DNA from: Clostridiales bacterium
Lineage (GTDB): Bacteria > Bacillota > Clostridia > Christensenellales > UBA1750
Length of the DNA stretch: 58,232 nt
Direction of reading: 5' to 3'
Assembly (NCBI GenBank): GCA_015056005.1
Contig: SVHB01000005.1
Span: 1-58,232, forward strand
Within the stretch, counting starts at the first letter, position 1. The number at the start of each line of letters is the position of its first letter. Position numbers and translations under genes: made by a program. Below are positions 1 to 58,232 of the stretch, piece by piece. The notes under the pieces are model-generated. The model searched no databases. It was given only the letters and a program-made list of their open reading frames with translations, and was not told the origin of the DNA.

Positions 1-31
1 TTTCGGGCATGGGATATACCATGCCGAAAAG

Positions 32-970
32 ATGATCCGCGATTTTGCATCCAAGGTCAAGACCCTCTATGTTGTAGAAGAGCTCGAGCCCTTCTTCGAG
101 GATCAGATAAAGGCCTGGGGCATTCCCGTATCCGGCAAGGACAAGACCGGTCTTCAGGGCGAGCTTTCCGTACTCAAGGTCGCCAAGGCTTTCGGCGGCG
201 TGGTCAGAGAGACTCCCATCGCTCCCGCGCTTGACGCTCCCATCCGTCCTCCTGTGCTTTGCCCCGGCTGCCCCCACAGAGCGGTGTTCTATATGCTAAA
301 CAAGCTTAAGCTCAGGGTCGCCGCCGACATCGGCTGCTATACCCTCGGCGCGCTTGCTCCTTTAAGCGCTGTTGATTCCGTGCTTTGCATGGGCGCATCC
401 ATCGGTATGGGCACCGGCATGAGCAGAGCAAGGGGCGCGGAGTTCACCCGCGGCACCGTATCGGTCATCGGTGATTCCACCTTCCTGCACTCGGGCGTTA
501 CCGGTCTTATCGACATGGTATACAACCGTTCCACCGGCACCGTCATCATTTTGGACAACCGCACCACCGGCATGACCGGTCATCAGGAGCACGCGGGCAC
601 CGGCAAGGATATCCGCGGAAATGAAGCTCACGCTCTTGATTTTGAACAGCTGGTCAGAGCCTGCGGCGTTGAAGACGTACAGGTCGTCGATCCCTTTGAT
701 CTTGCAGCTCTTCAGAAGGCTATCAAGGCGGCAACGAGCAGCGACGCTCCTTCCGTGATCATCGCACGCCGTCCCTGCGCACTGCTTATCAAGACCAAGA
801 CTCCCCCCGTTAAGGTCGAAGGCTGCAAAAACTGCGGCGCATGCATGAAGATCGGCTGCCCCGCTATCATCAGAGGCGAAAACGGTGTTTCCATTGATAC
901 TTCGCTTTGCACCGGCTGCGGCCTTTGCAAGCAGGTATGCCCGTTCGGCTGCATAAAGGGAGAGGAATAA
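32..970 (+). CDS. iorA: Indolepyruvate:ferredoxin oxidoreductase alpha subunit, 5'-truncated at the window edge
   Basis: RPPVLCPGCPHR, DIGCYTL, TPP motif GDSTFLHSG..N and two C-terminal 4Fe-4S motifs; followed by the beta subunit. Confidence 0.93.
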   Translation: MIRDFASKVKTLYVVEELEPFFEDQIKAWGIPVSGKDKTGLQGELSVLKVAKAFGGVVRETPIAPALDAPIRPPVLCPGCPHRAVFYMLNKLKLRVAADIGCYTLGALAPLSAVDSVLCMGASIGMGTGMSRARGAEFTRGTVSVIGDSTFLHSGVTGLIDMVYNRSTGTVIILDNRTTGMTGHQEHAGTGKDIRGNEAHALDFEQLVRACGVEDVQVVDPFDLAALQKAIKAATSSDAPSVIIARRPCALLIKTKTPPVKVEGCKNCGACMKIGCPAIIRGENGVSIDTSLCTGCGLCKQVCPFGCIKGEE

Positions 971-971
971 T

Positions 972-1556
972 ATGTTAGAGATAGTAATCGTAGGCGTTGG
1001 CGGTCAGGGTACTCTTTTGGCCAGCCGCATCTTAGGCGCACTTGCAATAGACAGGAATATGGACGTTAAGGTTTCCGAAGTGCATGGCATGAGCCAGCGC
1101 GGCGGCAGCGTTATTACCCACGTCCGCATAGGTACAAACGGCGAGACCGTATATTCTCCCCTCGTTGAAGACGGCGGAGCGGATTTCGTTTTGTCCTTTG
1201 AAGCACTTGAAGCGTACCGTGCTGCCCGTTACCTTAAAGCCGGCGGCATGATAGTCACGGGCGACCAGCAGATCCTGCCCATGCCCGTTATCACCGGCGC
1301 TGCCAAATATCCGGCAGACGCTCTGGGAAAGGCAGGTGAGATGGCAAAGGTATTATCGCTGGATGCTCTTAAGATCGCCGAAGAATGCGGTTCGGTCAGA
1401 AGTGCAAACGTCGTTCTTATAGGTTCCATGGCGAGATACCTTCCGTTTACCAAGGAAGAGGTTCGCAAGGCTGTTGCCTTATGCGTACCGCCCAAAACGG
1501 TAGACGTGAACCTGGCCGCATTTGAAAAGGGTTACGAATTAGGCGCAGCCCTGTAA
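972..1556 (+). CDS. iorB: Indolepyruvate:ferredoxin oxidoreductase beta subunit
   Basis: GVGGQG and SEVHGMSQRGGSV motifs; adjacent to iorA. Confidence 0.93.
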   Translation: MLEIVIVGVGGQGTLLASRILGALAIDRNMDVKVSEVHGMSQRGGSVITHVRIGTNGETVYSPLVEDGGADFVLSFEALEAYRAARYLKAGGMIVTGDQQILPMPVITGAAKYPADALGKAGEMAKVLSLDALKIAEECGSVRSANVVLIGSMARYLPFTKEEVRKAVALCVPPKTVDVNLAAFEKGYELGAAL

Positions 1557-1591
1557 AAGCGGCATAAATGCCATCCAAGGAGAATAAACAA

Positions 1592-2899
1592 ATGTACTAT
1601 AACCCACTTATCGAAACTATGCCCCGTGAGGAGCTGAACAAGCTCCAGCTTGAAAGACTTCAAAGCACCGTAAAGCGCGTATATGAAAAGGTTGAGCCTT
1701 ATCGCAATAAGATGGACCAGAAGGGTGTTAAGCCCGAGGATATCCGTTCTCTTGCTGATATCAAATACCTGCCTTTCAACGACAAGACCGATCTTAGGGA
1801 TTTCTATCCCAACAAGCTTTTCGCGGTTCCTATGACCGATATCGTCAGGATCCACGCAAGCTCCGGCACCACCGGCAAGCCCATCGTTGTCGGCTACACC
1901 AAAAAGGATCTTGAAAGCTGGGCCGAAGTCATGGCTCGTTCCCTCGCCTGCGCTCACGGCAGCAACGAGGACATCGTTCAGGTATCCTACGGCTACGGTC
2001 TTTTCACCGGCGGCCTTGGCGCACACGGCGGCGCCGAGCATCTGGGGGCGACCGTTATCCCCACCTCGGGCGGCAACTCCAAGCGTCAGATCATGATGAT
2101 GACAGACCTTGGCACCACCATGCTCTGCTGCACTCCTTCCTACGCCATCAACCTTGGCGAGACCATCCGTGACATGGGCATCGACAAATCTCAGCTCAAG
2201 CTCAAGTCCGGCATTTTCGGTGCAGAGCCCTGGACCGAGGCTATGCGCGCTCAGATCGAAGAGCTCCTGGGGCTCAAGGCATACGATATTTACGGTCTGT
2301 CCGAGATGATCGGTCCCGGCGTTGCCATGGAATGCGACGCAAGGAAGGGTCTGCACATCTGGGAAGATCAGTTCATCGCAGAAGTTGTTGATCCCGCAAC
2401 CGGCGAACCTCTTCCCGAGGGCACCAAGGGCGAGCTGGTGTTCACCACCATCAACAAAGAGGGCATCCCGATGCTCAGATACCGCACTCACGACCTTACC
2501 ACCCTGCACTATGAGAAATGCGATTGCGGCAGGACTCATGTCCGCATGGAAAAGGTCATGGGCAGAACGGACGACATGCTCATCATCCGCGGTGTAAACG
2601 TATTCCCCAGTCAGGTCGAAGCAGCGCTCGTGGGCATGGAATATGTTTCTCCCCACTATATGCTGGTCGTTGACCGCGTGGGCACCCTTGATACTCTCGA
2701 GGTCATGGTCGAGATCGCTCAGCTGCCCGCAGACGGCGATACCGTGCGCATCCTCGAGACCCTCAACCGCAAGATCTCCGCTGCTCTTCAGCAGGCGCTG
2801 GGCATTTCCGTAAAGGTACGCCTGGTCGAGCCCGGCACCATCCAGCGCAGCGAGGGCAAGGCAAAGCGCGTTATCGATAACCGCAATTATCTCAAATAA
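1592..2899 (+). CDS. paaK: Phenylacetate-CoA ligase
   Basis: [15 protein letters not shown] and RYRTHD motifs; start moved to ATG 1592 behind AAGGAG. Confidence 0.92.
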
Positions 2900-2923
2900 A
2901 ACTACAGACAGGAGGCATTTCAA

Positions 2924-3349
2924 ATGTTTGTAAAGCAGATATCAGTTTTTATTGAGAACCGTAAGGGTCGTCTGGCGGACTTCACCAAGGTTCTTGGCGA
3001 TGCGGGCGTTGATCTTGTTGCGCTCTCCGTTGCCGATACCACCGATTTCGGCATCCTTCGCGCTATCGTGACCGATACCGAAAAGGGCGTGAAGGTGCTT
3101 CGTGATGCAGGCTATACCGTGAACATCACCGATGTTCTGGCCGTCGCCGTGCCCGATGTCCCCGGCGGGCTTGCCAAGGTCGTCGGCGTTCTTTCCGAAA
3201 AGAACATCTCCATCGAATACCTCTATTCCTTCGTCCGTAATGTCAACGGCTGCGCGATCATAATCTTCAGAGTCGATCAGCCCGTCCAGACCGCAGATAT
3301 GCTCCGCGAAAATGGCATTACCATCCTCAATCAGGAAGAGATACATTAG
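2924..3349 (+). CDS. Tandem ACT-domain (amino-acid-binding) protein
   Basis: QISVFIENRKGRL and D.PGGL ACT repeats; usual partner of paaK/ior. Confidence 0.88.
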   Translation: MFVKQISVFIENRKGRLADFTKVLGDAGVDLVALSVADTTDFGILRAIVTDTEKGVKVLRDAGYTVNITDVLAVAVPDVPGGLAKVVGVLSEKNISIEYLYSFVRNVNGCAIIIFRVDQPVQTADMLRENGITILNQEEIH

Positions 3350-3359
3350 TCGTTTGTTA

Positions 3360-3510
3360 TTGGGAGAAGGCTTTGCCTTCTCCCAAAGATTTTTCTTCCC
3401 CTGGAAGATAGATTTTAGTCTTCAATCATTTACGTGGAAGAAGGTGTTGCCTTCTCCCACACCCTCATCCACCAAGGGTCTGCAACCCTTGGAACCCGCG
3501 GCTTTGGGAC
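3360..3510. repeat. Dispersed palindromic (REP-like) repeat unit, copy 1
   Basis: Perfect 12-bp hairpin 3360-3386; 3471-3502 matches 32475-32506 at 28/32 nt. Confidence 0.75.
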
Positions 3511-3787
3511 TGAGTAATTTCATACATATGCTTACGCGTGACCCGTAAAGTATGGGTCACGCGTGATTGTTTTTTAGGAGAGTCAGGCTTTAGGGTAGTT
3601 ACTAACTAAAACATGCTTACAGCGCATATTTCACGTACCGCAGGGACATTTACCCTTCACGCGGCGAAAGCCGCATTTCACTGCGTTCGTACCCCGCAAG
3701 AACGCAATTTTCTCTTGAACCTGTCGGTTACTTTTGCTATAATTGAATCACAAATGAAAAAGCAAATACAAAAGGAGCTGAAAAGGA

Positions 3788-4669
3788 ATGAAGTTTTCCG
3801 TTTACTCTGTCGGCATGCCCGAATTTGACATCAAGGAATCCGTTGCGATAGCCAAGAAATACGGCTACGACGGTATTGAATGGCGCGTCGCCCCCATTCC
3901 CGAAAAGGAACCCGAGAGCTATCCCTTTGAGCGCCGCTATTGGGCTTGGAACAAATCCACTCTCGATGAGAAAAATATAATCGAAGATGCACAAAAAGCA
4001 AAGGCTTACTGCGACGAAGCAGGGCTTGAGATATACGGTCTTGCCACCGCCCTTGGCGTATATCAGACCGAGCTGGTCACCGATGCCATCATCGCTGCAG
4101 GCAAGATCGGCTGCCCCATCATCCGCGCAGGTCTTGTCAGCTACGATCCCTACAAGGCAGAAAAGCCCTATAATGAGCTTGTTAAGGACACCAAGGCTAA
4201 GCTTCTGGAATACCTGCCCCTGCTCAAGGAAAACAATGTAAAGATCGTTCTTGAAACGCATCACGGCACCATGATCGCAAGCGCAAGCGCCGCTTACCGC
4301 GTGCTGGAAGGCCTTGACCCCACCTACTACGGCGTCATCTTCGATCCCGGCAACATGGTCGGCGAAGGCTATGAGGATTACAGAAAAGGCTTTGACATTC
4401 TCGGTCCCTATCTTGCCCATGTGCACATCAAGAACTCCGCTCTTGAATATGCAGGCGAGGACGAGCTCGGCTCCGCGATCTACAGGAGTGTTCAGAAGCC
4501 TCTCAACAAGGGTGCGGCAGATCTCAAAAAGCTGTTCGTCGCGCTCAACTCCGTAGGCTACGAAGGCGTTGTCTCAACAGAAGACTTCTCCAACGACGTT
4601 TCCACCGAAGAAAAGCTCGCCTTCAACATCGAATATCTCAAGAAGCTTTACGAAGCCGCAAAGAAATAA
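3788..4669 (+). CDS. Sugar phosphate isomerase/epimerase (xylose isomerase-like TIM barrel)
   Basis: GYDGIEW, LETH, FDPGN, HVHIK and STE metal-ligand pattern. Confidence 0.85.
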   Translation: MKFSVYSVGMPEFDIKESVAIAKKYGYDGIEWRVAPIPEKEPESYPFERRYWAWNKSTLDEKNIIEDAQKAKAYCDEAGLEIYGLATALGVYQTELVTDAIIAAGKIGCPIIRAGLVSYDPYKAEKPYNELVKDTKAKLLEYLPLLKENNVKIVLETHHGTMIASASAAYRVLEGLDPTYYGVIFDPGNMVGEGYEDYRKGFDILGPYLAHVHIKNSALEYAGEDELGSAIYRSVQKPLNKGAADLKKLFVALNSVGYEGVVSTEDFSNDVSTEEKLAFNIEYLKKLYEAAKK

Positions 4670-4684
4670 GTAATATCAATTTAT

Positions 4685-4712
4685 GGGGCAGAATTTTCTG
4701 CCCCTACTTTTT
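4685..4712 (+). terminator. Probable intrinsic terminator
   Basis: GGGGCAGAA/TTCTGCCCC hairpin followed by a T-run. Confidence 0.6.
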
Positions 4713-4726
4713 AGCAGGAGACTTAT

Positions 4727-5527
4727 ATGCCATTAAAATGGAGAGAAAACATCAGGGAAACCGATGTTAACACAATACTTTTGCTTGATGATTTGCATTT
4801 CAGCTATCTTAAGCTTGACGGAATAAACAAAAACCTTGCTCATATCATCAATCATTACCCCTACATCGGCTGGTTTATCAAAAACAAACTTCCCGACTAC
4901 AGCGACTGGGTCGACAGCATGATCGAATATGCAAAAAACGTGCCCGAGCCTTCCAATATGAATACCGTTATCGGTGACTTTTTTGAAAACATATTTGACT
5001 GGGTGATTTATGTTACCGATCCAAACGATTACCATAAGCTTTCGTTTGTCGGCTGGGATGAAGAAGAAATGCTTTGTCTTACCGATTTTTCAGACAAGGT
5101 CGTTGTGGATATAGGCTCCGGCACAGGCAAGCAGGCTTTTGCCGCAGCAAAAACCGCCAAAACCGTGTATTGCGTAGAACCTGTATGGAATCTAAGGCAA
5201 TACCTCAAAAAGCGTGCAAAGGCAGAAAATCACGACAATATTTACGTGGTTGACGGTACGGTAACCGAATTGCCCTATGCGGACGCATTTGCCGATATAG
5301 TGACCTCAGGTCATGTTGTCGGCGATGATATTGACGCAGAGATCAAAGAGATGGAACGCATAACAAAAAAAGGCGGCATGGTGATCATGTGCCCCGGCAA
5401 CGACGATTCCGATAATTCATTTCATAAACAGATAATTTCCCACGGCTATTCATGGGACAGATTCCTTGAACCCGGAAACGACGACGGTTCCGGCTGGAAA
5501 CGCAAATATTGGAAGATAATCGAATAA
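4727..5527 (+). CDS. Class I SAM-dependent methyltransferase
   Basis: VVDIGSGTG motif I, then CVEP, ADIV and KKGG. Confidence 0.85.
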   Translation: MPLKWRENIRETDVNTILLLDDLHFSYLKLDGINKNLAHIINHYPYIGWFIKNKLPDYSDWVDSMIEYAKNVPEPSNMNTVIGDFFENIFDWVIYVTDPNDYHKLSFVGWDEEEMLCLTDFSDKVVVDIGSGTGKQAFAAAKTAKTVYCVEPVWNLRQYLKKRAKAENHDNIYVVDGTVTELPYADAFADIVTSGHVVGDDIDAEIKEMERITKKGGMVIMCPGNDDSDNSFHKQIISHGYSWDRFLEPGNDDGSGWKRKYWKIIE

Positions 5528-5548
5528 GTGCATCAAAACAAAAACAAA

Positions 5549-5574
5549 AAAGCTTCCGAAAATTCGGAAGCTTT
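5549..5574. terminator. Bidirectional terminator
   Basis: AAAGCTTCCGA-N4-TCGGAAGCTTT between convergent genes. Confidence 0.75.
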
Positions 5575-5588
5575 ATTGTTAAGAAGAA

Positions 5589-6239
5589 TTACTTCTTCAT
5601 CTGACCCATAACTTCTTCAACGAAGTTGTCTTCGCGCTTCTGGAGGCCTTCGCCCATTTCGAAGCGGACGAAACGACGGATGGTGATCTTTTCGCCGATG
5701 GTGGCAACAGACTCGGTAACGAGCTGGGAGATGGTCTTGTCAGTGTCCTTAACGAACAGCTGGTCAAGCAGGCAGTTGTCGGTGTAGAACTTCTTGATGC
5801 GGCCTTCAACCATCTTTTCGACGATCTTTTCGGGCTTGCCTTCGTTCAGAGCCTGAGCGCGGAGGATTTCCTTTTCCTTCTCGAGGATCTCAGCGGGAAC
5901 TTCTTCGGCGTTGAGGTAGGTGGGCTTCGCAGCAGCGATGTGCATAGCGATGTCGTGTACCAGAGCCTTGAACTGTTCGGTCTTTGCAACGAAGTCGGTC
6001 TCGCAGTTAACTTCGACCATAACGCCGATCTTGCCACCCATGTGGATGTAGCTGTCTACGATACCTTCGGCAGCGATCCTGCCGGCCTTCTTGGCGGCGG
6101 AAGCGAGGCCCTTTTCACGGAGCAGTTCAGCGGCGCGCTCCATATCGCCGTCGGTCTCAACGAGAGCCTTTTTGCAATCCATCATGCCAACGCCGGTGCG
6201 CTCGCGAAGGATCTTGACGTCTGCAGCAGAAATAGCCAT
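5589..6239 (-). CDS. tsf: Elongation factor Ts (short form)
   Basis: [16 protein letters not shown] and EVNCETDFV motifs; start at ATG 6239 behind GGAGG. Confidence 0.97.
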
Positions 6240-6260
6240 TGCATTTTCCTCCAATAAAAA

Positions 6261-7019
<759 letters not shown>

Positions 7020-7029
7020 GAAAAATTTC

Positions 7030-7141
7030 CTCCTTAATTCCTCCCCGCGCATAAAGTTTTTCCGTAAATGTTCAGGAGACGGATTTACGCGGGTGCGTTT
7101 TGCAACTTGTTTATTATAACACGTTTTTTTGCCCCATGCAA
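7030..7141 (-). promoter_or_regulatory. rpsB promoter and structured 5' leader
   Basis: TTGCAT(7141-7136)-17-TATAAT(7118-7113) with extended TG; leader has nested pairings such as TCCGT/ACGGA. Confidence 0.6.
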
Positions 7142-7187
7142 CAGGGAAATCGTTATTTTCAGCCATATTTTCAATATTTTATTTGCA

Positions 7188-7216
7188 TTGAAGAGGTCTG
7201 TTTACTGTGATATAAT
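7188..7216 (+). promoter_or_regulatory. sigmaA-type promoter of the alpha-xylosidase gene
   Basis: TTGAAG-17-TATAAT with extended TG. Confidence 0.6.
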
Positions 7217-7249
7217 GATACGGTAAATAAACACAAGAGGATAATACAT

Positions 7250-9514
7250 ATGAAATTTACAGACGGATTCTGGAAATTGAAGCCGGGAGTATCAATGATA
7301 CCCGTAATGGAAGTCAAGGACAAGTTTTTTGACGGGAAGACCCTTACCGTTTTTTGCTCCGATGTATTGCACGCAGGCAGGGCCCAAGCGGTCGACCGCC
7401 CAATGATCACGATAGAGTTCTCCGCTCCAAGAGAAGATGTTATCGGAGTAAAGCTTATCCATCACGACGGAAGCACAAAAAAGCTCCCCGCATTCGATAT
7501 TTTCGAAGATGAAAATGCGCCCGAATTCTTTGAAGACGACGCTTCCATCGTTTTTTGCAGCGGAGCTACGAAGGTCATAATAACCAAAAGCCCTTATTCG
7601 CTCGCTTTTTATAAGGGCGAAAGACTTCTGACCAAGAGCTTGAACAAATGCGCTTCCTATATGAAGACAGACATCGGTCCCTTCATGCGCGAGCAGCTCA
7701 CCCTTGACGTGGGTGAATGTGTCTACGGGCTTGGAGAAAGGTTCACACCCTTTGTCAAAAACGGACAGGTCGTGGATATGTGGAACGAGGACGGCGGCAC
7801 CGCCTCCGAGATATCCTATAAAAACATTCCCTTCTATGTTACCAACCGCGGTGTAGGCGTTTTTGTCAACACTCCCGCGCCGGTCAGCTTTGAGGTAGCC
7901 TCCGAGGTCGTTTCCCGCGTTCAGATGAGCCTTGCGGGCGAAAAACTGCAGTATTATGTTATCGGCGGAGACGATATAAAAGAAGTCATCTCCAATTTCT
8001 GCTCTCTTACGGGAAAGCCCGCCCTGCCCCCTGCATGGTCTTTCGGGCTTTGGCTCACCACGTCGTTTACCACCGATTACGACGAAAAAACGGTCAGCAG
8101 CTTTATCGACGGAATGGCTCAAAGGGATATCCCCCTTCGCGTTTTCCATTTCGACTGCTATTGGATGAAGGAATACGAGTGGTGCAATTTTACTTGGGAT
8201 GAACGTGTTTTCCCGGACCCCACAGAGATGCTCAGGCGCTATCACGAAAAAGGGCTCAAGATCTGCTGCTGGATAAACCCCTATATCGCCCAGAAATCTC
8301 CGCTTTTCAAGGAAGGCAGGGATAACGGTTATCTCTTAAAGCGCGCAAACGGCGATGTCTGGCAGTGGGATATGTGGCAGGCGGGCATGGGTCTTGTTGA
8401 TTTCACCAATCCGGATGCGACAAAATGGTATCTTTCCAAGCTCGAAGCACTCCTTGATATGGGCGTTGACTGCTTCAAGACCGATTTTGGAGAGAGGATC
8501 CCCACCGACGTTGTTTATTTCGACGGCTCCGATCCCGTTTACATGCACAATTATTATACCCACCTTTACAACAAAGCAGTATTTGATCTGCTGGAAAGTA
8601 AGCTGGGCAAAAATGAAGCCTGTCTTTTCGCCCGCAGCGCTACCGCCGGCGGCCAGAGGTACCCAGTACACTGGGGCGGCGATTGCGTGAGCGAATATTA
8701 CTCAATGGCAGAGAGCCTCAGAGCCGGTCTTTCCCTCACCTCAAGCGGCTTTGCCTTCTGGAGCCATGATATCTCCGGCTTTGAAAATACCGCTACTCCC
8801 GATCTTTACAAGCGCTGGGCTGCGTTCGGTCTGCTTTCCACCCACAGCAGGCTGCACGGCAGCAAATCCTACCGCGTCCCGTGGCTCTTTGACGACGAAG
8901 CCTGCGATGTGGTCAAATTCTTTACCAACCTCAAATGCCGCCTTATGCCCTATATCTACGCAATGGCGGTCAATGCATCAAAAACCGGCGTTCCTGTCAT
9001 GCGCTCTATGGCTATGGAATTTTTCTCAGATCCCGCCTGCGACAGCCTTGACAGGCAGTATATGCTGGGCGACAACATCCTTGTTGCTCCCGTTTTCAGC
9101 GAGAATAAGACAGCGCAGTGGTATCTGCCCGACGGCACCTGGACTCACCTTCTCTCCCAAAAAAGCTATAAAGGCGGCAGATGGTATAAGGAAGAATTCG
9201 ATTACTTCTCCCTGCCCCTGTTTGCAAGAGAAAATTCGATAATCGTTACGGGTTACTGCGATACCCTGCCCGACTATGACTATACCTTCCTTCCCACCGC
9301 GACCTTATACGAGCTAAACGATAAGGCATCAAGCGAAGTTTACGATATAGACGGCAAGCTCAAGCAGCGCATAGATGCAAAAAGAGAAGGAAGCCGCATC
9401 AATATCAGCCTGCTTTCACCTGCAAAGGGAATGAAGATCGAAATAAAAGCAGGAGATATTTCAAAAACCGTGCAGATCGCAGACGACAGGCTTACACTCA
9501 CGATAGATATATAG
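7250..9514 (+). CDS. yicI: Alpha-xylosidase, GH31
   Basis: MKFTDGFW start; FHFDCYWM, nucleophile KTDFGERIP and acid/base HWGGD motifs. Confidence 0.95.
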   Translation: MKFTDGFWKLKPGVSMIPVMEVKDKFFDGKTLTVFCSDVLHAGRAQAVDRPMITIEFSAPREDVIGVKLIHHDGSTKKLPAFDIFEDENAPEFFEDDASIVFCSGATKVIITKSPYSLAFYKGERLLTKSLNKCASYMKTDIGPFMREQLTLDVGECVYGLGERFTPFVKNGQVVDMWNEDGGTASEISYKNIPFYVTNRGVGVFVNTPAPVSFEVASEVVSRVQMSLAGEKLQYYVIGGDDIKEVISNFCSLTGKPALPPAWSFGLWLTTSFTTDYDEKTVSSFIDGMAQRDIPLRVFHFDCYWMKEYEWCNFTWDERVFPDPTEMLRRYHEKGLKICCWINPYIAQKSPLFKEGRDNGYLLKRANGDVWQWDMWQAGMGLVDFTNPDATKWYLSKLEALLDMGVDCFKTDFGERIPTDVVYFDGSDPVYMHNYYTHLYNKAVFDLLESKLGKNEACLFARSATAGGQRYPVHWGGDCVSEYYSMAESLRAGLSLTSSGFAFWSHDISGFENTATPDLYKRWAAFGLLSTHSRLHGSKSYRVPWLFDDEACDVVKFFTNLKCRLMPYIYAMAVNASKTGVPVMRSMAMEFFSDPACDSLDRQYMLGDNILVAPVFSENKTAQWYLPDGTWTHLLSQKSYKGGRWYKEEFDYFSLPLFARENSIIVTGYCDTLPDYDYTFLPTATLYELNDKASSEVYDIDGKLKQRIDAKREGSRINISLLSPAKGMKIEIKAGDISKTVQIADDRLTLTIDI

Positions 9515-9526
9515 GAGGATATATAA

Positions 9527-10216
9527 ATGGAACTTACAAACAAAGTGACCGCTTTTATGAAGGAGATCGGCGCCGATCTGGTCGGTATTGGTGATGTTGA
9601 AGGGATCGCTCCCGAAGGATTCAGGCGCGCCGTGGTCTGCGCCGTTGCCGTCCCGCTTGATATCGTACGCAAGATTCCCGAAGGCCCCACTCCCGATTAT
9701 CCCGAAAAATACGAAACTATGAACAAATATATGGATATGATAGCCGTAAAGGGCGCGGAGTTCATCAACTCTCTTGGCTATCGTTCTATTCCCCTTGTTG
9801 GCTCAAATGTCAAGATCAACAGAGAAAAAATGATGAGCGAATTCCCCTATAAGACCGCCGCCACAAGAGCAGGCCTTGGCTGGATCGGCAAAAACGACCT
9901 TCTCATTACTCCTCAGTTTGGTCCCGGAATCAGGCTCACTGTCGTCCTCACCGACGCGCCCCTTAAAGCCGCAGTGCCTGTAAACGAATCCGGCTGCGGC
10001 AGCTGCAGCGCATGCGTTGACATTTGCCCCGGAAAAGCCATATCCGGCAAGCTCTGGTACGCGGGCATCAATCGCGAAGAGCTTGTAAACATAGAATTGT
10101 GCATGAAGGGCGCGGCGCAGGTTGCCGAAAAGACACTCGGCAAGCCCTCAGGCCTTTGCGGAAAATGCTTCGCAGTCTGCCCCTATACTCAAAAATACTT
10201 AAACAGCGCCAAATAG
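9527..10216 (+). CDS. QueG-like (epoxyqueuosine reductase family) 4Fe-4S protein
   Basis: KTAATRAGLGWIGKN.L, CGSCSACVDICP and CGKCFAVCP. Confidence 0.8.
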   Translation: MELTNKVTAFMKEIGADLVGIGDVEGIAPEGFRRAVVCAVAVPLDIVRKIPEGPTPDYPEKYETMNKYMDMIAVKGAEFINSLGYRSIPLVGSNVKINREKMMSEFPYKTAATRAGLGWIGKNDLLITPQFGPGIRLTVVLTDAPLKAAVPVNESGCGSCSACVDICPGKAISGKLWYAGINREELVNIELCMKGAAQVAEKTLGKPSGLCGKCFAVCPYTQKYLNSAK

Positions 10217-10217
10217 T

Positions 10218-10257
10218 AAAAAAAGCTTGAGCGGATAAGTACGGTGTCCATAAAACA
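10218..10257 (+). repeat. Left terminal inverted repeat
   Basis: AAAAAAAGCTTGAGCGGATAAGTACGGTGTCCATAAAACA. Confidence 0.88.
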
Positions 10258-10375
10258 GTAAATATTATCGTGTCCAAACACGACTTCAAGTTATATACTT
10301 GGAGTCATGTTTTTGCTTTTACAGAAAGGGAATCTTTCATGAACAGAGAAAGATTTTTGAAAAACAGGAGGTTTT

Positions 10376-10663
10376 ATGAGAACAGGACTTACCAAGAGAG
10401 AAAAGACCACTGCAATCTATTTTGACGCGTACGGCAGCACGATCGATGTGCAGACCCATAACACCGATCTGAAAAAGCGGCTGACCGCATTTACAAAAGA
10501 ATACCCCCAATGCTGCCGCCTGATTGACGATGACGAGCAAGGCGGACTGACCTTTGAGATCGAAAAAGGCAGATTGAGTTTCCAGCTGACTTCGCCGTAC
10601 AGCGAGGATCGGAAAAAGGCGGCAAGTGAGTGGGCGAAGATGCATGGAATTAGCCAAAAATGA
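10376..10663 (+). CDS. Small hypothetical protein of a type I recall from Clostridia mobile elements
   Basis: 95-aa ORF behind AGGAGG, first gene inside the left repeat; no functional motif recognised. Confidence 0.7.
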   Translation: MRTGLTKREKTTAIYFDAYGSTIDVQTHNTDLKKRLTAFTKEYPQCCRLIDDDEQGGLTFEIEKGRLSFQLTSPYSEDRKKAASEWAKMHGISQK

Positions 10664-10682
10664 CGAACAGTGGTGGCGTTGG

Positions 10683-10711
10683 TTGAAAAATTCACATTAT
10701 ATTCGTATAAT
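10683..10711 (+). promoter_or_regulatory. sigmaA-type promoter of the nuclease gene
   Basis: TTGAAA-17-TATAAT; GAGGAGG RBS at 10729-10735. Confidence 0.7.
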
Positions 10712-10744
10712 ATGTATAAAAATCTGTAGAGGAGGCTGTACGAA

Positions 10745-11638
10745 GTGAAAGAGCGTAAAATCACGAATGAAATGTTAGATGCCTTTTTGCATGGAGAACT
10801 TCATCCGCTCTTAGAGGCTGTTAAGAAAGATGACACATTAGATTTAGAACTTCGTGGAAACTCTGTTAACATTTATTACAGAGGCGGAAGCCTATTTAAG
10901 ATCACGGAGAAAAAAGGAAATTATACAGTATTCTTCAACAAGAAATATTGTATGACCGACAACTCTGTTCTTGAAGAGTACCCTGATGTCAAATCAGCTG
11001 TTGATAACATTCCTTTTTATAAACAGGCGATGGATTGGTGGTTCCATGAGCACCCCAAATATGAAAGAGAGTTTCAGCAAGTCATTGCCCGTGAAAACAA
11101 CAACCTCGGAAATATTTCCAGAGGAACTGACTACTATATTGTGGATATAGAGTATGCCAACAAAGTCGATGTTGCTGACAAATCAGCACGATTCGATATG
11201 GTAGCTCTAAAGTGGCTCTCTGATGGAGCAACTCGAAAAGATGTCAAAAAGGTATCACTGGCTCTTGTTGAAGTAAAGTTTGGTAACGGCGCATTGCAGG
11301 GCAAAGCTGGCGTTAGCGATCATCTTAAAGATTTCCAGCGTTTTCTGTCCGATCAAAATTTCTTCAAAGAGTTTTGTGAAGATATGTCTGTCGTATTTGC
11401 TCAAAAGTGCCAATTAGGTCTGGTGGATGGATTGCAGAAAAAACAGTTTGAAGTGAAAATCAGCTGTGAAAATCCGGAAGTCATTTTCGTGTTTGCCAAC
11501 CATGATCCCGATAGCAAAATACTTGATAATATTTTGCTATGCAATGAACTTAAAACTTGTTCATTCCCCGTACTGATTGCCAATGCATCGAGCATGGGAT
11601 ACTGCCTCTATGCTGATCAGCTTACGAAAATAAATTAA
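10745..11638 (+). CDS. Putative PD-(D/E)XK nuclease-fold protein
   Basis: GTG start; EREFQQ helix, then IVDIEY, RFDMVAL and LVEVKFG in nuclease motif order. Confidence 0.65.
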   Translation: MKERKITNEMLDAFLHGELHPLLEAVKKDDTLDLELRGNSVNIYYRGGSLFKITEKKGNYTVFFNKKYCMTDNSVLEEYPDVKSAVDNIPFYKQAMDWWFHEHPKYEREFQQVIARENNNLGNISRGTDYYIVDIEYANKVDVADKSARFDMVALKWLSDGATRKDVKKVSLALVEVKFGNGALQGKAGVSDHLKDFQRFLSDQNFFKEFCEDMSVVFAQKCQLGLVDGLQKKQFEVKISCENPEVIFVFANHDPDSKILDNILLCNELKTCSFPVLIANASSMGYCLYADQLTKIN

Positions 11639-11718
11639 AAGTTTTTTAACCCTACCACCCTGTTGTCGTGGCGGTTTGCTATACTGTTTGCAAACGAACA
11701 CAACAGGAGGATTTTCTC

Positions 11719-12042
11719 ATGAATAACCAAGGTGAGAACCGCAGCAAAACAGGCGACGATCTTGTTTGTCCAAACTGCGGTGGTCATCAAGTGCGATGGG
11801 TTCCCTATCCCAAGATCGAGTTCGGCTCGATGTTTATTCTTTGGCTCATTATTTCTTTGATAACGGTCAAGGGTACGATCATCGTATTTGTCGCAGGCGC
11901 AGTTTATTGGAGCATAGCATTGGTAATTCGTCTGAAGCAAAACAGCCGTGCAAACCTTGTGAATCGGATGCACTGCGACACTTGCGGCGTAAATTTTGAA
12001 GTGGATAAGAATATTTTTTCGGAAGGAGGTCAGAAGAAATGA
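11719..12042 (+). CDS. Small membrane protein with a split zinc ribbon (LITAF-like layout)
   Basis: ATG 11719 behind AGGAGG; CPNC, two hydrophobic helices, then CDTC. Confidence 0.75.
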   Translation: MNNQGENRSKTGDDLVCPNCGGHQVRWVPYPKIEFGSMFILWLIISLITVKGTIIVFVAGAVYWSIALVIRLKQNSRANLVNRMHCDTCGVNFEVDKNIFSEGGQKK

Positions 12043-12647
12043 GGGGAGAACATCGCATTATTACATTTGGCTTGACGGATGAACAAAACGAAATCGTCAA
12101 AGCCAATATTCCGGCGAGAGATTACGAGGTGTTTGATACCGATGCCCCAACCGATATCATTGCCATAGGAAGTATTGCAACGGTCATTCAGGCATCTGAA
12201 CTGGATGAAGATTCTGTTGGTATGCTGTTTGACTATTACACGCAGATCAACGGCTGCACAGATGAAACAGTTATTTGGCTCGGTGATCCAAAGCCTCCGA
12301 AGGAACTCCAAAAATTCTTCAGGTGCTATCCTTCCTTTGCTGACATTGAGGATAAGCTGAAATATCTTCTTGTGAACGCACATTCCAAAAGCAAGAAAGC
12401 GGCGGACTACAGTGAGAAACTGGTAAATGGACTTTTGATTCTGTCAATCATTCGTAAGAAACCGGGTGTCACGACAAAAGAACTTTCGGAAAAAGTCAGC
12501 TTACCTATCCGCAGCGTTCAACGGTATATTGCGGCATTACAGGCTACCGGAGAATGGCTTGAGTATGACAGAACCCTGAAAGGATGGAAGCTGTCTTATG
12601 GCGTTTCCATGCTGTTCGGGGATGTATGGGACGGTGAAATCAAATGA
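12039..12647 (+). CDS. Protein with an alpha/beta (pseudo-receiver-like) N-domain and a C-terminal winged HTH
   Basis: VTTKELSEKVSLPIRSVQRYIAAL HTH with wing LEYDRTLKGWKL; ATGA overlap with the upstream gene. Confidence 0.75.
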   Translation: MRGEHRIITFGLTDEQNEIVKANIPARDYEVFDTDAPTDIIAIGSIATVIQASELDEDSVGMLFDYYTQINGCTDETVIWLGDPKPPKELQKFFRCYPSFADIEDKLKYLLVNAHSKSKKAADYSEKLVNGLLILSIIRKKPGVTTKELSEKVSLPIRSVQRYIAALQATGEWLEYDRTLKGWKLSYGVSMLFGDVWDGEIK

Positions 12648-13825
12648 AAACCATCATACACCGTGGAACTCACCAGATCGGTGGCATCGCTACTGAGATT
12701 CGCACAGAGAATACCCGTATACTCATTGATATGGGTGACGAGCTATCACTTGATCCCGATTTCGTTTCTTCGCCGTTGAATATTCCCGGTGTAACTGATG
12801 CCAACGGAATATGTGATGCCGTCTTCTTCACTCATTACCACGGTGATCACACCGGGCAGATGACACGAATCAGAGATGACATCCCCCTTTACACAGGTGC
12901 TCTTGCAAAAGAGATCATGCAGCTGTCGGCAGAACGCAGTTACCACAAAAATCAGGTCCTTTGTGATAGAATCAAGACGCTCCACACATTCAACGGCGGC
13001 GAAGAATTGATAATCGGTGACATCCGTATCACACCTTGGTCCATCGACCACTCAGCCTGTGACAGTTATCTGTTTCTGATCGAAGCAGATGGCAAGCGCG
13101 TTCTATATACCGGGGATTTTCGGATGCACGGATTTAGAGGCAAGGTTCTGCCGAAGATCCTTCATAAAATCGGAAAGGTTGATGTTCTGGTTACCGAAGG
13201 CACAACCTTGTCCCGACCGGACGAGAAGCCGATGACGGAGCGAGAGCTGCAGCAAAAAGTCAGAGAGTACATGACGCAGTACAAGTATGTTTATGTCATG
13301 TGCGCCTCCACCAATTTGGAGCGTATTTGCGCGCTGTCGAAGGCTGTTCCCAGAGGAAAGTATTTCATTTGCGACGGTTATCAGAAAGCCTTGATGGAGC
13401 TTGTGGAACATCACTGGGGAACGCTGTCGCCGTTATATCGTGATTTGAAGAAAACAGTCTACGGGGACAATATTTTCGAAGCGATGAAAGAACGGGGCTT
13501 CCTAATGACGGTGCGGGACAATCGAGATTTTAGAAATATCATCAGCAAATTTGACAGAGAGAAAAGCATCATGCTGTACTCCATGTGGGACGGCTATCGC
13601 ACGAAACCTGGCAGCACAATCCCTGAATTTTTGAATCTTACCGGTCGTTGGGAACCGCTGCATACCAGCGGTCACGCATCGCACAGTGATCTGAAAAAGG
13701 TAGTTGATATTGCAAACCCGGAGATGGTCGTTCCGATGCACAACGATAATCCCGATATGCTGCAGATACTTTGTCCAGATACAAAAATTAAACTTGTAAA
13801 TGACGGAGAGGAGGTTACGCTATGA
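12644..13825 (+). CDS. RNase J-like metallo-beta-lactamase/beta-CASP nuclease
   Basis: QIGG, IDMG, THYHGDH, DHS, YTGDFR, TEGT, HTSGH and VPMH motifs all present. Confidence 0.9.
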   Translation: MKTIIHRGTHQIGGIATEIRTENTRILIDMGDELSLDPDFVSSPLNIPGVTDANGICDAVFFTHYHGDHTGQMTRIRDDIPLYTGALAKEIMQLSAERSYHKNQVLCDRIKTLHTFNGGEELIIGDIRITPWSIDHSACDSYLFLIEADGKRVLYTGDFRMHGFRGKVLPKILHKIGKVDVLVTEGTTLSRPDEKPMTERELQQKVREYMTQYKYVYVMCASTNLERICALSKAVPRGKYFICDGYQKALMELVEHHWGTLSPLYRDLKKTVYGDNIFEAMKERGFLMTVRDNRDFRNIISKFDREKSIMLYSMWDGYRTKPGSTIPEFLNLTGRWEPLHTSGHASHSDLKKVVDIANPEMVVPMHNDNPDMLQILCPDTKIKLVNDGEEVTL

Positions 13826-14823
13826 TAAAAAACCAGATTCTTTGCCTTGGTCTAAGTCGTGTCGAACTGCAGACACTTTATATCCGCTTCCCAATTCTTT
13901 ATCAGTTCTATCAGGTGCAGAGTGAAGATTTTGACGACATTCAGAAGATCAAAATGATGGTCAGCGAGTCGGTATGTCTCTTTATCAATCCGAAGAAGTT
14001 GAATGGACTGCAACTGAACGACTTGCTTCGGGAGCATAAATATGCAGCGGCGCATACTCACACTTCTGTTCTGTTGTTTACTTCTGCATTTACAAAGGAG
14101 CAGCGCTATGAGGTGGACACGGAAGCTCTCCATCGGGTTGATCTTAAGGCCAGATTTGACAAGACTCTTCGGGACGCTGTGGAATTCATTCGCAAAGCCT
14201 CTATGCCCTGTTGGGATGGATTGAAGCGTATGGAAGGAAATATGTTCAATGATGGTTGGTATTTGCTTGACTTAACCTCTACCGGCCTTGATCCCACATC
14301 TGATGAAGTGATTGCCATCACGATTGCTTTTATGGGTCAGTACGAATTACGAGAAAAAGAGACGATATACATCAAACCTTCTCGCCCGCTGACAGCAGAT
14401 GACGAAGCTATTACCGGTATCACAAACGAGATGCTGGAAAATGGAATGAGCAAGGAAGATGCCGTGTCTTATCTGGATAATCTTCCGCATCCTTCACCTT
14501 TTATCATAGAGACGGAAAAATACGATTATCCGGCCTTGAAGGCACTGTACCATTTCTGCGGAAAGAAATTCGATCATCCTTATATTGCAATTGATGGACT
14601 TGCCGCCATTGCTTTCGGGTACAAATTGCTCAGACGGAGCAGCGATTTGGTGAAAGCGGTATCAGACAAGATGCAGCTATATATTCCGGAAGAAGAAAGA
14701 TATATCGCTGAGCTTTACGCGTTGACGCTTGCGGTATTTGAAAACCTGAGAGACCGATATGATGTTCGATGCCCCGGACAGTTTAAGTCACTCTACTTTG
14801 GCGAAACCCATTGTTGCGACTAA
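13822..14823 (+). CDS. Alpha/beta N-domain fused to a degenerate DnaQ/DEDD exonuclease domain
   Basis: LLDLTSTGLDPTSDEVIAI, IKPSRPL..ITGITNEML and IDGL; ExoI Glu and ExoIII His/Asp not seen. Confidence 0.75.
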   Translation: MIKNQILCLGLSRVELQTLYIRFPILYQFYQVQSEDFDDIQKIKMMVSESVCLFINPKKLNGLQLNDLLREHKYAAAHTHTSVLLFTSAFTKEQRYEVDTEALHRVDLKARFDKTLRDAVEFIRKASMPCWDGLKRMEGNMFNDGWYLLDLTSTGLDPTSDEVIAITIAFMGQYELREKETIYIKPSRPLTADDEAITGITNEMLENGMSKEDAVSYLDNLPHPSPFIIETEKYDYPALKALYHFCGKKFDHPYIAIDGLAAIAFGYKLLRRSSDLVKAVSDKMQLYIPEEERYIAELYALTLAVFENLRDRYDVRCPGQFKSLYFGETHCCD

Positions 14824-14840
14824 CAAGAATAATCCCTTTG

Positions 14841-14966
14841 AAACAAGGGGCGCACTTCTATACAGGGGCAAGCGCTGTATGTGCGCTCTGCAAGGCAGAC
14901 AGCCCGGACGATTGAAGGCTGGCTGTTTTGCATCACTTTGTTCCAAACAAGGGGCTGTACCCCTTG
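14841..14966 (+). other. Putative MOBQ (MobA/MobL)-type origin of transfer
   Basis: Nested inverted repeat GCGCAC..ATACAG/CTGTAT-GTGCGC followed by TCT, resembling the TAAGTGCGCCCT nic motif; second hairpin CAAGGGG/CCCCTTG at 14948-14966. Confidence 0.6.
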
Positions 14967-15030
14967 CGCCGCTGTGCGGCTATCCTAAAAAGGAAAACCT
15001 CTGCATGAATGACTCATGCAGAGGTTTAAG

Positions 15031-15070
15031 TGTTTTATGGCCACCCACCTTATCCGTTCAAGCTTTTTTT
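15031..15070 (-). repeat. Right terminal inverted repeat
   Basis: Reverse complement AAAAAAAGCTTGAACGGATAAGGTGGGTGGCCATAAAACA. Confidence 0.88.
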
Positions 15071-15084
15071 ATAGTATCGTAATC

Positions 15085-15612
15085 TTATTCGGGCTTTTGC
15101 TGTTGACCTTTCCAATCTTTATCAAGAAGACCGTAAAAATGCAAATCAGCCGGGCTGCCGTATTCGTCCTTAGACGCATTGGGCTCTATACATTCAAAAC
15201 GCATACCCAGTTTTTTCATCAGCCCCACCGACTTCACAGTGTCGATCGTTTCTGAAAACACCTTATGGGCGCTTAGCTCAGAAAAAGCATAGTCGATCAC
15301 AGCCTTTAAGGATTCATAGGCAAAGCCCTGTCCCCAGAAGCTGCGGTTAAATATCCAGCCCATTTCATACACGCCCTTTTCCTGCTCGTTGAACAGGATG
15401 TAGCCTATCACCTTTCCGCTTTCCTTATGAACTGCCGCAAAAGCTCCGCTGCGACCGATGCAGAAAGACGCCAGAAAATCCTTTGTTTTTTCGAAGCTGT
15501 ATGCAGGCTCGCAGTTTTTCATCGTCTCTGGGTCGCCCAAAATCTCATAGAGGTCCTGTGCATCCTCAGATATAAAATTGCGTATGATCATTCTCTGTGT
15601 TTCTGTGTACAT
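15085..15612 (-). CDS. GNAT acetyltransferase, RimJ/RimL-like
   Basis: ETQRMIIR, EMGW..WGQGFAYE and KKLGM. Confidence 0.88.
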   Translation of the reverse strand: MYTETQRMIIRNFISEDAQDLYEILGDPETMKNCEPAYSFEKTKDFLASFCIGRSGAFAAVHKESGKVIGYILFNEQEKGVYEMGWIFNRSFWGQGFAYESLKAVIDYAFSELSAHKVFSETIDTVKSVGLMKKLGMRFECIEPNASKDEYGSPADLHFYGLLDKDWKGQQQKPE

Positions 15613-15623
15613 CTTTATACCTC

Positions 15624-16112
15624 TTAATAATCAAACTCATGTTCAAAAACTTTGATCTTCTGCGTCAGCTTTTCGCCTTGGTACGGTTTGCGCACCTCGA
15701 TCAGATTCAAAACAGTATATCCGCGTTTGCGCAGGAATTCTATCATGCTGTGGTTGTTGGGATGAACATAGTTGTAAACGGTATCTTCGCCGTATAAAGC
15801 GGCTGTTTCTTCCGCCTTTTTGTAGAGAGCAGATGCAACACCGCGGCGGCGGTATTCCTCTTTGACAAAAACAGACTCCACCCACACAACTCCGCTGTCC
15901 ACCCGGCAAACCACATAGCCAGCGTATTCATCGTTTACAAGACAAACAAATACCGGAAATTTTGCTTCAAGGTATTCTTCTATTTCCTCCCTGCCTGTTT
16001 CAACGCTGGGTTTGGATATTATTCCTTTATATGAACGCAGCTCCACGCGAAACAGCGCAGCCATTTGTGCAAGCGCATCGTTTGCCTGCCTGACTTCCAA
16101 TACTTGCACCAA
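15624..16112 (-). CDS. GNAT acetyltransferase
   Basis: FVKEEYRRRGVASAL acetyl-CoA motif A; N..MIEF..RGY. Confidence 0.88.
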   Translation of the reverse strand: MVQVLEVRQANDALAQMAALFRVELRSYKGIISKPSVETGREEIEEYLEAKFPVFVCLVNDEYAGYVVCRVDSGVVWVESVFVKEEYRRRGVASALYKKAEETAALYGEDTVYNYVHPNNHSMIEFLRKRGYTVLNLIEVRKPYQGEKLTQKIKVFEHEFDY

Positions 16113-16274
16113 GTCTCACTCCCTTATATAAAATGCAGTTGCTTTGATAATAATAGCACAAAACCATGAATATGACCAATGGTTTGCTTATAAATCGTAC
16201 CTCATCAGCGTTTTGCGCAGCACAGACTGACGACAGTTTTTCCCTTGAAAGCATTTCCGCCGTTTTACTGGGTA

Positions 16275-16381
16275 TTGACTATATCATCAAATCATGGTAA
16301 AATGTATCTAACTTAAAACTTTCTTTTGCGGGAAACATTCTCCCGCAAAAATAAAACCTCAGAGTTAGCAGTGGCTAACTC
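16275..16381 (+). promoter_or_regulatory. Promoter with a palindromic operator upstream of the DUF3793-like gene
   Basis: TTGACT-17-TAAAAT with extended TG; perfect GAGTTAGC-N4-GCTAACTC at 16362-16381. Confidence 0.65.
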
Positions 16382-16401
16382 AAATGAAAGAAGGTGTGCG
16401 A

Positions 16402-16950
16402 ATGTTTGAAGAGATGTTGGTTTTCCACTGCGCCCCCACCCTCGCGGGTATGAAAACGGGCAGCATGTTTTCCGCAAAATATAAAGACGAAAGCGAAATG
16501 CGGCTGAGCCTTTCCGCTCTTAACCGCACGCTGAGGAACAAAGGCATACGGATACTCCCGCTCAGGTTTGATTCCGGCAAAGCGCTGCTTTATATATACC
16601 GCCCGTCAAAGCTCAAAGACGATCTTTGCCGCGAAAGCGCAAAATGCATACTCGAGCCAAACGGCTATAAATGCGCTCATCCCGAAAAATGCATAGTGCA
16701 TCTGATATCAAAGATGCGCCAAAGCGATGATTTTCCTCATGAGATAGGGCTTTTTCTGGGCTATCCTCCCGAGGATGTTCTGGGGTTCATAAATGATCCC
16801 GAGGGCTGCAAATGCGTTGGCTGCTGGAAGGTATATTCCGACGTTGAAAGCGCTCGGAAGCTGTTTGCAAAATACAAAAAATGCACCGATGTTTATCGGC
16901 GCCACCACAAAAACGGAAAAACCATCGAAAAGCTCACTGTAGCGGTATAG
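16402..16950 (+). CDS. DUF3793-family protein
   Basis: HCAPTLAGMK, FPHEIGLFLGYP..DV.GF and G.WKVY; start at ATG 16402 behind GAAGGTG. Confidence 0.85.
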   Translation: MFEEMLVFHCAPTLAGMKTGSMFSAKYKDESEMRLSLSALNRTLRNKGIRILPLRFDSGKALLYIYRPSKLKDDLCRESAKCILEPNGYKCAHPEKCIVHLISKMRQSDDFPHEIGLFLGYPPEDVLGFINDPEGCKCVGCWKVYSDVESARKLFAKYKKCTDVYRRHHKNGKTIEKLTVAV

Positions 16951-17014
16951 CGATTTGATCAAATTGTTTTTCCCAAAGCAAAGCCGCAGATGCAAACGCA
17001 CCTGCGGCTCAATT

Positions 17015-17746
17015 TCAAGTTATCACGAACCCGCCGCTGACGCCTATGACCTGACCGGTTATGAATGATGCACCTTCGCCCGCCAAAAAGAACGCGGTCT
17101 TTGCAACATCACAAGGGGTGCCCAGCCTGCACATCGGGGTCATATCCACAAGCTCAGATATCGTTTCCTTGGAATGCATGCTGTTCATATCGGTATCGAT
17201 AACGCCCGGCGCGATGCAGTTTACGGTGATCCCGCTTGGGCCCACCTCCTGAGCGAGCGCTTTTGTAAAGCCTATGAGCCCTGCCTTTGAAGCGCTGTAA
17301 GCCACCTCGCAGGAAGCGCCAACCTGTCCCCACATGGAGGAGATGTTGATTATCCTGCCGCTTTTTTGCGATATCATGTCTAGGAGCGCAAGCTTCGAAA
17401 GCAAAAACGCGCTGTCAAGATTGACCGCCATCATCTCCCGCCAGTCTTCATATGTGGTATCGTTTATCATTTTCTGCATCGATATGCCCGCGTTGTTTAC
17501 AAGCACTTCGATCACACCGATGCTTTCCTTCGCCTTTACAAACAAGGCTTGTGTATCGGAGATGTTTTTCAAATCCGCTTTTATGGCGGCTATCTGACCG
17601 GGGAATTCCTCCGCAAGCTCAAAAGCACTGCTTTCATTCTTGTTATAGCTTATCGCCACCCGCCAGCCGTTTTGAGCAAACTCTCTTGCAATAGCTTTTC
17701 CTATGCCACGGCTGCCGCCTGTTATGAGCACGGTTTTCCTTGACAT
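17015..17746 (-). CDS. ymfI: FabG-like SDR oxidoreductase, YmfI-type
   Basis: TGGSRGIG, NNAG and SSMWGQVGASCEVAYSASK. Confidence 0.75.
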   Translation of the reverse strand: MSRKTVLITGGSRGIGKAIAREFAQNGWRVAISYNKNESSAFELAEEFPGQIAAIKADLKNISDTQALFVKAKESIGVIEVLVNNAGISMQKMINDTTYEDWREMMAVNLDSAFLLSKLALLDMISQKSGRIINISSMWGQVGASCEVAYSASKAGLIGFTKALAQEVGPSGITVNCIAPGVIDTDMNSMHSKETISELVDMTPMCRLGTPCDVAKTAFFLAGEGASFITGQVIGVSGGFVIT

Positions 17747-17750
17747 AGCC

Positions 17751-18989
17751 TTATTCCGCGTCGATATAAGCCTGCTGATCTTCGGTCAATATATCGAGCC
17801 CCAGACCCATCGCGCCTATTTTGAGCATCGCAACTTCCCTGTCGATCTGATCGGGCACATCGTAAAGGTCGGGCTTCATGCTCTTTGCATTCTTTACCAT
17901 ATAGAGCGCGGAGAGCGACTGCAGACCAAAGCTCATATCCATGATATCGGCGGGATGACCGTTGCCGGCGGTGATGTTTACCAGCCTGCCCTCGCTCATG
18001 AGGTTCAGCACCCTGCCGTCCTTCATATAGTAACCGTCGATGAAATCCTTGCGGTTTACGACCTTTTCGGAAAGCTCTTTTAAGTCGACCTTGTTGATCT
18101 CAACATCAAAATGACCCGCGTTTGCCATTATGGCGCCGTCCTTCATCGCTTCAAAATGCCTTTTTACGATAACATCCTTGCAGCCTGTAACGGTTACAAA
18201 AATATCACCTATGGGAGCGGCGTCGTCCATCTTCATGACCCTGAAACCGTCCATAGCGGCTTCAAGTGCTCTGTAGGGATTGATTTCGGTCACTATGACG
18301 TTTGCGCCCATGCCCTTGCCGCGCATGGCAACGCCCTTGCCGCACCAGCCGTAGCCGGCTACGACCAAGGTTTTGCCTGCAACCACAACATTGGTGGCGT
18401 TGAAAATACCGTCCCATACGGACTGGCCCGTGCCGTAACGGTTATCAAAGAGATATTTGCAGTTTGCATCGTTTACTGCAAGCATGGGGAATTTAAGATC
18501 GCCCGCCTTTGCCCTTGCCTTTAGCCTGTGGATACCCGTGGTGGTCTCCTCGCAGCCGCCCCATACTTCTTCGCCGTACTGCTCACACTCGCCGTGCAGA
18601 AGCTTTACAAGGTCGCCGCCGTCGTCAATGATGATATTGGGTCTGCCTTCAAGAGCCTTCTTAAGATGATAGGTGTATTCCTCTTCGTTTACGCCATGGA
18701 TGGCAAAAACATCAAGGCCGAGATGATCAAGCGCCGCTGCGATATCGTCTCTGGTGGAAAGAGGGTTGCAGCCGGTAGCAAAAACGGTAGCGCCGCCTGC
18801 TTTGAGCACGGTTGCAAGGTACGCGGTCTTTGCTTCAAGGTGGATGCTCATCGCGATCTTCACGCCTTCAAAAGGTCTTTCCTTTTTGAATCTTTCCTCA
18901 AGAGCGCGCATGACTGGCATATAGGAACGGACCCATTCTATCTTTTTAAGCCCTTCGTTATAAAGGGACTTATCCTTAATAATACTCAT
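17751..18989 (-). CDS. ahcY: Adenosylhomocysteinase
   Basis: HLEAKTA, CNPLST, DDGGD, EETTTG, KYLFDNRYGTGQS, GYGWCGKG and GHFD. Confidence 0.96.
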   Translation of the reverse strand: MSIIKDKSLYNEGLKKIEWVRSYMPVMRALEERFKKERPFEGVKIAMSIHLEAKTAYLATVLKAGGATVFATGCNPLSTRDDIAAALDHLGLDVFAIHGVNEEEYTYHLKKALEGRPNIIIDDGGDLVKLLHGECEQYGEEVWGGCEETTTGIHRLKARAKAGDLKFPMLAVNDANCKYLFDNRYGTGQSVWDGIFNATNVVVAGKTLVVAGYGWCGKGVAMRGKGMGANVIVTEINPYRALEAAMDGFRVMKMDDAAPIGDIFVTVTGCKDVIVKRHFEAMKDGAIMANAGHFDVEINKVDLKELSEKVVNRKDFIDGYYMKDGRVLNLMSEGRLVNITAGNGHPADIMDMSFGLQSLSALYMVKNAKSMKPDLYDVPDQIDREVAMLKIGAMGLGLDILTEDQQAYIDAE

Positions 18990-19101
18990 AGCTTAATACC
19001 TCCAAAGCAAAGAATAACATAAAAACGCCCGCTTTGCAACGATTGTAAACCATTGTCATATATGATAAAATATCAAAAACGAACATACGGAGAATTGACA
19101 T

Positions 19102-19857
19102 ATGAAACTTATATCATGGAATGTAAACGGTCTGAGAGCCTGCGTGGGAAAAGGCTTTCTGGATTTCTTTGGCTCAATAGATGCGGACATATTCTCAATA
19201 CAGGAGACCAAGCTGCAGGAGGGGCAGATATCCCTTGACCTGCCCGGATATCACCAGTATTGGAACAGCGCTGTCAAAAAGGGCTACTCCGGCACAGCGA
19301 TATTCACCAGGATCGAGCCCATTTCGGTTTCCTACGATATGGGAATAGAGGAACACGATACCGAAGGTCGTATCATCTGCCTTGAATTTGAAAAGTTTTA
19401 TCTCGTTTGCGTCTATGTTCCCAACGCACAAAGAGGGCTCACCCGCCTTGACTACAGGATGAAATGGGAGGACGATTTCAGGAATTATCTTGGCGCTCTA
19501 AGTGAAAAGAAGAGCGTTATCGTCTGCGGAGACTTAAACGTAGCCCATAAGGAGATCGACCTGAAAAACCCAAAATCCAACAGAAACAACGCCGGCTTTA
19601 CAGATGAGGAACGAGACAAGTTCACACAGCTTTTAGCCAGCGGCTTTACAGACAGCTTCAGACATCTTTATCCCGATGCGACCGGCGCATACACATGGTG
19701 GAGCTATATGTACAACGCAAGAGCCAACAACGCGGGGTGGCGTATAGACTACTTCCTTGTCTCAAACGACGCTTCAAAGAACATAACCGATGCAAAAATA
19801 CATCCCGATATCATGGGCAGCGACCATTGCCCCGTGGAACTTGATATGTCGTTTTAA
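19102..19857 (+). CDS. xth: Exodeoxyribonuclease III / AP endonuclease
   Basis: SWNVNGLRA, QETK, GDLNVAH, GWRIDY and SDHCP. Confidence 0.96.
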   Translation: MKLISWNVNGLRACVGKGFLDFFGSIDADIFSIQETKLQEGQISLDLPGYHQYWNSAVKKGYSGTAIFTRIEPISVSYDMGIEEHDTEGRIICLEFEKFYLVCVYVPNAQRGLTRLDYRMKWEDDFRNYLGALSEKKSVIVCGDLNVAHKEIDLKNPKSNRNNAGFTDEERDKFTQLLASGFTDSFRHLYPDATGAYTWWSYMYNARANNAGWRIDYFLVSNDASKNITDAKIHPDIMGSDHCPVELDMSF

Positions 19858-19919
19858 GCGTTTCTTTCATATATTGTATTGCGGAGATTTCCGCAGCGAT
19901 ATATGAAGGGATGATATTT

Positions 19920-20078
19920 ATGGCATGCGGCTGCAATCGTAGGCACTATATAAACTCATGCTATTCCTCCATCTGCCCCGGCGGCTGCCTGAGGTATGTG
20001 GGCGGAAGGTATGTCTGCTCGTGCATCAGCCCTTATTCCTATCAGGCTCAGGAACCTTATTGCCCCTATAACAACTGA
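19920..20078 (+). CDS. Cys/Tyr-rich 52-aa small protein not in the ORF track
   Basis: GAAGGGA RBS; ORF fills the gap between xth and a terminator; 8 Cys and 8 Tyr. Confidence 0.6.
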   Translation: MACGCNRRHYINSCYSSICPGGCLRYVGGRYVCSCISPYSYQAQEPYCPYNN

Positions 20079-20080
20079 AA

Positions 20081-20100
20081 AAGGCGGTTTTTACCGCCTT
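20081..20100. terminator. Bidirectional terminator
   Basis: AAGGCGGT-N4-ACCGCCTT with A and T runs on either side. Confidence 0.7.
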
Positions 20101-20784
20101 TTATTTATTTATACAGCTTTCAAGCGCGCTTCTGCCCTTATCATACGGAGATGATACCTCCCAAAGCAGAGCGTTATAAAAATCGACCGCCGCTTTTTGT
20201 CGGGATATCGCGATCTCCTTGCCCCTAAAAGTAAAGAACTTTGAATAAAGTCTTTCCAGCTTGTACTTATATTCCTGCAAAAATGAAAAATCACACTCGC
20301 TGTCGCTTCCGTCACAAACCGACCCGTCTTCGTTCATCGTGTAAATCGGCTCGTTTACCTGACCTTTATAAACGAGCGTTCTTGCGATACCCAGCGCGCC
20401 CGCGACATCGACCTTATCGGAATCAAAAAGTATTTTGGCCTCGATCGACTTTGGCGGAGCATCCTTTCTGAAGCGATGCGATCTTATGCACTCGCTCACG
20501 CGCTCAGCAAATTCAACATCAAATCCGTTTCGAAGAAGGAATCCCTTTGCCTTTTCAGCTCCCACCTGCGCATGGCAGAGCTTCGGATTTTCAAATTGCT
20601 CTTTTCTTCCCACATCGTGCAGAAGGCAAGCGGTTATGAGTACATCCATATCAACATCTTCTTCTGTTTTCGCAATATCCAGAGCTGTATACAACACACG
20701 GTAAATATGTTCCTTGTCATGTGCGGCATCATCCATTGATGAGAGCATATACTCTTCGATCAGATCATACGTCTCTTTGTTCAT
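20101..20784 (-). CDS. HD-domain phosphohydrolase
   Basis: AHD.EH..RV, LLHDVGR, HA, SHRF and DSDKVD. Confidence 0.9.
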   Translation of the reverse strand: MNKETYDLIEEYMLSSMDDAAHDKEHIYRVLYTALDIAKTEEDVDMDVLITACLLHDVGRKEQFENPKLCHAQVGAEKAKGFLLRNGFDVEFAERVSECIRSHRFRKDAPPKSIEAKILFDSDKVDVAGALGIARTLVYKGQVNEPIYTMNEDGSVCDGSDSECDFSFLQEYKYKLERLYSKFFTFRGKEIAISRQKAAVDFYNALLWEVSSPYDKGRSALESCINK

Positions 20785-20792
20785 ATCTGTAT

Positions 20793-21011
20793 TTACCTTT
20801 CCGAATAATCAACAATTACCTTTTTGCAGTTCTCACAAATAAACGCAGGTGCCTGAGGATTCCAGAAATTGCTTTTTGAAAGAAGTGTATCATTGATTCC
20901 CGGATTCAGCCAAGCCCTGTGCTTTTTGCGGGCAAAGAAAAATAATCTTGCGCTCTGTACATATCCCGCTTCCATTTCTCTTCCGCAGAACGGACAATTC
21001 ATATACTTCAC
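20793..21011 (-). CDS. Small zinc-ribbon hypothetical protein
   Basis: CPFCGREMEAG at the start and CENCKKVIVDY at the end. Confidence 0.75.
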   Translation of the reverse strand: MKYMNCPFCGREMEAGYVQSARLFFFARKKHRAWLNPGINDTLLSKSNFWNPQAPAFICENCKKVIVDYSER

Positions 21012-21122
21012 CCCATATAAAACGATATCCTTTTACAGAATATTACCACAAAAATGCATTCTTGTGAATTGGACAAAGGTAATGTATAATGGTTCATATA
21101 TCGTTTTGAAAGGAGCTTTTTT

Positions 21123-22571
21123 ATGAGCGTTTTACATAATTGCGAGCCCAAAAAGGTTTTCGAGTTTTTTGAGCTGCTCTCATCTGTTCCCCATGGTTCG
21201 GGCAACACCAAGCAGATCTCCGATCTTTGCGTGAAGTTTGCTTTGGAGCGCGGTCTTGAGGTGCATCAGGACGAAACAAACAACGTCATCATCGTAAAGA
21301 GCGCTTCAAGCGGCTACGAGGACGCCGACCCCATCATCCTTCAGGGGCATCTGGATATGGTATGCGCAAGCATCGAAAACTGCCCTGTTGACCTTACAAA
21401 GCAGGGCCCTCAGCTTGCAGTGGACGGCGATTGGGTACACGCCGTCGGCACCTCCCTCGGCGGCGATAACGGCATCGCCGTTGCCATGATAATGGCGATT
21501 CTTGACGACAACACCCTTTCCCACCCAAGGCTTGAAGCCGTGTTCACAGTCGATGAAGAAACGGGCATGGACGGCGCACAGGCGCTTGATATGTCTTTGC
21601 TCAAGGGCAGAAAGCTGATAAACCTTGATTCCGAGGACGAAGGCGTGATAACCGCGGGCTGCGCAGGCGGCGTCAGGGTAAACTGCACACTGCCGGCAAA
21701 GAGAGAGACTATACCCGAAGGCTTCCAATTGGCAAAGCTTGAAATATCCGGTCTTTCCGGCGGTCACAGCGGCGTTGATATCGATAAGGGCAGAGCAAGC
21801 TCCAACAAGCTCATGGCGCGCTTTTTGAATGCCTGTGCAAACAAATTCGATATCCGCATAGTCTCCCTTGACGGCGGCACGCTGGATAACGTTATCGCCT
21901 CAAACACCGTGTGCACTCTTGCAGCAAGCAAAGCCGATATGGACGGCATCAAAGCTCTTTCGGAAAAATACGACGCAATATACAAAAACGAGTATTCCAC
22001 AGGCGATCCCGGCGTCTGCCTCACCTTTACGCAAACTTACGGCGATGACCTTTGCGTGATAAAGCAGGACAGCTTAAACATTATTTACGTACTCATGAAC
22101 ACTCCCTTCGGCGTACAGCACATGAGCATGGATATCCCCGGTCTTGTTCAGACCTCTCTCAACTTAGGACCGCTGCATCTGAAAGAGCAGCTGGAGTTCA
22201 GCTTCTCACTGCGCTCCTCCATACTCTCCCAGAAGGAATACATGGTAGAGCAGCTTGAGAGCATCATAAAAAACGCCGGCGGCAGCATTTCCACCCATAA
22301 CAGCTATCCCGGCTGGGAGTTCAACAAAAACTCCGAGCTTCGTCAGCTTATCATCAACACCTACAAGGAAATGACCGGCGAAGATATGATAGTTACCGCC
22401 ATCCACGGCGGGCTCGAATGCGGTCTGTTCATCGACAAAACGCCCGGGCTTGACTGCGTATCGCTTGGTCCCAACATGCGCGATGTTCATTCCGTGCGCG
22501 AACGCCTGAGCATATCCTCGACCGCAAGACTGTATGAGCTTATGATCAAAGTTTTAAGCGATGCAAAGTAA
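21123..22571 (+). CDS. pepD: Aminoacyl-histidine dipeptidase (M20C)
   Basis: LQGHLDMV, LGGDNG, DEETGM, NLDSE, GGHSG, HGGLECG and VHS. Confidence 0.93.
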   Translation: MSVLHNCEPKKVFEFFELLSSVPHGSGNTKQISDLCVKFALERGLEVHQDETNNVIIVKSASSGYEDADPIILQGHLDMVCASIENCPVDLTKQGPQLAVDGDWVHAVGTSLGGDNGIAVAMIMAILDDNTLSHPRLEAVFTVDEETGMDGAQALDMSLLKGRKLINLDSEDEGVITAGCAGGVRVNCTLPAKRETIPEGFQLAKLEISGLSGGHSGVDIDKGRASSNKLMARFLNACANKFDIRIVSLDGGTLDNVIASNTVCTLAASKADMDGIKALSEKYDAIYKNEYSTGDPGVCLTFTQTYGDDLCVIKQDSLNIIYVLMNTPFGVQHMSMDIPGLVQTSLNLGPLHLKEQLEFSFSLRSSILSQKEYMVEQLESIIKNAGGSISTHNSYPGWEFNKNSELRQLIINTYKEMTGEDMIVTAIHGGLECGLFIDKTPGLDCVSLGPNMRDVHSVRERLSISSTARLYELMIKVLSDAK

Positions 22572-22675
22572 ATAGATGTACAAATCCCGCAGAGCAAATA
22601 TTTCCTGCGGGATTTTCCTTGCATCAAAAGCACAAAAGCATATGAGTCAAACGAGCATAACCTACCTGTTTTTCG

Positions 22676-22755
22676 AAAAAAAAAGCAAGGGACTACGCAT
22701 AAGCGCAGCCCCTTCGCAGTGCAGCGGAACATATGATCAGCGAATATGTACCGCC
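22676..22755 (-). ncRNA. Candidate ~80-nt small RNA with two hairpins, its own promoter and a terminator
   Basis: Minus strand: TTGATT-16-TATAAT, 5' hairpin, 12-bp terminator stem with two G-U pairs, then U9. Confidence 0.5.
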
Positions 22756-22917
22756 AATCTCATTATAATATATATGTAGAAAAAATCAACTACCTTTTGC
22801 AAAAAAATCATGCCAATATTGCTGATTTTCACAAAAAATCACATTTTTCCATATTTTCGTACAAAAAAATTACTGTACAAAGCGCGAAAAAACGCGATTT
22901 AAGGCTATGCTTAAAGC

Positions 22918-23805
22918 TTAGTCCTCACGCTTTGCGCCCCAGAAGAAAAGGGCAACGGTCCCCGGACCGGTATGGCTTCCGATGGTGGTGCCAATGGAAT
23001 TTATGACGACCCTGCCGCTGAGCTTGGGGAATTTTGCTTCAACAAGATCAGCTACAGCCCTTGCATCCTCGTAACAGTCGGACTGAGAGATATAGCATTT
23101 GCCGCTGTAGGAAGTTCCATTATCCGCAAACGCTTCCATCCTTGAAACGATCTCCTTTATGACCTTTGCCTTGCCGCGGATCTTGTTTCTGGGGATGAGC
23201 TTGCCGTCAGCGTCCATATTGAGAAGAGGACAGATATTGAATATGCCGCCGAAAAGACCCGCAGCCTTGGATATCCTGCCGCCCTTCACATAGAAGGAAA
23301 GGTCGGTGGAGAAGAACCAGTGATGGAGCCTGAGCTTATTATCCTCAGCCCATCTGAAAAGCTCTTCAATACCCATGCCGGAATCCTTGAGGTCAGCAAG
23401 GCGATCCATGAAAAGGCCGAAGCCGGAGGAGGCGGCGAGGGAATCGACCACATATACCTTTCTTTCCGGATACTGCTCCATAGCGATGGCAGCAGCGTTC
23501 TTTGCAGAATTAAAGGAGCCCGATATACCGGAAGAAAGGGAGATGTGCAGAACATCCCTGCCCTCTTTCAGAAAGCCGGTGAAATAATTGAGGTATTCGG
23601 AAATGTTTACCTGAGATGTTTTGGGCTCTGCGCCGTTTTTCAGTCTTGCATAGAATTCTTCAAACGTCATGGTCTGGCCAAGGTCATCGGTGTATTCTTC
23701 GTCATCAAGGCTGTAATGGAAGCAGATATAGTCAATGCCGCGCTTTTCAAAATGTTCCTTGGAAAGATCGGCGGTCGAGCAGCAGCTGAGTACGAAATCG
23801 GTCAT
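22918..23805 (-). CDS. DegV-family fatty-acid-binding protein
   Basis: PKTSQ, LSSGISGS, VDS, GGRIS and HTGPG; start at ATG 23805 behind GGGAGG. Confidence 0.93.
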   Translation of the reverse strand: MTDFVLSCCSTADLSKEHFEKRGIDYICFHYSLDDEEYTDDLGQTMTFEEFYARLKNGAEPKTSQVNISEYLNYFTGFLKEGRDVLHISLSSGISGSFNSAKNAAAIAMEQYPERKVYVVDSLAASSGFGLFMDRLADLKDSGMGIEELFRWAEDNKLRLHHWFFSTDLSFYVKGGRISKAAGLFGGIFNICPLLNMDADGKLIPRNKIRGKAKVIKEIVSRMEAFADNGTSYSGKCYISQSDCYEDARAVADLVEAKFPKLSGRVVINSIGTTIGSHTGPGTVALFFWGAKRED

Positions 23806-23904
23806 AGTGTTTACCTCCCATGTTTGCACATTTGTGCCGTTCATGATTGTAATTTATATTAGACCGATTTACAAGAAACGATGCACAAAATCATCTCTAC
23901 AAAT

Positions 23905-23955
23905 AAAAAACGGGCGGTAGAATCGTATCCACTGTGATTCTACCGCCCGTTTTTT
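23905..23955. terminator. Long 20-bp inverted repeat, probable terminator
   Basis: AAAAAACGGGCGGTAGAATC-N11-GATTCTACCGCCCGTTTTTT. Confidence 0.75.
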
Positions 23956-23973
23956 GCTTATTTCAAAGCTTTT

Positions 23974-24561
23974 TTATTTTTTCATTCTGCGCTTTACGTT
24001 AAAGCCCAATACTACAAGTATTTCTGCGGGAACAAGCACAAAAAGCAGCTGCCACGGGTCATATGCCCTTAGAAAATAATATATCAGAAGGAAAATCCCC
24101 AGCACCAGTGCGCAGGTTATAAACATATTGTACCTGCCCTTATGCCAGATCGAGTTGAGCACAAGAAGAGTTATCAGCGATATCGGTACAGCCAGCATAA
24201 ACATCCAGAACTCAATAGAGCCCATTATCCAGAATATCACAAACACCAAAAGCGCCAGGGTCCACACCCCGAGCAAGCTTATGGCGATGATGACATTTTC
24301 GTTGAACGGGCGCGACGATCCGTTTATCGGCTCAGGTTCCCACGCGCTGTGAGCAGACAGCATATAGTCAACGCTCACGCCCATGATCTCAGCAATGCTT
24401 TTTATCACACCCGCATCCGGCAGGGATTCTGCGCGTTCCCATTTGGATACTGCCTTATCCGAATAGTTCAAAAGCGCGCCAAGCTCGGCCTGAGTCATGC
24501 CCCTGCCCGTCCTGAGCTCTATCAGATTTCCCGCAAAAACGACCTTCAGGTCTTCCATCAA
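23974..24561 (-). CDS. XRE-family HTH protein with C-terminal membrane helices
   Basis: MTQAELG..LNYSDKAVSKWE followed by about four hydrophobic segments. Confidence 0.88.
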   Translation of the reverse strand: MMEDLKVVFAGNLIELRTGRGMTQAELGALLNYSDKAVSKWERAESLPDAGVIKSIAEIMGVSVDYMLSAHSAWEPEPINGSSRPFNENVIIAISLLGVWTLALLVFVIFWIMGSIEFWMFMLAVPISLITLLVLNSIWHKGRYNMFITCALVLGIFLLIYYFLRAYDPWQLLFVLVPAEILVVLGFNVKRRMKK

Positions 24562-24765
24562 AACCTCCGAAAATTACATCGTTATACACTTTATTTTACC
24601 ATATCCGCCGCTTTGCCGCAATTATGTTTTGTTCACAAAATATGCATAAAAAACTTATGCTATCGTTTTAACTATTTGCTTGTAATGGAATTGGAATTAT
24701 GTTAGTATAACATTGTTAAATTATAATATAAGACGTAGAATTCATATAAATGGAGTAGATGTATT

Positions 24766-26424
24766 TTGAGTAAATACGCTATCGGTATCGATTTTGGTAC
24801 GCTCTCGGCAAGAGCGCTGGTGGTCGATGTAAGTGACGGCACAGAGCTTTATTCCGCTGTGAGCGAATACGAGCATGCCGTGATCGACGAATACCTGCCC
24901 ACAGGCAGAAAACTGCCTCCGGACTGGGCGCTTCAGCACCCAAGGGATTACCTTATATCCATGAAAGAAGCGATAAAGGGTGCGATCGAAGGTTCCGGGG
25001 TTGACCCGAAGGATATTATCGCAGCGGGTGTAGACTTTACCTCCAGCACGCTCATACCCGTGCTCAGGGACGGCACTCCCCTTTGCTTTCTTCCCGAATA
25101 CGAAAACGAACCCCTTGCATACGCTACACTTTGGAAGCATCACGGCGCTCAGAAATATGCAAGCCTTATGACAGAGCATGCAATGGTTCGCGGCGACGAA
25201 TTCCTTTTAAGATACGGCGGAAAGATATCCTCCGAATGGTCGATGCCGAAGATCTGGCAGGTGCTTGAGGAGGCTCCCGAGATTTATGCAAAATGCAATC
25301 GCTTTGCAGAGGCGGGCGATTGGATAGTGCTTCAGCTCACCGGCAACATCACCCACAACGCATGTATGGCCGGTTACAAGTATTTCTGGAGCAAGCGCGA
25401 CGGGTATCCTGAAAACGAGTTTTATACTCAGCTTGATGAGCGGCTTGACCTTGTTATGGAAAGAAAAGTCGGCGGGGATATCAGCCCGCTGGGCAGCCTT
25501 GCGGGCTATGTAACCGAATATGCCGCAAAAGAATACGGCTTGCCCGAAGGTATAGCTGTCTGCGTTTCCAATATCGATGCGCATGCTTCCGTTCCCGCAG
25601 CTGGCGTACTGGAAGACGGGCTTATGGTAATGATCATGGGCACAAGTACCGGTCATCTGCTTTTGAGCAAAAAGGACGCCTTTATCCCCGGCGTATGCGG
25701 CTGTGTCGACGGCGGCATAATCCCCGGCTTCAATTCGTACGAAGCAGGGCAATCCTGCGTGGGCGATCATTTTGACTGGTTCGTGCACAACTGCGTTCCC
25801 GAAAGCTACGAGATCGAAGCAAGGGAAAAGGGCGTCAATCTGCATGAGCTTCTGACCCAAAAAGCAGAAAAGCAGCGCCCCGGCGAAAGCGGGCTGCTCG
25901 CGCTCGACTGGTGGAACGGCAACCGCTCGGTTCTGGTAGACGCAGATCTTACAGGGCTTATGCTGGGCATGACCCTTCAGACCAAGCCAGAGGACATATA
26001 CCGCGCGCTGATTGAAGCCACCGCATACGGCACAAGGAAGATTATCGAAAATTATGAAGAGCACGGCGCAAAGGTCAGTACCATCATCGCAAGCGGCGGC
26101 GTTGCCAAAAAGAACCCGATGCTGATGCAGATATACGCCGATGTATGCCAAAGAGAGATAAAGATCGTCAAAACAAATCAGGCTCCCGCGCTGGGCTCCG
26201 CGATATACGCTTGCGTTGCCGCAGGCAAGGAAAGAGGCGGCTACGACGATATATATGAAGCCGTTTTGAAGATGGGCGGAGTAAACTCCACCGTTTACCG
26301 ACCCGATCTTGAAAACTCAAGGATCTATGACGAGCTTTACAAGCAGTACGTTATCCTGCACGACCTTTTCGGGCGCGGCGCGAACGATGTTATGAAAGTA
26401 CTCAAGGGTATAAAGGCCCGCTGA
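24766..26424 (+). CDS. araB: Ribulokinase (FGGY family)
   Basis: IGIDFGTLSARA, LWKHHGAQ, YGGKISSEW and LDWWNGNRS. Confidence 0.93.
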   Translation: MSKYAIGIDFGTLSARALVVDVSDGTELYSAVSEYEHAVIDEYLPTGRKLPPDWALQHPRDYLISMKEAIKGAIEGSGVDPKDIIAAGVDFTSSTLIPVLRDGTPLCFLPEYENEPLAYATLWKHHGAQKYASLMTEHAMVRGDEFLLRYGGKISSEWSMPKIWQVLEEAPEIYAKCNRFAEAGDWIVLQLTGNITHNACMAGYKYFWSKRDGYPENEFYTQLDERLDLVMERKVGGDISPLGSLAGYVTEYAAKEYGLPEGIAVCVSNIDAHASVPAAGVLEDGLMVMIMGTSTGHLLLSKKDAFIPGVCGCVDGGIIPGFNSYEAGQSCVGDHFDWFVHNCVPESYEIEAREKGVNLHELLTQKAEKQRPGESGLLALDWWNGNRSVLVDADLTGLMLGMTLQTKPEDIYRALIEATAYGTRKIIENYEEHGAKVSTIIASGGVAKKNPMLMQIYADVCQREIKIVKTNQAPALGSAIYACVAAGKERGGYDDIYEAVLKMGGVNSTVYRPDLENSRIYDELYKQYVILHDLFGRGANDVMKVLKGIKAR

Positions 26425-26451
26425 CCAATATAAAGAAAGGACAGACCCAAT

Positions 26452-27675
26452 ATGAGCATCCTGAAAAAAACAATCGCGATCGTTCTTCTTGCCGCAATGG
26501 CGGTTTCCATGAGCGGCTGCTTCCTGCTTCCCAGCGAAGAGGAGCTTCTGGCTCCCCCGCTCGTTGAGCCCGAGAAGGTCGAATATGTGACCCAGAGCGT
26601 CGAAAAGGGCGATATCAGCTCCTCCATCTCCGGTACGGCGTATTTCGTATCCAGCCAGCTTTCAAATGTATATTTCACCACCACCGGCGGAAGGATCGCC
26701 AAGATCAACTACCGCTCCGGTTCCAAGGTAAATGCAGGCGATATACTCATGGAGCTTGACAGCGAAAGCGTTATTAACTCCATCCGTGATCAGAAGCTCA
26801 GCCTTGAAAAGGCAAAAAACGCTTATACGTCCGCAAAGGAAGCCTATGAGAGCGGTTCTGCCGCACGCTCGGCCGAGATCGATATAATCACCGCGAAAAT
26901 TCAGCTCGACGATCTGAAGGCGGCTTATTTTGCCGCGCAGGACGCCGTTTCAATAAATCCCAGCAACGAGGATCTCAAAAAGAAGCTCGACGATGCGGGC
27001 ATTGCGGTTTATGAGCAGGAGCTCAGGATCGAAAAGCTCGAGATCGCTTATCAAAACGCACTTTCATCCGCAGAAAAGAATTACGAAAACGCAAAGATCG
27101 ATTATCAGACCGCTCAGAACAGACTTGATGATCTTGAGCTTGCCTATGAGCGCACCGTGCTTCGCGCTCCCGTTTCCGGCACCATCACCTATGCCAAAAA
27201 GGTTGATATCGGTCAGAATGTTTCCACCTATGAGACCCTTTACACCATCTCCGATCCCGCAAACCTTACCCTTGGCATGGATGGCGAAAAATGCCGCGAA
27301 TATCCCGTAGGACTTGAAGTCGAGATCACCTACGACAAAAAGCAGTACAAAGGCATCGTTACCACCAACCCCTCCACCAATCCCAGGGATGAGAACGGCG
27401 AAGAGCAGGTCTACACCCAGTTCGAGATCTTCGATTTTGATTTCACCACCGCCGCTCAGGGCGATTCCGTGCAGATCAAAGCCGTGCTCGATTCAAGGAA
27501 AGACGTCATCGTTATCCCCCGTTCCTGCGTAAACGCCTACCTTGGCAGGAAATATGTAAATATATTGGTTGACGGCGTGAAGGTAGAAAAGGATATAGAG
27601 GTCGGTCTTGAAGGCAACACCCATGTTGAGGTGCTCGAAGGTCTTGAAGTCGGCGATCTGCTCATCATCCAGTAG
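26452..27675 (+). CDS. Membrane-fusion (HlyD-like) adaptor lipoprotein of an ABC exporter
   Basis: Lipobox MSGC, split lipoyl-like halves around a coiled coil (LRAPVSG), and C-terminal GLE.GD. Confidence 0.85.
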   Translation: MSILKKTIAIVLLAAMAVSMSGCFLLPSEEELLAPPLVEPEKVEYVTQSVEKGDISSSISGTAYFVSSQLSNVYFTTTGGRIAKINYRSGSKVNAGDILMELDSESVINSIRDQKLSLEKAKNAYTSAKEAYESGSAARSAEIDIITAKIQLDDLKAAYFAAQDAVSINPSNEDLKKKLDDAGIAVYEQELRIEKLEIAYQNALSSAEKNYENAKIDYQTAQNRLDDLELAYERTVLRAPVSGTITYAKKVDIGQNVSTYETLYTISDPANLTLGMDGEKCREYPVGLEVEITYDKKQYKGIVTTNPSTNPRDENGEEQVYTQFEIFDFDFTTAAQGDSVQIKAVLDSRKDVIVIPRSCVNAYLGRKYVNILVDGVKVEKDIEVGLEGNTHVEVLEGLEVGDLLIIQ

Positions 27676-27696
27676 TCCCAAAGGAGGCAGCATTCA

Positions 27697-30573
27697 TTGA
27701 TCAGATTCGTTCTGCGAAAGATGCTAAATACCAAATGGATGGTATTCTGCCTTCTTATAGGCATAGTGCTTGCAGTTGGTATGGTGTCTTCTATCCCGCT
27801 GTTTACAAACGGCATACTCAACCGTATGCTCAGGCTCGATCTTGAGGAATATCAGCAAAACACCGGCATCTACACCGGCAGGCTTTCCTTCAAATCCCAG
27901 ATCGAGACCGCTTATAAGCCCGAATCAAGGACGCTCGCCCTTGAATACTTTGATCAGGAGATCCCAAAGCTCGCAGCCGATATAGGTCTTCCCATCGATG
28001 TATACAACAGGGTCTATCTTCTCACCGGTTTCAGGGCTGCTGTAAGCGGCGCTGAGTTTAATTACAACGAAAGAGACGATCTTTATGGTCTGGAACAGAT
28101 TCAGGTCGCTTCATTAAAAGGCTTTGACGATCATGTGACTTATCTTTTCGGTAAAGCGCCTTCGGATAAGATCACGGACGGCTGCATCGAGATCGCCGTT
28201 TCCAACAAAATGATGCGAGACTCCATATTCACCCTTGGAGGCGAATACGAGCTCTACGACATCATGGAGCGCGACCCCGCCAAAAAGCCGTTCAAGGTAA
28301 AAGTCGTGGGCATTTACGAACAGGCAGAATCGGGCGACATGTATTTCTTTGACGGTCACGGCACCAACAAGGGATACCTTATCGTGAACGAAGATGCTTT
28401 CAACGAAGCTTTTGTCTACGGCGACATCTGCTATGTCAACACCGCCGAATATTTTATGGCGCTTGATTATCACAGCGCAAGGATATCCAACATAGACGAA
28501 GTATACGACAAGCTCGTGTATTTCCAGAACTGGGTGTCCTCAAGGGGTGCGGGCACCACCAGAGCGCCCATGATAAGGATAATTGAAGGCTATGGCGAAA
28601 GCGAAGCACAGCTGCGCACGATGCTTCTGGTCATCCAGATGCCCATAATGCTGATGCTTGCGTTTTACGCTTACATGATAAGCCAGCTGATCCTTGAATA
28701 CGAAAAAAACGAGATCGCTGTGCTCAGGTCCCGCGGTTCTTCAAGAAGGCAGATCGTGCTTATATACCTCTATGAGAGCATCATAATAGGTGCGGTTTCC
28801 TTCGTGCTGGGCATCGCGCTGGGCTACTTTATGTGCAGAATGCTCGGCACCTGCAATGGCTTCCTTGAATTTGTATCAAGGACTGCGCTGACCCTTGAAT
28901 TTACCGAAAACGTATTCCTTTACGCGGGTGTGACCGTGCTTTTCTCCATCCTTACCATGCTTATCCCCGCAATAGGATATTCCAAGACCACCATAGTTGA
29001 GCATAAAACCTCCAAAACCAAGAAAAAGACTCCTCTTTGGAAAAAGATGTGCCTTGATCTTGTGCTGATCTTCATCGCCGGCTACGGTTATTACGGCTAC
29101 ACTCAGCAGATGTACACAATGACCGTCACCGGCATGGATTCAAACTCCCTGCCCATCGATCCTCTGCTGTTTGTAATTTCCACCTTCTTCATCGTGGGCT
29201 TCGGCCTTTTGATGTTAAGGATATTCCCCTACCTTATCCGTTTCATCTATTTTATCGGCAAGAAGTTCTGGTCGCCCGTGCTCTACGCTTCCTTCCTTCA
29301 GGTAGGAAGGTCCGGCGGCAAGGAGACCTTCATAATGCTTTTCCTTATCATGACCTTGTCTGTCGGTCTTTTCAGCGCCAACACGGCAAGGACGCTCAAC
29401 ACCAACACAGAAGAGCGCATACAGTACACCGCCGGCGCGGATATGATACTGACCCCGGCATGGGAAAGCAACGCGATAATCCTGACAGACGAAGCTACAG
29501 GCGAGCAGACAACCATTTTGCAGGAAACCGAAAAGGGTTATGCAAACGACCGCCTTGTTACCTATATCGAGCCTTCCTTTGTCCCCTATGAGACCATGGA
29601 GGGCGTTGAATCGGCAGCAAAGGTATTTGTAAAAACAGGCGTGAACTCCTATTACGGCACCAAGACCTCCTCCTGCGACCTTATGGCAATAGACCCCGAG
29701 GCATTTGGCAAGACCGCGTTCATGCCCGACGAGCTTTTGCCCGTTCACTGGTATAATTACCTTAACCTTCTTTCCTACGAGCAGAGGGCCTGCCTTATTT
29801 CAAGGGCATACGCAGAAGAGCTCGGCATCAAGGAAGGCGATTTGCTGAACGTATCGTGGAGCCGTCAGTCTGCGATAGATATGCGCGTTTACGGTATATT
29901 CGATTATTGGCCCTCCTATCAGTACAAGGAAGGAACCAAGGCGGCTTCCAACAGGATGATCGTCTGCAACCTTTCCTACACTCAGGCAAACATGGTCGTA
30001 GAGCCCTATCAGGTCTGGCTGAAAAAGGCGCCCGACGCTACCAGCGCTCAGATATATCATGCTATAGAAGACCAGAACCTACGCCTGTCCGAGCTGCACG
30101 ATTCCTCTCAGGAGATCGTCGCTGTCAAGAACGATCCCCTGCTCCAGGGCGTGAACGGCGCGCTTACCATGGGCTTTATAGTCACTATGATAGTCTGCGC
30201 AATAGGCTTTTTGATCTACTGGATACTTTCCATCAAAGGCCGAGTGCTTCAGTTCGGTATACTCAGGGCGATGGGTCTTGCAGGACCCAAGATGATCGGC
30301 ATGCTGCTCATGGAACAGCTCCTCATATCGGGCGTTGCCATAATCCTTGGCATTTCCACCGGCGCGCTTGCCAGTACGCTTTTCGTGCCGCTTCTGCAGA
30401 TGGTATGCACCACGGATCAGCTCGTGCTCCCCTTCCGCGTCATGTTTGAGCGCGGCGACTACATCAAGCTTTACGCAATCCTTGGCATGATGCTCACCGT
30501 CGCCTTTGTGGTACTTGGCGGGCTCATCTCGCGCATCAAGATGGCACAGGCTCTGAAGCTGGGAGAAGATTGA
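27697..30573 (+). CDS. ABC transporter permease with two FtsX-like repeats
   Basis: EIAVLRSRG and QFGILRAMG motifs; many hydrophobic segments. Confidence 0.9.
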   Translation: MIRFVLRKMLNTKWMVFCLLIGIVLAVGMVSSIPLFTNGILNRMLRLDLEEYQQNTGIYTGRLSFKSQIETAYKPESRTLALEYFDQEIPKLAADIGLPIDVYNRVYLLTGFRAAVSGAEFNYNERDDLYGLEQIQVASLKGFDDHVTYLFGKAPSDKITDGCIEIAVSNKMMRDSIFTLGGEYELYDIMERDPAKKPFKVKVVGIYEQAESGDMYFFDGHGTNKGYLIVNEDAFNEAFVYGDICYVNTAEYFMALDYHSARISNIDEVYDKLVYFQNWVSSRGAGTTRAPMIRIIEGYGESEAQLRTMLLVIQMPIMLMLAFYAYMISQLILEYEKNEIAVLRSRGSSRRQIVLIYLYESIIIGAVSFVLGIALGYFMCRMLGTCNGFLEFVSRTALTLEFTENVFLYAGVTVLFSILTMLIPAIGYSKTTIVEHKTSKTKKKTPLWKKMCLDLVLIFIAGYGYYGYTQQMYTMTVTGMDSNSLPIDPLLFVISTFFIVGFGLLMLRIFPYLIRFIYFIGKKFWSPVLYASFLQVGRSGGKETFIMLFLIMTLSVGLFSANTARTLNTNTEERIQYTAGADMILTPAWESNAIILTDEATGEQTTILQETEKGYANDRLVTYIEPSFVPYETMEGVESAAKVFVKTGVNSYYGTKTSSCDLMAIDPEAFGKTAFMPDELLPVHWYNYLNLLSYEQRACLISRAYAEELGIKEGDLLNVSWSRQSAIDMRVYGIFDYWPSYQYKEGTKAASNRMIVCNLSYTQANMVVEPYQVWLKKAPDATSAQIYHAIEDQNLRLSELHDSSQEIVAVKNDPLLQGVNGALTMGFIVTMIVCAIGFLIYWILSIKGRVLQFGILRAMGLAGPKMIGMLLMEQLLISGVAIILGISTGALASTLFVPLLQMVCTTDQLVLPFRVMFERGDYIKLYAILGMMLTVAFVVLGGLISRIKMAQALKLGED

Positions 30574-30574
30574 T

Positions 30575-31291
30575 ATGGCAGGAATACTCACTACAAACAA
30601 TATAAACCGCATATTCGGAACGGGTACCAACCGCGTCCATGCTTTGAGCGATGTCAATATGGAGATACTCGAAGGCAGGCTGACCATTTTAAGAGGCCGT
30701 TCGGGCTCGGGCAAGACCTGCATGATAAACTTACTGGGCGCGCTGGATCACCCCACTTCGGGCGAGATCTATTACGGCACAAGGAACATCGTGCGCGAGA
30801 GCGATTCCAAGCGCGACGCGCTCAGACGAACCGATTACGGGTTTATTTTCCAGTCCGTTGCGCTCATTCCCGTTATGACCGCATATGAAAACGTCGATTT
30901 CGCCATGCGTCTGGCTGGCGCCGGATTAGCTCAAAGGGATAAGCGAGTTAAGGAGTGTCTTGAGCTCGTCGGGCTAACCAAGCGCATGCAGCACAGGCCC
31001 ATGGAGCTTTCCGGCGGCGAGCAGCAGAGGGTCGCGATCGCACGCGCAATATCGCACAAGCCCAAGATCATCTTCGCCGACGAACCCACCGCCGAGCTTG
31101 ACTCACATATGGGTCTTGTCGTTATGAAGCTTTTGAAAGAGCTGGTCGACAAAGAAGGCGTGACCATCATCATGACCACCCACGACCCCAATATGTTCGA
31201 GCTGGCAGATGATGTTTACACCCTTGAAAACGGCATTATAACCGATCACATGCACGTAACTCCCGTGCCTGAGGAAAGGGCGGGTGACTGA
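30575..31291 (+). CDS. ABC transporter ATP-binding protein (LolD/MacB type)
   Basis: GRSGSGKT, LSGGEQQR and DEPT. Confidence 0.93.
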   Translation: MAGILTTNNINRIFGTGTNRVHALSDVNMEILEGRLTILRGRSGSGKTCMINLLGALDHPTSGEIYYGTRNIVRESDSKRDALRRTDYGFIFQSVALIPVMTAYENVDFAMRLAGAGLAQRDKRVKECLELVGLTKRMQHRPMELSGGEQQRVAIARAISHKPKIIFADEPTAELDSHMGLVVMKLLKELVDKEGVTIIMTTHDPNMFELADDVYTLENGIITDHMHVTPVPEERAGD

Positions 31292-32222
31292 TATGGCAGA
31301 CATGATCCGCTGCGAAAACTTAGTTAAGATATACAAAACCTCCGAGATCGAAGTTGTGGCGCTGCAGGGGCTTGATCTGAACGTTGAGGAGGGCGAGCTG
31401 ATGGCTATCATCGGCAACTCCGGTTCGGGTAAATCCACCCTGCTCAACATGCTGGGCGCGCTTGACAAGCCCAGCGCAGGCGGGCTTTGGGTCGACGGTC
31501 AGGATCTTCTCAAATTTGATGAAAAAAAGACCGTAAAATACCAAAGGGATACCGTAGGTTTTGTATGGCAGAACAACGCAAGAAACCTTCTGCCCTATCT
31601 TACCGCCATTGAAAACGTGGAAGTTCCCATGCTGATAACCGGCAAGGGCGGCAGGAACAGAGCAAAAGAGCTTTTGGAGCTTGTCGGAATGGGGCACAGA
31701 GCAAAATCCAAGCTGCATCAGCTCTCGGGCGGTGAACAGCAGAGGATAGCGATAGCTATCGCCCTTGCCAACAAACCTCGCCTGCTCCTTGCCGACGAAC
31801 CCACGGGCGCAGTTGATACCAACACCGGCAGGCAGATACTTGATACGCTCCGCTCCATAAACCGCGAGCTCGGCACCACGATCGTTATCGTAACTCACGA
31901 TATCGCGCTGCAGCATAATGTTGACCGCGTGGTCGCCATCCGCGACGGGCGCACCTCAAGCGAGTTCGTGCGTGTGCGTTCTTACCGCGATGAGCTCAAC
32001 GATCTTGAGTCCACATACGACCGCACCGTTGCAACCGACGAGACCCACGAGGAATACGTCGTTATGGACAGCGCAGGTCATATTCAACTGCCCAGGGATT
32101 ACCTTGACAAGCTTGGCATCCACGGCCGAACCAAGCTCAAGGTCACCATGGAGGACAATAATTCCGGTATGCTCGTGCGTCCTCCGGAAGAAAAGTCTGA
32201 TGTTGACACGGACTCTAACTGA
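31284..32222 (+). CDS. ABC transporter ATP-binding protein with an AbrB-like C-terminal extension
   Basis: GNSGSGKS, LSGGEQQR and DEPT; tail VMDSAGHIQLPRDYLDKLGI. Confidence 0.9.
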   Translation: MTDMADMIRCENLVKIYKTSEIEVVALQGLDLNVEEGELMAIIGNSGSGKSTLLNMLGALDKPSAGGLWVDGQDLLKFDEKKTVKYQRDTVGFVWQNNARNLLPYLTAIENVEVPMLITGKGGRNRAKELLELVGMGHRAKSKLHQLSGGEQQRIAIAIALANKPRLLLADEPTGAVDTNTGRQILDTLRSINRELGTTIVIVTHDIALQHNVDRVVAIRDGRTSSEFVRVRSYRDELNDLESTYDRTVATDETHEEYVVMDSAGHIQLPRDYLDKLGIHGRTKLKVTMEDNNSGMLVRPPEEKSDVDTDSN

Positions 32223-32434
32223 GATTATAATAAACCTATAAACTTATGATGGATGGTGAAAGGATGTTCTAATTACCTTGTACTCGCAAATTAGGCCTTG
32301 ATTTACAGGGCTTTGTTTTGGCGCGTACAGGTGATCCGAGCATCGCTTGTCCTAATTTCGCGTATTTGGCGCACAGGCGATCAGCCTGTGCGCTTTTGGT
32401 TTTAAGGGATGGGGAGGTTTGAGGGGAGACGGTT

Positions 32435-32753
32435 TTGAGGGATGGCTTTCAGCCCTCCCTCAAACTCCCACCCGACCAAGGGTTTGCACCCCTTGGATCC
32501 TGCGGCATTTGGGGATGCGGAAAATTCAGCTTCGCGTCGACGTGGCCGTAAAGGGTGGCCACGTCGAAAACAGGCGACAGGAAAGACGGGCGTTATAAAA
32601 AGAATGACCCCACGCTCTGTAATTCTCGATGGCGGCATACCTGCCGCCGCCATCGACGCATAGCCCGGCATCCCTCTATTAAAGTTTCAGGTGTCCAGAG
32701 GATGAAATCCTCTGGCGGATGAGAGTTTGAGAGAAGGCAGCGCCTTCTCTCAA
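32435..32753. repeat. Two inverted copies of the palindromic repeat unit around internal hairpins (MITE/REPIN-like)
   Basis: Forward unit 32435-32506 and reverse unit 32692-32753, both similar to 3435-3502. Confidence 0.7.
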
Positions 32754-32784
32754 GTCCCCCCCACTCCCCAAAAACGGAGGTATT

Positions 32785-34359
32785 ATGGCACAGATCACGG
32801 TATCAAATCTTACGTTTGCCTATCCCGGGGCATACGACGATATATTCAAGAACGTTTCTTTTTCCATAGACACCAAGTGGAAGCTTGGGTTTATCGGGAG
32901 GAACGGCAGGGGCAAGACGACAATGATGCGCCTGTTTATGGGTCAGTACGAATACTCGGGCAGCATCATATCGCCCGTTGAATTCTCATATTTTCCCATG
33001 GACGACTCCGAAGCAAAAAACTTTTCGAGCGCGAAGCAGTATTTAAAAAGCGTTATCGGACCTTATGTACAGCTTGAGGGCGATATGGAAAGAGCGCTTG
33101 AAAGCGGAGATAACGACCTTTACAGCGAACTGCTCATGAAATATTTAGAACTTGATGGATACGAGATCGATGCACGCCTTGAAACCGAGTGCGCAAAGCT
33201 CAATGTCGACCCGGATGCGCTTGAACGCCCCTACAATACTCTGAGCAACGGCGAGCGCACAAAAACGCTGCTTGCTGCGCTGTTTTTAAGACCAAATAAC
33301 TTCCTATTGATAGACGAACCCACGAACCATCTGGATACAGCCGGCAGAGCCGTAGTGCGCGACTATCTCTCTGGCAAGGAAGGCTATATTCTCATAAGCC
33401 ATGACCGCGCCCTGCTTGACGCCGTATGCGATCATGTGCTTTCCATCAACAGATCGACCATCGACGTGCAGGCGGGCAATTATTCCACTTGGGCTCAAAA
33501 CAAAAGGATGCGCGATGAGTACGATATCGAGCGCAACGAGCACCTGAAAGGCGAAATAAAGCGCCTGACCGAAACCGCAAGGGAAAAAGCCGCCTGGTCG
33601 GATAAGATAGAAGCATCAAAAATCGGCAGTCACGTGGCGGACAGAGGTGCGGTTGGCGCTAGAGCCGCCAAAATGATGCAAAAATCCAAAAATGCTCAGC
33701 GCCGCGTAGAAAAGAACATCGAGGAAAAGGAAAGCCTGATGAAAGACCTTGAGCTCGTGGGCGCGCTAAAGCTGCCTGCGACCGATTATGTCAAACCAAG
33801 GCTGATGGATCTTTTCGACGTTTCGATCAACTACGGACAGGGCGAACTGTTTTCACCCCGGAGCTTTTCCATCATGCGTGGCGACAGGATCGCGCTGACA
33901 GGCCCGAACGGCTGCGGGAAATCCTCACTGCTCAAATTGATATTGGGTGAAAACATTCCGCATACGGGCAAAATCTCAATGGGCGGCGGGATAAAAATAT
34001 CTTACCTTCCGCAGGAATCCGATAAGCTGCAAGGGCCTGTCAGGGAATTCGCACAAAGAGAAGGAGTGGATGAAACCCTTTTCCTGACCCTGCTTCGCAA
34101 GCTGGAATTCCCAAGAGTCCAGTTTGAAAAGGACCTTTCCCAGCTCAGCCTTGGCCAGCGCAGGAAAGCGCTGCTGGCGATCGCCCTTGCAACCGCAGCA
34201 GATCTATATATCTGGGATGAACCGCTCAACTATATCGATGTAATTTCAAGAACTCAGATAGAAGAAGCCCTTCTGTACTCAAAACCCACCATGATATTCG
34301 TCGAGCACGACGATGTGTTTGTAAACAATGTCGCAACCAAGATCATAAATCTTCAATAA
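32785..34359 (+). CDS. ABC-F ribosomal protection-like protein, Lsa/CplR-related
   Basis: N-terminus NLTFAY...IFKNVSFSIDTKWKLGFIGRNGRGKTT; two NBDs and no transmembrane domain. Confidence 0.85.
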   Translation: MAQITVSNLTFAYPGAYDDIFKNVSFSIDTKWKLGFIGRNGRGKTTMMRLFMGQYEYSGSIISPVEFSYFPMDDSEAKNFSSAKQYLKSVIGPYVQLEGDMERALESGDNDLYSELLMKYLELDGYEIDARLETECAKLNVDPDALERPYNTLSNGERTKTLLAALFLRPNNFLLIDEPTNHLDTAGRAVVRDYLSGKEGYILISHDRALLDAVCDHVLSINRSTIDVQAGNYSTWAQNKRMRDEYDIERNEHLKGEIKRLTETAREKAAWSDKIEASKIGSHVADRGAVGARAAKMMQKSKNAQRRVEKNIEEKESLMKDLELVGALKLPATDYVKPRLMDLFDVSINYGQGELFSPRSFSIMRGDRIALTGPNGCGKSSLLKLILGENIPHTGKISMGGGIKISYLPQESDKLQGPVREFAQREGVDETLFLTLLRKLEFPRVQFEKDLSQLSLGQRRKALLAIALATAADLYIWDEPLNYIDVISRTQIEEALLYSKPTMIFVEHDDVFVNNVATKIINLQ

Positions 34360-34372
34360 AAACAGCGCACGA

Positions 34373-34969
34373 TCAAATCGTGCGCTTTATAAATGTATCC
34401 TGTTTTACCAAACAAACGTTAAACCCGGCCTTTTTTGCCGTATCTGCGGCAGTTTTTGAATCTTCAAATACGACCGCATCTTCCTTTTTAACGTTCAAAA
34501 GCTTCAGCGAAAGCTCGTAAATATCGGGACGGTCTTTCCCGCAGCCCAATTCATCGCAGGAATATATCCCCACGAAGCATTCTGCTATCCCATGCCTCTT
34601 CAAGGCAGCCTCGATAAGCTCCTTTGAACCAGCAGTCGCAATCAAGAGCTTCACACCATCGGCATGAAGATGCAAAACATACTCCTTTACCCCCGGCAAA
34701 AGCTCCGCTTCGTTTTTGTAGAACGCTTCCATCATTGCCATTATGCCGCTTTGGATCATCTCTGCGCTGCGCTCCGGCAGAAACTCATTCTGCAAAAGCT
34801 CACAGCCCTTCAAAAAGCTGAGCTCGGCGGCTCGCTCGTCTATATCACCCGTATCGGTTATTCCAAGGCTTTTTAAGTATTCGCTCGGAGCGTGCTCCCA
34901 TTTGTAAAGGCTGTCTATGAGCGTTCCGTCCGCGTCAAAAATTGCACCGGCAAATTTGAACTTTTTCAT
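34373..34969 (-). CDS. HAD-family phosphatase
   Basis: FDADGTLIDS, K.RPDIY and VFEDS. Confidence 0.88.
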   Translation of the reverse strand: MKKFKFAGAIFDADGTLIDSLYKWEHAPSEYLKSLGITDTGDIDERAAELSFLKGCELLQNEFLPERSAEMIQSGIMAMMEAFYKNEAELLPGVKEYVLHLHADGVKLLIATAGSKELIEAALKRHGIAECFVGIYSCDELGCGKDRPDIYELSLKLLNVKKEDAVVFEDSKTAADTAKKAGFNVCLVKQDTFIKRTI

Positions 34970-35583
34970 AGTCTTGACATAACCACGGCAAGCACGCCGT
35001 TTTTGACTGATATATAAGCTTTTTCATCCCGCCATTCGTTGCTGGTGCCTATGGGGAAGGTGTTTTCTAAAACCGCATTCTCCACCTCGTATTCAAGCCC
35101 TTTTATATAAACGCCTTCGCTTTTATCGCTAAGGGAGAATACCGAAACCGAAAAGTTTTCGTCCCTGCGTATCTCGGCTTCACGCCCCGAAAACACTATC
35201 ATTTTCGTGTTTTCATCGCCAATATATACCTTTGTCCCGCTTTTTGCGGCAAACGAGGCTGCCTGAAGATTGGCAAAAAGATGATCGAACCTGCCGCCCA
35301 AGGCACACTCTATAAAAATCTCGTCGCAGCCCGCTTCCACTGCGCGCCTGACGGCTATCATGGTGTCGGTGTCATCCTTTTTGGAAGGAAATCGCTCGAT
35401 ATTCAGCCCGCTTTCCAGTTCGCCTTCATACGAGTCAAAATCACCCACGACCAAAGTGGGAGTTATACCGCACCTTTTTGCATATTCATAACCCTTATCG
35501 CAGGCGATTATCATATCCGAATCCTGCGCATATAAAACGGGCGAAAAATCTCCGCCCGAAATTATCAAACATTTTTTGTTCAA
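34966..35583 (-). CDS. thiN: Thiamine diphosphokinase
   Basis: ACDKG, GDFDS, KDDTD, GGRFDH and GTSNE. Confidence 0.93.
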   Translation of the reverse strand: MNKKCLIISGGDFSPVLYAQDSDMIIACDKGYEYAKRCGITPTLVVGDFDSYEGELESGLNIERFPSKKDDTDTMIAVRRAVEAGCDEIFIECALGGRFDHLFANLQAASFAAKSGTKVYIGDENTKMIVFSGREAEIRRDENFSVSVFSLSDKSEGVYIKGLEYEVENAVLENTFPIGTSNEWRDEKAYISVKNGVLAVVMSRL

Positions 35584-35598
35584 AGCACTGACCTTCCG

Positions 35599-36078
35599 TT
35601 AATCCTTAAAAGTATTTGCCCATTCAAGCAGCTCATCTTCCGTCACGCCGCGCTTGAACACCCTGCCCTCGATGAGCTGAGCGCCCGGGCAGCTCTTTTT
35701 CAGCGTGTCTACGGTCTTGCCAAAGCCGCTGCCCCCCGAAGTTGCAAAAAGAACGACCTTCTTGCCCGTAAAATCGTAGTCTTCAAGGAAGGTATTTATG
35801 ATCGTGGGCGCGATATACCACCAGATCGGGAAGCCAATAAAAACGGTCTCGGCCGAGGAAATATGCGCGCCGTGGTCTGCAAGCGGCGGTCTGAACGCGA
35901 GGTCATGCATCTCAACGGACGAGCGCGACTGCTTATTGCGCCAGTCAAGGTCTTCATCAGTATAAGCTGTCTGCGGTCTGATTTCGTAAAGCTCGGCATT
36001 AAGCACACGCGCAAGCTTTTTAGCCACTTTGGCAGTTACTCCGCTCGCGGAAAAATAAGCCACCAGATTCTTACTCAT
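35599..36078 (-). CDS. Flavodoxin
   Basis: YFSASGVT, GFPIWW and FATSGGSG. Confidence 0.92.
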   Translation of the reverse strand: MSKNLVAYFSASGVTAKVAKKLARVLNAELYEIRPQTAYTDEDLDWRNKQSRSSVEMHDLAFRPPLADHGAHISSAETVFIGFPIWWYIAPTIINTFLEDYDFTGKKVVLFATSGGSGFGKTVDTLKKSCPGAQLIEGRVFKRGVTEDELLEWANTFKD

Positions 36079-36290
36079 GATACTACCTCCATTCAGTTTT
36101 TTGTTTGTTCAACTACATGATAACACATGTTTATAAAAAATCAATATTTATTTTTACTAACTAATTTACATTGCGTCGTTGTGCAGAGTCCGGCTGTGCG
36201 ATATACTATATCATATGGCAGCTGATTACATCCGAACACACAAAACATCTGCCGTATGCAGATCATGAGCAATGGTCAGGAGGATCGAGA

Positions 36291-36971
36291 ATGGATATTG
36301 AGCATTATTACATAGAAAAGGGGCAAGGCGTTCCTCTCATCCTTCTTCATGGTAACGGAGAAAACAGCAGCTATTTTCAAGGACAAATAGATGAGTATTC
36401 AAAGCTTTATCATGTATACGCGATAGATACCAGAGGGCACGGCCTGACGCCAAGAGGAAGTATGCCCTTTACGATACGTCAATTTGCTTTCGATCTGCTG
36501 GGATTCATGGATAAGCATCAGATCAAAAGCGCTCATTTGCTCGGATTTTCGGACGGTGGAAACATTGCTATGGTATTTGCTTTGCAAAATCCAAGCCGCG
36601 TAAACCGTTTGATACTGAACGGTGCAAATCTAAACCCGAACGGAGTAAAGCGAACCACTCAACTTCCCATCGAGATAGGCTATAAAATCGCAAAAATCTT
36701 TTCCGGTAAATACGAATCAGCTAAAACGAATTCAGAAATGCTGGGACTTATGGTCAACGATCCAAACATAGCGCCTGATGAGCTTGCGGGGATAAAAGCA
36801 AAAACATTGGTCATTGCCGGGACCCGCGATATGATCAAGGCAGAGCATACAAAACTTATCGCAGCAAGCATTCCAAATGCTAAGCTTCAGTTTATTTTGG
36901 GAGATCATTTTATTGCAAATAAACATCCTCATGAATTCAACGCAGCGGTTTTGAAATTCCTGCAGTCTTAA
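36291..36971 (+). CDS. Alpha/beta hydrolase
   Basis: LLHGNG, DTRGHG, nucleophile elbow GFSDG and GDH; start at ATG 36291 behind AGGAGG. Confidence 0.88.
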   Translation: MDIEHYYIEKGQGVPLILLHGNGENSSYFQGQIDEYSKLYHVYAIDTRGHGLTPRGSMPFTIRQFAFDLLGFMDKHQIKSAHLLGFSDGGNIAMVFALQNPSRVNRLILNGANLNPNGVKRTTQLPIEIGYKIAKIFSGKYESAKTNSEMLGLMVNDPNIAPDELAGIKAKTLVIAGTRDMIKAEHTKLIAASIPNAKLQFILGDHFIANKHPHEFNAAVLKFLQS

Positions 36972-37045
36972 AAGCAGCAAACAGAATATATGAACAAAAA
37001 GACCGAAAAGCGATATGCCAACGCTTTTCGGTCTGATAAATTTGT

Positions 37046-37377
37046 GCGAGACTTCCCATAAGCCGGGTTCTGTCGTGAACGGCCATCTATCTGGACATAT
37101 TGTTGCCAATATGCTCTAGCGATTACATGAGGCGCGACGAGCAGCCGCATATGCCCCCATATCAATCTTGCTCCGGACGGGGTTTACATGACGCGATCGT
37201 TACCGAAAGCGCCGGTGAGCTCTTACCTCGCCTTTCCACCATCACCGGAATAAATTCCGGCAGACTCTTTCTGTTGCACTTTCCCTGGAGTCGCCTCCGC
37301 CGGGCGTTACCCGGCGCCCTGCTCTGTGGAGCCCGGACTTTCCTCGCGCAAAGCGCGCGGCCGTTTGTGAAGCTCGC
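37046..37377 (-). ncRNA. rnpB: RNase P RNA, bacterial type A
   Basis: Minus strand has GAGGAAAGUCCGGGC, AGUGCAACAGAAA, GUAAACCCC and ACAGAACCCGGCUUAU; the two ends pair as P1. Confidence 0.96.
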
Positions 37378-37415
37378 AAAACTTTATGCAAACGAAGGAG
37401 TACTTCGCTGCTTTA

Positions 37416-38648
37416 TCAAATATTCGGCAGCTCGCAGTTGCCGACCACCGCAACGGCATACTTGGAGCCAAGCACGCTCATTACGATCTTTTCAACATCC
37501 TCCATGGTGGTATTGTCGATCTTTGCGATAACCTCATCATCGCTTTTGATCTTCTCACCAAGAAGTATGCTCCTGCCAAGGCTGTTCATCTGCGCCATGG
37601 TGGTTTCTCTGCCAAGAATATAGCCGGTCTTGAGCTGTTCCTTGGCTTTTTCAAACTCGTTTTTGCTCATGCCCTCGCGCTTTATCAGCTCTATCTCCTG
37701 CATGATGGCATCGGCAACGGCATTAAGGTTATCGGGAGAGGTTCCCGCATAAACCGATATCATGCCGCAGGAAGAATAGCAGGAAGGATAGGAATAAACG
37801 CTGTACGCCGCGCCCATCTGCTCCCTTATCCTCTGGAAGAGCCTTGAAGACATTGCCCCGCCCAGAACGGAGTTGAAAATGGTCAGCGGATAAAGCTCGT
37901 CCGAGCCCTGAGCAACGCCCTTGAAGCCGATGCAGAGCTGAGCCTGCTCAACCGGCTTTTTCTTTAAGAGAGTAAGCCTTCTGTCGGGGTCCGTGATCTC
38001 TCGCTTTGGAGCTTCACCGCCCTGCCATGAGCCGAAGCAGCGCTCGACTATGGGAAGAAGCGTTTCCTCATCAAAGCCGCCGGCAACGGACAGAACCACG
38101 TTTTTGGGCGTATAATAAGCATTTTTATAGGAAAGAAGGCTTTCCCTTGTAGCGTTTCTGACATTTTCGGCACTGCCCAATATAGGCATGCCAAGCGCAG
38201 TTTCGGGGAAATAGGCTTCCGCAAGAAGATCGTGAACGATATCCTCTGGGGTGTCCTCGGTCATCGCGATCTCTTCAAGGATAACGCCCTTTTCCTTTTC
38301 GAGCTCGTTTTTATCAAACGAAGAATTAATGATGATATCTGAGAGCAGGTCCATCGCTCGCTCGACCTGCTGACCTATGACCTTTGCATGGAAGCAGGTA
38401 AGCTCCTTGCTGGTATAGGCGTTCACATTGCCGCCGAGCCAGTCCATTTCATCCGCCAAAAGCTGAGCCGACCTTGTGGGCGTGCCCTTGAACAGCATGT
38501 GCTCGATAAAATGGCTGTAACCGTTGTTCTCCTTGTTTTCATCTGCGCTGCCCGCCCTGATCCATACGCCGATCGCGACCGATCTGAACGCGGGCATCGG
38601 CTTGGTTATAACTCTCAAGCCGTTATTAAGTATGGTAAGCTTGTGCAA
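37416..38648 (-). CDS. M16 (pitrilysin-family) zinc peptidase
   Basis: Inverted zinc motif HFIEH, NAYTS and SSRLFQ.IRE; usual position downstream of pnp. Confidence 0.93.
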   Translation of the reverse strand: MHKLTILNNGLRVITKPMPAFRSVAIGVWIRAGSADENKENNGYSHFIEHMLFKGTPTRSAQLLADEMDWLGGNVNAYTSKELTCFHAKVIGQQVERAMDLLSDIIINSSFDKNELEKEKGVILEEIAMTEDTPEDIVHDLLAEAYFPETALGMPILGSAENVRNATRESLLSYKNAYYTPKNVVLSVAGGFDEETLLPIVERCFGSWQGGEAPKREITDPDRRLTLLKKKPVEQAQLCIGFKGVAQGSDELYPLTIFNSVLGGAMSSRLFQRIREQMGAAYSVYSYPSCYSSCGMISVYAGTSPDNLNAVADAIMQEIELIKREGMSKNEFEKAKEQLKTGYILGRETTMAQMNSLGRSILLGEKIKSDDEVIAKIDNTTMEDVEKIVMSVLGSKYAVAVVGNCELPNI

Positions 38649-38706
38649 TTTATTACCTCATAGAAAATATGGGCGGTCGCACGCCGCCCATATCGATAGA
38701 ATTTAT

Positions 38707-40869
38707 TTATCTGCGGGGAGGCCTGCCGCCGCGGTCGCCGTCTCTCTTGGGACGATCGCCGCTCTTACGCGGGGGCTTGCCGGACAGGTCGATATCGGTT
38801 CTGTCAAGGTTTACACGACCCTGACTGTCGATCTCAACGACCTTGACGGGGATAATATCGCCGATGCTGACTGCATCTTCGATCTTCTCTACCCTGCCTT
38901 CGGCGATCCTGGAGATGTGGATCATGCCGTCCTTGCCGGGGAGGAGCTCAACGAATGCGCCGACATTGGAGAGGATGCGAACGACCTTGCCCTGATATTC
39001 TTCGCCGACTTCGATCTCCTTTACGATAGCATCGATCATGGCCTTTGCCTTTTCGCCCGCTACGCCGTCGGTGGAAGCGATGAATACGCTGCCGTCGTCC
39101 TCGATATCGATCTTAACGCCGGTTTCGGCAATGATCTTGTTGATGGTCTTGCCGCCGCTGCCGATAACTTCGCGGATCTTCTCGGGATCGATGGTGAAGG
39201 AGATAATCCTGGGAGCATAGGGAGAAAGCTCTTCTCTGTGGGTGGGCAGAACTTCGAGCATCTTGGAGAGGATGTGCATACGGCCGTCCTTAGCCTGTGC
39301 CAGAGCCTGACGCAGGATGGGCTCGTCGATACCCTTGATCTTGATATCCATCTGGATGGCGGTGATGCCGTCCTTGGTACCTGCTACCTTGAAGTCCATA
39401 TCGCCAAGGAAGTCTTCCAGACCCTGGATATCGGTCAGAACAGCGATCTTACCGGATTCAACATCCTTGATAAGACCCATCGCAACGCCTGCTACGGGCT
39501 TTTTGATCGGAACGCCCGCATCCATAAGGGACAGGGTGGAACCGCAAACGGAAGCCTGAGAGGTGGAACCGTTGGAGGAAAGGACCTCGGAAACGGTGCG
39601 GATGGAATAGGGGAATTCTTCCTCAGAGGGGATCACGGGGAGCAGAGCGCGCTCTGCCAGTGCGCCGTGACCGATCTCACGCCTGCCGGGGCTGCGCAGG
39701 GGCTTGGCCTCACCGGTGGAATAAGGCGGGAAATTATAATGATGCATATAACGCTTTACGCGCTCGGGAGCGATGGTATCCAGCTCCTGTGCATCGCCAA
39801 GTACGCCGAGGGTGGTGATGGTCATAACCTGAGTCTGACCTCTGGTGAACACCGCGGAACCGTGAGTTCTGGGAAGCATGCCGGCTTCGCACCAGATGGG
39901 GCGAACCTCGGTAAGGCTTCTGCCGTCGGGACGAACGCCGTCGTTGATGATGTTGGCGCGCATGACCTTTTTGTTCATGTTATAGAGAGCATCGTCGATC
40001 TCTCTTTCCCTGCCCTCGAACTGGCTGTCCAGCTTTTCGTGGGTCAGAGCCTTTGCCTTGTCCTCACGGACCTGACGCTCAGTGCGGTCAAAGGTACGGA
40101 AGGTGTCCTTAACCAGCTCGTCAGCATATTCGGCAACTGCCTTTTCGATATCTTCGCCAACGCCTACGATGGGGAATTCGGCCTTGGTCTTGCCGATCTC
40201 TTCGCGGATCTGATCCTGAAGAGCAACGATCTTCTTGATCTCCTCGTGACCAAAGAGGATAGCGGAAAGCATCTCGTCTTCGGAAACTTCCTGAGCGCCC
40301 GCTTCAACCATCAGAACAGCGTCCTTGGTGCCGGCGACGACCAGATGCAGGCGGGATACTTCTTCCTGCTCGTGGGAGGGGTTGACGATGAACTCACCGT
40401 CGATCATGCCGATGCAAACTGCGCCGACAGGGCCCGCGAAGGGGATCTCGGAAACGGTCAGAGCTGCGGAAGCGCCGATCATTGCGGGAACTTCGGGGGG
40501 ATTGTTGTGATCGATGGAAAGAGTGGTGCAGGCGATGGAAACGTCGTTCCTCATGCCCTTGGGGAAGAGGGGACGCAGGGGCCTGTCGATAAGACGGCTG
40601 GTCAGGATGGCCTTTTCGCCGGGACGGCCTTCACGCCTGGTCCAGGAACCGGGGATGCGGCCGACTGCATAAAGCTTTTCTTCGAAATCTACACCCAGAG
40701 GGAAGTAGTCGATGCCGTCTCTTGCGGATGCGGAAACGGTGGCGTTGCACATGACCACGGTATCGCCGTAGGTCACAAATACGTTGCCGGCGGACTGCTC
40801 GGAATACTTGCCGAACTCGAGCTTGAGCTCTCTTCCGCCGAACTCGATCGTATAGATCTTGTGTTCCAT
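38707..40869 (-). CDS. pnp: Polyribonucleotide nucleotidyltransferase
   Basis: [29 protein letters not shown], and KH and S1 domains. Confidence 0.98.
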
Positions 40870-41042
40870 AAAAATTTACCTCATTTTCTTCCGACTCGAA
40901 TCGAGTCCGTCCGACCGCCTTAATGCGCGAGGTTTACACAAAATACTCAAAACAAATATTTTCTGCAAACCCCACGGCGTACCAAGGCGGCAGTATAACG
41001 GCGGGGGACAAGACTTTGCCCCCGCCGTAAGTTTGGCTTTGA

Positions 41043-41306
41043 TTATCTGCGGATACCCAGCTGAGCGATAAGAGTACGATAGCGCTCGATATCGATCTTT
41101 GCCAGATAGTCAAGCAGACCTCTGCGCTTACCGACCATGATCATCAGACCACGCTGAGAGTGGAAGTCCTTCTTGTTCTGCTTCATGTGCTCGTTGAGGT
41201 GGTTGATGCGCTCGGTGAGCAGAGCGATCTGAACCTCAGGAGAGCCGGTGTCGCCCTCATGACGTGCAAACTTTTCGATCAGTTCGGTTTTTCTTGCCTT
41301 GTCCAT
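41043..41306 (-). CDS. rpsO: 30S ribosomal protein S15
   Basis: [13 protein letters not shown]; start at ATG 41306 behind AAGGGAG. Confidence 0.98.
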
Positions 41307-41329
41307 TTTTAGTTTCTCCCTTTTTGACA

Positions 41330-41450
41330 AAATAATTTGCGCTTAAAATCGCCCATGCCCGCGAAAGCCGATGGGAAGTCCCGGCAGCCGCAGAAACAGG
41401 GTTCATAAAAAGCCAAGATATATTTTACCACTTATCTGCCCTGTTGTAAA
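41330..41450 (-). promoter_or_regulatory. rpsO promoter and probable S15 leader
   Basis: TTTACA-17-TAAAAT with extended TG; ~100-nt GC-rich leader, structure not verified. Confidence 0.45.
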
Positions 41451-41474
41451 CAGGTTTTAACTCAGCTTCGATAA

Positions 41475-42164
41475 TTATTTTTGTCCGTAATATGCGTTTT
41501 TTCCGTGCTTGCGCTCAAAATGCTTTTCCTGCAGCGCTTTAGGGGCATCTTCTGCCAAAGGATTGATGCCAAGGGTGATATACGCCATTGCGGCCAGCTC
41601 TTCAAGCACCACTGCGTTGTGCACGGCGTTTTGAGCATCCTTGCCCCACGAGAAGGGGCCGTGGTTTTTTACTATAACACCGGGAACATGCACAGGGTTT
41701 ATTCCCTCAAACCTTTTTGCGATGGTAACACCGGTCTCATGCTCGTATTTTCCGTTTATCTGCTCATCTGTAAGAGAGGGCGTGCAGGGCACGGCGCCGT
41801 GGAAATAATCCGCGTGAGTTGTCCCAAGCGGAGGGATATCCCTGCCCGCCTGCGCCCATGCGGTGGCATACCTTGAATGGGTATGAACAACACCGCCTAT
41901 CTCGGGGAAAGCCTTATAAAGATAAACATGGGTGGGAAGGTCGGAGGAAGCGCGAAGGCCGTCCTCGATAGGATTTCCGTCAAGGTCGGTCAGAACGATG
42001 TCTTCCCACTTCATCGTCTCATATGCTACGCCCGAGGGTTTGATGGCGATAACGCCTGCCTGTCTGTCAATCTGGCTCACATTGCCCCATGTATATACCA
42101 CAAGTCCGCGCCTGTTGAGCTCGAGGTTCTGCTCAAACACGATTTTTTTGAGTTCTTCAAACAT
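41475..42164 (-). CDS. araD: L-ribulose-5-phosphate 4-epimerase
   Basis: YTWGNVS, IKPSG, SSD.PTH, HTHS, GTTHADYF and HGKNAYYGQ; start at ATG 42164 behind GGGAG. Confidence 0.95.
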   Translation of the reverse strand: MFEELKKIVFEQNLELNRRGLVVYTWGNVSQIDRQAGVIAIKPSGVAYETMKWEDIVLTDLDGNPIEDGLRASSDLPTHVYLYKAFPEIGGVVHTHSRYATAWAQAGRDIPPLGTTHADYFHGAVPCTPSLTDEQINGKYEHETGVTIAKRFEGINPVHVPGVIVKNHGPFSWGKDAQNAVHNAVVLEELAAMAYITLGINPLAEDAPKALQEKHFERKHGKNAYYGQK

Positions 42165-42241
42165 ATTATATACGCTCCCTGCCATAAGTTGCTTTTACAG
42201 TATATATAACATTTTTTGTGTGCAAAATCAAGAAAAATCGC

Positions 42242-42270
42242 TTGACAGCAATAAGTATCTGTGTTATATT
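42242..42270 (+). promoter_or_regulatory. rplJL promoter
   Basis: TTGACA-17-TATATT with extended TG. Confidence 0.75.
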
Positions 42271-42296
42271 ATTACCCGTCGATCAAGCGTCGATGC

Positions 42297-42400
42297 ACCG
42301 TAGACAGCAGGTTTCCCTTACGGGAAGTAAGTTTATCGCCTGCCGAGGGAATCAAAGCGTGTAATTTTCACGCCCCTGTTTTGGTGCAGGGGCGTTTTTT
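42297..42400 (+). promoter_or_regulatory. L10 leader with attenuator terminator
   Basis: CCGTAGACAGCAGG...CCTGCCGAGG, then the CGCCCCTG/CAGGGGCG hairpin and a T-run before rplJ. Confidence 0.88.
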
Positions 42401-42429
42401 CGTAGCCGTGAAACAAAGAGGTGAACCAA

Positions 42430-42930
42430 ATGAACAAAAACCATGAGGCTAAAGCGGTTGTTGTTGAGCAGATCAAGGAAAAGCTTTCCAATGCTAAGTC
42501 CTGCGTTCTGGTCGACTATCGCGGTCTTACGGTTGAGGAGGACACCGCTCTCAGGCGCAGTCTGCGTGAAGCAGGCGTTGAGTACAAGGTACTCAAGAAC
42601 ACCCTGATCAAGCGTGCCGCCAATGCTCTGGATCTTACCGATCTGGATCCTTTCCTCAACGGTCCCACCGCAGTCGCTTTCAGCGAGACCGATCCCGTTG
42701 CCCCCGCGAAGATCATCGCTCAGGCAATCGAGAAGACCAAGAAGATGGAGATCAAGGCCGGCTATGTCGAAGGCAAGTTCTGCGACGCCGCCACTCTGGG
42801 CAACATCGCTAAGCTGCCCAGCAAGGAAGTCCTCATCGCAAAGATGCTCGGCAGCTTCAACGCTCCCCTGTGCAACTTCCTTTACTGCATCAACGCCATC
42901 ATCGAAAAGCGCGAAGCCGAACAGGCTTAA
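42430..42930 (+). CDS. rplJ: 50S ribosomal protein L10
   Basis: DYRGLTV, VLKNTL, L.GPTAVAF and LPSKE. Confidence 0.97.
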   Translation: MNKNHEAKAVVVEQIKEKLSNAKSCVLVDYRGLTVEEDTALRRSLREAGVEYKVLKNTLIKRAANALDLTDLDPFLNGPTAVAFSETDPVAPAKIIAQAIEKTKKMEIKAGYVEGKFCDAATLGNIAKLPSKEVLIAKMLGSFNAPLCNFLYCINAIIEKREAEQA

Positions 42931-42960
42931 GCCAACCAAAATTTACGGAGGTACAATGTA

Positions 42961-43332
42961 ATGAACATCCAGGAAATCATCGCTGCTGTTGAAAATATGA
43001 CCGTTCTCGAGCTCGCCGATCTGGTTAAGGCTCTTGAAGAGAAGTTCGGCGTATCCGCCGCTGCTCCCGTTGCCGTTGCCGGCGCAGGCGCTGCTGAGGC
43101 TGCTCCCGCTGAAGAGAAGACCGAGTTCGACGTTATCCTCAAGGCTGCTGGCTCTGAGAAGATCAAGGTCATCAAGGTTGTCCGTGAAGTCGTTTCCGGT
43201 CTGGGCCTGAAGGAAGCTAAGGAGATCGTTGACAACGCTCCCAAGGCTCTCAAGGAAGGCGTTTCCAAGGAAGAAGCCGAGACTATCAAGAAGAAGTTCG
43301 AAGAAGTCGGCGCAGAGATCGAAATCAAGTAA
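42961..43332 (+). CDS. rplL: 50S ribosomal protein L7/L12
   Basis: [19 protein letters not shown] and GLGLKEAK. Confidence 0.98.
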
Positions 43333-43352
43333 TTTGGTTTTACCCGAAAATC

Positions 43353-43381
43353 AAGGCACAGCTTTCAGCTGTGCCTTTTTT
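43353..43381 (+). terminator. rplJL terminator
   Basis: AAGGCACAGCT-N3-AGCTGTGCCTT followed by a T-run. Confidence 0.8.
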
Positions 43382-43492
43382 GTTTTGGAATATGCGTTGC
43401 TCTTTATTTTTATGTGCAGCTGTGATATAATGATATGTAATAATAGGATAATAATATTCGTTATATACACATTGACCCTTGGAGGTAAGCAT

Positions 43493-44773
43493 ATGTCTAA
43501 AAACAGCTCCTTTTTCAAAGCTTTAAGGAAAGCATCCGTAATTTTTTCGGTTCTGTTTATTGCAATAGCCATGACAGCCTGTTCAGCCTCGCCCAAAATC
43601 GTGGCGATAGAGACCCTGTCTCCCGTAAGAACTAAAACGCCCATCACTACCCCGGATCCCGAGGCGGACGTTACCCCCGAGGATACCTCCGATCCTCAGG
43701 ATGTACCCGATAACAGCAATGTCACTACCATAAACATCAAAGCTGTCGGAGATATCGCGCCTCAGACAGAGATATTGCAGGCGGCCTACGACGCAGCCGG
43801 CGACGAATATGACTTCAATGCCCTTTTTGAAAAGGTCGCAGAGGATCTTGATTCCGACTATACCATCGCATCCTTCGAGTCCATCTCAGTTGCCACCAGC
43901 GTTACTGCATACAGCGGCAGAAAGAGCTATAACACTCCCACCAGCATCTATGCAGCTATCAAAAACGCAAATATTGACGCAGTCACGCTTGCCAACAGCC
44001 ATATCCTCGACCAGGGCATGGCGGGCATCCGTTCCACCATCGAGGCGGTCGAATCCGCAGGGCTTGACCATTTCGGCGCATATACCTCCCTTGATTCCGC
44101 AAACGCTGAAAGATACAGCCTGGTCGATGTAAAAGGCATCAAGCTCGGCATCCTTTCCTACTCCGACGAATTCAGGCAGAACTTAAACGACCTTTCCTCC
44201 GATGAAAAGCAGTACGCCACCAACACCATGGTCGCAAGCAATATCGTAAGCGATATCCAGCGCGTCCGCGATAAGGGCGCAGACGTAGTTATCCTTTGCA
44301 TGCACTGGGGCGAGCTCTTCACCAGAGAGCCAAACAGTGAGCAGAGAGAGCTTGCCGAGACCCTGCTCAGTGCAGGCGCGGATGTCATTTTGGGCACCCA
44401 TGCTCAGCAGGTCATGAAGATCACCAACAAGGAGATCTCAAGGAACGACGGAAGCGTCGGTCACGGTATCGTTGCATACTGCCTTGGCAACTTCGTATCC
44501 GAATACCGCGAGCAGTACAACGACAGCGGCATCATTCTCTCCCTCAACATCACCAAGGATAACGAGACAGGCGAGGTTACCATCGCGACTCCCGAATACA
44601 TCCCCACCTACATTAACCGTGTAAGCTCCGGCGCAGAGCTCAAATTTGAGGTCCTGCCCATTTACAAATACACCACCGGTTCCGCCCTTGACGCAGCAGC
44701 GCTCAACAGGATGAACGCTGCCTACGGCGAGATCAAGGCCGTCATAGGTTCCGAAGCCGCCACCCCAAAATAA
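43493..44773 (+). CDS. CapA-family (PGA_cap) metallophosphoesterase-like lipoprotein
   Basis: Signal with MTAC; VGDI, LANSH.LD.G, MHWG.E, GADVILG.H and YCLGNF; start at ATG 43493 behind GGAGG. Confidence 0.87.
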   Translation: MSKNSSFFKALRKASVIFSVLFIAIAMTACSASPKIVAIETLSPVRTKTPITTPDPEADVTPEDTSDPQDVPDNSNVTTINIKAVGDIAPQTEILQAAYDAAGDEYDFNALFEKVAEDLDSDYTIASFESISVATSVTAYSGRKSYNTPTSIYAAIKNANIDAVTLANSHILDQGMAGIRSTIEAVESAGLDHFGAYTSLDSANAERYSLVDVKGIKLGILSYSDEFRQNLNDLSSDEKQYATNTMVASNIVSDIQRVRDKGADVVILCMHWGELFTREPNSEQRELAETLLSAGADVILGTHAQQVMKITNKEISRNDGSVGHGIVAYCLGNFVSEYREQYNDSGIILSLNITKDNETGEVTIATPEYIPTYINRVSSGAELKFEVLPIYKYTTGSALDAAALNRMNAAYGEIKAVIGSEAATPK

Positions 44774-44816
44774 ACCTGTTTATCAACCAATTTCTTAAAT
44801 AAGGAAGCGAATATAA

Positions 44817-46091
44817 ATGAAGTTCGATACCATTGCACTGCACGCGGGTTACCGCAAGGACGCTGCCAACAGCGCCATAACCGTGCCGATCTATCAGTCC
44901 AACGCATATCATTACGATACCGCTCAGCAGGCCGCAGATCGCTTTGCGCTCAAGGATGACGGATATATCTATACCCGCCTTGGCAACCCCACCAGCGCCG
45001 TTCTTGAGACCAGAATGGCTGCGCTTGAAGGCGGCGTGGGCGCGCTTGCGACCTCTTCCGGTCATGCAGCAGAGCTTATCGCCCTGCTTACAATCCTTTC
45101 CGCGGGCGATCATGTCGTATCTTCCACCTATATCTACGGCGGTACCTTTAATCTTCTGAGCCAGACCCTGCCCAGATACGGCATCACCACCACCTTTGTA
45201 AACCCCGATGATCCCGAAAATTTCAGGCGCGCAATGAAGGACAACACCAAGCTTTTCTATGCAGAACAGCTCGGCAACCCCGTTATCAATGTTATCGACG
45301 TTGAAGCCATCTCCGCCATCGCGCACGAAAACGGCATCCCGCTTATGATCGATAACACCGTTGCCTCCCCGTACCTTTATCGTCCCATCGAGCACGGTGC
45401 AGATATAGTAGTTGAATCCACCACCAAATACGTCGGCGGTCACGGCTCCACCATGGGCGGCATGATAATCGACGGCGGCAAGTTTGACTGGGAAGCATCG
45501 GGCAAATTCCCCATGCTCACTCAGCCCGACCCCTCCTATCACGGCGATATCCATACCAAGCTTTTCGGCAGCGCCGCCTTCATAGGCAAGGCGAGGGTCA
45601 GCATCCAGAGGGATGTCGGCGCCGCACCCTCCCCCATGAACAGCTTTTTCCTTATAAACAGCCTTGAGACCCTGTCCGTCAGAATGGACAGGATAGTTTA
45701 CAACACAAGAAAGCTCATTGAATTTTTGAAGGATCACCCGGGCGTAGAGGGTATCACCTACCCCGAGATCCCCGAAAGCAAGTATTATGAGCTTGCAAAG
45801 CGTGACCTTCCCAAGGGCTGCTCAGGCCTTTTCTGCTTTGATATAAAGGGCGGCGTGGAAGCAGGTGCAAAATTCATAAATAACCTTAAGCTTTTCTATC
45901 ACGCATCCAATTTTGCCGATTCTCATTCCATGGTATCCCACCCCGCCAGCACCACTCATTCCCAGATGAGCAGCGAGGAAAGGCTGAGCAGCGGTCTTAC
46001 CGACGGTATGATCAGGGTCAGCGTGGGTCTTGAGGATATCGAAGACCTGAAGGAAGACCTCGATCAGGCTATCAGAGCCGCCATCAAATAA
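44817..46091 (+). CDS. metY: O-acetylhomoserine aminocarboxypropyltransferase
   Basis: YTRLGNPT, IDNT, PLP lysine in STTKYVGGHG, and HPASTTH. Confidence 0.92.
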   Translation: MKFDTIALHAGYRKDAANSAITVPIYQSNAYHYDTAQQAADRFALKDDGYIYTRLGNPTSAVLETRMAALEGGVGALATSSGHAAELIALLTILSAGDHVVSSTYIYGGTFNLLSQTLPRYGITTTFVNPDDPENFRRAMKDNTKLFYAEQLGNPVINVIDVEAISAIAHENGIPLMIDNTVASPYLYRPIEHGADIVVESTTKYVGGHGSTMGGMIIDGGKFDWEASGKFPMLTQPDPSYHGDIHTKLFGSAAFIGKARVSIQRDVGAAPSPMNSFFLINSLETLSVRMDRIVYNTRKLIEFLKDHPGVEGITYPEIPESKYYELAKRDLPKGCSGLFCFDIKGGVEAGAKFINNLKLFYHASNFADSHSMVSHPASTTHSQMSSEERLSSGLTDGMIRVSVGLEDIEDLKEDLDQAIRAAIK

Positions 46092-46112
46092 AGAAATGCC
46101 CGGAGGACCGAC

Positions 46113-47039
46113 ATGCCCGTAAAAGTGCCCAACGATCTGCCTGCAGTGCAGATCTTAAAAGACGAGAACATATTCACAATGGACGAAAGAAGAGCCTCTC
46201 AGCAGGATATTCGTCCGCTCAAGATCGCCATACTCAATTTAATGCCCACCAAGATCGTAACCGAAACTCAGCTTCTGCGTCTTCTGGGCAACACTCCGCT
46301 TCAGATTGAAGTAACGCTGCTCAGGACCGCTTCCCATCTTTCCAAGAACACCGATCCGGAGCATCTGGATGCTTTTTACAAGACCTTTGATGAGATCAAG
46401 GACGATAAATTCGACGGTCTTATCATCACCGGCGCGCCCGTTGAGCAGATCGATTTTACAGAGGTAAATTACTGGGAAGAGCTTGTGCGCATCATCAAAT
46501 GGGGCAAGCACCATGTCTTTTCCACCCTTTATATCTGCTGGGCGGCGCAGGCAGGTCTTTATCACATTTTCGGCATACAGAAGCACCCGCTTGATAAAAA
46601 ATGCTCGGGCGTTTTTGCCCATGAGGTGCTCAATAAAAAGGCCCCCATCGTCCGCGGCTTTGACGATACTTTCTGGGCGCCCCATTCAAGGCATACCGAG
46701 ATAAGGCGCGAGGATATCGAAAAAGACCCGAGGCTTGAGCTTTTGGCGTATTCTCAGGAAGCAGGCGTTTATCTTGTTTCTTCCACCGATATGAAAAATG
46801 TTTTCGTAACGGGTCACAGCGAATATGACTGGGACACGCTCAAAAACGAGTATACCCGCGATATCGGCAAGGGTATGGATGTTCCCGTTCCCGCGCATTA
46901 TTTCCCCGATGACGATCCCACAAAGCAGCCGCTTGTCAGATGGCGCTCTCACGCCAATCTGCTTTTCCAGAACTGGCTCAACTATTACGTATATCAGGAA
47001 ACTCCCTTTGATCTTTCCAGCCTTGAACAAGAGAGGTAA
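46113..47039 (+). CDS. metA: Homoserine O-acyltransferase (MetA family)
   Basis: QDIRPL, ILNLMP, TGAPVE, ICWAAQ, PHSR and GHSEY. Confidence 0.95.
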
Positions 47040-47044
47040 ACAAA

Positions 47045-47743
47045 ATGTCACGACTTGGCGACCTTATAAAATCCCAGCGCACCAAATATAACATGACCCC
47101 AAAGCAGCTCGCGCGCAAGTGCGGCGTTTCCGAGGCTTTCGTGCTTGAAGTCGAAAGCGGCAGAAAGATCCCCAACGATATCATTGCAACCAGAATGCTC
47201 AAAGCAATGGGCGCTGTCGATACCGTTATGAACGACCTGAACGCCGAGACCGCCGTGGCTTCCATGCCCGCTGCTCCCACCTACACTCCCCAGATCAAAA
47301 AACCAAAAGTACAGGAGCCCAAAGTCCCTCAGGGCGAAGTTTCCGATACCTGGAAGGACGCTCTTTCCGGCGTTATCAAGCGCGTGCCCATATACGACAG
47401 CGCGCATAACCTCGTTGGTCACAATATGATCGCCCTTGAAGACGGCAAGGTCATGGGGGCAAACCCTCAGAACGTGTTCTATTTCAAGGTACCTGACGGC
47501 ACTATGCGCGATATAAGGATCTGCGCAGGAGATCTGGTGCTTTGCATTCCCCAGAAAGGAATTACCCATAATTCCGTAATGGTATTCAAGCTTGCAGGGC
47601 AGTATATGGTAAGAAGGGTCAAAAAGGTCGACGGCAATAAGGCGGAACTCAGCTGGTTCGAATCCTCCGCCATGACTCAGACCGTAAACATCTCCGATCT
47701 TTCCGATATTGCCAGAGCCGTTAAGGTAGAATTTGCCTTATAA
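47045..47743 (+). CDS. XRE HTH regulator with a degenerate S24-like C-terminal domain
   Basis: N-terminal HTH; FYFKVPDGTM..I..GDLV and MVRRV. Confidence 0.75.
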   Translation: MSRLGDLIKSQRTKYNMTPKQLARKCGVSEAFVLEVESGRKIPNDIIATRMLKAMGAVDTVMNDLNAETAVASMPAAPTYTPQIKKPKVQEPKVPQGEVSDTWKDALSGVIKRVPIYDSAHNLVGHNMIALEDGKVMGANPQNVFYFKVPDGTMRDIRICAGDLVLCIPQKGITHNSVMVFKLAGQYMVRRVKKVDGNKAELSWFESSAMTQTVNISDLSDIARAVKVEFAL

Positions 47744-47815
47744 TGTTAAAATGCGTTGCAAACGGCAAAATTTGGTGTTATAATATATCCAAATGAAATA
47801 TTAGGAGGTCTTTCC

Positions 47816-48751
47816 ATGCCACTGGTAACCAGTACTGAAATGTTCAAAAAGGCTTACGAAGGCGGCTACGCCATCGGCGCTTTTAACGTCAACAATATGG
47901 AGATCGTTCAGGGCATCACCGAAGCTGCAAAGCTCGAAAATGCTCCCCTGATCCTTCAGGTAAGCGCAGGCGCCCGCAAGTATGCCAAGCACGTTTACCT
48001 CATGAAGCTGATCGAAGCAGCAGTTGCTGACACCGATCTGCCCATCTGCGTACATCTTGACCACGGCGCAGATTTCGAGACCTGCAAGTCCTGCATCGAC
48101 GGCGGTTTCACCTCTGTTATGATCGACGGTTCTCACTATGATTTCGCTAAGAACATCGAAGTTACCCGCGAAGTCGTTAAGTACGCTCATGACCACGGCG
48201 TAGTAGTCGAAGGCGAACTCGGCAAGCTCGAAGGCGTTGAAGACGAAGTTAAGGTTGCAGCAGGCGAAGGCAGCTACACCGATCCCGATCAGGTTCAGGA
48301 ATTCGTTGAGAAGACCGGCGTTGACTCTCTGGCTATCGCTATCGGCACCAGCCACGGCGCATACAAGTTCAAGCCCGGCACCAAGCCCCAGCTTCGTTTC
48401 GACATCCTCGAAGAAGTTGAGCGTCGCCTCCCCGGCTTCCCCATCGTTCTGCACGGCGCTTCCAGCGTTCCCCAGGAATTCGTTGCTAAGGTCAACAAGT
48501 TCGGCGGCAAGATGCCCGATGCTATCGGCGTTCCCGAAGAAATGCTCCGTCAGGCTGCTACCATGGCAGTTTGCAAGATCAACATCGACTCCGACCTGCG
48601 TCTTGCTATGACCTCCAGCGTTCGTGAGCACTTCACCGAGCATCCCGATCACTTCGATCCCCGTCAGTACCTCACCCCCGCTCGTGACGCTATCCGCGCT
48701 ATGGTTCGCCATAAGATCGTTAACGTCCTGGGCTGCAACGGCAAGGCTTAA
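47816..48751 (+). CDS. fba: Class II fructose-bisphosphate aldolase
   Basis: GAFNVNN, HLDH, SVMIDGS, GTSHG and VLHGAS; ATG 47816 behind AGGAGG; promoter TTGCAA-17-TATAAT at 47756-47784. Confidence 0.97.
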   Translation: MPLVTSTEMFKKAYEGGYAIGAFNVNNMEIVQGITEAAKLENAPLILQVSAGARKYAKHVYLMKLIEAAVADTDLPICVHLDHGADFETCKSCIDGGFTSVMIDGSHYDFAKNIEVTREVVKYAHDHGVVVEGELGKLEGVEDEVKVAAGEGSYTDPDQVQEFVEKTGVDSLAIAIGTSHGAYKFKPGTKPQLRFDILEEVERRLPGFPIVLHGASSVPQEFVAKVNKFGGKMPDAIGVPEEMLRQAATMAVCKINIDSDLRLAMTSSVREHFTEHPDHFDPRQYLTPARDAIRAMVRHKIVNVLGCNGKA

Positions 48752-48761
48752 TAAAATAATT

Positions 48762-48789
48762 AAAGGCTCCCGACCTTGGGAGCCTTTTT
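48762..48789 (+). terminator. fba terminator
   Basis: AAAGGCTCCC/GGGAGCCTTT hairpin with a T-run. Confidence 0.75.
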
Positions 48790-48808
48790 CTTTAACGGAG
48801 GATATAAT

Positions 48809-49207
48809 ATGAGCGATATTTTCTGCAGGATAATCGCGGGCGAAGTGCCCTCAATGAAGGTGTATGAAGACGAAAAAACGCTGGTATTTATGGATATAGC
48901 CGGCGATGTTGACGGACATATGCTTGCAGTGCCGAAAAAACACGTTGTAAGCCTTTTTGACTGCGACGAAGAAACCCTTTTCGCACTCATGAGCACAGTC
49001 AAAAAAGTATCGGAGCATCTCATAAACAACTGCGGCTATGAGGGAGTGAACCTTTTGAATGCCTCGGGCAAAGCCGCAGGCCAGTCCGTACCACATTTCC
49101 ACATCCATATCATTCCCAGAAAAACGGGCGACAATATAGATGCATGGCCCGCCTTCCCCGGCAAAACGCAGGAAATATCGGATATCTATGAAAGGATACG
49201 GATGTAA
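48809..49207 (+). CDS. HIT-family nucleotide hydrolase
   Basis: AGQSVPHFHIHIIPR; ATG 48809 behind GGAGG. Confidence 0.93.
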   Translation: MSDIFCRIIAGEVPSMKVYEDEKTLVFMDIAGDVDGHMLAVPKKHVVSLFDCDEETLFALMSTVKKVSEHLINNCGYEGVNLLNASGKAAGQSVPHFHIHIIPRKTGDNIDAWPAFPGKTQEISDIYERIRM

Positions 49208-49208
49208 G

Positions 49209-49880
49209 GTGAACAGAAAACTGTTTATTTCTGCCATATCAAAATTTGCCTTGGGCGTTTTGCTGGTGGGCGCGCTTGTTTTTATCCCTGCAGGAACGCT
49301 GAAATACGGTCCGGGCCTGCTGCTGATGTGCGTGCTGTTTATCCCAATGTTTATCGCCGGCCTGATAATGATGAATAAAAACCCGGAGCTGCTAAAAAGC
49401 CGCCTTGACGCAAAGGAAAAGGAGAAGGAACAGAGTCTGGTCATTAAGCTCTCCGGGCTCATGTTCATAGTCGGTTTCGTCATCGCCGGGCTTGATTTCA
49501 GGTTTTCGTGGCTGCCCTTGCCGAAATGGGTCAGCATACTCGGCGCAGCGCTGTTTCTTCTTGCATATGCGCTCTACGGCGAGGTCCTTCGCGAAAACAC
49601 CTATCTTTCAAGAACGATCAAAGTTCAGAAAGACCAAAAGGTTATCGATACAGGGCTTTACGGTATTGTCCGCCATCCCATGTATATGGCAACCGTTTTG
49701 CTGTTTCCCTCAATGGGGCTTGTGCTCGGTTCGCTTTTCACGTTCATAATTTTTCTTGCCTATATTCCCATCATAATACTTCGCATACAAAACGAAGAAA
49801 AGGTGCTTGAGGCAGAACTTAAAGGCTACAATGAATACAAGCAAAAAGTTAAATACAAAATTATCCCATATATATGGTAA
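49209..49880 (+). CDS. Isoprenylcysteine carboxylmethyltransferase/PEMT-family membrane protein
   Basis: GLYGIVRHPMY, EE..L and Y.EY motifs; hydrophobic; probable GTG start. Confidence 0.88.
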   Translation: MNRKLFISAISKFALGVLLVGALVFIPAGTLKYGPGLLLMCVLFIPMFIAGLIMMNKNPELLKSRLDAKEKEKEQSLVIKLSGLMFIVGFVIAGLDFRFSWLPLPKWVSILGAALFLLAYALYGEVLRENTYLSRTIKVQKDQKVIDTGLYGIVRHPMYMATVLLFPSMGLVLGSLFTFIIFLAYIPIIILRIQNEEKVLEAELKGYNEYKQKVKYKIIPYIW

Positions 49881-49906
49881 AAGACAAGGCAAACGCCTTG
49901 TCTTTT
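49879..49906. terminator. Bidirectional terminator
   Basis: AAAAGACAAGGC-N4-GCCTTGTCTTTT. Confidence 0.78.
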
Positions 49907-49907
49907 G

Positions 49908-50324
49908 TTATTGCGTAACCTTTCTTGCGAAACTGTCAAGCGCGTCCATCGGCCTATAATAGCCGCGGTAATACTTTCCGTTGATGCATAGATAAAGATT
50001 GCCGATGTTCGAGATTTCGATATTGCCGTTCGTTGTCATAAGCTCAACGCTTACGCCGCCGCCCGTAATTGGCTCGATCTCATCCATAGCTTTTCCGTAT
50101 ACCTGCAGGGATGAAATGATCTTTGCCAGTTTTTCAAAGTCCTCATCAGCGACCTGAGCGTTCATATCGGGCGGATATACATACACGCTTGCGCTGATAA
50201 TATCTTCTGCCCTTATGTTCTTGAGCGGTCTTTTGGGCAGTATCCCGATACCTACTATAAGTATCAGGCAGAGCAATACATAAATAAATCCCGGTAAAAT
50301 CTTTTTCCGCATTTTCATCACCAT
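49908..50324 (-). CDS. Membrane-anchored hypothetical protein
   Basis: Single N-terminal hydrophobic helix; lies downstream of the blaR-like gene. Confidence 0.7.
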   Translation of the reverse strand: MVMKMRKKILPGFIYVLLCLILIVGIGILPKRPLKNIRAEDIISASVYVYPPDMNAQVADEDFEKLAKIISSLQVYGKAMDEIEPITGGGVSVELMTTNGNIEISNIGNLYLCINGKYYRGYYRPMDALDSFARKVTQ

Positions 50325-50365
50325 TTATTCAGACGCAGCGCATCAATCGAAAGTTTCATATATTT

Positions 50366-52618
50366 TCATTCACGCCACGAATCTTCTCGCCACGAATCAA
50401 ATTCCCTTGCGGTATCTATATCATTTTTAAGCACTTCTATCAAAATTAGCCAATTATTAGTGCCGCCGCCCCACTCCAGTCCGTCCGGTTCGCGGCTTTC
50501 CACGGTCACAAAGAGCCTGCCGTTCACAAGACTCATATCGTTCATCCTTAAAACCCTGTCTTTCGGGGCCTTTCCCGCCTGCACCAGAATTATGGAATAC
50601 TCCTCAAAAAAGCTGTCGTCATATTTTTTGACAGACTCCAAAAAGCTTGGGTCCGCATCATATTTTTCATCCAGCTTCCATGTTTTCTCAGCCTCAGAAA
50701 CAAAGCTTTCCAGCTTATCTGCAGTATCAAAATGGCTTATCAACATATGCTGAACGCTGCTTATTGCCAGCTTCTGTGCGTTTTCAACGCCGTGAATAAC
50801 AAGCGCCGCATTTTCCTTTGGTATGATCTCAAAATAGCTTGCTGTATAGCCGGGATGCTCAGGGTCTTGAAAGAACTCATGATCGGGCTTTTTCTCTACC
50901 TCCTGCAAGCCTATAACATTGCCCAGTCCATCCAAAAACTCAAGGCTTTGAGAGAACTGATACGGGGATTGATACTTCATAAGTATCATGGTATCATCGC
51001 CAAAATCGCCCTCTTTAGTATAAACATTGCCTTCAACATAGCGTTTAATGCCGCCAAGCGCAAGATTCTTGTTCAGTACGACATTGTAAGTACCCTCAGC
51101 GCTGATTATGGCATCATCGGCATAATATATCCCGCTTTCGGGAACATCATAGGAATATGCGCAGAGCATCTCGGCGCAGTTATTCTTGATTCTGAAGGAT
51201 GCAAAGCCGAACCTGTCCTCGCCCTCCAAAAAGCCCACAAGCTGTACATCGCCCTCAGCTATTGTTATGACAGTTTTGACATCGGTATTAAGGTTATCCG
51301 ATATCGTCCTTTCATAAAAAGGGCCGTTGTTGGATTTTATATAAAGAGTCGGGCGAACCTTGTAAACGCTCGGCGTATCGTCCAATACAGCGTAATAATT
51401 ATCGCCGTTTTTGCACTGAACGGCAAGGCGCATCACACCGCTTTTTTCAAAATACCTTGCATCAGCAATGCTGCCAACGCCGTACCCTGAAAGCGCATTT
51501 TCGGCAAGAGATGCGGGATATTTTTCCATAAAACCTATTTCTTCATAGCCCGAATAACTCGGCGCGCGCTCAAAAAGCGTGAAATCGGTGGTCAGCGATA
51601 TTCCGAACAAATCGATATCCTCGCCGTGTATCAGTTTTACCGAATCATAATCCGAAGCGAGCAAAAGTGTATTGGGCTGCATGGGATTTGTCAGCAAAAT
51701 CAGAGCTGCCGTAAAAAGCACGATCAAAGCAGCCGCTATCAGCCACCGCGGTGCAGCTCCGTTTTTCAGCACTCTTTTTATCCTTTGCGAAACGCTGCCG
51801 CCGCCAAAGCCCACAGGAACCTCCGGGAGCGGACTTTTCCCGATTGATATATTGAGTATCATCTGCGAATAATCCGCGCGCTGAGCCTTGTCAAGGCGTT
51901 TGATGACCGCTTCATCGCAGGAAAGCTCCATATCTCTTCCCGCAAGCACATATGCCAGATATACCAGCGGATTGAACCAATGGATGCAAAGCGCAAAAAA
52001 CGCAGCAATGCGAATAACATGATCAAACCTTGCTATATGCCTGTTTTCGTGCATCAATACAAGCTCTTTTTGTGCTTCATCAAGCGCTGAGGGAATGTAT
52101 ATTCTTGGCTTTACAACGCCCATGACAAACGCGGTTTTTATGCGATCCGCAATATAAACATTCCCGCTTTCATTAACTGCGCCCGTAACTTTCCTTTTCA
52201 GCCTTACAAGCTGAAACAAGCCCATCGCCAGCATTGCGCAGGCTCCAAACAGCCATATCCCAAACGCTGATGAATACAGCGGCACCGACAGCCTATCGTA
52301 CGCGCCTTCGTCTATAGCCGCGTCGATCTCCTCTGCCGGCATATCCACAGCGGCAAAATCCTGCCGATCGATGCTTTGAGGGATATATTCCATCGCCCCT
52401 GCTTCGTTCATGGGCGGCGAAACAAGCTCAAACAGCGATGCCGGCGACTGAAGCGCCATCGGGCAAAGAAGCCTTATCAGCACTATCCCCCACAGGGCAT
52501 ACGATATCACCCGCGGCGCTTTTTTGAGCAGAAGGCGTACAAATATTACCGCAACAATAACAGCGCTCGCGGTTATCGACATGTTCAAAAGCCGCGGCAC
52601 AACGCTATGGCTAAACAT
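50366..52618 (-). CDS. M56 (BlaR1/MecR1-like) peptidase with a long non-PBP extracellular region
   Basis: KPRIYIP, zinc motif HENRH, HWFNP and DMELSCD. Confidence 0.9.
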   Translation of the reverse strand: MFSHSVVPRLLNMSITASAVIVAVIFVRLLLKKAPRVISYALWGIVLIRLLCPMALQSPASLFELVSPPMNEAGAMEYIPQSIDRQDFAAVDMPAEEIDAAIDEGAYDRLSVPLYSSAFGIWLFGACAMLAMGLFQLVRLKRKVTGAVNESGNVYIADRIKTAFVMGVVKPRIYIPSALDEAQKELVLMHENRHIARFDHVIRIAAFFALCIHWFNPLVYLAYVLAGRDMELSCDEAVIKRLDKAQRADYSQMILNISIGKSPLPEVPVGFGGGSVSQRIKRVLKNGAAPRWLIAAALIVLFTAALILLTNPMQPNTLLLASDYDSVKLIHGEDIDLFGISLTTDFTLFERAPSYSGYEEIGFMEKYPASLAENALSGYGVGSIADARYFEKSGVMRLAVQCKNGDNYYAVLDDTPSVYKVRPTLYIKSNNGPFYERTISDNLNTDVKTVITIAEGDVQLVGFLEGEDRFGFASFRIKNNCAEMLCAYSYDVPESGIYYADDAIISAEGTYNVVLNKNLALGGIKRYVEGNVYTKEGDFGDDTMILMKYQSPYQFSQSLEFLDGLGNVIGLQEVEKKPDHEFFQDPEHPGYTASYFEIIPKENAALVIHGVENAQKLAISSVQHMLISHFDTADKLESFVSEAEKTWKLDEKYDADPSFLESVKKYDDSFFEEYSIILVQAGKAPKDRVLRMNDMSLVNGRLFVTVESREPDGLEWGGGTNNWLILIEVLKNDIDTAREFDSWREDSWRE

Positions 52619-52979
52619 CTTCTTCCCTCCGGCTGTCGTCTATAAGCTTCTGCAGCGCCTCTATCTCCTTTTTGCCGAGCTTTTTCCTTGATGCAAACGC
52701 CGCAATAAACCCCGGTAGTGAGCCTTCGAAGCGTTCATCGACAAATTTTTCGCTCTGCATTGCATAGAAATCGGCTCGATTTATCAAAGACGTTACGATT
52801 CCGTTTTCGTTTATAAATATCCCGCGCTCACAGAGCCTTCGAAGCACAGTATATGTGGTCGATTTTTTCCATCCGAGCGCATCATACGCCCTTTTTACCA
52901 GCTCGCCCGATGCTATCGGCTCGCTCTCCCAGATCAAATCGGCAAACTTGGCTTCTATCATTCCAAGAGAAGTATCCAT
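52611..52979 (-). CDS. BlaI/MecI/CopY-family repressor
   Basis: WKKSTTYTVLRRL..RG and F.GS..F; overlaps the M56 gene start. Confidence 0.92.
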   Translation of the reverse strand: MDTSLGMIEAKFADLIWESEPIASGELVKRAYDALGWKKSTTYTVLRRLCERGIFINENGIVTSLINRADFYAMQSEKFVDERFEGSLPGFIAAFASRKKLGKKEIEALQKLIDDSRREEDV

Positions 52980-52995
52980 TTGCTCCTCCTTTTTT

Positions 52996-53033
52996 GGTTT
53001 ACTTCATGTAAACCAGTTTACACCATGTAGACC
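52996..53033. promoter_or_regulatory. Tandem palindromic operators of the BlaI-like repressor
   Basis: GGTTTAC-N5-GTAAACC directly followed by AGTTTAC-N5-GTAGACC, upstream of the RBS. Confidence 0.75.
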
Positions 53034-53044
53034 GCTTTGTCAAC

Positions 53045-53079
53045 AAAAAAGGCAGGTCATAAAAGCTATGACCTGCCTT
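53045..53079 (-). terminator. ftsZ terminator
   Basis: 13-bp stem AAGGCAGGTCATA/TATGACCTGCCTT with a U-run on the minus strand. Confidence 0.8.
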
Positions 53080-53092
53080 GATCTTTTATAAT

Positions 53093-54535
<1,443 letters not shown>

Positions 54536-54540
54536 CCCCC

Positions 54541-55719
54541 TTATTTCTTGAAAATGGACTTTAATTTAGTAATAAGATCCGTTTTGGAGTTCATTCTTTC
54601 CTGACTTATCTGTTCAAAAACCAACTCCAAAAGGCCGACTGAGGAAACATAATTTGCGCCCATAAGCTTGGTGGGCTTCACCGCACAGGCTCTGACGGGA
54701 ACGCCAAGCCTGCCGGATAAGAACTGACGCGCTCCCCCCATGGGAGCCAGACCGCCGCCGGTCAGATAATACGCGGTCTTATTTCCGATCGCTATATCAC
54801 AGCTCAAAAGCTCCGATTTGATCGTATCCGCAAGCTCGGACAAGGGCTTTATAACGATACGCTCAACTGTATCGCTGTCAAAGCTGATCTCCTCGCCGCT
54901 TGCATCAAAAAGCGTGATCTTTGAATTCCCGGTGTTTTCTCCCGGAGCCAGAATAAGCCTCCGCTTGATCTGTTCGGCCATCTGGAATGGAATATCAAGC
55001 TCCTGCGCTATCCTTGCGGTCCAAAAACCCGCGCCGTCGTCAATAACGCTCATATGGCAGACTGCGTCGCCCTTTGCCACCATGACCTGAGTGGTCATAT
55101 AGCCGCAGTCGATAAGAACCGCGGTCCTGTCCCTTTCCGCAGGCGGAACGGCAAGCAGAGTTTCGCCAAGCTGAGCGCTCAAAAAACCTTTGATCTTATA
55201 GCCTGCAATGCCGATGAGCCTTGTAAGCTTGTCCGCAAGGCGCTTTTCGCATGTCATAGCATAAACGCTGCAGGAAAGCTCGTCGCATTTAAGACCCACA
55301 GGCTCCATGGTCACGCTTTCGCCCGCCTTGAACCAGGCTATGCATCTGTGCAGCAGCATGCTCCTGTCGGCAACATAGGGCACTGCATTATCAAACGCGG
55401 CCTTCATGTCGTCCTCGCTGACCTTACCGCCTTCAACGGATACATTTCCCGTGCAGGGGATAACGCTGACCCACGAGGCAGGAACGGATACATAAACCGA
55501 GTCGGCTTGCCTTCCGCACATCTCGTAGGCCAAGTGAATTGCCCCGGATACGGCGTCTGCCACGTCTTCCTCGCTCTGATTCCATTCAAAGCCGCTGTAG
55601 CCGTCGTATGGCTTCACCCCGTAGCCGATAAGCTCGCCGCTTAAATCATCGTCGAACTCGCCGATAACGCAGACGATCTTTGAAGTGCCGATATCAACGG
55701 CAGCCACGGTAGTTTTCAT
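54541..55719 (-). CDS. ftsA: Cell division protein FtsA (divergent)
   Basis: [20 protein letters not shown] and LTGGG; directly upstream of ftsZ. Confidence 0.85.
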
Positions 55720-55845
55720 GCCGCAAACAAGCTCCTGTCAAATATTTGGCACATACAATATGCCTAATATATAGTATACACCAAAGTTGCTTAAAATAAA
55801 AGGGGAAAAGTAAATTTTATCCCCCGGGCAAAGCTTTTTTGTACA

Positions 55846-56595
55846 TCATTCCTTGAGCGCAAAGATCGCGCTGTCAGCGGTCGTGACATCAAGGCTCGAT
55901 CCGTTCAGCTGATCAGACGAATATCTGCTTCTAAGCTCGGGCATTGCCGCCTCTATCCATTTGAGCTTTCTTTCAAGCTGAACCGTGGTCCCAAGCTTTA
56001 CATTTATCCCTTCGGCAGTTGTAAGCCTCACATCGGTCTGCGAAGCTACGTTTACACCCTTCACGTTTTCTTCAAAGCCGTATTCCTTTATGCCTTCAAG
56101 CAAGGCTTTCAAAGTATCCAGCTGTTCGGGTTTTGAAGAGCTGAGCTGCTGACCCAGACCGAAGGAAACTACATATACTCCGTCGACCTTGAGCAATGAG
56201 CTCACATCCATCATGCCGTGGTTTGTGCTTTGCAGCACAGTTCCCTGCTCGTCGATTATTAGATCGTAGGAACCAAATCCCACAACACCTATGGGAACGC
56301 GTTCCTTTATGGTTATTGTGACCGCGTTGAGCCCAGTAACCTTTATGGATTCAACGATGAAATACGGGCTTTTGTTAATATTTTCTTCCACAGTTTTTTT
56401 GTTTAAGGTAAAAATGCTCTCGCCCGTTTGTATAAGGGAAAGATCGCGCACTTCCTGAGGATCCCGATTAATCGTTCCAACAACATGTATCTCTCTGACC
56501 CTGAGCGCTGCATAGCCTAATCCGGCGCAAAGCGCCACAACGATTATTGCTATGAGCGCCCTGACAAGCTTTTTCAAACACACACCACCCAACAA
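55846..56595 (-). CDS. ftsQ: FtsQ/DivIB POTRA-domain protein
   Basis: Single transmembrane helix, POTRA-like region and ITIKER.P; dcw position; start codon uncertain. Confidence 0.82.
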   Translation of the reverse strand: MLGGVCLKKLVRALIAIIVVALCAGLGYAALRVREIHVVGTINRDPQEVRDLSLIQTGESIFTLNKKTVEENINKSPYFIVESIKVTGLNAVTITIKERVPIGVVGFGSYDLIIDEQGTVLQSTNHGMMDVSSLLKVDGVYVVSFGLGQQLSSSKPEQLDTLKALLEGIKEYGFEENVKGVNVASQTDVRLTTAEGINVKLGTTVQLERKLKWIEAAMPELRSRYSSDQLNGSSLDVTTADSAIFALKE

Positions 56596-56601
56596 GTCAT
56601 T

Positions 56602-57870
56602 TTATAAGCACCGCTTAGTGCATATCTCTCTTTTGATATCGGCTCCGAGCGATGAAAGCATATTTTCAAAACCCGAATAGCCCCTGTCTATATACTCTAC
56701 GCCGCCGATCTCACTTTCGCCTTTGGCAGCAAGCGCGGCAATGGTAAGCGCGGCGCCGCCCCTTAGATCCCTTGCTTCGATCTTTGCTCCCTCAAGGCTT
56801 TTCACGCCTCTGATGATCGCGGTCCTTCCGTGTACGGAAATATCCGCGCCCATCTTTTTAAGGCAATTAACATAGCCAAACCTGTTTTCAAACACGTTTT
56901 CCGTTATCGAGGAAGTTCCTCTGGCGACGCACGCTATTGCAGCCATCTGCGCCTGCATATCGGTCGGGAACCCCGGATGCGGATATGTAGCGATATCCCT
57001 GAACGAGGAAAGCTCACCGCTTGATCTTATCCTGATACCGTCGGATACAATTATCTGACATCCCATTTGCCTGAGCTTATGTATTATCGCCGTCATATCA
57101 TGAGCCCGTGCGTCCCTTACATAAATATCGCCGCCGCAGCCTGCGCATGCCGCAAGCAAAGTTCCCGCAACTATCCTGTCGCTTATGGGACAAAACACCT
57201 CTGCGCTGCTTCCAAGGCTTTTTACGCCCTCTATCACGATCCTTGAAGACCCCTCGCCCTTTATCCTTGCGCCCAGGCTTTTCAAAAACCGTGCAAGGTC
57301 TACGATCTCAGGCTCGGTCGCAGGGTTATCTATCACCGTCTCGCCCTTTGCAAGCACTCCCGCCATCATCAGGTTTTCGGTCGCACCAACGCTCGGGTAA
57401 TCCAGATGCAGCCTTGCGCCAATAAGATTTCCCCGGCAATGGATCATCCCCGAAGATTCCTCGATATCGATCCCAAGCTGCCTTAAACCACTCAGATGTA
57501 TGTCTATAGGCCTGAGTCCTATCTCGCATCCGCCGGGATATGTAAAGCAGGCGTTTTTGTTCCTTGCAAGTATGGGGCCGAGCATGAATATCGATGAACG
57601 AATCTTTTTGGAAAGCTTTTCGGGCATCACCCATCTGTCGGCACAGCTTGGATCGATCACGGCAATATCGTCTTCCCGCTTTATCCTGCAGCCAAGGCAG
57701 GAGAGTATGCCCAGCATATCATCAACATCGCTCAGATCAGGCAGCTTTATGCTGACCTCGCCGCCCGAGAGCAGCGACGCGGCAAGCACCGGCAAAGCGG
57801 AATTTTTAGCCGCTCCTGCGCATATATCGCCAACCAGCCTTTGCCCGCCCACCACTTTATACATATACAT
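56602..57870 (-). CDS. murA: UDP-N-acetylglucosamine 1-carboxyvinyltransferase
   Basis: AKNSALP, PGGCEIGLRP, SVGATEN, PGFPTDMQ and DLRGGA. Confidence 0.96.
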   Translation of the reverse strand: MYMYKVVGGQRLVGDICAGAAKNSALPVLAASLLSGGEVSIKLPDLSDVDDMLGILSCLGCRIKREDDIAVIDPSCADRWVMPEKLSKKIRSSIFMLGPILARNKNACFTYPGGCEIGLRPIDIHLSGLRQLGIDIEESSGMIHCRGNLIGARLHLDYPSVGATENLMMAGVLAKGETVIDNPATEPEIVDLARFLKSLGARIKGEGSSRIVIEGVKSLGSSAEVFCPISDRIVAGTLLAACAGCGGDIYVRDARAHDMTAIIHKLRQMGCQIIVSDGIRIRSSGELSSFRDIATYPHPGFPTDMQAQMAAIACVARGTSSITENVFENRFGYVNCLKKMGADISVHGRTAIIRGVKSLEGAKIEARDLRGGAALTIAALAAKGESEIGGVEYIDRGYSGFENMLSSLGADIKREICTKRCL

Positions 57871-58006
57871 AATATCTCCTCCCGCTCATGCTTCATCTTA
57901 TGCATCACGCGGGAAAATGTGAATTATGTCAATGCAAAAGCAAAATACAATGCAGCCATATAAACCTTCCACATAGCATTATACATTGTATTTTGGTATT
58001 TGTATA

Positions 58007-58231
58007 TTATTTTGAGCGGTATTCCAACCTCTTCCCATCCGGGAAGCTGCGCACATTATCGCTTTTTGTACCGCTGTTTTTATCCTTTACCGCAGCCTTT
58101 TTTTCCTCGGGCTGCGCATAGCGCGAAACATTGAGAAGTATTCCCGCTGCGCCCATGAACACCCAAAGGCTTGTGCCGCCCGCGGAGAAGAAGGGCATTG
58201 GCAGACCGGTCGTGGGAAAACACCCGGTTAC
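58007..58231 (-). CDS. ftsW: C-terminus of a SEDS protein (FtsW/SpoVE), truncated by the window edge
   Basis: VTGCFPTTGLPMPFFSAGGTS...GILLNVSR. Confidence 0.88.
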   Translation of the reverse strand, partial: VTGCFPTTGLPMPFFSAGGTSLWVFMGAAGILLNVSRYAQPEEKKAAVKDKNSGTKSDNVRSFPDGKRLEYRSK

Positions 58232-58232
58232 G

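Follow-up and report, generated by a model that had tools for sequence, protein, structure and literature searches.

Between two convergent genes of a Clostridiales bacterium lies a block of DNA with the outward appearance of a transposon, long inverted repeats abutted by a short direct repeat, in which no mobility gene is found. We asked where this element ends, what it is related to, and what could move it. The window is the whole analyzed stretch of 58,232 nucleotides (GCA_015056005.1, SVHB01000005.1:1-58232), to which the coordinates of the locus refer. We consider it probable that the 4.8-kb interval between about 10237 and about 15051 is one of a family of integrative mobilizable elements (IMEs) of gut anaerobes, a member that is doubly non-autonomous and lies inside a host terminator hairpin. 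The element keeps both terminal arms, a 95-aa gene, cargo and an oriT-like region, and has lost the MobC-like, relaxase and recombinase genes.

A nuclease-rich gene cassette between inverted repeats

An earlier sequence-only reading had described a 40-bp inverted repeat ending in A7/T7 with ATAGT on both outer sides, and our analysis confirmed it. The 40-nt core (10218-10257 and 15031-15070), read from the sequence, pairs at 35 of 40 positions, with A7 at 10218-10224 and T7 at 15064-15070 forming its outer edges, and a repeat search extends the arms to 46 nt (10217-10262 and 15026-15071) at 85% complementarity. The first 22 nt of the repeat occur exactly twice in the window, against zero expected from 100 shuffles. 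Two further claims, that the interior holds no mobility gene and that its removal leaves the flanking genes about 10 bp apart, were also correct: the six internal ORFs of at least 95 aa gave no transposase, integrase or relaxase in Pfam, NCBIfam, PHROGs or PADLOC, and excising 10218-15075 on paper brings the stop codons of the two convergent flanking genes to a distance of 10 bp. The integrase and relaxase of its own that a strict definition of an IME demands are thus both absent, no tyrosine recombinase of the kind expected in a Tn916-type element is present among the internal ORFs, and tblastn with the relaxase of a related element (G023) gave no match in the window. The G+C content is 44.3% in the element versus 49.1% in the genome. 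The element carries the small conserved 95-aa gene and, as cargo, a five-gene nuclease-rich module, arranged as follows.

9527..10216, plus strand: left flanking host gene, a 4Fe-4S protein resembling QueG/RdhA, with profile matches (QueG 61 bits, RdhA 73 bits) below the curated family cut-offs
10213..10217, no strand: left ATAGT, holding the stop codon of the left flanking gene and read as host DNA
10376..10663, plus strand: 95-aa gene, function not assigned, with homologues at 56-78% identity in IMEs bearing a large serine recombinase (LSR)
10745..11638, plus strand: 297-aa cargo protein with no family match; among its nearest Atlas clusters, those assigned to Pfam are PD-(D/E)xK nucleases, which is no more than a lead
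11668..12042, plus strand: 124-aa zinc-ribbon protein, weak matches only
12039..12647, plus strand: 202-aa protein with a C-terminal winged helix-turn-helix
12644..13825, plus strand: 393-aa nuclease of the metallo-beta-lactamase (MBL) fold, beta-CASP type
13822..14823, plus strand: 333-aa protein with a C-terminal DEDDh (DnaQ-like) 3'-5' exonuclease domain
14827..14997, minus strand: oriT-like conserved non-coding region, homologous to the region upstream of the DUF3847 and MobA/MobL genes in full-length relatives
15071..15075, no strand: right ATAGT, read as host DNA
15085..15612, minus strand: right flanking host gene, a GNAT acetyltransferase

The oriT-like region matches its relatives at 73-89% identity over most or all of its length, in matches longer than 100 nt. 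Read on the opposite strand, positions 14848-14857 give the core of the MOBQ oriT consensus quoted in passages of PMC3832669 and PMC10333310, and on these grounds we predict that the region acts as a transfer origin with a MOBQ-type nick motif.

The element probably ends inside the repeat

The inverted repeat is composite, its inner ~25 nt being an IME arm and its outer 18 nt most likely one half of a split host terminator, which places the true ends of the element near 10237 and 15051, about 18 nt inside the boundaries drawn before.

10218..10235, no strand: left outer part of the repeat, A7 plus stem half, proposed host terminator half (attB left arm), 17/18 complementary to 15053-15070
10236..10237, no strand: proposed crossover dinucleotide TA of the left junction, placed to within ~2 nt
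10238..10262, minus strand: left terminal arm (attP-type half-site), with the 17-nt core at 10243-10259, 19/25 complementary to 15026-15050
14995..15027, plus strand: perfect 14-bp hairpin with a 5-nt loop, on the inner side of the right arm
15026..15050, plus strand: right terminal arm (attP-type half-site), with the 17-nt family core at 15029-15045
15051..15052, no strand: proposed crossover dinucleotide TA of the right junction
15053..15070, no strand: right outer part of the repeat, stem half plus T7, proposed host terminator half (attB right arm)

The arms were found by aligning the regions downstream of LSR genes. An inverted pair of the family core stands at the two ends of the element, as it does in the LSR-bearing IMEs typified by locus L049; the inner arms agree at 19 of 25 positions counted from the sequence and at 21 of 27 by a 27-nt slide. 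The outer edges of the repeat had been taken as the ends of the element, a placement at odds with related arms elsewhere, which lose similarity 4-6 nt past the 17-nt core. Three metagenome loci (L114, L082 and L091) are 95% identical across 3 kb inside the right arm and have zero similarity over 600 bp outside it, and five left-arm comparisons are equally sharp, with similarity beginning 4-6 nt outside the core. In a contig from run X17, the oriT region is joined to a right arm identical over 22 nt (15031-15052), after which the contig diverges into a different stem half, T7 and an unrelated flank; this is one contig, of depth ~2, with only those 22 nt on the arm side of the joint. An equivalent of the hairpin beside the right arm is present in relatives and skipped in the X17 copy. 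The proposed TA crossover would be a palindrome, and serine integrases seldom use one.

At the left end, alignment against the regions upstream of other copies of the small gene shows similarity starting only at 10336, leaving 10260-10335 without a relative in the data. No LSR-bearing element with arms identical to those of the 4.8-kb element was found, and a seed-and-extend search for long terminal inverted repeats in six metagenome loci returned nothing convincing.

The search for partners sharing the full outer repeat, suggested by the sequence-only reading, found none. The 20-nt outer part has two matches in the source genome, both at the element itself, and one unrelated match in the collection of genomes of the species; among 400 genomes of the order, 18 others have a match, each time with 1-2 mismatches, a number close to that from a reversed-pattern control. 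A degenerate pattern of the inner repeat gave two matches in viral contigs, both to unrelated sequence, the whole element had zero matches to plasmids, and Rfam over 9500-15700 gave a single snoRNA match far under threshold.

The outer repeat halves resemble a split host terminator

Joining 10206-10237 to 15053-15090 yields a 19-bp hairpin between A7 and T7 with a folding energy of -26.5 kcal/mol. Eight sites reconstructed in this way average -14.9 kcal/mol, compared with -8.9 (sd 4.6) for 56 mismatched pairs of left and right flanks. Of 35 unique flanks, 27 have a run of at least four T starting 10-33 nt past the arm core, compared with 660 of 5000 random positions. What lies between arm and T-run is wholly different from one related element to the next, yet the two sides of a site agree. 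The hairpin is not rebuilt everywhere (-6.1 kcal/mol at L082 and -7.3 at G015), and at G015 and G016 no complementary terminator halves were found. With their A7 and T7, split stem halves would lengthen each arm by 18 nt, producing the apparent repeat of 40-46 nt.

If the outer parts are a split host terminator, ATAGT lies in host DNA and is probably a coincidence rather than a target duplication. The sequence-only reading predicts a single ATAGT junction in relatives lacking the cargo; among other arm pairs whose outer edges were read, L049 and L114 show no such direct repeat. For an exact 5/5 match right next to the repeat, chance gives ~1 in 1000 at each position; this counts against the composite repeat, as that interpretation must treat the match as coincidence.

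No empty site of this insertion was found among 60 relatives, in which the flanking genes match different contigs or genomes at 66-71% identity, so the neighborhood is not conserved. Runs X5, X10, X17 and X18 contain no contig that joins across the element and no circle junction, an absence that is uninformative in contigs of such low depth. Since no insertion of the family that we examined has yielded an empty site, we infer the host origin of the outer halves from their pairing rather than see it in an uninterrupted terminator. A preference for terminator loops as landing sites is our own interpretation of these patterns.

Complete and reduced members of the family

A metagenome scan with the MBL protein gave 403 relatives, from which 80 loci were kept. 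Many of the contigs are incomplete, and as they stand the 124-aa, 202-aa, MBL and DEDDh genes occur together in 53 of 80 loci, the oriT-like region in 64, DUF3847 in 34, a relaxase in 27 and an LSR in 13. The full-length layout is left arm, variable cargo, oriT, DUF3847 MobC-like gene, MobA/MobL (MOBQ-type) relaxase, DUF4368 LSR and right arm. At L049, the element spans 9.9 kb between its arms (3471..13394 of that locus) and carries MobA_MobL (302 bits), DUF3847 and an LSR with Resolvase, Recombinase, Zn_ribbon_recom and DUF4368 domains.

The inverted pairs of the 17-nt core that surround both L049 and the 4.8-kb element also bound recombinase-less elements of ~6 kb (L082, L114) and ~3.1 kb (L048 and five further contigs, at one site). 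Smaller arm-bounded elements without a recombinase measure 2.9 kb (G016), 1.2 kb (contig C95 of the source genome) and 0.75 kb (G015). These forms of 0.75-6 kb come from other genomes, the source genome and metagenomes, and occupy different sites. L082 and L114 share their left flank but not their right, so a further rearrangement is needed in that pair.

The source genome may contain pieces of helpers. Its contig C48 opens on the final 15 codons of an L049-type LSR gene, with a right arm behind them, and family arms lie on four more contigs, near a contig edge in C32, C53 and C83 and as the internal mini element in C95. In the assembled source genome, tblastn with the LSR, relaxase and DUF3847 protein of L049 gave no match with E <0.4, and no MobA/MobL-type relaxase was detected by tblastn (G023 and L049 relaxases) or as a PF03432 match. 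The sole LSR of the assembly, on C78, is of another type.

Mobilization in trans and alternative explanations

To move, the element would need a recombinase and also a relaxase provided in trans. It would sit in the loop of a bidirectional intrinsic terminator between the two convergent host genes until an LSR from a related element in the same cell paired both junctions and cut at the central dinucleotide, probably TA, releasing a circle. A MobA/MobL relaxase acting in trans would nick oriT, and a conjugative element's pore would export the strand, led by its cargo end. Once in the recipient, the circle would again need an LSR to insert it into another terminator-like site between an A-tract and a T-tract. 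The sequence-only reading had proposed a cassette moved in trans by an unidentified recombinase. The DNA is indeed foreign, its ends fit a recombinase acting in trans, and closely related recombinase-less copies occupy different contexts; the type of recombinase, however, can be named as an LSR. The comparison with Tn916, Tn3 and Tn7 ends was inapplicable. A Tn916-type element has a tyrosine integrase and excisionase, with coupling sequences at its ends; the ends here belong to the LSR family.

The same repeats could instead delimit a transposon-like cassette, with 40-nt TIRs reaching to A7/T7, a transposase probably of the DDE type acting in trans and duplicating ATAGT, and an IME fragment (from the 95-aa gene to oriT) carried as passenger. 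Mobile insertion cassettes and Tn3-derived miniature elements do carry passengers between inverted repeats and, lacking a transposase, are moved in trans by DDE transposases with true target duplications; a 5-bp duplication with ends of ~40 bp is the Tn3-family format. The exact direct repeat directly outside a 35/40 inverted repeat fits this description, and in the X17 copy AGC and T7 precede the different flank, which would allow the T-run to be part of the element. We nonetheless find a transposon-like cassette unlikely. Its outer 20 nt recur nowhere beyond the control rate, no plasmid matches it, and the inner repeat half is an LSR-family arm whose boundaries fall 4-6 nt past the core. The segment from arm to T-run varies between elements and agrees between the two sides of a site, as a split host hairpin would give, and at L049 and L114 the A/T runs are not followed outward by a direct repeat. 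The empty site that the sequence-only reading implies folds at only -10.2 kcal/mol, with no hairpin centered between the stop codons. Unlike mobile insertion cassettes, the element has serine-recombinase arms, and its apparent duplication would lie outside it. For a derivative of the Tn3 family or of another DDE element, no transposase-bearing partner sharing the repeats was found in the source genome, the genomes of the order and species, or plasmids; the family ends ~18 nt inside the repeats, and ATAGT does stand on both sides.

Decay in place offers another account, in which this site received a complete IME whose MobC-like, relaxase and recombinase genes were later removed by an internal deletion, leaving it immobile. 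The architecture is that of a full-length relative minus the block between oriT and right arm, the runs examined yielded neither an excision product nor an empty site, and the assembled genome has no matching helper. Such a relic is distinctly unlikely, with both arms intact and the same junction of oriT and right arm recurring in X17 beside a different flank. Near-identical cargo is found in all four runs (X5, X10, X17, X18), three of which (X10, X17, X18) have no contig over the left flank of the element at 9308-10323, and three different right-hand contexts hold copies of the 6-kb recombinase-less type at 95% identity. Very improbable is a long host palindrome interrupted by foreign DNA through illegitimate recombination, the repeats not being recombination sites at all. 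The outer halves do resemble one host hairpin, but the inner 25 nt match an arm motif conserved in inverted pairs around many related elements, which chance or illegitimate joining would not reproduce.

Comparison with known elements

The non-autonomous IME that we favor is of a kind already known, an LSR IME reduced in the manner of CIMEs (cis-mobilizable elements) or iOriTs; CIMEs and the remnants of ICEs and IMEs are reportedly treated by Guedon et al. (2017, PMC5704250). Passages of PMC12084326 describe CIMEs as bounded by the attachment sites of integrative elements, devoid of recombination and transfer genes, and thought to derive by deletion. The 4.8-kb element likewise keeps both attachment junctions and has lost its recombination and transfer genes. 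CIMEs move in cis after adjacent integration of an incoming element, according to the same passages, whereas the 4.8-kb element also keeps an oriT, and the occurrence of the same cassette type alone at different sites suggests action in trans, unlike CIMEs. Its predicted oriT without relaxase or mating-pore genes matches the iOriTs (bioRxiv 10.64898/2026.01.13.699239), which in the portion of that study drawn on here are integrative and have defense-like genes beside oriT. That portion reports an integrase near 92% of att-delimited islands, serine recombinases in <1%, and sizes nearly always >4 kb; in contrast, the present family also includes forms without an integrase, has LSR-type arms, and extends down to 0.75 kb.

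Full-length relatives resemble IME_Rho_tet-type elements as portrayed in parts of PMC12904643, with cargo, mobC-like gene, relaxase and LSR in the same order and gut hosts in animals and people. The short terminal inverted repeats, 21 bp in the LSR IMEs of gut Clostridia described there, are likened to ours by length, the published motif being given as a figure only. The 3' boundary lies ~78 bp past the recombinase stop codon in L049 versus 81-90 bp in the published elements (PMC12904643), and the G023 relative has a methyltransferase adjoining the small gene. The 4.8-kb element differs in having no relaxase, MobC-like gene or recombinase and in carrying nuclease cargo rather than tet genes, and it lies in a putative terminator, while 45% (116/256) of the published elements with a recreated site lie in MAFF2 ORFs (PMC12904643). 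DUF4368 LSRs form a multi-targeting, TndX-like clade according to PMC10083194, the text of which makes no mention of terminators, hairpins or palindromes. The L049 LSR carries DUF4368, and the family occupies many sites with A-rich and T-rich outer parts; unlike DUF4368 LSR systems, the 4.8-kb element encodes no LSR.

Implications for mobile elements of gut anaerobes

What looks like a textbook transposon, with its long inverted repeats and short direct repeat, may here be an artifact of LSR arms combined with split terminator halves, a caution for the delimitation of mobile elements in general. Beyond this locus, we tentatively sketch a wider picture that is possible though doubtful as a whole: a reduction series of hyper-parasitic cassettes of arms plus oriT from 9.9 kb (autonomous) through 6, 4.8, 3.1, 2.9 and 1.2 kb to 0.75 kb, MITE-like in character and needing a multi-targeting DUF4368 serine recombinase, a MobA/MobL relaxase and a conjugative pore, all three provided in trans, with family-wide targeting of bidirectional terminator loops, and with a five-gene nuclease cargo on the oriT side that enters the recipient first and represents an undescribed defense or counter-defense system. 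If this picture is true, mobilizable islands of gut anaerobes yield miniatures that retain only attachment arms and oriT, and detection tools keyed on integrase or relaxase genes would miss them. An LSR clade with a preference for terminator loops would have near-universal sites at which genes are left intact, which may be of interest for genome engineering, and the conserved nuclease module would be a candidate for a defense or counter-defense function adjoining the transfer origin.

Inverted repeat and enclosed genes

The sequence-only reading had described a cargo cassette bounded by 40-bp inverted repeats and an ATAGT direct repeat, with no mobility gene inside, and had proposed that it was moved in trans. 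The observation itself is confirmed, and its interpretation is partly supported. A repeat search placed the two arms (the terminal repeat halves) at 10217-10262 and 15026-15071, 46 nt with 85% complementarity; the first 22 nt of the repeat occur twice in the window, in both arms, where shuffles are expected to give none, and ATAGT is present at both outer sides. The features, in order along the window, are as follows.

Features of the element and its flanks
end at 10216, 4Fe-4S protein ORF of the left flank, converging with the GNAT ORF
10218-10224, A7 run, left outer side (read from the sequence)
10376-10663, plus strand, 95-aa ORF, no family
10745-11638, plus strand, 297-aa ORF, no family
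11668-12042, plus strand, 124-aa ORF, zinc ribbon
12039-12647, plus strand, 202-aa ORF, winged helix-turn-helix (wHTH)
12644-13825, plus strand, 393-aa ORF, beta-CASP metallo-beta-lactamase-fold (MBL) nuclease
13822-14823, plus strand, 333-aa ORF, DEDDh exonuclease
15064-15070, T7 run, right outer side (read from the sequence)
end at 15085, minus strand, GNAT acetyltransferase ORF of the right flank, converging with the 4Fe-4S ORF

None of the six plus-strand ORFs between the arms encodes a recombinase or relaxase. The G+C content of the element is 44.3%, versus 49.1% for the genome. Among Atlas clusters with a Pfam family, those nearest to the 297-aa protein are PD-(D/E)xK nucleases (score 0.88), which is no more than a lead. 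Over the cargo (10745-14823), PADLOC matches were limited to generic models of wHTH/CARF and DEDDh domains.

Relatives and a putative origin of transfer

In a DNA search of 60 relatives, two short segments turned up in many genomes, often in several copies each: the 95-aa gene and a non-coding stretch (about 14827-14997). In the complete relative genome G023, a homologue of the small gene (56% identity) is followed by genes for a methyltransferase and a DUF3847-like protein; the conserved non-coding stretch comes next, and after it genes for a MobA/VirD2-type relaxase, a primase-like protein and a large serine recombinase (LSR). Scanning metagenomes with the MBL protein as query gave 403 relatives, and 80 loci were retained. 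On these loci, many of whose contigs are cut short, the non-coding stretch directly follows the cargo genes in 64, and DUF3847, relaxase and LSR genes are found in 34, 27 and 13, respectively. The proteins of the 9.9-kb full-length relative L049 match MobA_MobL (302 bits), DUF3847, and Resolvase, Recombinase, Zn_ribbon_recom and DUF4368 together. The 124-aa, 202-aa, MBL and DEDDh genes co-occur in 53 of the 80 loci, in each case immediately ahead of the oriT-like region. The five-gene cargo, including the 297-aa gene, is a conserved module and a candidate defence or counter-defence system.

Read on the minus strand, 14848-14857 is identical to the core of the MOBQ oriT consensus given in PMC3832669 and PMC10333310; 50 of the 80 loci have this 10-mer unchanged and in the same orientation. 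Because of this motif and its position, we read the non-coding stretch as a putative oriT; nicking with the published polarity would send the cargo side first into the recipient.

In contigs from gut metagenomes, 10324-10577 (small gene) and 14642-15149 (oriT) reach summed depths of 70-200, and the cargo between them has a depth of 0-7 in every bin and run; the two modules are common to many different elements in those communities. In several relatives (L061, L111, L086 and L026) another gene and two copies of a short direct repeat precede the homologue of the 95-aa gene, and the element does not begin with this homologue; judged by eye, the translated 3' end of the preceding gene looks like an excisionase/MerR-type helix-turn-helix protein.

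Position of the element ends

The recombinase genes of L049 and of a second metagenome locus, L051, are followed by a sequence like the right repeat of the window, and three relative genomes (G015, G016 and G053) have the same end sequence directly after the oriT and hairpin. Arms were located with a 17-nt core from L049, allowing at most 4 mismatches with key positions fixed, and inverted pairs were found over a wide range of sizes.

Inverted pairs of the arm core, with folding energy of the reconstructed site
L049, 3471..13394, autonomous; -14.1 kcal/mol
window element, 10243-10259 (minus) and 15029-15045 (plus); -26.3 kcal/mol
L082, about 6 kb, cargo, oriT and DUF3847 only; -6.1 kcal/mol
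L114, about 6 kb, cargo, oriT and DUF3847 only; -24.7 kcal/mol
L048 and five more contigs with the same site, about 3.1 kb; -16.6 kcal/mol (L048)
G016, 2.9 kb; -13.2 kcal/mol
C95, contig of the source genome, 1.2 kb; -10.8 kcal/mol
G015, 0.75 kb; -7.3 kcal/mol

Three metagenome loci (L114, L082 and L091) have 95% identity along the 3 kb that ends 6 nt beyond the core, and none of the 600 bp after that is shared; the same sharp loss of similarity is seen in five left-arm comparisons. As a separate line of evidence, a single low-depth contig of sequencing run X17 joins the oriT region to the right arm with identity to the window over 15031-15052, and continues into a different GC-rich stretch, a T7 run and then an unrelated flank. 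Carried over from relatives, the boundaries would put the true ends at about 10237 and 15051, 18 nt further inside than the sequence-only reading had placed them.

L082 and L114 share their left flank (98% over 600 bp) and have unrelated right flanks, and the right flank of L114 recurs in L123 behind a partial recombinase gene; this mixture suggests recombination between copies or tandem arrays.

Origin of the outer repeat halves

The outer 18 nt on each side are complementary at 17 of 18 positions, with the A7 run and a stem half on the left and a stem half and the T7 run on the right. When the host sides are joined at the proposed crossover, the predicted fold is a 19-bp hairpin bounded by A7 and T7 (-26.5 kcal/mol), lying 1 nt past one stop codon and 14 nt short of the other, which has the form of a bidirectional intrinsic terminator. 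The empty site predicted by the sequence-only reading has no such hairpin between the genes (-10.2 kcal/mol). Eight paired sites were rebuilt alike and compared with 56 mismatched left/right pairs as a control, which averaged -8.9 kcal/mol (sd 4.6). One of the 56 mismatched pairs reached -27.4 kcal/mol; it is presumably L082-left with L114-right, really one site. A run of at least 4 T starting 10-33 nt past the core was present in 27 of 35 unique flanks, which include a few chance motif matches, versus 660 of 5000 random positions.

Since the outer halves rejoin as a hairpin and T runs are enriched beyond the core, we infer that the long inverted repeat is a composite of recombinase arms (19 of 25 positions complementary) and two halves of a host hairpin. 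ATAGT would therefore lie in host DNA, and we treat its occurrence on both sides as chance, with odds of roughly 1 in 1000, the main point against the composite reading. Neither L049 nor L114 has a direct repeat at the equivalent place.

Possible helpers in the source genome

The cargo is nearly unchanged in all four sequencing runs compared (X5, X10, X17 and X18), and X10, X17 and X18 have no contig for the left flank of the window (9308-10323). Protein and family searches of the assembled source genome found no MobA/MobL-type relaxase. Its only LSR, at the edge of contig C78, is a different one, with only 26.5% identity to the G023 recombinase; the 574-aa ORF (69-1790) is followed by housekeeping-looking genes and by no arm of the family. 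At the start of contig C48 stand the 15 final codons of an L049-type LSR gene and then a right arm, and C32 (end), C53 (start) and C83 (start) have family arms no more than a few hundred bases from their edges. Because arms occur on these contigs and on C95, mostly near contig edges, the family is multi-copy in this organism and seems to break its assembly; the genome thus holds pieces of possible helpers.

The pair on C95 (3855-5071) delimits a 1.2-kb mini element with an oriT-like motif, a hairpin, one minus-strand ORF and no mobility gene. The smallest member seen, in G015 (locus L024, reverse strand, 5633-6387), is gene-free and consists of two arms, an oriT-like region and a hairpin.

Comparison with known elements

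IME_Rho_tet elements are LSR-borne integrative mobilizable elements (IMEs) of gut Clostridia with terminal inverted repeats of about 21 bp (PMC12904643), and DUF4368 LSRs form a multi-targeting clade (PMC10083194). Remnants, CIMEs and relaxase-less IMEs have been reported in Faecalibacterium (PMC12084326). Elements with an oriT and no relaxase have been described as iOriTs, nearly always larger than 4 kb; an integrase lies near 92% of the att-delimited islands in that study, and serine recombinases account for less than 1% (bioRxiv 10.64898/2026.01.13.699239). The window element has neither integrase nor relaxase, its arms are of the LSR type and it is part of a series of elements whose sizes go down to 0.75 kb; we regard it as a variant of known element types. 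Our limited literature search found no statement of a preference for terminator loops. Taken together, the window element is probably a doubly non-autonomous derivative of an LSR-borne IME, inserted in a terminator.

What the first reader, a model, noticed from the sequence alone, without database searches (positions are those of the whole stretch)
10745..14823. Candidate uncharacterised multi-nuclease system: PD-(D/E)XK, membrane Zn-ribbon, wHTH, beta-CASP and degenerate DnaQ
Seen: five co-oriented genes fill the element. The last four are linked by three ATGA stop/start overlaps (12039-42, 12644-47, 13822-25), and three proteins have nuclease folds. Known: PD-(D/E)XK, MBL and DEDD domains and small membrane proteins recur in anti-phage systems, and mobile elements carry such systems. 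Inference: a sensor-regulator-effector module for defence or abortive infection. I do not recognise this combination as a named system, but novelty was not tested.
Basis: partly seen in the sequence, partly recalled or inferred. Interest (0 to 1): 0.85.

Follow-up and report, generated by a model that had tools for sequence, protein, structure and literature searches.

The report
Mobile-element operon built around paired nucleases
A five-gene operon carried by a small mobile element is built around an unstudied protein that always travels with, and is sometimes fused to, a metal-dependent nuclease; it looks like a new conflict or defence module, but its function is untested.

Summary

The real core is g1 plus g4. 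They lie together in 32 of 48 well-flanked loci. Their divergence is correlated (Spearman 0.88). Four proteins fuse them. g2, g3 and g5 are accessories of one lineage, which rides in the cargo slot of small MobA/serine-recombinase elements.

The g1 family is large (1761 clusters) but patchy (5 of 301 genomes of the order) and crosses phyla. Elsewhere it pairs with WYL regulators and with HD, calcineurin-like, PARG-like and REase-type enzymes. No described defence system matches.

A defence-type nuclease module is the best reading (about 0.4). Nucleic-acid repair and an element-selfish role remain open.

The parts
10217..10262 (.). Left arm of a 46-nt inverted repeat that brackets the cassette
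   Evidence: 46 nt, 85% complementary. Unique pair in the own genome. A direct ATAGT lies just outside both arms.
10376..10663 (+). g0, a 95-aa backbone gene of the mobile element, not part of the nuclease operon
   Evidence: It is 57% identical to a 98-aa gene that sits between a serine recombinase and the cargo in L128. Metagenome depth is 5-15 times that of the operon body. Weak phrog_1709 hit.
10683..10711 (+). Promoter-like site in front of g1 (TTGAAA-17-TATAAT)
   Evidence: 11 of 12 matches. A GAGGAGG ribosome site lies 8 nt before the GTG of g1. Consensus match only.
10745..11638 (+). g1 (called G1 here): uncharacterised family of about 300 aa with a conserved D...ExK motif; constant partner of the MBL nuclease
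   Evidence: family size and invariant residues; pairing and fusion with the MBL.
11668..12042 (+). g2: small membrane protein, a split zinc ribbon (CPNC ... 2 TM ... CxTC); likely true start 11719
12039..12647 (+). g3: N-terminal domain of about 110 aa of unknown family plus a C-terminal winged HTH; presumed operon regulator
   Evidence: HTH_24, residues 132-171; alignment; no PDB relative.
12644..13825 (+). g4: beta-CASP metallo-beta-lactamase nuclease, all motifs intact
   Evidence: H64, H66, D68, H69, H136, D158, E185, H344 and H366 are invariant in 25 of 25 sequences.
13822..14823 (+). g5: N-terminal domain of about 135 aa of unknown family plus a DnaQ/PolC-type DEDD fold with a degenerate active site
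14827..14985 (+). Conserved structured non-coding region, read as an oriT-like site of the carrier element
   Evidence: It is more conserved than the genes (74-94% against about 65%). It lies just upstream of MobA/MobL genes in L004, L008 and L128. It has a hairpin with 4 compensatory pairs. It is multi-copy in metagenomes.
14995..15027 (.). Perfect 14-bp hairpin, terminator-like on both strands
   Evidence: (I18).
15026..15071 (.). Right arm of the 46-nt inverted repeat
   Evidence: Its inner half is shared with the related cassette in L002; its outer half is not.

Best explanation
This is an accessory five-gene operon that sits in the cargo position of a small mobilizable element. Its working core is a two-part nuclease: G1 (g1, about 300 aa, PD-(D/E)XK-like D...ExK motif) acts together with g4, a catalytically intact beta-CASP metallo-beta-lactamase nuclease, probably as one complex.

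I read the whole as a conflict (defence-type) module. G1 supplies target recognition and perhaps a second cut, and the beta-CASP enzyme degrades the nucleic acid.

g3 (unknown N-domain plus wHTH) is the in-operon transcription regulator. g5 (a possibly related N-domain plus an inactive DEDD fold) is a non-catalytic subunit that binds or senses nucleic-acid 3' ends, or modulates g3. g2 is a lineage-specific membrane accessory.

Shown: gene structure, domain identities, G1-MBL co-occurrence and fusion, patchy cross-phylum spread, carriage on mobile elements.

Inferred: physical complex, substrate, division of labour, and the defence role itself.
For: Core pair.
- The MBL lies within 6 kb of G1 in 32 of 48 loci that have at least 3.3 kb on both sides, and on the same strand in 47 of 49 pairs.
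- Identity to the window proteins is correlated for the two genes (Spearman 0.88, 32 non-redundant pairs, not phylogenetically independent).
- Four natural fusions run MBL(1-~410)-G1(~420-712) (P0342, P0344, P0346, P0347).
- The g4 catalytic residues are invariant in 25 of 25 sequences.

Accessory and mobile behaviour.
- G1 was found in 2 of 20 genomes of the family and 5 of 301 of the order, own genome included.
- Yet relatives occur in records titled Oscillospiraceae, Dialister, Selenomonas, Mucispirillum, Brachyspira, Geobacter and Bacteroidales.
- The five-gene form lies between an XRE regulator and oriT-MobA-serine recombinase.

Modularity typical of conflict systems.
- G1 also pairs with a REase-ARP/PDDEXK_13 nuclease, fused in L035 and split in L037.
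- It pairs with Metallophos, HD, PARG-like and ADP-ribosylglycohydrolase enzymes.
- It sits with WYL regulators in two other gene orders.

Defence genes sometimes abut it. PDC-S01 is present in 10 of 105 loci. In L016 a type III R-M replaces most of the MBL.
Against: - No PADLOC model matches any of the five proteins beyond generic domains.
- G1 was not found in 72,556 plasmid or 50,697 phage records.
- Many loci lie among housekeeping genes (Sua5, RpiB, SHMT-like, Pol III alpha).
- 15 of 48 well-flanked G1 loci have none of the four partners.
- Enrichment near defence genes was not tested against a control.
- The G1 fold is unproven.
- WYL regulators and beta-CASP, DEDD and PARG-type enzymes fit DNA-damage repair equally well (recalled knowledge).
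- There is no experimental phenotype.
Confidence: 0.4

Rival explanations
1. This is a repair or processing module for damaged or chemically modified nucleic acid, for example ADP-ribosylated or end-blocked DNA or RNA. G1 and the beta-CASP enzyme would excise or trim the lesion, and the wHTH or WYL regulators would switch the operon on when damage appears.
For: G1 neighbours include PARG-like macro-domain proteins (9 of 105 loci), ADP-ribosylglycohydrolase (2 of 105), HD (12 of 105) and calcineurin-like phosphoesterases (5 of 105), together with WYL regulators (14 of 105). Recalled, not from any call: WYL proteins such as PafBC and DriD control DNA-damage regulons, and SNM1/Artemis-type beta-CASP enzymes repair DNA. 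The DEDD fold of g5 is closest to proofreading exonucleases.
Against: The gene is very patchy (5 of 301 genomes of the order) and is carried on mobile elements, which is unusual for a repair pathway. The ADP-ribose enzymes are absent from the five-gene form. g4 carries the His at motif C and the RMMBL region, which in recalled literature go with RNA rather than DNA substrates.
Confidence: 0.25
2. The function is element-selfish. The cassette helps the mobilizable element itself, either by degrading host immune signals or nucleic acids on entry (anti-defence) or by acting as an addiction or stabilisation module.
For: The five-gene form sits directly upstream of the oriT-like site and the relaxase gene in small elements of about 8-9 kb. 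An in-operon DNA-binding regulator next to nucleases resembles toxin-antitoxin logic. Recalled, not from any call: MBL, HD and calcineurin-like enzymes include phage enzymes that destroy cyclic-nucleotide immune signals (Apyc1).
Against: G1-MBL pairs also occur away from any relaxase or recombinase, and as single fused chromosomal proteins. g4 is a full beta-CASP nuclease, not a minimal phosphodiesterase. In L128 the same slot carries an unrelated methyltransferase, so the slot is for cargo, not for backbone functions.
Confidence: 0.15
3. This is ordinary RNA turnover: g4 is just a divergent RNase J-like housekeeping ribonuclease with helper proteins.
For: The best named matches of g4 are RNase J and aCPSF1 family models and structures.
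Against: Scores lie far below the family cut-offs (60 bits against 400). The own genome holds a separate weak MBL match elsewhere (C91). The gene is missing from 296 of 301 genomes of the order as judged by its obligate partner G1. It rides on a mobile element.
Confidence: 0.05

Closest known systems
EF2904 of Enterococcus faecalis (PDB 2AZ4), a stand-alone beta-CASP protein of unknown function
   Same: It is the best solved relative of g4 (E 1.2e-15, residues 52-374 aligned). It has a similar length (429 aa) and MBL plus beta-CASP domains without extra RNA-binding modules (passage read in PMC3095777).
   Different: The relationship is distant. No function is known for it, and I could not examine whether it has a G1-like neighbour.
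RNase J / aCPSF1 beta-CASP ribonucleases
   Same: Same fold and the same motif set, including His at motif C and the RMMBL region.
   Different: Scores are far below the family thresholds (60 against 400 bits; 45 against 580). g4 has no KH or C-terminal dimerisation domains. It is accessory, patchy and coupled to G1.
Cas14, the beta-CASP effector of type VII CRISPR-Cas
   Same: It is a beta-CASP nuclease used as an immune effector (abstract of PMC13069675 seen in the listing).
   Different: NCBIfam cas14_MBL_CASP scores only 14.4 bits against a cut-off of 800. There are no Cas5/Cas7 genes or CRISPR array in the cassette.
PD-(D/E)XK defence nucleases (Shedu SduA, REase-ARP/PDDEXK_13, NucS-type)
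   Same: G1 has a D...ExK motif. The nearest named ESM-Atlas clusters carry these families (0.88, 0.83, 0.76). G1 is fused to a REase-ARP domain in L035.
   Different: There is no significant sequence or profile match. In L035 the REase-ARP domain is a second domain, distinct from G1.
PolC/DnaQ/DinG-type DEDDh 3'-5' exonuclease domains
   Same: g5 residues 142-260 align to the PolC exonuclease domain 2P1J (2.9e-14) and to the DinG exonuclease 8ZEF (9e-10).
   Different: The acidic tetrad is incomplete in 33 of 35 family members and in the window protein. g5 has an extra N-terminal domain of 135 aa.
WYL-regulated defence operons (BrxR/CapW type; recalled)
   Same: WYL+WCX regulators sit in G1 clusters of two other gene orders. 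The HTH of g3 matches the PADLOC WYL model over its HTH part (3.8e-06).
   Different: g3 has no WYL domain; its N-domain belongs to no known family.
Small serine-recombinase / MobA-MobL integrative mobilizable elements (Tn4451-like; recalled)
   Same: Relatives of the cassette lie between an XRE regulator and oriT-MobA-serine recombinase. The window keeps g0 and the oriT-like region.
   Different: The window and its genome have no relaxase, and only a 26% serine-recombinase match on another contig.

Membership tests
PD-(D/E)XK nuclease superfamily (g1) | Conserved acidic/lysine motif D ... (D/E)xK | tested here: met
   D151 and E176 are invariant and K178 is at least 90% conserved in 52 diverse sequences. 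E107/E109 and D134/E136 are also conserved.
PD-(D/E)XK nuclease superfamily (g1) | Significant sequence or profile similarity to a known member | tested here: not met
   No Pfam, NCBIfam, PADLOC or PHROG hit. 0 of 39 members hit any PDDEXK family at E<=10. PDB searches with two profiles gave only chance hits. hhalign against the REase-ARP domain gave probability 0.3%.
PD-(D/E)XK nuclease superfamily (g1) | alpha-beta-beta-beta-alpha-beta core fold | not testable with these tools
beta-CASP metallo-beta-lactamase nucleases (g4) | MBL motifs HxHxDH, H and D, plus beta-CASP motifs A (D/E), B (H) and C (H/V) | tested here: met
   H64, H66, D68, H69, H136, D158, E185, H344 and H366 are invariant in 25 of 25 sequences. 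Pfam Lactamase_B_2 and RMMBL score above their cut-offs. PDB relatives are all beta-CASP proteins.
RNase J (equivalog) (g4) | Score above the curated family cut-off | tested here: not met
   TIGR00649 scores 60 bits against 400; NF047419 scores 50 against 820.
DEDD (DnaQ-like) 3'-5' exonucleases (g5) | Homology of the fold | tested here: met
   RNase_T scores 30 bits against a cut-off of 24. PolC exonuclease 2P1J matches at 2.9e-14 with the family profile.
DEDD (DnaQ-like) 3'-5' exonucleases (g5) | Four invariant acidic residues plus H/Y | tested here: not met
   The window protein reads D150, T152, D235, Y299, A300. Only 2 of 35 members read D-E-D-Y-D.
Any described defence system in PADLOC-DB v2.0.0 | Match of the component proteins to a system's models | tested here: not met
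   Only generic domain hits were found (WYL-HTH, DEDDh, LmuA at E 0.024). There were none for g1, g2 or g0, and none for the partner families of the other G1 clusters except WYL, HD/Cas3 and PDC-S01. Newer catalogues such as DefenseFinder could not be run.
CARF-wHTH regulators (Csa3-like) (g3) | N-terminal CARF domain | tested here: not met
   The PADLOC CARF3 hits (E 0.0022 and 0.011) cover residues 102-185, which is the HTH part, not the N-domain.
Receiver (CheY-like) domain (N-domains of g3 and g5) | Profile similarity and a phospho-acceptor Asp | tested here: inconclusive
   g3 against g5 by hhalign gives E 0.0067 but probability 5.7%. The Atlas leads for g5 1-135 are 'response regulatory domain' and OKR_DC_1_N at 0.83-0.84 only. 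Both proteins carry Asn where an acceptor Asp would be expected; that placement is my own reading.
Transposon or mobile insertion cassette with terminal inverted repeats | TIRs, target-site duplication, repeated ends elsewhere, a transposase | tested here: inconclusive
   The 46-nt IRs and a flanking direct ATAGT are present. There is no transposase. The ends are unique in the genome. An 18-nt end pattern gave only single one-mismatch hits in 7 of 300 other genomes, similar to the reversed-pattern control.
Integrative mobilizable element (MobA/MobL + serine recombinase) | Relaxase, recombinase and oriT within the element | tested here: not met
   Only the oriT-like region and g0 are present in the window. 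There is no MobA match in the genome. Relatives of the cassette do lie in complete elements.

The most novel reading that the evidence does not exclude
G1 plus a beta-CASP nuclease is the core of a previously undescribed, widespread family of conflict systems, with 1761 clusters at 50% identity. An uncharacterised recognition/nuclease subunit is coupled, by adjacency or fusion, to interchangeable hydrolases: beta-CASP, REase-type, calcineurin-like, HD, and PARG or ADP-ribosylglycohydrolase enzymes. It is controlled by WYL or pseudo-receiver-wHTH regulators. The ADP-ribose hydrolase partners hint that the family senses or processes ADP-ribosylated or otherwise marked nucleic acid.
Probability: 0.3. 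Interest if true: 0.8.

Novelty: new variant of a known kind. Interest (0 to 1): 0.6.

Why it matters
If the reading holds, a large protein family with no model in Pfam, NCBIfam or PADLOC gains a functional anchor: an obligate partnership with a beta-CASP nuclease. It would also give a second case, besides type VII CRISPR, of a beta-CASP enzyme recruited for genetic conflict in bacteria.

The cassette is small (4.1 kb; the core pair is 2.1 kb), and natural single-chain fusions exist, so the hypothesis can be tested directly by expression, phage and plasmid challenge and nuclease assays.

It also shows how small mobilizable elements of gut anaerobes swap cargo at a fixed slot beside their transfer origin.

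Tried and rejected
The ESM Atlas has no model. PDB sequence searches with profiles A1 and A8 gave only chance hits. A Pfam scan of all 39 members at E<=10 showed no recurring family.
- G1 against the REase-ARP domain of L035 by hhalign: probability 0.3%, rejected as evidence of homology.
- Complex prediction on G1 plus MBL: no verdict. It is not used as evidence either way.
- CARF reading of g3: rejected, because the hits fall on the HTH part.
- Rfam on 9500-16500: nothing credible.
- Plasmid and phage collections with G1: no match.
- PDB searches for two partner families of other G1 clusters (f13, f18): nothing.
- Empty-site search: relatives match only single flanking genes on separate contigs, so no empty site could be reconstructed.
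- IR end as a repeated transposon end: chance-level hits only.
- Literature: searches for 'REase-ARP', PARG/WYL/MBL/REase, beta-CASP plus anti-phage, the NAD-ADPr terms and MBL fold/defense islands/WYL found no description of this gene set. PMC10853773 was searched by 'find' and held nothing relevant. Supplements were not available.
- RNA run X20: 13 contig pieces at 90-99% likeness lie on parts of g1, g3, g4 and g5. The tool warns that this does not show transcription, and the pieces come from a relative, so I make no expression claim.
- Habitat: runs with small shares (X19-X21) were not used.

Full report
**What is there.** The window holds five co-oriented ORFs exactly as reported.
- g1: 10745-11638, 297 aa
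- g2: 11668-12042, 124 aa
- g3: 12039-12647, 202 aa
- g4: 12644-13825, 393 aa
- g5: 13822-14823, 333 aa

ATGA stop/start overlaps stand at 12039, 12644 and 13822. A near-consensus promoter-like site (10683-10711) and a GAGGAGG ribosome site precede g1. The better start for g2 is ATG 11719, behind AGGAGG.

The genes lie between two arms of a 46-nt inverted repeat, 10217-10262 and 15026-15071. G+C inside is 0.44, against 0.50 for the whole window. The same interval also holds a 95-aa gene (g0, 10376-10663) and a conserved non-coding stretch (14827-14985). So the five genes do not quite 'fill' it.

**Domain identities.**
[quoted passage not shown] It matches Lactamase_B_2 and RMMBL above their cut-offs. 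Its nearest solved relatives are the hypothetical beta-CASP protein EF2904 (2AZ4, 1.2e-15), aCPSF1 and RNase J. All nine motif residues (HxHxDH, H136, D158, motif A E185, B H344, C H366) are invariant in 25 of 25 relatives. It is not an RNase J by NCBI's threshold (60 against 400 bits).
- g5 residues 142-260 are a DnaQ/PolC-type DEDD fold.
- g3 has a winged HTH at residues 132-171 behind an N-domain of about 110 aa with no known relative.
- g2 is a split zinc ribbon. CPNC and CxTC are invariant in 12 of 12 homologues, and two hydrophobic helices lie between them.
- g1 (G1) has no match in Pfam, NCBIfam, PADLOC or PHROGs, and none in PDB sequences with two profiles. D151 and E176-x-K178 are invariant or nearly so across 52 diverse members. 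The nearest named ESM-Atlas clusters carry REase-ARP/PDDEXK_13, NucS_C and SduA_C at 0.88-0.76, which the tool rates as leads only. PD-(D/E)XK is therefore plausible but not shown.

**The conserved unit is G1 plus the MBL nuclease.** I fetched 119 loci around G1 relatives: 37 from species genomes, 2 viral contigs and 80 metagenome contigs. Many of them are near-duplicates of one another.
- Among the 48 loci with at least 3.3 kb on both sides of G1, a g4-like MBL lies within 6 kb in 32. All four partners are present in 9, and none in 15.
- Over all 119 loci, 13 show g2-g3-g4-g5 after G1 in the window's order. These 13 belong to essentially one lineage, about 64% identical to the window in G1 and g4 and 40-48% identical in g2 and g5.
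- G1 and the MBL are on the same strand in 47 of 49 pairs. Their identities to the window proteins are correlated (Spearman 0.88 over 32 non-redundant pairs, which are not phylogenetically independent).
- A search for longer relatives found four proteins of 731-763 aa. In each, a full g4-like MBL (residues 1 to about 410, E 1e-41 to 1e-47) is followed by a full G1 (about 420-712). One of them is named 'MBL fold metallo-hydrolase' of Marinospirillum minutulum by its source.

Adjacency, correlated divergence and fusion together make a physical and functional partnership the best-supported statement in this report. g2, g3 and g5 are accessories. Some loci have G1-wHTH-MBL (L012, L014). Others have wHTH-MBL-DEDD-G1 (L011). 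The Dialister loci keep only remnants of g3 and g5 around an intact G1-MBL pair.

**G1 is a large, patchy, mobile family with swappable partners.** A profile search of 1.84 billion cluster representatives found 1761 proteins at E<=1e-3, and 538 at E<=1e-30. Yet G1 occurs in only 2 of 20 genomes of the window's family and 5 of 301 genomes of its order, own genome included. None of the 30 nearest relatives matches the DNA of 10745-14823. The record titles of the genome loci span several phyla. G1 was absent from the plasmid and phage collections.

Among 105 loci with a called G1, the neighbours within a few genes were as follows (Pfam identities).

| Neighbour | Loci (of 105) |
|---|---|
| MBL | 42 |
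| wHTH | 18 |
| DEDD | 15 |
| WYL+WCX regulators | 14 |
| HD | 12 |
| PDC-S01 | 10 |
| PARG-like protein | 9 |
| Metallophos | 5 |
| ADP-ribosylglycohydrolase | 2 |

In L035, G1 is fused to a REase-ARP/PDDEXK_13 nuclease domain. In L037 the same two parts are separate genes. A constant component with interchangeable hydrolase partners and in-operon regulators is the usual pattern of conflict systems. It is also compatible with a damage-repair toolkit.

**Mobile context.** In the five-gene lineage the order is XRE regulator, small genes, G1-g2-g3-g4-g5, a conserved non-coding region, MobA/MobL relaxase, and (in L004 and L051) a large serine recombinase. In L128, from a complete genome, the same backbone carries an RlmA-like methyltransferase instead. 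Its order is serine recombinase, g0-like gene, cargo, non-coding region, MobA, Toprim/AAA protein. So the five genes occupy a cargo slot.

The non-coding region (14827-14985) has these properties:
- It is better conserved than the genes.
- It forms a hairpin with four compensatory pairs.
- It lies just upstream of the relaxase genes.
- It occurs in other genomes without the cassette.
- Like g0, it has 5-30 times the depth of the operon body in three gut metagenome runs.

I read it as an oriT-like site. The likeness of its core to MOBQ nick regions is recalled, not tested. The window's genome has no relaxase, so here the cassette is a stranded fragment or an element mobilised in trans.

The 46-nt inverted repeats are unique to this locus. 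They are flanked by a direct ATAGT. Whether they are transposon ends, recombinase attachment half-sites or a split palindromic terminator is unresolved.

**Is it defence?** No PADLOC v2 system matches. A PADLOC scan covered 150 neighbour ORFs, the first 150 of 306 non-redundant neighbour families, from loci L002-L028 only. It found a type III R-M pair, PDC-S01, two mad2 hits, two capH hits, several methyltransferases, one TIR-NLR and one IetA hit. The type III Res subunit is confirmed in L016, where it replaces all but the first 40 residues of the MBL. Many other neighbours are housekeeping genes, and I had no control for enrichment.

I therefore rank the readings as follows:
- a defence-type two-nuclease module, about 0.4;
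- a repair or processing module for damaged or modified nucleic acid, 0.25;
- an element-selfish role, 0.15;
- plain RNA turnover, 0.05.

**Proposed mechanism (inference).** G1 and g4 form a complex. G1 gives substrate recognition and perhaps a first cut, and the beta-CASP enzyme degrades. Its motif C His and its RMMBL region point, by recalled rule, towards RNA or single strands. g3 represses or activates the operon at the promoter before g1. g5, catalytically dead in most members, binds 3' ends or nucleotides.

The N-domains of g3 and g5 align end to end, but only weakly (hhalign E 0.0067, probability 5.7%). They may be pseudo-receiver domains (Atlas leads at 0.84), which would let g5 talk to g3. 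The role of g2 is unknown. The complex prediction for G1 plus MBL gave no verdict and is not evidence.

**Novelty.** Five literature searches and the family libraries found no description of G1 or of this gene set. The closest knowns are EF2904, RNase J, Cas14 of type VII CRISPR, PD-(D/E)XK defence nucleases and WYL-regulated operons. I rate it a new variant of a known kind (nuclease-based accessory or conflict operons on mobile elements). The G1 family itself is uncharacterised.

Noticed in passing
window 14827-14985; also L008 14072-14232, L004, L003, L005, L128 8224-8393, L129-L133: A conserved structured non-coding element with an outer GCGCAC/GTGCGC stem and an inner stem showing 4 compensatory pairs. 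It lies just upstream of MobA/MobL genes, and also occurs in relatives' genomes without the cassette or a relaxase. Its depth in gut metagenomes is 10-30 times that of the operon. It has no Rfam family. I read it as oriT-like.
   Followed up: partly
window 10217-10262 and 15026-15071: A 46-nt inverted repeat (85%) brackets g0, the operon and the oriT-like region, with a direct ATAGT just outside both arms. It has no transposase, is unique in the genome, and is not a repeated end in 300 genomes of the order. Only the inner half of the right arm is shared with the related cassette in L002.
   Followed up: partly
L128 (G022:C1) 4169-11245: A complete small mobilizable element: large serine recombinase, a g0-like gene, an RlmA-like rRNA methyltransferase in the cargo slot, the oriT-like region, a MobA/MobL relaxase, and a Toprim/DUF3991/AAA_25 protein. 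Two further serine-recombinase genes lie nearby.
   Followed up: partly
L098-L118, L038, L039 (for example L100 and L107): A different G1 gene cluster: WYL+WCX regulator, an unknown 139-aa protein, an HD-domain protein, an unknown 300-aa protein, G1, and a protein of about 600 aa with a microbial PARG catalytic domain. Two copies lie on IMG/VR contigs.
   Followed up: partly
L019, L020, L065-L080, L084: A cluster in records titled Phascolarctobacterium, with shuffled order: unknown 242-aa and 184-aa proteins, a 95-aa DnaB-like fragment, G1, an unknown 345-aa protein, a small ORF, a divergent MBL (30% to g4) and a WYL regulator. A PDC-S01-type ATPase lies beside it. G1 changes its position within the cluster between contigs.
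   Followed up: partly
L035 9998-11884; L037 7785-9625: G1 is fused to a REase-ARP/PDDEXK_13 nuclease domain in one 628-aa ORF. The same two parts are adjacent separate genes in L037 (56-57% identity).
   Followed up: yes
L001 (whole contig): A mosaic cassette: G1 is 89% identical to the window, but g3 is 71%, g4 69% and g5 only 36%, and g2 is missing. This suggests recombination between cassette lineages.
   Followed up: no
L003, L005, L006, L056, L057, L071 (records titled Dialister): An intact G1-MBL pair sits between Sua5 and RpiB genes. A remnant of the C-terminus of g3 lies between the two genes, an N-terminal fragment of a g5-like gene lies after them, and the oriT-like region follows. 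This is a decayed copy of the longer cassette.
   Followed up: partly
L016 926-6442: After G1-wHTH, only the first 40 codons of the MBL remain. A type III restriction-modification pair (EcoP15I-like Res, 4.5e-69 to 4ZCF) follows on the other strand.
   Followed up: yes
L029, L030 (G1 of 507-553 aa), P0297, P0341, P0343, P0298: G1 relatives carry extensions of 200-330 aa of unknown family at either end.
   Followed up: no
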